DNA of 23,961 nucleotides, taken from contig JBLFWS010000035.1 in the NCBI GenBank assembly GCA_047611865.1, forward strand, positions 1-23,961. The letters are read 5' to 3'. Origin of the DNA: Chlamydiales bacterium. GTDB taxonomy: Bacteria > Chlamydiota > Chlamydiia > Chlamydiales > JBDQID01. Positions within the stretch are counted from its first letter, which is position 1, and every line of letters begins with the position of its first letter. This document shows, piece by piece, positions 1 to 23,961 of this stretch. Under the pieces are notes generated by a model. The model did no database searches and was not told the DNA's origin. It was given only the letters and a program-made list of their open reading frames with translations. The position numbers and the translations under genes were made by a program.

Positions 1-2
1 TC

Positions 3-302
3 TTTTGTGATAATGCTGGCTACTATCGCAATAAAGCAGTTACGGCGTACCTTGAAAACTCTAGGATAAAACTTCACTTTATCCCTCCTTACAGTCCAAA
101 TTTGAATCCAATTGAGAGGCTCTGGAAATGGATGAAGGAGACTGTCATTTACAACAATTATTATGAGGAGTTTGACGATTTTCGAACGGCAATTCATGGT
201 TTCTTTACGACTCTCAACGGTTTGGATCCAGGAAGTGAATTAGGGTTATCTTTTAGAAGCCGTATTCGAGACAAATTCAGGGCTATTGGAGCTCCGGTCT
301 AA
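3..302 (+). mobile_element. IS630-family transposase, C-terminal part (5' end outside window)
   Basis: Frame is open from base 3: FCDNAGYY...LHFIPPYSPNLNPIERLWKWMK, which carries the DNA and PxYSPxLNPIE motifs of IS630/Tc1 DDE transposases. Confidence 0.93.
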
Positions 303-317
303 ACGCTATCAAGCCGA

Positions 318-339
318 TTCTTCAATCACGATGGGTATA
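318..339 (+). mobile_element. Probable right terminal inverted repeat of the IS630 element plus TA target
   Basis: TTCAATCACGATGGGTATA ends in the GGTATA terminus typical of IS630 (TATACC... on the other strand), just after the transposase stop. The left end is not visible. Confidence 0.6.
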
Positions 340-364
340 AGCCCCTTGACTTAAAAGGCGCAAT

Positions 365-755
365 TAAAGAACAGGGCTACTTGGAGACAGAGCCACTACC
401 GTGGCTATTAGGAGTTATCCATAGCCGGCTTATTCATGGGATAATTTCATTTCTTTGTTGGATAGGGGGGTATAGGTGATTTTTTCTTAAGGCCACGGTA
501 GTGGTCTTCCCTCTTGATATCCCCGTGCTTTAGATCGGGGATAGGAAAAAAAGATTCTGTGCCACGGTAGTGGCACCTCTCCAATATAAGCAAAGAGCAA
601 AACGTTTATCAATTTTGATACCCTGCATTTTTAGAAGATCGGGCATGACTCAGTTACATAAGCACAAATTCCTTCGCTTCTCTTAAGTCATCCGAAATTT
701 TGGTCAGACAGCCTATAGGCTTAGGAAAAAGTGTTACCTTGAATTGAACCATGCC
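365..755 (-). mobile_element. Partial copy of non-autonomous element (MITE-like), inverted relative to 13750..14345
   Basis: Reverse complement aligns nearly end to end with 13750..14152 (scattered substitutions and one 13-bp indel). It ends in TGAACCATGCC (745..755), and homology stops just before the IS630 end. Confidence 0.9.
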
Positions 756-799
756 TGAATTTGTCAGCTATTAACCTGTGGTAATTATTTTGATTTTTT

Positions 800-885
800 A
801 ACGCAAAGGCGCAGAGTCGCGGCGACGCAGAGAGAAAATAAAAAATGTATCTTGGCGTCTCCTTTGTCTCTGTTGCCTTTGCGTT
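800..885. repeat. Imperfect inverted repeat of AACGCAAAGGCGCAGAG type
   Basis: AACGCAAAGGC (800..810) and GCCTTTGCGTT (875..885) are exact reverse complements, with degenerate GCAGAG/CTCTG sub-repeats between them. Confidence 0.6.
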
Positions 886-1039
886 TTTTTATCAGGATGG
901 AAGGATGAGCAGGATAAACATGACATTGAGAAAATATTTTTTCATCCGTCAATCCAGTTTATAATTTAGATATTGATTGGATCAGTGCGGCTGTTGCTTC
1001 GAAGTTTGGAGATAAGAGCTTTTGTTTTGGATTTGTCTC

Positions 1040-1069
1040 CAAAAAAAAACCTCCCCCTTGCGGGGGAGG
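1040..1069 (-). terminator. Rho-independent terminator (minus strand)
   Basis: Minus strand reads CCTCCCCC-GCAA-GGGGGAGG followed by a long T run. Confidence 0.85.
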
Positions 1070-1162
1070 AAAAGGAGGAAAAGAGGGAATTCTTCGACTT
1101 AAACTATAATTTTGGCTTCGATGGCTCTTTATAGTTTGTTTTTACTTTCTTCATTGTCGCTT
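1040..1162 (-). ncRNA. Candidate ~120-nt small RNA (contains a 16-codon ORF, MKKVKTNYKEPSKPKL)
   Basis: Extended -10 TGTTATAAT at 1177..1169 (minus), an internal stem AAACTATAA/TTATAGTTT, a CU-rich tract and the strong terminator at 1040..1069. Confidence 0.4.
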
Positions 1163-1292
1163 AAACTTATTATAACAATTCCTTTAATTAATTAAAAGTA
1201 CTTAATATAATCTTTAACAATAGTCCTTTTTAAGGCTTTATTTTGATTTTAGAAGTAAAAGCAGTGTGTTATTGAACAGTTTTGTAATTGTT

Positions 1293-1328
1293 TATACCGG
1301 AACCAATTCTTGAAGTCGATTCGGTATA
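1293..1328. repeat. 36-bp palindromic mini-repeat, copy 1
   Basis: TATACCGGAACCAATTCTTGAAGTCGATTCGGTATA; 33/36 identical to 4070..4105. Confidence 0.85.
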
Positions 1329-1357
1329 ACTAATGACCATGCGTAGGGAATAATATT

Positions 1358-3908
1358 TTAATTGCTTAGCTTGAGTTCAATAAATTCATTGAGCTTCTCT
1401 AAGCTGTCGAGATTGTGGGCCCGGAAGTCTTGAATAGAGCTTAGTCCCACCTCCATTATATCTTCGTGGCAGTATTCCCAATTTTGGAGCATTTCCGGTC
1501 CCCCAGCGATTTCTTCCAGAGCACTCCGTACATTTTCATAGAGTTTCCAAACAGAGGCGCTGTCCCAGGCATTCGTACCGTTCATGGCTAGGGCTTTTAG
1601 GGCACTTCCCTCACTATCTTCTTTTCGGACGGATGCGGGTTTGAGCCTTTGAAGCTCAAGAAGGATTCCTGTCAGACCATTCCCATTATCGAGTTTATAG
1701 GTTTGCTCTGCCAACTTAACCGACAACTTTCGGTGTTGCCAGCGGAGTCGTGCATAATTGGCGTGGAGAGGGCTATCGTCGGGTAATAACGTTCTGAGTT
1801 TTAGAGGGGCTTGAAGGTATTCTCGCCAGCTTCTTAAAACTGAGCGGAGTTGTAGGATCTGCTCTCTAATAGAGCTGGCCAGGTTTCGGATTTCAAGAAA
1901 ATGGTCATGATCTCTTTCATCCACATTTAATAAGGAGAGCTTATCTACTTGTTCCTGGGCCTTCATAATCTCTATATCCAAGGAGGAGTACTCTTGTTCC
2001 ATTTCGATCAGGGTATCTTCAATGTCATTCTGTTCGAATTCGAAAAGTTCCATAGATTCCTTGATTTTACTTTCAGGGAGGCAGTGAATCAAATTTCTTA
2101 CCCGACTTTGGTCCTGCAATGAAATAACAGTTTCTGAGATCTATCGTGTAGACATCTTTCTGGCAATTACATGTAGCTGTGTACTGTTCATTAGGCTGCA
2201 AAGGCCGAGAAGTTTTTCTTTGTTTTCTTCAAAAAGAAAGCCTACAGCAATTGTTAGTGGCGGAATCTCATCAAGAAAAAGCAGGAGGTTGTCATCGCTT
2301 ATGCTAAATTTGATGGCAAGCATCTCTCGTTGCGGCTCGCTCATGGCGTCAACAGCTGCATCTATATGCCAAAGGTTTAAGGCTTTAGAAAAAGATTCTA
2401 GCTGAATAACATCTTGAATTAAGGGGGTGATAGCTTCTACTTGAGCCTGATTTAAAGCAGGTACCATTCCCATAATGTGGTCGAAATTCATAGTGGGTAG
2501 CCTGCCTAAAAGACTGCTCCATAACATCTCGTCTCGAGAGTACGCCGCAAGTGCAAGGATATATGGGGAGAAATTATCGGTTCGCTCAAGGTAGTTGTTA
2601 ATGGATGCATAGTGTGGAGATAATAGATTCGTTCTAACTTTCTTGGGTAGGGTCCGGACGGCTGAGGAGACGTATTCGGAATTAATCAAAGGAAGCAGGT
2701 TCTTTAGAGATCCGACGCTTAAGTCTCTAAAAACTACTCGATATTGCTTTTCTTCAAGGAAATCCAAGAGTCGATAAACTCTTTGGGGGGCCATAGAGGC
2801 GACGTATTCTCTAAGATGTTCATCTTTTATATGATGGATAGCAAAAGAATATTTGTCCCCATTGAGGTCTTCTAAAGCTGAAACAACTTGTGCCTGTGAG
2901 GCTTGGCAGAGAAAAGCATGTAGACTATTGGAGGAAAAAAAACTCACATTAGCTGTGATCCACTTTTGCGCATCTTCATTGGTGTTTTCATATTCTAAGG
3001 CGACTCCGATGTGTGCCGGTGAGAGCTTGTCGAAATTCCGCTGTCTTTTCGATTTGGATAACTGAGAGATGAGATCTTCAGCTTCTTCTAGGATGGCTTC
3101 TTCTTGTCTAGCAGTAAGAGCATGCAGAAGTATGGGGATTTTGGAGTTATGTAGGCTATTACTGGCGAGAATAACTTGTTGATGACTCATCTCGGGAGTA
3201 GAGTATTTTAAGAGTCTATTGGAGAGATAGCCTACTAACTTATGGAAGGTTTTTCTAACCTCTCGCAGAGAAAAATCCTTAAGTTTGTGAATGAGGATGT
3301 CAAGTTCACGATGATGTCAAGTTCACGATGATGAATGTTTAAGAGGCTTTCTTTAAATTTAATGTGGGAAGAGTCGGATAGATCACAGATTTGCTTAGTG
3401 GCCATGCGAGGAAGAAAAGAGGGGAGGTCGTCTTCGGGTAGACAGAGAATTTGCTCCAAAGAAAATTGGCGAATTTGTTTGCTGGAAAAGCAAGCGGATT
3501 GGAGGGGGGAGAGGCTAGATAATTGTTTTTTGTTGAGATAAGAAATTTGCTCTAGAGTCAACCAGGCGACACGGTCCTGAGGGAATGCCAGGTTTAGGTC
3601 TTTAATTTTTTCAAAAGATTCTAAGTCAATAAGCTGTAGTTCTTGTCGGGTCATTATCGAAAAGGAGTTTTCAGTAGAGTGTGGTGGAGAAGAATCAGGA
3701 TGCTCATCTCTTGGTAAAATGCTTGTGATTGAGTGAATAGCATTATCTACAAGATTAAGTAGTGCCTGACCTGAAATTTGGGAAGAAGGGGTGGGATGGG
3801 GACTTGACGTGGAAACGGGGGGGCATAGGCTTCTAAATTATCAGGTGAAAATATTTCTGATTGAGATGAATTAACAGCTGTTACGGGTGATGTAGGGGGA
3901 AAAGACAT
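1358..3908 (-). pseudogene. Fragmented large effector-like gene (~844 aa reconstructed): Ser/Pro-rich N-terminus, helical L-x-P/S-x-Q repeats, C-terminal coiled coil
   Basis: ATG at 3908 with RBS GAGGAAGG. The four ORF-track fragments join into one frame after adding 1 base (plausibly in the G7 run 3817..3823), removing a 17-bp tandem duplication (3296..3329) and reading through a TAG (2141..2143). Confidence 0.8.
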
Positions 3909-4069
3909 AGGCCTTCCTCGATAAAATATTATGCTAGTGGCTGGTCTACAGGAATTAATAGACAGGAGCAAGGATTATTTTAAGATTTACAGTAGAGGAG
4001 GGGCTTGTAGCGTAATTCACTATGTCTCAGCGTCAGCATAACAACGGCATAGAAGGTTTGGGCAAGATC

Positions 4070-4105
4070 TATACCGAAACCAATTCTTGAGGTCGTTTCG
4101 GTATA
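4070..4105. repeat. 36-bp palindromic mini-repeat, copy 2
   Basis: TATACCGAAACCAATTCTTGAGGTCGTTTCGGTATA, with perfect 11-bp arms TATACCGAAAC/GTTTCGGTATA. Confidence 0.85.
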
Positions 4106-4112
4106 GCAGGCA

Positions 4113-5411
4113 CTATTTGTTGATACTATCAAAGACTTTTGCAAGATGAGCGATTTCTTTGAAAAGGACGTGGTATTTTTGTTGACTTAATTTTTTGATC
4201 TCATCACAGCATTCCAATAGGAATGAGATCCTTTCAATGATAGGTTCTTCTTCATTTGACATACGGATATTAGAAGCTTGCTTATCTAGTTCCAGAGCAA
4301 GGTGTGTAAGAGTAGACTTTGCAGCAAGTATCTGTTGCTGGTTCATCCACTCCACCGCATTGAGAATGTCTACCGTAAGGAGAGGGTGGGTCACGCCGGC
4401 AACGATTTGATATAGTTTCATTTTCCCATTGGCTATAGCAGTTGTGACACCCATCGGACGGTGTGCATAAGGACCGAGAAGAATTTTTCTTTGGCGGGGA
4501 TTGAGTTGAATGACTGCTGCAGCAAGTTGTTGAGGAGACAAAATTTTGAGTATTTGTATCAATAGGTCCTGCTTGGCCTCTTCTTGAGGTTTAGGATCTT
4601 CGACAATAGCTTTAACAAGAGTTTGTATTTGAGTTAATGCCATATTTGGAATTATCTTGTTCAATTTTTCAAAAGAGAGCTGGCTGGATATAAGCTTAGT
4701 TGTAGTTTCCTCACTTAGATGTTTTGTAATAAGTGCTAGTTGATCTAAATCCATATTTTGGATGACCTTCCAAATTTGTAATTCGGACAAAAGAGGAAGT
4801 AGCTTGCGCATAAGAAAGTTCGGAATAGCTTTAACAACCGCGGTGTGTTTCTCTTGATGATCTTTAAGGAGGATAAGCGCCATATGAAGTTTTTTTGCTG
4901 GTAAAAGGGCTGTATCTTCAGCGGGGGATTGGGCAACTTTACAAAGACTATCTAAAAGATTTTCTCGAAATAGTGGATTAGAAGACTGGTTAATCAAGGG
5001 TAAAATTTCTTCTAATTTTTGACTAGCCATTTCAGGAAGGACAGCCTTAATGTGTTCTTGATTTAATGGAATAAGAGTACCAGACTCTGTCATAAAAGTG
5101 ACTTCGGGAAGAGTTCTTTTATCCAGTAAAGAGATAGCTTCTTTCAAATACTTTAATGGGATTTCTGCAAGTATTTTTTTTCTAATGAACCAGTGAGAAA
5201 GTATATTTGGAACAAAGCTATTGATTGTTGATCGCAGCCTTTCTGAAAAAGGTCCAGTTTTTAAGGCTTCTTTGGAGATGATTTTATGGGGGGTTGTTAA
5301 AAGGGCTTTTTTCCCAATATTGATATGATCTAATTCAATTTTAGTTACTTCGCACTCTTCTGTTGCCTGTGACAGCTTTCTTTTTTCAGGCTCGTTAAAC
5401 CCGTCTACCAT
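4113..5411 (-). CDS. Hypothetical alpha-helical repeat protein (MgtE-N/FliG-like repeats), candidate T3SS effector
   Basis: 432-aa intact ORF with RBS-like GGGGAAG and repeated units such as LLPLLSELQI, IIPNMALTQI, LKILSPQQL and QLNPRQR. It is divergent from slc1. Confidence 0.7.
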   Translation of the reverse strand: MVDGFNEPEKRKLSQATEECEVTKIELDHINIGKKALLTTPHKIISKEALKTGPFSERLRSTINSFVPNILSHWFIRKKILAEIPLKYLKEAISLLDKRTLPEVTFMTESGTLIPLNQEHIKAVLPEMASQKLEEILPLINQSSNPLFRENLLDSLCKVAQSPAEDTALLPAKKLHMALILLKDHQEKHTAVVKAIPNFLMRKLLPLLSELQIWKVIQNMDLDQLALITKHLSEETTTKLISSQLSFEKLNKIIPNMALTQIQTLVKAIVEDPKPQEEAKQDLLIQILKILSPQQLAAAVIQLNPRQRKILLGPYAHRPMGVTTAIANGKMKLYQIVAGVTHPLLTVDILNAVEWMNQQQILAAKSTLTHLALELDKQASNIRMSNEEEPIIERISFLLECCDEIKKLSQQKYHVLFKEIAHLAKVFDSINK

Positions 5412-5705
5412 ACTGCTTCCCCAAGTCCCTGAAATTTACTTCCCTACCTACGTAGAATCATAGCTAAATACAACCTACTTGTCAAGCAAATCATTTAATA
5501 ATGAGCGGGGTGATTTTAGGATTCTTATTTTTGAATGTAGATACATACAGGGAGAGATAGTGCTGTTGATTTTGCTGAAAAACGTTTACAATTAAACTGG
5601 CGGTATAGCATGCTTGAAGATAAATTGAGGTTATCAAAAAGATAAAAGACATATGATAGTGCAGCCCAAGGGCCTACGCGCTTGAAAACCTTTAGGAGGA
5701 ATTAA

Positions 5706-6212
5706 ATGTCCATTGAAAATGCTCAGGAAAACCTGCAGGAATTCGGAAAAGAACTAGGACTTGAAGGGTTGGAGTTTGACGAAAACAACACCTGTATTCT
5801 CGGTATCGATGATGAGTTTTCCATGCACCTTACTTACGAACCGAATTCAGATAGATTGTATATTTACTCCCCACTTCTTGATGGGCTTCCAAAAGAGAAA
5901 AAGTTAAAGCTTAAGCTTTACGAAAAGCTTCTTGAAGGGTCCATGCTTGGTGGACAAATGGCTGGCGGCGGCGTCGGAGTCGCTGTAAATGAAGAGCTTA
6001 TCCTTATGCACTGCACAATTGATATGTCACATGCTGCTACAGCTGCACTCCGAGCATTCGCTCCTCTTTACGTTGAAACTGTAGAGAAATGGCGCGCAAT
6101 TTGTACTGATATTTCTGAAGGTCGTGAGCCAAATGTTGAAGAGCCTAAGAGCGCTTCAGGAACACCATCTGCTGATATTTCAAAAGGTGGCGAAGGCTTC
6201 ATCAAGATCTAG
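5706..6212 (+). CDS. slc1: Type III secretion chaperone, CesT/SycE family (Slc1/CT043 ortholog)
   Basis: AQENLQEFGKELGL...FDENNTCILGIDDEFSMHLTYEPNSDRLYIYSPLLDGLP...LLEGSMLGGQMAGGGVGVA...FAPLYVETVEKWR matches the conserved chlamydial CT043 family as recalled. RBS AGGAGG. Confidence 0.9.
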   Translation: MSIENAQENLQEFGKELGLEGLEFDENNTCILGIDDEFSMHLTYEPNSDRLYIYSPLLDGLPKEKKLKLKLYEKLLEGSMLGGQMAGGGVGVAVNEELILMHCTIDMSHAATAALRAFAPLYVETVEKWRAICTDISEGREPNVEEPKSASGTPSADISKGGEGFIKI

Positions 6213-6229
6213 TGATATTATCTTGTTTT

Positions 6230-6263
6230 GCGCGAGCTGCATAGCTCGCGCGAAGATTTTTTT
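6230..6263 (+). terminator. Rho-independent terminator after slc1
   Basis: GCGCGAGCT-GCAT-AGCTCGCGC stem followed by GAAGA and T7. Confidence 0.75.
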
Positions 6264-6463
6264 CTTACTGCTCAACTTATCTTGAGCTACGACCTGTTTA
6301 TTTCCTTTTATTTTTATTTTTTAGATTCTACTACTTCAGATTCACACGATCGTTTGTGTCTATTTTTTCGCCAACGTTACTTGGGGAATTTACAAAATTC
6401 GATAAAACTTTGAAAGTCTGAAAGCTAAAGAAACCTGCAAAACCATAGGATTAAAATTTTAAG

Positions 6464-6492
6464 TTGACGGAGAGTCATCTCTGTGAGACTAT
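6464..6492 (+). promoter_or_regulatory. Possible sigma66/70 promoter for the flagellin-like operon
   Basis: TTGACG-N17-GACTAT with a TG extension; the -10 is weak. Confidence 0.35.
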
Positions 6493-6525
6493 GCGGCAAG
6501 AGGTCGAATTAACCAAGAGAGTGTC

Positions 6526-7911
6526 ATGACATCAAGAATTAATGCAGACACAGCCAGGTTGTTCAATCAGTATAAATCGACAGTTATTAAAATTCAAAAA
6601 ACTGTGGAACAGTTATCTACTGGTCGACGAATTGTAGACGCTGGTGATGGAGTTTCAAGTTTTGAAAGATCCGAAAAGCTAAGCATTGACAGGGCTTCGG
6701 GATTAGTTAAGATGCAGGCAATACAATCACGTCTTAGTTGGTATGGCTCAAGCAATACCTACTTGACTGAGATACGTGAAAGCGTTACCAAGATGTCAGA
6801 GCTAAGCATGCATGCGCTTAGTGGGGCGACATCTGTTGAAGATCTAAATATTCTTGATGGTGAATTCCAGTCACTGAAAGCTAGGATAGCACAGGTTGTT
6901 GATGGAGAGGGAGGGGAGAGGCTTCCTCATGGAACCTTTGGCGATGTTCCTTTCTTTTTGGGCTTTTCTCCAGGTGTAGTTTTAAACACCTTACAGGAGG
7001 GGGACGGACTGACTGATAAAGCTGTTAACATGTATACCGGTTTTAATCATGAAGGTTTTCCCACCCTGCCATTTCTGACCTCTAGTGATTTGGACACCAC
7101 GGGCATCCCCAAAACAACACCAAAATATACCGGAACAGCATCAGCTGGTAGTACCACGACGATCACTTTGCCAGAAACGGCATCTTCTATTGACGATGTC
7201 TATCAGAATCTAGTGATAAGTATTACTGGGGGGGCGGGAAGCGGACAAACAGCGACAATTGCAAGTTATGATGGAGTGACTCGGGTGGCTACTTTAACAG
7301 CTGCAGTGGGCACAGCTTTGGATAATACGTCTCAGTTCAGTATAGATTCTAATCTTCCCAACTATACTCTAATGGACATTGGTGGCCTGAAAAGTGTTCG
7401 TTTTGCAAGCCATGTTTGGGGTGCTGACAATAATCGTATGGATCACCTGGATTCCAGCACACCGACTTTTAAGGCACAGACTGCTATAGAGAGGGAATTT
7501 CGTACAGCAAATGGTATTGCCGATACTGATCTTGACCCCAGGACACATGAAGAGAAGATTGCTCGTAGAAAATTGAATATTTTTGATCCAGAGTTTGGAA
7601 ATGTTAAATCGAAAGAAAATGCCAAGCGCATGTTTGAGCAGCTGGGTAATGCGATTGATCAGATAAGTATATTTATCACTAGAGAAGACTCCAAAGCAGA
7701 GTCTCTGAATCAGCAGTATGACTTTTTTGTGGAGATCCGAGGTAGGCAGGATGTGGCGATACAAAACTTTAGTGGGGTGGATTTTCCGAAGGCAGCAGCT
7801 ACTATGGAGCAGTTGAAGGTGGCTCACGGAATGATTTTCGAGTTAGCTTCAAGGCTTAGTGAAAATGCTGGCCTTATTAATGACTTAGTGTCGAATAAAG
7901 GGAAGCGTTAA
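6526..7911 (+). CDS. Divergent flagellin-family protein with central inserted beta-rich domain
   Basis: N-terminal RIN...VEQLSTGRRIVDAGD...LTEIRESVTKMSELS...EFQSLKARI parallels Flagellin_N (ERLSSGLRINSAKDD...LQRVRELA). C-terminal AIDQIS...FSGVDFPKAAATM...INDL parallels Flagellin_C (RIEDADYATEVSNM...VLSLL). Confidence 0.82.
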   Translation: MTSRINADTARLFNQYKSTVIKIQKTVEQLSTGRRIVDAGDGVSSFERSEKLSIDRASGLVKMQAIQSRLSWYGSSNTYLTEIRESVTKMSELSMHALSGATSVEDLNILDGEFQSLKARIAQVVDGEGGERLPHGTFGDVPFFLGFSPGVVLNTLQEGDGLTDKAVNMYTGFNHEGFPTLPFLTSSDLDTTGIPKTTPKYTGTASAGSTTTITLPETASSIDDVYQNLVISITGGAGSGQTATIASYDGVTRVATLTAAVGTALDNTSQFSIDSNLPNYTLMDIGGLKSVRFASHVWGADNNRMDHLDSSTPTFKAQTAIEREFRTANGIADTDLDPRTHEEKIARRKLNIFDPEFGNVKSKENAKRMFEQLGNAIDQISIFITREDSKAESLNQQYDFFVEIRGRQDVAIQNFSGVDFPKAAATMEQLKVAHGMIFELASRLSENAGLINDLVSNKGKR

Positions 7912-9218
7912 TGAATAAGCGAAGTATGAAACCATTTCTGGTATTTTTCATTTTGTTTTTCTTTGTGATTCCAGCTTTAGTCATGTCTGCAGAGGAATTG
8001 AATAAAAGCAGAATCCTTAAGGTTGTCAATGATTTAGCTCGGCAGCATGATCGACTCAGTGACGAAATAGAAAAGCTCAAAAGGCTTTTGGGTGCTCACT
8101 CTGAGCTGGATGGCCTAAAGGTTCTTGAGGCAAGAGCTGGCATGCCTGAAAGGTTGAGGATACGGCTGGAAGATGGAATCAAGGCTTTTAATGAAGGGGA
8201 TTTTATTCAGGCAAAAGAAGATTTTTATCTCGCCTGGGAAAACGATTCAGATAGTTATATTACCAACTTTAACTTAGGGCTAGCTTATTATCGACTTGAC
8301 CAGATCCCTCTAGCGAAAAGAATGTTTAAGGTTGCACTTGAAGGAAATTCCAAAATGCCTGAATCGGATAAAATTAAAGATTATCTTGCGGGGGGCGTGT
8401 CAGAGAGAATATCTACTGAGAAGCTTAGTAAAGAGGAACAGGTACTTCATACGGAATTGGTGAATCTTAAGAATGAAGCTGATAGCTATATCAAAGCAAG
8501 TAACCTAACATCTTCAGCAAAGATGAAAGCTTCTGTTGCAACGATGAAAAATATGTTGTTGAAAGCCGAATCTAGTAAGAAGCTTGTGGAAGAATTCTAT
8601 TTACCCGTAGCGGAGGTTTTCTCGGCATATGAAATGTTTGATGAGGCTTTTGCGGTATTTGAGAAATACGAAAAAAGTATGTCAGGAAAAGTACTCCCGG
8701 CAGATTATCATGCAAAGAAACTTTATGCAGAGGAAAAGCTTTCCGAGCAACGAAAAGTCCTGGAGGGTTATAAAAATAACGAGCCAGATCTTGCTATCAG
8801 GCAAACTCTTACCAGAGATCTTCATGAGCTAGGTATATTTAAGGCGCAGCTAGAAGAGTTTGTAACAGAGGCGGGGACGGGGGACGAGGACTTTGATAAG
8901 ATTTGTCAGCGTCTCCGTGAATATCGTTGGGGAAATAAATCAGGAAGGCATGTAATTGTTGTGAATCGCTTTCAGGAGCTTTTGTACAGCTCTCTCCCGG
9001 GGACTTTGCCTTTGTATCGTTACAAAGACGAAAAGGGTAGGGCTTTTTTAAAGGATATTACAATGATTCCTAAAGATCTGAATGGGGAGGATGCCAAGTT
9101 TTTCCCTGTTGATCTCAATGTAAATGGGAAGATTATTCCTTACGTTGTTATGTACGCCTATGCTCCCAAGCACGGAGCCTTTATTATTGTAAGGCTCCCA
9201 AGGGCTGACTTGAGCTGA
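7911..9218 (+). CDS. Secreted/periplasmic TPR protein with C-terminal Cache-like domain
   Basis: Signal peptide (MKPFLVFFILFFFVIPALVMSA-EE), coiled coil, TPR pair (GIKAFNEGDFIQAKEDFYLA; FNLGLAYYRLDQIPLAKRMFKVAL) and a C-terminal YKDEKGRAFLKDI motif as in single Cache domains. The start overlaps the flagellin stop (TAATG); an alternative start is 7926. Confidence 0.75.
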   Translation: MNKRSMKPFLVFFILFFFVIPALVMSAEELNKSRILKVVNDLARQHDRLSDEIEKLKRLLGAHSELDGLKVLEARAGMPERLRIRLEDGIKAFNEGDFIQAKEDFYLAWENDSDSYITNFNLGLAYYRLDQIPLAKRMFKVALEGNSKMPESDKIKDYLAGGVSERISTEKLSKEEQVLHTELVNLKNEADSYIKASNLTSSAKMKASVATMKNMLLKAESSKKLVEEFYLPVAEVFSAYEMFDEAFAVFEKYEKSMSGKVLPADYHAKKLYAEEKLSEQRKVLEGYKNNEPDLAIRQTLTRDLHELGIFKAQLEEFVTEAGTGDEDFDKICQRLREYRWGNKSGRHVIVVNRFQELLYSSLPGTLPLYRYKDEKGRAFLKDITMIPKDLNGEDAKFFPVDLNVNGKIIPYVVMYAYAPKHGAFIIVRLPRADLS

Positions 9219-9246
9219 AGATCATTTTTGAAGTCGCATCGTATAT

Positions 9247-10338
9247 TTATCTGATTCTTACACCTTGGTAACCATAAACGACACCGAAGTCACCAGCTTT
9301 TACTACATGAGCTCTTGTCAGAGCTTCTGGTTTTCCCGCATCGCGGTAAATACGGAGTTGAAGGTATTGGCCTTCACTTTCCAACTGAACACTTGGTTCA
9401 AAAGGAAGTTCATGCTCGTTTCCAAGTAGATATTCGCGGTATGCTGTAACTTGTGGGTCTGTGGCGATTTCTGCGCTTGCTTCTCTACCGATATCCATTG
9501 TGAGATCCCTTTTGTGATGCTCAATATCTTTTTTCTTGCCGTGTATTTCACCGAAATGGCTTATGGTCGCAGGGACTGTCATGCCCATCGGCGGGTTTCC
9601 ACTGTTGGCAATTTGTTTGAGGACATGGAGCCTTCTGTTATCGTAGGAGGTGATACTTCCATCAGGCATGGTATACAAGCTGAGGTGTCCTTTGCTTGAG
9701 TCCCATCCTTTATCTCGTAGGGATGTTTCTAGGTCTTTGAGTGTAAGTTCTCCACCAGTGAGGCTTCCGGCGATAGTCGCGTGGGAGAAGTTGACATTTT
9801 TGAAAAAATCCAAAGCATATTCTTGTATATCTATGGCAACGTGTGCGGCTTTACGGGTGGAAGTTGTGCTTGCGGAGGTTTTTATTGCCTTCGCTTTAGT
9901 TTTTAGATTTTTTGTAAATTCTCTAAACGAGGTTGTTTTTTCAGGCCTGCGTCCACCTCTGCAAAGTTTTTTAAAACCTTGAGTTATATGATCAATATCT
10001 TCCTTGCTCGTTAAGGGAGATGCTACGATTTCATCGAGTTCTCCCCATTTTTCGGTTTCAATTAGTAAATTTAATCTGTTTTCTTGTGGAAAGAGTTGTC
10101 TAGCAATAAATTCAGCTGAGGGTGAGGGGGATGCACTCGCTTCTTCAAATAGTTGCTTGACAGTGTGTGTGCTTTTTCTAGTTGTTGTTTCTAAGGAGGC
10201 TGCGACGAGCTCGCTTGAAGCATGGGGTGTTGGGAGGCATCCTTCTGCATCATCGTACAGTCCTTTTACAGTTGGGGCTGAACGGTAGTGTGCCATTGGC
10301 TGATATAGAATGAGTGCCGTGCATGTTGATAAAGACAT
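9247..10338 (-). CDS. Putative secreted effector with ParB/Srx-like toxin-type domain
   Basis: RBS AGGAGG and a Ser/Thr-rich N-terminus. VNFSHATI...LETSLRDKGW...MPDGSITSYDNRRLHVL resembles the (I)RFSQ...MPDG.LTSxDNRRL motif of ParB-like polymorphic toxin tips. Confidence 0.65.
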   Translation of the reverse strand: MSLSTCTALILYQPMAHYRSAPTVKGLYDDAEGCLPTPHASSELVAASLETTTRKSTHTVKQLFEEASASPSPSAEFIARQLFPQENRLNLLIETEKWGELDEIVASPLTSKEDIDHITQGFKKLCRGGRRPEKTTSFREFTKNLKTKAKAIKTSASTTSTRKAAHVAIDIQEYALDFFKNVNFSHATIAGSLTGGELTLKDLETSLRDKGWDSSKGHLSLYTMPDGSITSYDNRRLHVLKQIANSGNPPMGMTVPATISHFGEIHGKKKDIEHHKRDLTMDIGREASAEIATDPQVTAYREYLLGNEHELPFEPSVQLESEGQYLQLRIYRDAGKPEALTRAHVVKAGDFGVVYGYQGVRIR

Positions 10339-10434
10339 TGTTATCCTCCTGTTATGTTAGTTATAATTATAATTATAACGTATTAATAATAACATTAAGT
10401 AAAGGGTGTAATAAGTTAGTTTAAAAAAAATAAC

Positions 10435-10463
10435 TTGATCTTTTATTAAGATTTAGTTAAAAT
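10435..10463 (+). promoter_or_regulatory. sigma66/70 promoter in AT-rich divergent intergenic region
   Basis: TTGATC-N17-TAAAAT, 35 bp upstream of the ATG at 10499. Confidence 0.65.
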
Positions 10464-10498
10464 AGTGACATTAATTATTTAATAATAAGGGAATTCTG

Positions 10499-11911
10499 AT
10501 GGTTAAATTTGTTATTTCATCGATTAACGTATGTGAATCGTTGCCCTCGAGCTTTCAAGGGGATTCTGTGGAGATGTTTACTCAGGATTCTCACGAGAGT
10601 CGAGTTCAGCAATTATTTGAAAAAAATATTCCCGCATACCTTATTGGAATAACTGAGATGACCGGTGTTGAAGGCGAAACCCTTTATAGTATCTACGACG
10701 GGCCCAGTATTCACAGTTTTCACGACATGAGTCCCTTATTGCCTGATCCTGAAAAGCAGGTGGAAATCAAAAATATTCATTATTTTGCTCTGGACACTTT
10801 CGATCTTGGAAGTAAAAAGGATGGGGTAGTAGAAAAGAGGCCTTCAAAAAGCAAAAAATTCATTCATATTTCTGGAGATGAGCTTCGTATTTTACCCGCA
10901 ATTTCAGTAGCTCAAGATTATGGTAATCCCTATATTTCAAAAGATGATCAGGCTCAGGCTGCTTTTGTTGTAGCTAATGACTGTTACGAAAGGTCTATCG
11001 CGGCGGCCCCAGATAAGAGTAGATCTTTGCCCCTTATGGGAAAAGCTATGAAATGGGCGTGGTCTTCTGGAGAGCATGGCTTACCCCAGGGAAGACAGCT
11101 TTGCGAAAATATTAGCAATGCCTTCTGGAGGCAACAGGTTAGCAATGCCGCGAAAAAACAGGACAAAGAGGAATTACTAGAAGATATTAAGCAGTTTCTA
11201 AAGGAAAATCCTGGAGTGGGGATCAATGAAATACAGCATGAAACCGAATCTTCTAAACGCGAAATTATTTCAGTGCTACAGAAAATGGAGCATAACGGTG
11301 AAATAATACCGGCGAGAGGCCCAAAGGGTAAGGTTTTTTCTCTGGTAGAAATAATGCCTGTCGAAGAAGCGATTCTCTCTCTTTCTCCTGAAAATGAAGT
11401 AGAGGAGAGGATTATTGATGCTCCCTCATGGAGAGAGGGTGTAGAGTATGGCAAACCTCGCCAAGGGCATCCTGAAGGCAAGGTGATTTATCATATTCAG
11501 GAAATTTTCCAGAATATCGAAGAAAAATACGTAAGCTCTCCTTTTCGATCAAAACTTCGGCTTCTCGCTATGGTTCATGACTCTTTTAAGCATCAGGTTT
11601 CTAAAGATGTACCTAAAAGAGGGGCAAATCACCATGGGGCGTACGCGCGTAAATTTACAGAGAGCTTTACTGATGATGAAGGACTTCTTGAAATTACTCG
11701 TCGTCACGATGATGCTTATAACATCTGGCGAAAAGGGAAGAATAGTGGAGACTGGGAAGCTTCGGAAAATGAAGTCAGGCAGTTAATTTTGGATTTGGGT
11801 GATAATGTAGCCCTCTATCATGCATTTTTTGAATGCGATTGCAAAACGGGCAATAAAACGCATGCTCCTTTTGAGTGGTTTTCAGAGATAATACGCTCCT
11901 CCGAAATGTAA
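10499..11911 (+). CDS. Multidomain protein: effector-like N-terminus, Sel1-like repeat, winged HTH, C-terminal HD-family phosphohydrolase
   Basis: HD motifs GHPEG..H, LLAMVHDSFK, HHG, RHDD and ECD. wHTH IKQFLKENPGVGINEIQHET...VLQKMEHNGEI. Sel1-like AQAAFVVA...KAMKWAWSSGEHG. Confidence 0.75.
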   Translation: MVKFVISSINVCESLPSSFQGDSVEMFTQDSHESRVQQLFEKNIPAYLIGITEMTGVEGETLYSIYDGPSIHSFHDMSPLLPDPEKQVEIKNIHYFALDTFDLGSKKDGVVEKRPSKSKKFIHISGDELRILPAISVAQDYGNPYISKDDQAQAAFVVANDCYERSIAAAPDKSRSLPLMGKAMKWAWSSGEHGLPQGRQLCENISNAFWRQQVSNAAKKQDKEELLEDIKQFLKENPGVGINEIQHETESSKREIISVLQKMEHNGEIIPARGPKGKVFSLVEIMPVEEAILSLSPENEVEERIIDAPSWREGVEYGKPRQGHPEGKVIYHIQEIFQNIEEKYVSSPFRSKLRLLAMVHDSFKHQVSKDVPKRGANHHGAYARKFTESFTDDEGLLEITRRHDDAYNIWRKGKNSGDWEASENEVRQLILDLGDNVALYHAFFECDCKTGNKTHAPFEWFSEIIRSSEM

Positions 11912-11975
11912 GCCCCCTCTATAGTCTTTCTGCCCGGACCCGTTAAGGGGGGGGGGGGGTGTATTATTAGGATGA

Positions 11976-12116
11976 GGGGAATTAGATCTTTTTGACTTTT
12001 CCATTTTTAGGCCTTTGTGCACGCTTTAAGTTCTTATTTTATTAGGAATGGAAAAGATAAAGCCATGGATATTCTTCAATTCGCTGGACTCCATGGCGCA
12101 GATCCCGAGATACGTT
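11976..12116 (+). repeat. Diverged duplicate of ssb leader and first 17 codons (direct repeat of 14460..14606)
   Basis: Shared blocks GGGGAATTAG, ACTTTTCCATTTTTAGGC, TTTTATTAGGAATGGAAAAGATAAAG and TGGCGCAGATCCCGAGA.ACGTT. Confidence 0.9.
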
Positions 12117-12166
12117 CAAATCTAAATTATGGAATGAAATGTCCGATAAATCTTGATAAGCTATGA
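12065..12166 (+). pseudogene. ssb 5' relic (33-codon ORF)
   Basis: Translates MDILQFAGLHGADPEIR..., compared with ssb MNIVEIAGRLGADPETR. Confidence 0.8.
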
Positions 12167-12250
12167 GCTTAAAGAGGTAGTCGCAATCTTCAAAAAAAAG
12201 TTTCGTCAGGAGGCGTTGAAATAAAGAACAATTGTTGATATCTTAGGGAT

Positions 12251-13633
12251 ATGGAAGTCGAAGAATCAGTAAGAAAAGTCCTCGGAACACTTCCTAACCT
12301 TCACGGGCGAAAGGAAGAGGATCTGAAATTTCTGATAATGTTCTCTTCAGGAGCAGATAGCACCGCTTTGCTGCTCTTTCTACTAAAAAATACCTGTTAT
12401 AACATTCACGTTCACCATGTAGAATTTAGGACGGCGCATAAGCGTTACTGCGCCGAAAGTGAAGCTACAAAAAAGATTCTTGCTCTGTGTAGAGAGGAGT
12501 ATCGAGATTTTGAGGAAAGTTATTCCGTTTATAATGAAGGGGAGGAAAATGGTTTCGTATATCAAATCTGTGATGAACCCATATGGGCTTTTATTGGAGC
12601 TCGTATGTGGTATAAGATCGGAGGTTATGATGTACTGTGTTTGGGGTTTATCTCCGACGACAATTATTGTTGCGGAGATGATTATAGTGTAATGTCACCA
12701 AAATTAGTATTGAATGCTTTGTTTTATAAGAATGATTCTAACAGAGATAGGACAGCACCGGATCTAGCCTATCCTTTAGCCCATAGCTCAAAAAATGAAG
12801 TTGTAAATAGTCTACCTCAGAAATTCAAAGAGCTTTCCTGGTCTTGTCGTCAGCCGGATTTTAATGATTCAGGAGAGTACAAGTGTTGTGATGCTTGTGG
12901 GGCTTGTTTACAGATTATCAAAGCGCAATTTGAAAATGAGGAAAAAGAACTTATAGCCTCACTAAGAGAATGGAGGGATCCGGGTATCTCTACTGGTGTA
13001 GATATCACAAGATTAATAATCTATACTCTCTACTACATGAAGATACCGCATTCTCAATACATCTTGGAAAAGTATTCTGGCTTCCTGGGAAAAGATTCTT
13101 TTAGACTTCTCTTTTTTGTGCATATCCGCTTTGCAACTGAGTGTAATGATATGTTGGATATCTGTTTTTCCGAAGGGAAGATAACAGTAGAAGAGTTGAA
13201 CTCTTTTATCGTTAATGAGGTAAGCAGCCGAAATCAAGATGCATATGGAGATGAATTCTTTTCTCGCATCACGTTTTTTATGAGAAAATACGGCAAGTAT
13301 ATTACTCCAGAAAGTGGAAATAGCTTACTTCTTTCTTTACAGAGAAAGGGACATTCGTTTGTTGACTTACAGCATTTTTTTGTAGATGAGGTAGGTATTG
13401 ATGTAGGTTTAGTTTTTGAAGCAATGATGTCTTCTTGTGATGAGGAGGTTTTGGAAGAGCGGTCTGTCGATTTTCTAGAGCGATTCTCTGGTAGCATTAG
13501 CGATGAAAGCCTGGAGAAATCTATAGGGACATTAATAAACAGGGGAGAGCATCTCAGAGTTAATAAGCGTACGATCTATAATAAAATAATAGAAAAAGGA
13601 TTTCGTCCCACTAAAGATTACCCCCTCTTTTAG
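12251..13633 (+). CDS. QueC-like PP-loop (adenine nucleotide alpha hydrolase) enzyme with unknown helical C-terminal half
   Basis: PP-loop LIMFSSGADST, followed by PLAHSSKNEV and the zinc motif SWSCRQP...CDACGAC typical of the QueC family; about 230 extra C-terminal residues. Confidence 0.75.
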   Translation: MEVEESVRKVLGTLPNLHGRKEEDLKFLIMFSSGADSTALLLFLLKNTCYNIHVHHVEFRTAHKRYCAESEATKKILALCREEYRDFEESYSVYNEGEENGFVYQICDEPIWAFIGARMWYKIGGYDVLCLGFISDDNYCCGDDYSVMSPKLVLNALFYKNDSNRDRTAPDLAYPLAHSSKNEVVNSLPQKFKELSWSCRQPDFNDSGEYKCCDACGACLQIIKAQFENEEKELIASLREWRDPGISTGVDITRLIIYTLYYMKIPHSQYILEKYSGFLGKDSFRLLFFVHIRFATECNDMLDICFSEGKITVEELNSFIVNEVSSRNQDAYGDEFFSRITFFMRKYGKYITPESGNSLLLSLQRKGHSFVDLQHFFVDEVGIDVGLVFEAMMSSCDEEVLEERSVDFLERFSGSISDESLEKSIGTLINRGEHLRVNKRTIYNKIIEKGFRPTKDYPLF

Positions 13634-13749
13634 ATCTAAGTGCCTCACCCTCATAAACATCGGCTACGTATCAGTGGCCTATTTTTATTAGTAATTTTGA
13701 ATGGTCTCTCAGTTTGAAGAGTGATATCATCAAATGCTTGCAGAAATGC

Positions 13750-14345
13750 GGTATGGTTCAATTCAAGGTAACACTTTTTCCTAAGCCTATAGGCTGTCTG
13801 ACCAAAACCTCGGATGACTTAAGAGAAGCGAAGGAATTTGTGCTTATGTAACTGAGTCATGCCCGGTCTTCTAAAAATGCAGGGTATCAAAATTGACAAA
13901 CGTTTTGTTCTTTGCTTATATTGGAGAGGTGCCACTACCGTGGCATAGAATCTTTTTTTCCTAGCCCCGATCTAAAGCACGGGGCTGTCAAGAGGGAAGA
14001 CCACTACCGTGGCCTTAAGAAGAAATCACCTATACACCTCTCTCCAACAAAGAAATAAAATTATCCCATTATTAGCTAATTTGAATAAGCCGTCTATGGA
14101 TAACTCCTAATAGCCACGGTAGTGGCTCTGTCTCCAAATAGCCCTGTGCTTTAGCTCAGGGGATGAACGGTACACATTTCGTGCCACGGTAGTGGCACCT
14201 CTCCAATACTTCAAGAACAGGTAGCTTAAGCATAGCTTTACTTTTCTCGATTTAGCCTTCGCAATTTTGGCAATTAGACATATTCTAACGGCATGATCCC
14301 ACAACCCTTTTTGTTACCTAAAAAAGCCTCTTTCTGAACCATGCC
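13750..14345 (+). mobile_element. Complete 596-bp non-autonomous element (MITE-like) with TIRs, near-perfect 8-bp TSD and internal palindromes
   Basis: Ends GGTATGGTTCA / TGAACCATGCC (10/11 inverted); flanks AGAAATGC (13742..13749) and AGAAATTC (14346..14353); second copy at 365..755; no credible ORF. Confidence 0.85.
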
Positions 14346-14554
14346 AGAAATTCGAACTAAAGGAGGAGCTCGCTTTAGAAAGGGTTTTTTTAAAAAATAA
14401 TTTTTTCTTTAGCAAGGAAAAACCTCTTTCATAGAATCAAGTAAGAGATTTCTTAAGCGGGGGAATTAGGTCTTTTAACTTTTCCATTTTTAGGCTATTG
14501 TGGTAGCTCTAAGCTCTTATTTTTATTAGGAATGGAAAAGATAAAGGAAAGATC

Positions 14555-15055
14555 ATGAATATAGTTGAAATCGCCGGACGCCTTGGCGCAGATCCCGAGA
14601 CACGTTACACTCCCAGTAACCAAAAAGTTACCTCTCTACGCGTAGCAGCACGCACTTTCAAGAGTGGGAAAGAAGACACCATATGGTGGCGCGTTACATG
14701 CTGGGGAGACCGCTTTGACAAGATGCTGAGCTACCTCAAGAAAGGCAGCGCTGTAATCATTATCGGTGAGTTGCAGAAGCCCGATGTTTGGAAAGACCGA
14801 GATGGGAATTCTCAGGTTTCTATGGAACTCACAGCTGAGATGATTAAGTTCAGTCCATTTGGCAAGGGTGACCAGGAAGACTCCAATCAAGAAGGTTCCA
14901 ATCAGGAAAGTGGAGGCGTAGGCTTCCAGAAAGGACAGCAAAACTCTTCCGGACAGAACAATCTTGGCGACTCAGGCTCCTTTGGTGGGTCCGGATCTTC
15001 AGTGGAGATGTCTTCAACACCTGTGGATTCCAGCGATGATGGGCTGCCTTTCTAA
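14555..15055 (+). CDS. ssb: Single-stranded DNA-binding protein
   Basis: MNIVEIAGRLGADPETRYT...WWRVTCWG...LKKGSAVIIIGEL OB fold, Gly/Ser-rich linker and acidic tip DDGLPF. Confidence 0.98.
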   Translation: MNIVEIAGRLGADPETRYTPSNQKVTSLRVAARTFKSGKEDTIWWRVTCWGDRFDKMLSYLKKGSAVIIIGELQKPDVWKDRDGNSQVSMELTAEMIKFSPFGKGDQEDSNQEGSNQESGGVGFQKGQQNSSGQNNLGDSGSFGGSGSSVEMSSTPVDSSDDGLPF

Positions 15056-15071
15056 ATAAGGGAATAAAAAG

Positions 15072-16577
15072 ATGGATTTTTCTTCAGTAGCAAATGTAGA
15101 TAAGCGAAAAGCTGCCGACGTTCTTGTTCTGCCCCTATGGCAGGTAAAGGACGGTGCTGAATGCGCGGTAAAGTGCGGTGCCCTAAAGTCTCATGTAACA
15201 GGACCTGTTAGTGCTGGTGACTTTAAAGGGAAGGAAGGGGAAGTTGTATTTGTTTACCCTTCTCAAAACAAAGAAAGTCGTATTGCCCTTTTGGGTTTGG
15301 GAAAAGAAAAAGATCTTTCCTCAGAAACTCTGCGCCGCTCTTTTGCAAGCTTGGTAAAGTCTTGTCAAAAGAAAGAGGACGTCACATCGTTGAATGTATT
15401 TCTTCCGGACACAAAGTATTTGTCAAAGGAAGCAGTCTCTAGAGGTGTATCAGAGGGCTTGTATTTAGCCAACTATTCCTATGACAAGTTAAAAAAGGAT
15501 TCCCTGAAGAATGGGGGGAAAACTGTTACCTTGAAAAAGGTGGCTTTTATAGGCGCAGACCGTGCTCTCATGCTAAAGATGAACAAGATAGGACTTCTTT
15601 GTGAGTCCGTTCATTTTGCCAGAGATTTGGTTAACGGGAATGCTGATGAGGTAAATCCTCAATATCTAGCTTCTCTTGCAAAAGACTTGGGGAAGAAGCT
15701 GCCTAAAGTGAAGACTACGGTTTTTGATAAAAAGCGTATTGAAAAAGAGGGCATGGGACTTCTTCTGGCTGTTAATAGAGGTTCTCGGAATGACCCAGCT
15801 TTCATTATTATGGAATACAAGGGTGCGCCAAAGTCTAAGGATTGTACGGTTTTGGTTGGTAAAGGGGTCACCTATGATACAGGTGGATTGAACCTTAAGC
15901 CAACAGGTTCTATGGAAACGATGAAGTGTGATATGGCTGGTTCAGCAGTGGCCTTTGGCACAATTTATGCGGCTGCTTCCATGGGCCTCAATGTCAATCT
16001 GACAGCAGTAGTTGCTGCTACAGAAAATTGCATCGATGCCAAAAGCTACAAGCCTGGCGATGTATACTCCAGTTATTCAGGGAAGACGATCGAAATAGGC
16101 AATACCGATGCTGAGGGTCGACTGACACTGGCAGATGCTTTGGCCTATGCGGAAAAGAATTTATCCCCTACTCGTATGATTGACTTTGCTACTCTCACAG
16201 GAGCTATCGTAATAGCTCTGGGAGAAGAGACGATCGGCATGATGAGTAATGATGAGGGACTATCCGGTGCGTTTAGCAAGGCAGGAGAGGAGACTTACGA
16301 ACGAGTTTGTCGCCTTCCTTTGTACAAAGAGTATCGAGATCAGTTGAAGTCTGATATAGCCGATATCAGTAACCTGGGTGGTCGCCCGGCAGGATCTATT
16401 ACAGCAGGACTTTTTCTTCAGGAATTTGTAGGGAAAACTCCTTGGGTACATTTTGATATAGCTGGAACGGCCTATCTGTCAAAAGCACGTCGCTACAACC
16501 CAAAGAATGGCACAGGTTCAGGTGTTCGTCTTATGGTGGAGTACTTGCAGAACTTGACTGTGAAGGGAAAGAAGTAA
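15072..16577 (+). CDS. pepA: Leucyl aminopeptidase (M17)
   Basis: LVGKGVTYDTGG, MKCDMAG, NTDAEGRL, ATLTGA and WVHFDIAG motifs. Confidence 0.98.
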   Translation: MDFSSVANVDKRKAADVLVLPLWQVKDGAECAVKCGALKSHVTGPVSAGDFKGKEGEVVFVYPSQNKESRIALLGLGKEKDLSSETLRRSFASLVKSCQKKEDVTSLNVFLPDTKYLSKEAVSRGVSEGLYLANYSYDKLKKDSLKNGGKTVTLKKVAFIGADRALMLKMNKIGLLCESVHFARDLVNGNADEVNPQYLASLAKDLGKKLPKVKTTVFDKKRIEKEGMGLLLAVNRGSRNDPAFIIMEYKGAPKSKDCTVLVGKGVTYDTGGLNLKPTGSMETMKCDMAGSAVAFGTIYAAASMGLNVNLTAVVAATENCIDAKSYKPGDVYSSYSGKTIEIGNTDAEGRLTLADALAYAEKNLSPTRMIDFATLTGAIVIALGEETIGMMSNDEGLSGAFSKAGEETYERVCRLPLYKEYRDQLKSDIADISNLGGRPAGSITAGLFLQEFVGKTPWVHFDIAGTAYLSKARRYNPKNGTGSGVRLMVEYLQNLTVKGKK

Positions 16578-16582
16578 ACAAA

Positions 16583-16604
16583 GAAGCCTCCATAGGGAGG
16601 CTTC
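16583..16604. terminator. Hairpin between convergent pepA and small gene (probable bidirectional terminator)
   Basis: GAAGCCTCC-ATAG-GGAGGCTTC. Confidence 0.75.
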
Positions 16605-16647
16605 GTTAAATTTTTGGGTCGTAAAACCCTTTGCACATTTGCGTATC

Positions 16648-16884
16648 CTAAGATTCTGATTGGCTTTTTGTTTTGTTCACTTGTTGTTGTAAAAGCTTTC
16701 TTATCTTAGGATCCCGGGAATATTCGGGATGGGACGACTTTTCCTTAGAAAGGTAGATGTCTCTTATCTCGCTGATATCAGCGTCTTGTTTTTTCTTTTT
16801 CTCTTTTTTATCCTTATCCCCGAAGTCATACTTAGGGCGGCTTTGCCCTCCGTTGCTTGAAAGACTGTTTATTTGATCATTCAT
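16648..16884 (-). CDS. Small charged hypothetical protein (78 aa)
   Basis: Strong RBS GGAGG 7 nt before the ATG, a sigma28-type promoter upstream and a hairpin downstream. Confidence 0.75.
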   Translation of the reverse strand: MNDQINSLSSNGGQSRPKYDFGDKDKKEKKKKQDADISEIRDIYLSKEKSSHPEYSRDPKIRKLLQQQVNKTKSQSES

Positions 16885-16907
16885 AACGGCACCTCCGGTT
16901 GTAACTT

Positions 16908-16934
16908 ATATCGGAACTTTCGGTGGAGGACTTA
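16908..16934 (-). promoter_or_regulatory. sigma28 (FliA)-type promoter
   Basis: Minus strand TAAG-N15-TCCGATAT, compared with consensus TAAA-N15-GCCGATAA. Confidence 0.65.
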
Positions 16935-17103
16935 ATTAGAAAATGTATAAGAGGAAAAAGATTACCCAAGAAGCTATCATCTGGTATGACACGAGGTTGG
17001 TATAAATATAAATTATTAGAAATTGCCTATAGTTAAGAATAAGAAGTAGTTGTACCGAAACTATGTTCAAGGCTTGCGCCTTAGTTCGTATACAGGGGGA
17101 AAA

Positions 17104-18486
17104 ATGCCTATTAGCATATTTGACTTATTTTCTGTGGGAATAGGGCCTTCAAGTTCTCATACGGTTGGACCTATGCGAGCAGCTGCGCGCTTTGTTTCTT
17201 CTTTGCAAGAGGAAGGAAGCATGCTGGATGTGGAAAGGGTTCAAGTAGAACTTTACGGCTCCTTGGCTCTGACAGGAAAAGGTCATGGAACAGATAAGGC
17301 TATACTGCTGGGTTTAGAAGGTGAGTTACCCGAAGCAGTAGATACTCAAGCTGTGGATAAGAGACTAGAGAAAATTAGAATGAAGGAAAGCCTGTTCCTG
17401 AATGCTAGCAAAGCGATCCGTTTCATTGAAGAAGTGGATGTGATACTTCGTAAAAAGGAGCTGATGCCTTTACATTCTAATGGTATGCGGTTTACAGCCT
17501 TCAAAGAAAGTGGTGAACTCGTACTTTCCAAAGAATACTATTCTATAGGCGGTGGCTTTGTACTGGATGGAGAAGGCAAGAGTAAAGGAAAGGAAAAGGC
17601 AGGAAATTCTTTCCCTCCATTTCCTTTTTCTAACTGTAAACAACTCCTAGCAATTTGCCAGGAAAACGAACTGTCCATCAGTGAAGTGATGCTAGAGAAT
17701 GAAAAAAAATGGCGTACGGAGAAAGAAATTAGAGAAGGCTTGATGGCCATATGGCAGGTAATGAAAACTTGCACGGAAAGGGGGTGCCAGAGCGATGAGA
17801 CCTACCTTCCGGGAGGTCTAAATGTGAGGCGCAGGGCTCCTGCACTCTACAAAATACTGAATTCGGAGAGTCAAAAAGTGGAAGAAGATCCTTCGTTGTT
17901 AATGGATTGGATCAGCCTCTACGCTCTGGCTGTTAATGAAGAAAATGCTGCTGGTGGCAAAGTCGTCACAGCTCCAACAAATGGCGCTGCGGGAATTATC
18001 CCTGCTGTCCTCCAATACTATGAACGTTTTATCTCTGGTGCCAATGATGAGGGGATTGTAACTTTTCTTTTGGTTGCGGGAGCTATAGGGATTCTCTACA
18101 AAAAAGGAGCTTCCATCTCTGCTGCAGAGGTGGGGTGTCAAGGTGAAGTGGGTGTCGCCTGCTCTATGGCTGCAGGTGGCCTTGCTGCAGTCTTGGGTGG
18201 AAGCACAAGCCAAATTGAAAATGCGGCAGAAATTGGAATGGAGCACAACTTGGGCCTAACTTGTGACCCCATCGGAGGGCTTGTGCAAATACCTTGTATT
18301 GAGAGGAATACAATGGGATCAATAAAAGCGGTAAACGCTGCACGGCTTGCGATTAGGGGGGATGGTTTGCATAAGGTAAGTCTCGATGATGTCATCAAAA
18401 CGATGATGCAAACGGGTATGGATATGCAGACGATCTATAAAGAGACCTCCGAAGGGGGATTAGCAGTGAACGTAATTGAATGTTAA
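17104..18486 (+). CDS. sdaA: L-serine ammonia-lyase, Fe-S dependent, single chain
   Basis: [55 protein letters not shown] and [22 protein letters not shown]. Start moved to ATG 17104 (RBS GGGGGA, family N-terminus). Confidence 0.97.
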
Positions 18487-18500
18487 TTATCAGGTGACTA

Positions 18501-19298
18501 ATGAAAGACAAGTTTGAAACTCGAGAGGCAGTAACTTTTGAGTGTGGTGGCCAAAAAATCTTTGGAGTCATACACAGACCCCTGCTAGAAGGCAAAGCTC
18601 CCGTTGTACTTTGTTGTCATGGCTTTGGCGGAACAAAAGTCGGTAGAAATCGCCTGTGGGTTATGTTGGCAGAGGCTCTTTCGAAAGTGGGAGTCATGAC
18701 TTTGCGATTTGATTTTAGGGGCTGTGGAGACAGCGAAGGCGTCTTTAGTGAAATGACAATGGAGAGTTGTATACAAGATGCACAGGCCGCAATTCATTAT
18801 TTGGAAAATGATGAGCAAGTAGATAGCGAAAGGATGGGAATAGTGGGCACTTCTCTTGGAGGAGCAATAGCTGTTTTGACTGCCGTGAGGTCAGCTAAGT
18901 TTTCCTGCATGGCTTTGTGGGCTGCAGTTGCCAATGCAGGTCAGTGGAAGGGGGAATGGGAAGAATTTAAAACTTTGCAAGAACATTACCAGCCTAATCC
19001 TTATCTTCAAGGTGATGAACGGGGTGCGAGTAAGGAATTCATTAAGCAATTTGCTGAGATGCGACCGGATAAAGAACTGGAAAAACTGGGAAATATGCCT
19101 TTACTGCACATACACGGTAGTAAAGATGAAGTCGTTCACGAATCTCACCACGCTGAGAGTTATAAAAAGAGCAGAGAGGGGGAGGTAGCTGAATCGGTAT
19201 TTCTTTCTTTGCCCAATGGCGATCATTGGTTCACTCATGAACAAGATAGGCCAATTCTTTTGCAAGAAACAGCCAAATGGTTTAAAAATACCTTGTGA
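18501..19298 (+). CDS. Alpha/beta hydrolase (CT206-like)
   Basis: CHGFGG, RFDFRGCGDSEG, nucleophile GTSLGG, IHGSKDEVV and GDHWF; adjacent to PFK as in Chlamydia. Confidence 0.92.
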   Translation: MKDKFETREAVTFECGGQKIFGVIHRPLLEGKAPVVLCCHGFGGTKVGRNRLWVMLAEALSKVGVMTLRFDFRGCGDSEGVFSEMTMESCIQDAQAAIHYLENDEQVDSERMGIVGTSLGGAIAVLTAVRSAKFSCMALWAAVANAGQWKGEWEEFKTLQEHYQPNPYLQGDERGASKEFIKQFAEMRPDKELEKLGNMPLLHIHGSKDEVVHESHHAESYKKSREGEVAESVFLSLPNGDHWFTHEQDRPILLQETAKWFKNTL

Positions 19299-19480
19299 AT
19301 CCGTTACTCGTACACCAAATCATTTAGGTCGTGTATTAAAATTAGGTAATGTCTGATTTTGAGAGTATTTTGTTTTGCAAGGCGGAAAAAATTCGGTGAA
19401 GATGCCGACAATCTAAATGATTTGGTGTACTAGTGGAGTTCATCTTGGAAAATACAGAAAGCAATATGGGAGAATCATTC

Positions 19481-21148
19481 ATGCCGACATTACTAAGTCC
19501 TTTGCAAAAAGCAAGGACAAATTTTCAACTTGCCCTACCTCGACATCTCGAAAATATAGGAACTCTACAGGTCGAAAAAGGGAAACATACGGAGTCTGAG
19601 GGAAACTCTGAAAAGCTAAAGGAATTGTTTCCTCATACCTATGGTCAGCCTGTTGTTAGCTTTTCTGAGGGAAATAAGGGAACTCATGCGGTGCAAAGAG
19701 TTGGTGTAGTCTTATCAGGAGGGCAGGCACCAGGAGGGCACAATGTGATTGCAGGTCTTTTTGATTCCCTCAAACAGTTAAATTCTAAAAGTACCCTCTT
19801 TGGATTTCTCGCAGGACCAAATGGAATTGTGGTAAATGACTATGTGGAAATCACCGAAGAGCTCTTATCTTCTTATCGCAATCAGGGCGGCTTTGATATA
19901 ATTGGTTCCGGCAGGGATAAAATAGATACTGAAGAACAGCTCGCTAATGCGGAAAAAAATTGTAAAGCACTAGAGCTTGATGGACTTGTGATCATCGGGG
20001 GTGATGACTCTAACACCAACGCAGCAATGCTGGCTGAATATTTTAGTAAAGCCAATTGCAAGACCCGGGTAATTGGAGTTCCAAAGACTATTGATGGTGA
20101 TCTTAAAAATGAGCAGGTTGAGACTTCTTTTGGATTCGACACTGCATGCAAGGTGTATTCAGAGCTTATTGGGAATCTTCTCAGAGACTGCCTATCCTCC
20201 AAAAAATATTATCACTTCGTTAAGTTGATGGGGCGTTCAGCATCGCATATTACGCTAGAATGCTCTTTGCAGACTCATCCTAATATCGCTATTATCAGTG
20301 AGGAAGTAGCATCGGACAAGAAAACGTTGGCTGAAATCACGAATGAGATAGCAGACGTCATTTGCCTGCGAGCAGAGCAAGGTAAGGGTTATGGTGTCGT
20401 TCTTGTACCAGAAGGTCTAGTGGAATTTGTTCCGGAGATTAAATCTCTCATCGGAGCTCTCAACGATATTCTTTCCCCAGAGAAACCTTTGAATGACCTC
20501 GTGAAGTCTATGACGACTCATAAGGAGAGAATGGTACTCGTGTGTGGAAACTTGAAGCCCGAGCTAGCCGCGTGTTTTAATTCTTTCCCCCGCTCTATAC
20601 AGGATCAACTTCTTGAAGATAGAGATCCACATGGCAATGTTCAGGTCTCCCGTATTGAGACAGAACAGCTTTTGATTATGACTGTAGCTAGTGAACTAGA
20701 GAGTCGGAAGACTTGTGGGAAATATAAAGGGACATTTTCTACTCAGCATCATTTTTTAGGTTATGAAGCACGGTCTTCTATGCCCTCAAATTTTGACTGC
20801 CACTACTGCTACGCCTTAGGTTTTACAGCCACCTTGTTAATAGAGTCAGGTCTGTCAGGTTATATGGCTGTAGTAAAAAAGCTTATTAAGCCAGTTAGTG
20901 ACTGGGAAGTCGGAGGGGTGCCTCTAACATCAATGATGAATGTAGAGGTTCGTCAGGGCAAAGCAAAGCCTGTAATTCAAAAGGCTCTGGTAGACCTTAC
21001 TAGCAACGCTTTTCAAACTTTTAAAAAGGTAAGAGAAAAGTGGAGTACAGAAGACCTCTATCGCTACCCCGGCCCCATCCAGTTCTATGGGCAGGAAGAC
21101 GTAACAAACGGCACAAGCATGACTCTGCAATACGAGCACAGTTCTTAA
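19481..21148 (+). CDS. pfp: Pyrophosphate-dependent phosphofructokinase
   Basis: SGGQAPGGHNVI, GGDDSNTNA (PPi-type Asp), PKTIDGD, MGRSASH and RDPHGN. Start at ATG 19481 after GGAGA. Confidence 0.96.
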   Translation: MPTLLSPLQKARTNFQLALPRHLENIGTLQVEKGKHTESEGNSEKLKELFPHTYGQPVVSFSEGNKGTHAVQRVGVVLSGGQAPGGHNVIAGLFDSLKQLNSKSTLFGFLAGPNGIVVNDYVEITEELLSSYRNQGGFDIIGSGRDKIDTEEQLANAEKNCKALELDGLVIIGGDDSNTNAAMLAEYFSKANCKTRVIGVPKTIDGDLKNEQVETSFGFDTACKVYSELIGNLLRDCLSSKKYYHFVKLMGRSASHITLECSLQTHPNIAIISEEVASDKKTLAEITNEIADVICLRAEQGKGYGVVLVPEGLVEFVPEIKSLIGALNDILSPEKPLNDLVKSMTTHKERMVLVCGNLKPELAACFNSFPRSIQDQLLEDRDPHGNVQVSRIETEQLLIMTVASELESRKTCGKYKGTFSTQHHFLGYEARSSMPSNFDCHYCYALGFTATLLIESGLSGYMAVVKKLIKPVSDWEVGGVPLTSMMNVEVRQGKAKPVIQKALVDLTSNAFQTFKKVREKWSTEDLYRYPGPIQFYGQEDVTNGTSMTLQYEHSS

Positions 21149-21159
21149 GTCTTTAAATA

Positions 21160-21218
21160 TGAGACAGTTCGCCAATTGTGTTTGAGGATGTTATGCGAAA
21201 ATTCTGTCTAAATTGTAG
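21160..21218 (+). repeat. Short relic of the IS1-like left part (diverged direct repeat of 23002..23059)
   Basis: TGAGACAGTT...TATGCGAAAATTCTGTCTAAATTGTAG, compared with TGAGACAGTT...TATGCGACATTTCTGTCCAAATTGTAG. Confidence 0.7.
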
Positions 21219-21219
21219 C

Positions 21220-21261
21220 AAAAACCCTTTGTGGAAATCAGAATTGTCCCAAAGGGTTTTT
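21220..21261. terminator. Bidirectional hairpin between convergent genes
   Basis: AAAAACCCTTTG...CAAAGGGTTTTT. Confidence 0.65.
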
Positions 21262-21370
21262 GAAAAATCTGCTTAAAAAAGGAGAATAATCGTAGTAAAA
21301 CCGAGGATATTATTAAAATCCCTCAGACAGGAGAAACAACTCTTAAATCGAAGTATCAATTATAGTACCG

Positions 21371-22956
21371 TTATTTTGTATGAACAGCCATGTATGGATT
21401 TCCAAGCAGGCGTTTTACGAAATGGCCTTTTACTACTTCATTCGCTTGAACATCCCTGTGAATAAGTCCACGTGTTTGTTTGTTCTGCAGCTCTTGTGCG
21501 GACTTACTTAAACCCCTATTTTTGGAAAATGGCAAGTTTGGAGCTCTAAATCTCATTCCGTCAACATTATCTCTAGAATCGGCAATATTGTCATATTGCG
21601 CTATCTTCTGTCTCAGTTGATATTCGGCACTTTCAGGGGCGACATCACTGTTTGCTAAAAAGGCTTCTAATACACCGTTCAATTCTTCAAATTTAGCCTC
21701 TCCACGCATAGCAGCCTTATTCATATCCAAACTCTCACGACTTGCCACTATTTGCCCTCGAATATCTTTAAGTTGTTCGTTAAGAGGTCTATCGTCAGTA
21801 GGTAATTACTCGCGAGACATCATCTTAAACCTGCCCATCCCCCGGAAATTCATAGCTCTAAACCTGCTCTTTTGAGAGGCTGGTTTTGTTAATCTTTTTT
21901 CACGAGTTTCCAGTTTTTTTATTTCGGTAGCCAAGCTAGATATTCCTTTTCTTTCATTTTGAAGTTCACTGAGGTTTTCTTCTATTTTATCAAGGCGCTC
22001 AGTACATTTTTTTACAAAAGGATGATTTTCATCATTTCCTGAGAGCATGCTCTTAAATCTAATGTCTAATATTTTTGCTTTATCTGCCTTTAGTTTTCTT
22101 TCTCTCACACCAAATACTTTTCCGAAGTGTTGAACGCCTTGTTTGGTAACAAGAGTATTTACTCCTCCTGCTATCAGGTAAACAGCTCCAGGGCCTTGCC
22201 CCCCTGGTACAGCCATTAAAACAGCCCCTGTAATGGTAAGGGCTCCTGAAACAGTCACCACTCCGTGAGATTTCCTGTGCAAGCGAAGATCGTCACTATC
22301 TTTTCCCATTGAAGAGATAAGCATATCACAAAGCTTGGCTCCCGCTGAGTCTCCTTTCCCCTCCGCCTCAAATCTACGTCGGTTTTTTTCAGGAGCGCTC
22401 TTCTCTGCTCGTGCACTCAAAGGTTGACTGTCAAACATACCTGAGCGACTAGTAGGGCTAAGATCCGCCTTAGATTTTGAAACGCCTCTTTTAAAAGGAC
22501 TTCTTATTCTGGGAGATGTCTGGTTTTTTGGACTTAAGAGGCCAGCCTCTGTTTCTAACCCTTCCCGTTCCCTTTGACTTAACAATACGGTATCCGATGG
22601 CGGCGACCTCTTTCTGGAAGTTTATCTTGGAAAGAACCATGAATTGGTAATGAGTGCTTCTGGCCTAGCAAATTTGAGCTTCCCAGGTGAGAGCCAGCAG
22701 AAAATCTTCTTACTTTCTTTTTAAATAAATCGGTGATTCTGGATCCTGAAGCAGTCTGTGACGAGGGAGAAGAGTCACCAGGCAACAAACCACCTTTCAC
22801 TCTGGAAAAGCTCCTTTCGATTAAACTAGTCGAGTCTGCTCTGGTAGAGGCATCACTGTCTTCACCACCATCTTCTCCAATTGTAGCAAAGGGGGTTATC
22901 TTAAAAGTATTTTTACTAAGTTTGTTTTTTGTGCCTTCTGCAAAAGGATCAGCCCT
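21371..22956 (-). pseudogene. Fragmented Inc-like/effector gene (Ser-rich region, hydrophobic hairpin, coiled coil)
   Basis: ORFs 21806..22585 and 21371..21748 are in frame across one TAA (21806..21808). A frameshift near 22586..22621 links them to a frame open to 22956 with no start. Hydrophobic segment GVVTVSGALTITGAVLMAVPGGQGPGAVYLIAGGVNTLV. Confidence 0.7.
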
Positions 22957-23033
22957 TTAGACGAATATGATAATTGAAATTAAGCGTTAAACTTTTAATT
23001 GTGAGACAGTTAATTGAATTTATTTTGGGGGGT

Positions 23034-23266
23034 ATGCGACATTTCTGTCCAAATTGTAGTTCAAAGGACTTTCTGAAAAACGGAAGTGCTCTTCATGGGG
23101 GGGGGGGAATCCATCTTTGCAAAGATTGTGGAAGCTAATTCGTTCTAGCTCCACAAAGCAAGCGTATCCTATCGTTAACTTGCGATTCTATTAACAAGCT
23201 ATTCTTAGAAAGACTATCTATTGAGGCAATTTTCGTGTAACTGGAGTTAGTATGAGCTGGCCTCAG
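23034..23266 (+). pseudogene. IS1-family transposase N-terminal (InsA zinc ribbon + HTH) relic
   Basis: MRHFCPNCSSKDFLKNGS / HLCKDCGS*FVLAPQSKRI...INKLFLERLSIEAI / RVTGVSMSW across frameshifts (G11 run at 23097..23107) and a stop. Confidence 0.82.
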
Positions 23267-23312
23267 GTAACTGAAGGGGCTGAAAAATCTTCAGATCCGT
23301 CAGTAAAGTAAA

Positions 23313-23735
23313 TTAGAAATTTGCAGAAGCACGAAGCATTAGAAGGCCGGTACGATAAAGATTTATTTTTTGAAAAAGGTCAGGATTGTCTATGAAATGT
23401 ATATCTGACAGAGAGTTCATCTCCACTTCGCCTGCTGTCGGAAGTCTAATATCCTCACCAGAGTCTGCTTTACTTTGCCCCATGAACATAAATAAAATGC
23501 CATTAAAACCACAGTGAAGTCGTCGATATGTGATAAAATCTTCATATTCCTGATAGGTATATGGTCGCGCCAGGTATGTCTTGAGTAGATTTTCTACTTC
23601 CCCAACCTCCATTTTCAAATCGTTTGCGAATTGGGCGAAGTCTAAAAATGGGTGGGCCAAAGCGGTGAACTCCCAATCGATCACTTTCATTAAAAAAATC
23701 CATAGGGAATATTGTTAGAAAATAATCTAAGTTGT
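23313..23735 (-). pseudogene. 5'-truncated choline/ethanolamine kinase or APH-like phosphotransferase
   Basis: VIDWEF...HPFLDFA motif; a degenerate, frameshifted catalytic-loop remnant (..LD/LFSNNI) lies just upstream and there is no N-lobe. Confidence 0.72.
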
Positions 23736-23765
23736 GTTACCAATTTCACTACACTCCTAAAGCTC

Positions 23766-23894
23766 GTAGGGCGCCTGAAAGGTGCAAGAGGCTTCAGTCG
23801 CCCTGCTGGGCTCTGATTCACTACCACGTTACCACGGGTTCCTTCGCTGCGCTCAAGTCACCCGAGGCTTTGATCGGGTCGTCCTGCCGGACTC
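23766..23894. repeat. GC-rich REP-like structured repeat
   Basis: Direct repeats GTCGCCCTGCTGGGCTC (23797..23813) and GTCGTCCTGCCGGACTC (23878..23894) flank the hairpin CCACGGGT...ACCCGAGG. GTAG plus a GCGCCT-GAA-AGGTGC hairpin is at the start. Confidence 0.55.
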
Positions 23895-23961
23895 ATGAAG
23901 GCTTTGCCTATTCCACAAAACTCTAAAAAAATGGGACAAGTATTAACCGGAAACTTAGAGA

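Follow-up and report, generated by a model that had tools for sequence, protein, structure and literature searches.

The window, i.e. the stretch of DNA analysed here, comes from an uncultured environmental chlamydia, comprises 23,961 bp and represents the whole of contig C35. On its forward strand, two adjacent genes, P0001 and P0002, encode proteins of 461 and 435 amino acids, respectively (Table 1). Both open reading frames are real, as the initial annotation had stated, and the stop codon of the first overlaps the start codon of the second: TAA (7909-7911) and ATG (7911-7913) have one base, the last of the TAA, in common. Given this TAATG overlap, a terminator upstream and a convergent gene downstream, P0001 and P0002 form a two-gene operon. 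No description of the pair was found in the literature.

Table 1. Features in and around the P0001-P0002 operon (positions refer to the window)
Feature	Position	Strand	Basis
CesT-family type III secretion chaperone gene, upstream context	5706..6212	+	Pfam CesT, 103.6 bits
Intrinsic terminator-like hairpin, 3' of the chaperone gene	6226..6255	+	13-pair stem (7 G-C), loop of 4, then T-run
P0001, divergent flagellin-superfamily protein, 461 aa	6526..7911	+	ORF; Flagellin_N, fold
N-terminal D0/D1 helices, P0001 residues 1-126	6526..6903	+	AF2 helices 6-30, 44-98, 104-126; Pfam 15-125
Inserted beta-domain, P0001 residues 195-277	7108..7356	+	pLDDT, repeats, VIA
Family-specific conserved segment WGADN ... 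TxEEKxARRxLNIFDPEFGN, P0001 residues 294-359	7405..7602	+	Alignment
C-terminal D1/D0 helices, P0001 residues 363-456	7612..7893	+	AF2 helices 363-416, 420-456
TAATG stop/start overlap (translational coupling)	7909..7913	+	Read directly from sequence
P0002, Sec-signal TPR + sCache-like protein, 435 aa	7911..9218	+	ORF; AF2 model
Signal-peptide-like N-terminus, P0002 residues 1-26	7911..7988	+	Basic n-region then hydrophobic run, by inspection
TPR repeats, P0002 residues 80-160	8148..8390	+	VIA, Foldseek
sCache-like domain, P0002 residues 293-432	8787..9206	+	VIA, Atlas neighbours
ssb + pepA, downstream anchors of the slc1-[pair]-ssb-pepA block	14555..16577	+	Pfam SSB, Peptidase_M17; synteny

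The gene upstream of the operon, which we take to be slc1, had been named as that of the type III secretion chaperone Slc1. Its membership in the CesT family holds, and the source annotation of its relatives reads 'CesT family type III secretion system chaperone', whereas the name Slc1 is given by no tool. The terminator and a spacer of 313 nt argue against an operon link between this gene and P0001. Hairpins followed by T-runs were also seen by eye 3' of slc1 in genomes G040 and G022.

The start codon of P0001 is preceded by a weak Shine-Dalgarno-like sequence. A TCCGATA box of sigma28 type is present upstream of 6 of the 9 canonical flagellin genes of the genome. In contrast, the region upstream of P0001 lacks a sigma28-type box; only TTCGATAA was found, with no -35 element, in agreement with the initial annotation, which had reported no sigma28 promoter here. 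Likewise, none of the 6 orthologue upstream regions examined contains the full box, and that of G040 contains only TCGATA overlapping the start codon. When the 330 nt upstream were scanned for the sigma54 signature GG-N10-GC, without a positive control, nothing matched in G000, G001, G009, G028 and G041, and in G040, G022, G023 and G045 the scan, again without a positive control, yielded low-scoring matches only (at most 8 of 11 consensus positions). A sigma70 scan of the + strand from 6213 to 6525 gave no match. Of the sequencing runs listed for this stretch, 7 are DNA runs and none is an RNA run, which speaks neither for nor against its expression.

Domain architecture of P0001 and P0002

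P0001 matches the Pfam family Flagellin_N (PF00669) over residues 15-125 with 35.4 bits (cut-off 26.6). Of the 6 full-length orthologues scanned, 5 scored 26.8-37.5 bits, all over the cut-off, and no Flagellin_N match was obtained for the family members in G022, G045 and G039. At the other end of the protein, Flagellin_C (PF00700) gave no Pfam match at E<=0.01, and positions 350-445 of the P0001 family profile align weakly, with 13 bits, to a flagellin C-terminus. The AF2 model nevertheless shows the flagellin helix order ND0/ND1a/ND1b...CD1/CD0, albeit with a mean pLDDT of only 62.6. Of the flagellin N- and C-terminal helical domains originally assigned to P0001, the first is hence confirmed by Pfam, whereas the second consists of helices predicted by AF2 and has no Flagellin_C match.

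Structural comparisons likewise place P0001 among flagellins and their relatives. Searched against the PDB, the family profile found flagellins at E 5.5e-14 and FlgL at 1.5e-4; the solved structures closest to it belong to flagellins of ~285 aa, Leptospira FlaB entries among them. The top 18 VIA matches are all flagellin or FlgL, the best with Z 14.6 (9ygu_Y1, rmsd 11.9, 229 residues). The best superposition of the D1 region at low rmsd was with Pseudomonas aeruginosa FliC (4nx9, Z 13.5, rmsd 2.3, 157 residues); D1 also matches 5gy2_D (Z 11.8, rmsd 2.4) and the FlgL 5ziy_B (Z 10.3, rmsd 2.2), and the top Foldseek match was the FlgL of Xanthomonas campestris (5zj0). A PHROGs search with P0001 itself gave no match. 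With Flagellin_N over its cut-off and a D1 fold that matches flagellins and FlgL, P0001 is a divergent, non-canonical member of the flagellin family, as had been proposed, and the normally invariant motif indeed reads TKMSELSM at residues 87-94.

To which class of this superfamily does it belong? Among the NCBIfam flagellin models, the best match is NF038071 with 38.2 bits (cut-off 365), and all ten matches stay far below their cut-offs. The FlgL model TIGR02550 scores 28.3 bits with P0001, against a cut-off of 127.2. Moreover, the bona fide FlgL of the same genome is encoded by a gene of 316 aa next to flgK (196.6 bits), in the order flgN-flgK-flgL-fliW, and was not found when the genome was searched with P0001. 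The flgK-flgL genes reside on contig C21, whereas P0001 lies between the chaperone gene and the TPR gene. An identity with FlgL was therefore rejected, as was a role as stand-in for a missing filament cap, since FliD is present in the genome. The family carries the N-terminal motif LSTGxRxxxPGD, which presumably resembles FlgL. P0001 thus groups with neither ordinary FliC nor FlgL; it represents an ancient third class within the flagellin superfamily, distinct from filament flagellin and from the junction protein FlgL.

Between the helices lies a beta-domain block with a pLDDT of 83-93 over residues 201-270 and of 72 over 271-280 (AF2). It is 38-51% identical to repeats in the proteins P0012-P0018, and most of the top 150 profile matches cover positions ~190-280 only, with up to 13 repeats per protein. 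One of these repeat-bearing proteins, P0013, corresponds to phrog_290, a minor tail protein, and P0063, which also bears the module, contains TcA domains. VIA matched P0001 to 8gtc_P with Z 7.7. The middle beta-domain is thus a module that phage tail proteins and TcA-like toxins carry in repeated form.

The segment that follows (residues 294-359) has low pLDDT in the AF2 model, and sixteen of its positions are invariant in 14 sequences (W298, G299, N302, F315, T319, E322, R326, N329, T340, E343, K344, R347, R348, N351, F353 and D354). Full-length P0001 is well conserved, with 38 invariant columns, and both D0 segments are conserved in the full-length members across family-level divergence.

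For P0002, no sequence family match was obtained with Pfam or NCBIfam, neither Cache nor TPR. Its AF2 model (mean pLDDT 83.5) and its N-terminal sequence confirm the signal-peptide TPR-Cache protein of the initial annotation: a hydrophobic N-terminal segment, assigned by inspection, is followed by TPRs and a C-terminal sCache-like fold. By eye, a similar signal-like N-terminus is present in 27 of the 28 aligned relatives, P0036 being the exception. The TPRs superpose on the designed TPR 1na3_B (VIA; Z 12.8, rmsd 2.0, 86 residues), Foldseek retrieved TPR proteins, and relatives of P0002 carry precomputed Pfam TPR families. The C-terminal domain has the long N-terminal helix and PAS-like beta-sheet of Cache sensors and matches a chemoreceptor's periplasmic sensor domain (4k08; Z 11.4, rmsd 3.6, 131 of 144 residues); other VIA matches of P0002 are 9hvj (dCache, Z 11.2) and 4ywz (Z 10.8). 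Its structural neighbours in the Atlas are sCache_2/dCache_2 clusters, at a TM of 0.67 by the neighbour's length, with the aligned part marked 'under the bar: name no family'. Full-length relatives were detected in Chlamydiales records only (4 of 24 loci); the other 20 loci match within the N-terminal half (query 20-252), i.e. the TPR region.

A complex prediction of P0002 (residues 27-435) with P0001 scored 0.00, a value that counts neither for nor against an interaction. The idea that the TPRs bind the WGADN...NIFDPEFGN segment is weakened, because this segment is conserved in derivatives of P0001 from genomes that lack P0002.

Flagellar genes and distribution of the pair

A profile scan found no other flagellar genes on the 23,961-bp contig, as had been observed for these 24 kb. 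However, the designation as an 'orphan' flagellin does not hold, since other contigs of the same 3.6-Mb assembly encode a full set of flagellar proteins: FlgE/F/G/H/I/K, the canonical FlgL, FliD, FliS, FliW, MotAB and MCP-CheW-CheA. Flagellin_N has 12 matches in the assembly, 11 of them over the cut-off, and 10 Flagellin_N genes exist besides P0001. Contig C21 carries FlgF-G-A-H-I-J-N-K-L-FliW together with four flagellins of 608-639 aa, contig C106 carries MotAB-FlgE-FlgD-FliK, and the FliD gene lies between dnaG and mutS. With flagellar genes scattered over this genome, a location away from the main cluster is nothing unusual.

Rod/hook genes (Flg_bbr_C) were detected in 10 of 300 scored chlamydial genomes, and these ten are assigned to nine different families. 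P0002 is present in exactly these ten and in none of the 290 others, i.e. it tracks the flagellar genes. A second sample of 300 genomes from the phylum contained no new flagellate genome. The P0001 family occurs in nine of the ten, with eight full-length members and one divergent member. The two genes adjoin in 9 of the 10 flagellate genomes, overlapping by 1-4 nt in six of these nine and lying 3-31 nt apart in the other three. The TPR-Cache gene is thus co-conserved with P0001, and the two-gene unit suggested by the initial annotation is a conserved one.

The exception is G004, a flagellate genome of 97% completeness that encodes P0002 and contains no P0001-family gene even by the family profile; the gene upstream of its P0002, considered as a P0001 homologue, turned out to be ychF. 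In G045, the P0001-family gene is degenerate. Because of this absence and this degeneration, P0001 is dispensable for a flagellum. Conversely, shortened derivatives of P0001 that lack D0 and retain segment 294-359 are found in three genomes that have neither rod/hook genes nor P0002. The crude dN/dS of their conserved core is 0.26, which, together with their occurrence without a flagellum, suggests a role of the core that requires neither polymerisation nor a flagellum.

On a tree of slc1 and pepA, the label flagellate needs 5 changes, but no more than 1 of them is enforced by branches with good support. Such support is limited to 4 of 27 branches, and this two-gene species tree is too poorly resolved to prove independent co-loss. 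Part of the co-occurrence of P0002 with the flagellum may stem from shared ancestry.

All 31 related genomes searched contain the chaperone gene (58-84% identity), and in 9 of 30 loci of non-flagellate genomes it lies directly beside ssb. Its position next to the pair therefore seems to go back to an old, inherited arrangement of genes, the slc1-[pair]-ssb-pepA block, and not to a functional link. Together with the terminator behind the chaperone gene, these observations speak against the connection with Slc1 and the injectisome that had been drawn.

Proposed function of the pair and comparison with known systems

Since the pair is found only in flagellum-bearing chlamydiae, it can be considered accessory to the chlamydial flagellum rather than an orphan flagellin with its neighbour. 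With moderate confidence, we interpret it as a lineage-specific module that environmental chlamydiae use as an accessory to their flagellar, or flagellum-plus-chemotaxis, apparatus. In this module, P0001 keeps the five axial helices (ND0, ND1a, ND1b, CD1 and CD0), with the beta-domain and then the conserved segment placed between them; the beta-domain is of a kind that phage tail proteins and TcA-type toxins use in repeats, as an outer or receptor-binding module. We infer that P0001 would be exported by the flagellar type III apparatus and act as a low-abundance axial or filament-associated subunit displaying a binding domain. P0002 would be exported by Sec and could serve as a periplasmic scaffold or ligand sensor associated with the flagellum or with chemotaxis. 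As a counterpoint, its signal peptide makes P0002 periplasmic, whereas an exported axial protein would pass inside the export channel, so that a physical contact between the two proteins is not readily explained.

An alternative reading, which we regard as rather unlikely, sees in P0001 a non-polymerising, secreted flagellin-like adhesin or host-interaction factor that employs the beta-domain and the conserved segment, putatively leaves the cell by flagellar export, and whose role is continued by the D0-less derivatives. Such a protein would be comparable to Campylobacter FlaC. The weak Shine-Dalgarno-like sequence and the lack of a flagellin-type promoter are in line with it, as are the phage tail and toxin module, the apparent purifying selection on the core without D0 and without a flagellum, and the dispensability of P0001 in flagellate G004. 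However, both D0 segments are conserved in the full-length members, as expected of axial assembly, and P0002 has no place in this scheme.

A more extended version, unlikely as a whole, would make the P0001 family a flagellin-derived host- or surface-binding protein rather than a filament part, which would leave the cell by flagellar export, display the receptor-binding-type beta-module and have P0002 as periplasmic or sensor partner. After loss of the flagellum, D0 would have been trimmed and the core kept as a flagellum-independent factor, possibly exported by the injectisome with the neighbouring Slc1-type chaperone. If true, an obligate intracellular bacterium would here have turned a flagellin into an effector-like protein, which has rarely been documented.

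Alternatively, the link to the flagellum could be purely phylogenetic, in that an old pair, consisting of a decaying flagellin relic and an unrelated periplasmic sensor, survived in the deep lineages that kept flagella. The marker tree is compatible with a single flagellate clade, P0001 has decayed or been lost in some lineages, and no promoter in common with the flagellar genes was found. Yet the exact match of P0002 to the flagellate genomes, their spread over nine families, the grouping of flagellates with non-flagellates at SH-aLRT 88-91, the separate losses indicated by the derivatives in families f39 and f24, and the 38 invariant columns of full-length P0001 render this explanation quite improbable.

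The proposal of the initial annotation, i.e. that P0001 is an injectisome substrate served by the Slc1-like CesT chaperone with P0002 as its dedicated partner, agrees with three points: the chaperone gene adjoins the pair, with three orientations, in 8 of the 10 flagellate genomes; a shortened derivative lies 50 nt after the chaperone gene in non-flagellate G085; and export signals are N-terminal in the flagellar system as well as in the injectisome. It is the least probable of these readings, given the strong terminator and the spacer between the chaperone gene and P0001, the universal presence of the chaperone as opposed to a P0001 confined to flagellate lineages, the same conserved adjacency of the functionally unrelated ssb and pepA, the location of chaperone and pair on different contigs in G028, and likewise of chaperone and P0002 in G004, and the Sec signal of P0002, which therefore cannot be a cytoplasmic partner.

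Returning to the proposed flagellar accessory module, the undescribed pair is specific to chlamydiae and adds to a set of flagellar genes that is otherwise standard. It was not until 2017 that genomes pointed to flagella in chlamydiae, and to our knowledge no one has ever seen one. The pair could serve as a marker for flagellate chlamydiae in metagenomes and provides candidates for how an obligate intracellular bacterium senses or attaches while in a motile stage that seeks a host. In non-flagellate lineages, in turn, the shortened derivatives offer a testable case for the fate of axial proteins after loss of the flagellum.

Collingro et al. (2017, PMC5604735) established that a complete flagellum is encoded by some environmental (marine) chlamydiae, which represent the same kind of organism and apparatus as described here. 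The words flagellin, TPR, tetratricopeptide and Slc1 are all absent from the main text of that paper. Among its trees, that of FlgL alone shows the chlamydial sequences as non-monophyletic; one may speculate that this could reflect mixing with the P0001-type paralogue.

Compared with filament flagellins of the FliC/FlaB type, P0001 is alike in the N-terminal helices, the D1 fold and the helix order, and carries its insert where flagellins carry D2/D3. Unlike them, it lacks a Flagellin_C match and a sigma28-type box, has replaced motifs (TKMSELSM) and an extra WGADN...NIFDPEFGN segment, and its gene precedes a TPR-Cache gene in nine of the ten flagellate genomes. FlgL, the hook-filament junction protein 3, belongs to the same superfamily, and one P0001 relative bears the JGI name 'flagellin-like hook-associated protein FlgL'. 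Flagellinolysin and the giant flagellins are insert-bearing flagellins and, like P0001, harbour a folded non-flagellin domain in the variable region of the flagellin scaffold; in P0001, however, the insert is a small beta-module of the phage tail or TcA-like toxin kind instead of a protease, and the helical core is strongly diverged. In this context, one of the canonical flagellins of the genome gave a weak match to NF033876. As for P0002, its TPRs superpose on PflB (9leq_B, Z 12.2, rmsd 2.8, 101 residues), which together with PflA represents the periplasmic TPR scaffolds of Campylobacter flagellar motors, but this likeness is generic, as designed TPRs score the same. Its C-terminal domain, superposing on the chemoreceptor 4k08, is reminiscent of stand-alone periplasmic sCache sensors, and none of the described flagellar proteins known to us has both TPR and Cache, as P0002 does.

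Fold and family of the two proteins

The flagellin-like protein P0001 matches the Pfam family Flagellin_N with 35.4 bits over residues 15-125 (cut-off 26.6), and no match to Flagellin_C was obtained in this protein. Of six full-length orthologues scanned, five likewise passed the Flagellin_N cut-off and that of genome G022 failed it, as did a divergent form from G045 and a shortened form from G039. When a profile of 14 family members was compared with solved structures, flagellins were retrieved at E 5.5e-14, the best matches being flagellins of about 285 aa, Leptospira FlaB entries among them; Salmonella FlgL appeared only at 1.5e-4, and the C-terminal part of the profile aligned weakly (13 bits). 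The AF2 model (mean pLDDT 62.6) shows the flagellin layout, with helices at residues 6-30, 44-98, 104-126, 363-416 and 420-456, and between them a beta-domain that is modelled with confidence (pLDDT 83-93 in the block covering residues 201-270). All 18 Foldseek matches at E<=0.001 are flagellins or FlgL, as are the best 18 rows of a Foldseek-independent structure search, and domain D1 superposes with an rmsd of 2.2-2.4 on 4nx9 (Z 13.5) and on B. cereus FlgL 5ziy (Z 10.3). In line with the initial annotation, P0001 is thus a genuine member of the flagellin family, albeit a very divergent one, as the family match exceeds the Pfam cut-off and both structure searches return the flagellin fold; the eroded motif TKMSELSM is likewise present. 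Curated models identify the protein neither as a filament flagellin (best score 38 bits, cut-off 365) nor as FlgL (28 bits, cut-off 127). The family has, moreover, an invariant segment of its own, WGADN...TxEEKxARRxLNIFDPEFGN, at P0001 residues 294-359.

The beta-module of P0001 shares 38-51% identity with repeats in phage-tail-like proteins, and one protein containing the repeat corresponds to phrog_290, a minor tail protein. Most of the best 150 matches of an exhaustive search with the P0001 profile cover only profile positions ~190-280, and some proteins, up to 3,351 aa long, carry up to 13 copies. A Pfam scan of six such repeat proteins revealed TcA toxin domains in one (P0063) and no family in the other five, and Pfam holds no family for the module itself. 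The domain weakly resembles the siphophage baseplate-tail protein 8gtc_P (Z 7.7). In the orthologues of G022 and G023 the module is tandem-duplicated, hence their length of 537-547 aa. Its role, we infer, is that of an exposed module for binding or decoration, and it seems to represent a widespread repeat domain that has not been described.

The model of P0002 has a mean pLDDT of 83.5. A signal-peptide-like N-terminus is found in P0002 and, by inspection, in 27 of 28 aligned relatives (the exception being P0036), and residues 80-160 form TPRs. Residues 293-432 superpose on sensor domains of the sCache/dCache type (4k08, Z 11.4, rmsd 3.6, 131/144 residues; 9hvj, Z 11.2), and the structural neighbours of the ESM Atlas's own model are sCache_2/dCache_2 clusters. 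The label TPR-Cache is therefore borne out at the level of the fold but not at that of sequence families, since P0002 yielded no Pfam match.

Gene arrangement, flagellar gene set and promoters

The assembly of this genome, G000, comprises 3.59 Mb in 272 contigs (95.5% complete, 2.5% contamination), GC content being even among them (0.38-0.45), and the window corresponds to its entire contig C35. The last base of the P0001 stop codon TAA is the first base of the P0002 ATG, so that the proposed overlap can be read directly as TAATG. Since a hairpin and a 313-nt spacer separate P0001 from the upstream chaperone gene and a convergent gene follows downstream, P0001 and P0002 constitute a self-contained bicistronic unit. 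The module of two genes indeed exists, and it is conserved.

Features of the contig, of related loci and of the flagellar gene set
Feature	Location	Strand	Description
Four consecutive ORFs	window 1358-5411	-	253, 349, 139 and 432 aa; helical, leucine-rich
P0003, CesT-family chaperone gene	window 5706-6212	+	upstream of P0001; Pfam 103.6 bits
Hairpin	window 6226-6255		13 pairs and a T-run, after P0003
P0001	window 6526-7911	+	461 aa
Beta-module	window 7108-7356		~80 residues, P0001 residues 195-277
P0002	window 7911-9218	+	435 aa
Gene convergent to P0002	window 9247-10338		downstream
Three genes between P0002 and ssb	window 9247-13633		363-aa ORF (-), 470-aa ORF, 460-aa ORF
P0001 orthologue, G022	L015:685-2298		tandem beta-module
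P0001 orthologue, G023	L014:1495-3138		tandem beta-module
Shortened form, G039	L016:1432-2487	-	351 aa
Shortened form, G072	L029:1444-2490	-	348 aa
Shortened form, G085	L030:1183-1932	+	249 aa
Flagellar genes of G000	C21		flgF-flgG-flgA-flgH-flgI-flgJ-like-flgN-flgK-flgL-fliW, then four tandem flagellin genes (608-639 aa; L022:473-9454); separate 581-aa flagellin
Flagellar genes of G000	C106		motA-motB-flgE-flgD-fliK
Short flagellins of G000	four further contigs		264-286 aa
Flagellin genes with TCCGATA box	C21 (L022:473-9454, L021:5253-6998) and C268
Second CesT-family chaperone gene	C122 (L024:7457-9350)		41 bits; near the gene of a 286-aa short flagellin

The four ORFs at the start of the window have no family match except a sub-threshold one to MgtE_N in the 349-aa ORF (23.5 bits, cut-off 25.9). 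The 460-aa ORF is weakly PP-loop/QueC-like at its N-terminus. In G022, P0002 and ssb are immediate neighbours, so the three genes that separate them here may have been inserted in this lineage.

The initial annotation regarded the flagellin as an orphan, a view that no longer stands, as a flagellar gene set is found on other contigs of the same assembly. Flagellin_N has 12 matches in G000, 11 of them above the cut-off. The canonical FlgL is the 316-aa product of a gene adjoining flgK (196.6 bits, cut-off 127.2). The genome further encodes FliD (between dnaG and mutS), FliS and one 4HB-type MCP together with CheW and CheA, and it has two or three FHIPEP genes. A UPF0242 protein, along with the names that relatives bear in their source records, assigns the organism to Chlamydiales. 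As the flagellar genes are scattered, the lack of flagellar neighbours on this contig means little. The four tandem flagellin genes on C21 adjoin glycosyltransferase, sulfotransferase and polysaccharide-deacetylase genes, and flagellin glycosylation in this genome may be worth a look. The CesT-family gene on C122 represents a second chaperone-flagellin neighbourhood in G000.

Six of the nine canonical flagellin genes of G000 are preceded by a TCCGATA box, and in the five on C21 a C/A-AGT element lies ~15 nt upstream of it, which fits sigma28-type promoters. In these canonical genes the leaders are long and the ribosome sites (GGAGGA) strong; the leaders of the long flagellins measure ~170 nt and are GGA-rich, and fliW is adjacent on C21. 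As initially annotated, no sigma28 promoter is evident in front of P0001: the box is absent, its upstream region contains only TTCGATAA at -126, which no corresponding element precedes, and its ribosome site is weak. The box was found in none of six upstream regions of P0001 orthologues, and no sigma54-type motif was detected upstream of the pair in G000. Thus, the pair does not obviously belong to the late flagellin class.

Distribution of the pair and of shortened forms

Among 301 genomes of the order, of which 300 (without G093) were scored for rod and hook proteins (Flg_bbr_C) and for P0002, Flg_bbr_C occurs in ten, and P0002 in exactly the same ten. P0001 matches were obtained in 15 of the 301 genomes. 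They comprise eight full-length orthologues, one divergent 390-aa form in the flagellate G045, three shortened forms in genomes devoid of rod and hook genes, and three matches without relevance, due in G004 to ordinary flagellins and in G026 and G082 to the beta-module alone. The flagellate G004 (97% complete) has no P0001-family member even by the family profile, and its P0002 gene comes after ychF. The genomes with shortened P0001 forms yielded no match to the P0002 profile (0 of 5 searched). A second sample of 300 genomes at phylum level contained no further flagellate genome. In a species-level genome collection, full-length P0002 relatives were found at four of 24 matching loci, all Chlamydiales records, the other 20 matching only the N-terminal half with the TPR region (query residues 20-252). 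Clustered at 50%, the P0001 family comprises ~25 full-length and several shortened representatives among the matches listed.

We slightly favour the reading that the pair is an accessory module of the flagellum or of chemotaxis that is specific to this lineage, in which P0001 would be an exported, minor axial-family subunit bearing a binding domain. That P0001 is instead a non-polymerising secreted flagellin-like factor appears unlikely. The shortened forms are missing 60-70 residues at the N-terminus and the D0/D1 helices at the C-terminus, and retain the helices of ND1 as well as the segment WGADN...NIFDPEFGN; they adjoin ssb-pepA in three genomes that have neither rod/hook genes nor P0002. 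Between the forms of G039 and G072, 342 aligned residues show 40.6% identity, and a crude estimate of dN/dS is 0.26, dS being saturated (2.4). They look like maintained rather than decaying flagellin-derived proteins of non-flagellate chlamydiae, and provide the best argument that the conserved core acts without polymerisation and without P0002.

A merely phylogenetic association of pair and flagellum is less likely still. The ten flagellate genomes carry nine family codes, and on a tree of slc1 and pepA (30 genomes, 673 columns, quick search) the flagellate label needs five changes, of which the four well-supported branches among 27 inner ones force only one. G004 groups with two non-flagellates (SH-aLRT 91), G000 and G001 group with G012 (88), and separate shortened relics occur in families f39 and f24. 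Given so few well-supported branches, phylogenetic independence of the co-occurrence is at most suggested.

Synteny with the chaperone gene and published flagellar systems

Relatives of P0003 were found in all 31 genomes searched (58-84% identity), where their source names are CesT-family T3SS chaperones. This chaperone probably corresponds to Slc1, whose gene adjoins ssb and pepA in Chlamydia trachomatis. In non-flagellate genomes, the chaperone gene directly adjoins ssb in 9 of 30 loci, with pepA next in six of these nine, and a single gene intervenes in two more of the 30. The pair of flagellate genomes lies within this block or next to it. The order is slc1-P0001-P0002-ssb-pepA in G022 and slc1-relic-ssb-pepA in the non-flagellate G085; in the L062 record, pepA-ssb is followed by slc1-P0001-P0002 divergent to them. 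These arrangements are most simply explained by an old gene order, slc1-[pair]-ssb-pepA, that later lost the pair; they give no pointer to a chaperone-client operon. The notion that P0001 is a substrate of Slc1 or the injectisome, in keeping with the pair adjoining the chaperone gene in eight of ten flagellates (exceptions G028 and G004), is the least probable of all, and the injectisome context initially proposed gives way to that of the chlamydial flagellum, as the synteny reads as an inherited block.

No description of the pair was found in the literature covered, to which the gene table of PMC5604735 does not belong. According to the part of it consulted, a flagellin survey retained only proteins with both Pfam domains (PMC7018530), so that the P0001 family would have been missed there. 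Flagellar gene sets of environmental chlamydiae, as far as the consulted parts of these reports go, were published from 2017 onwards (PMC5604735; PMC8242063).
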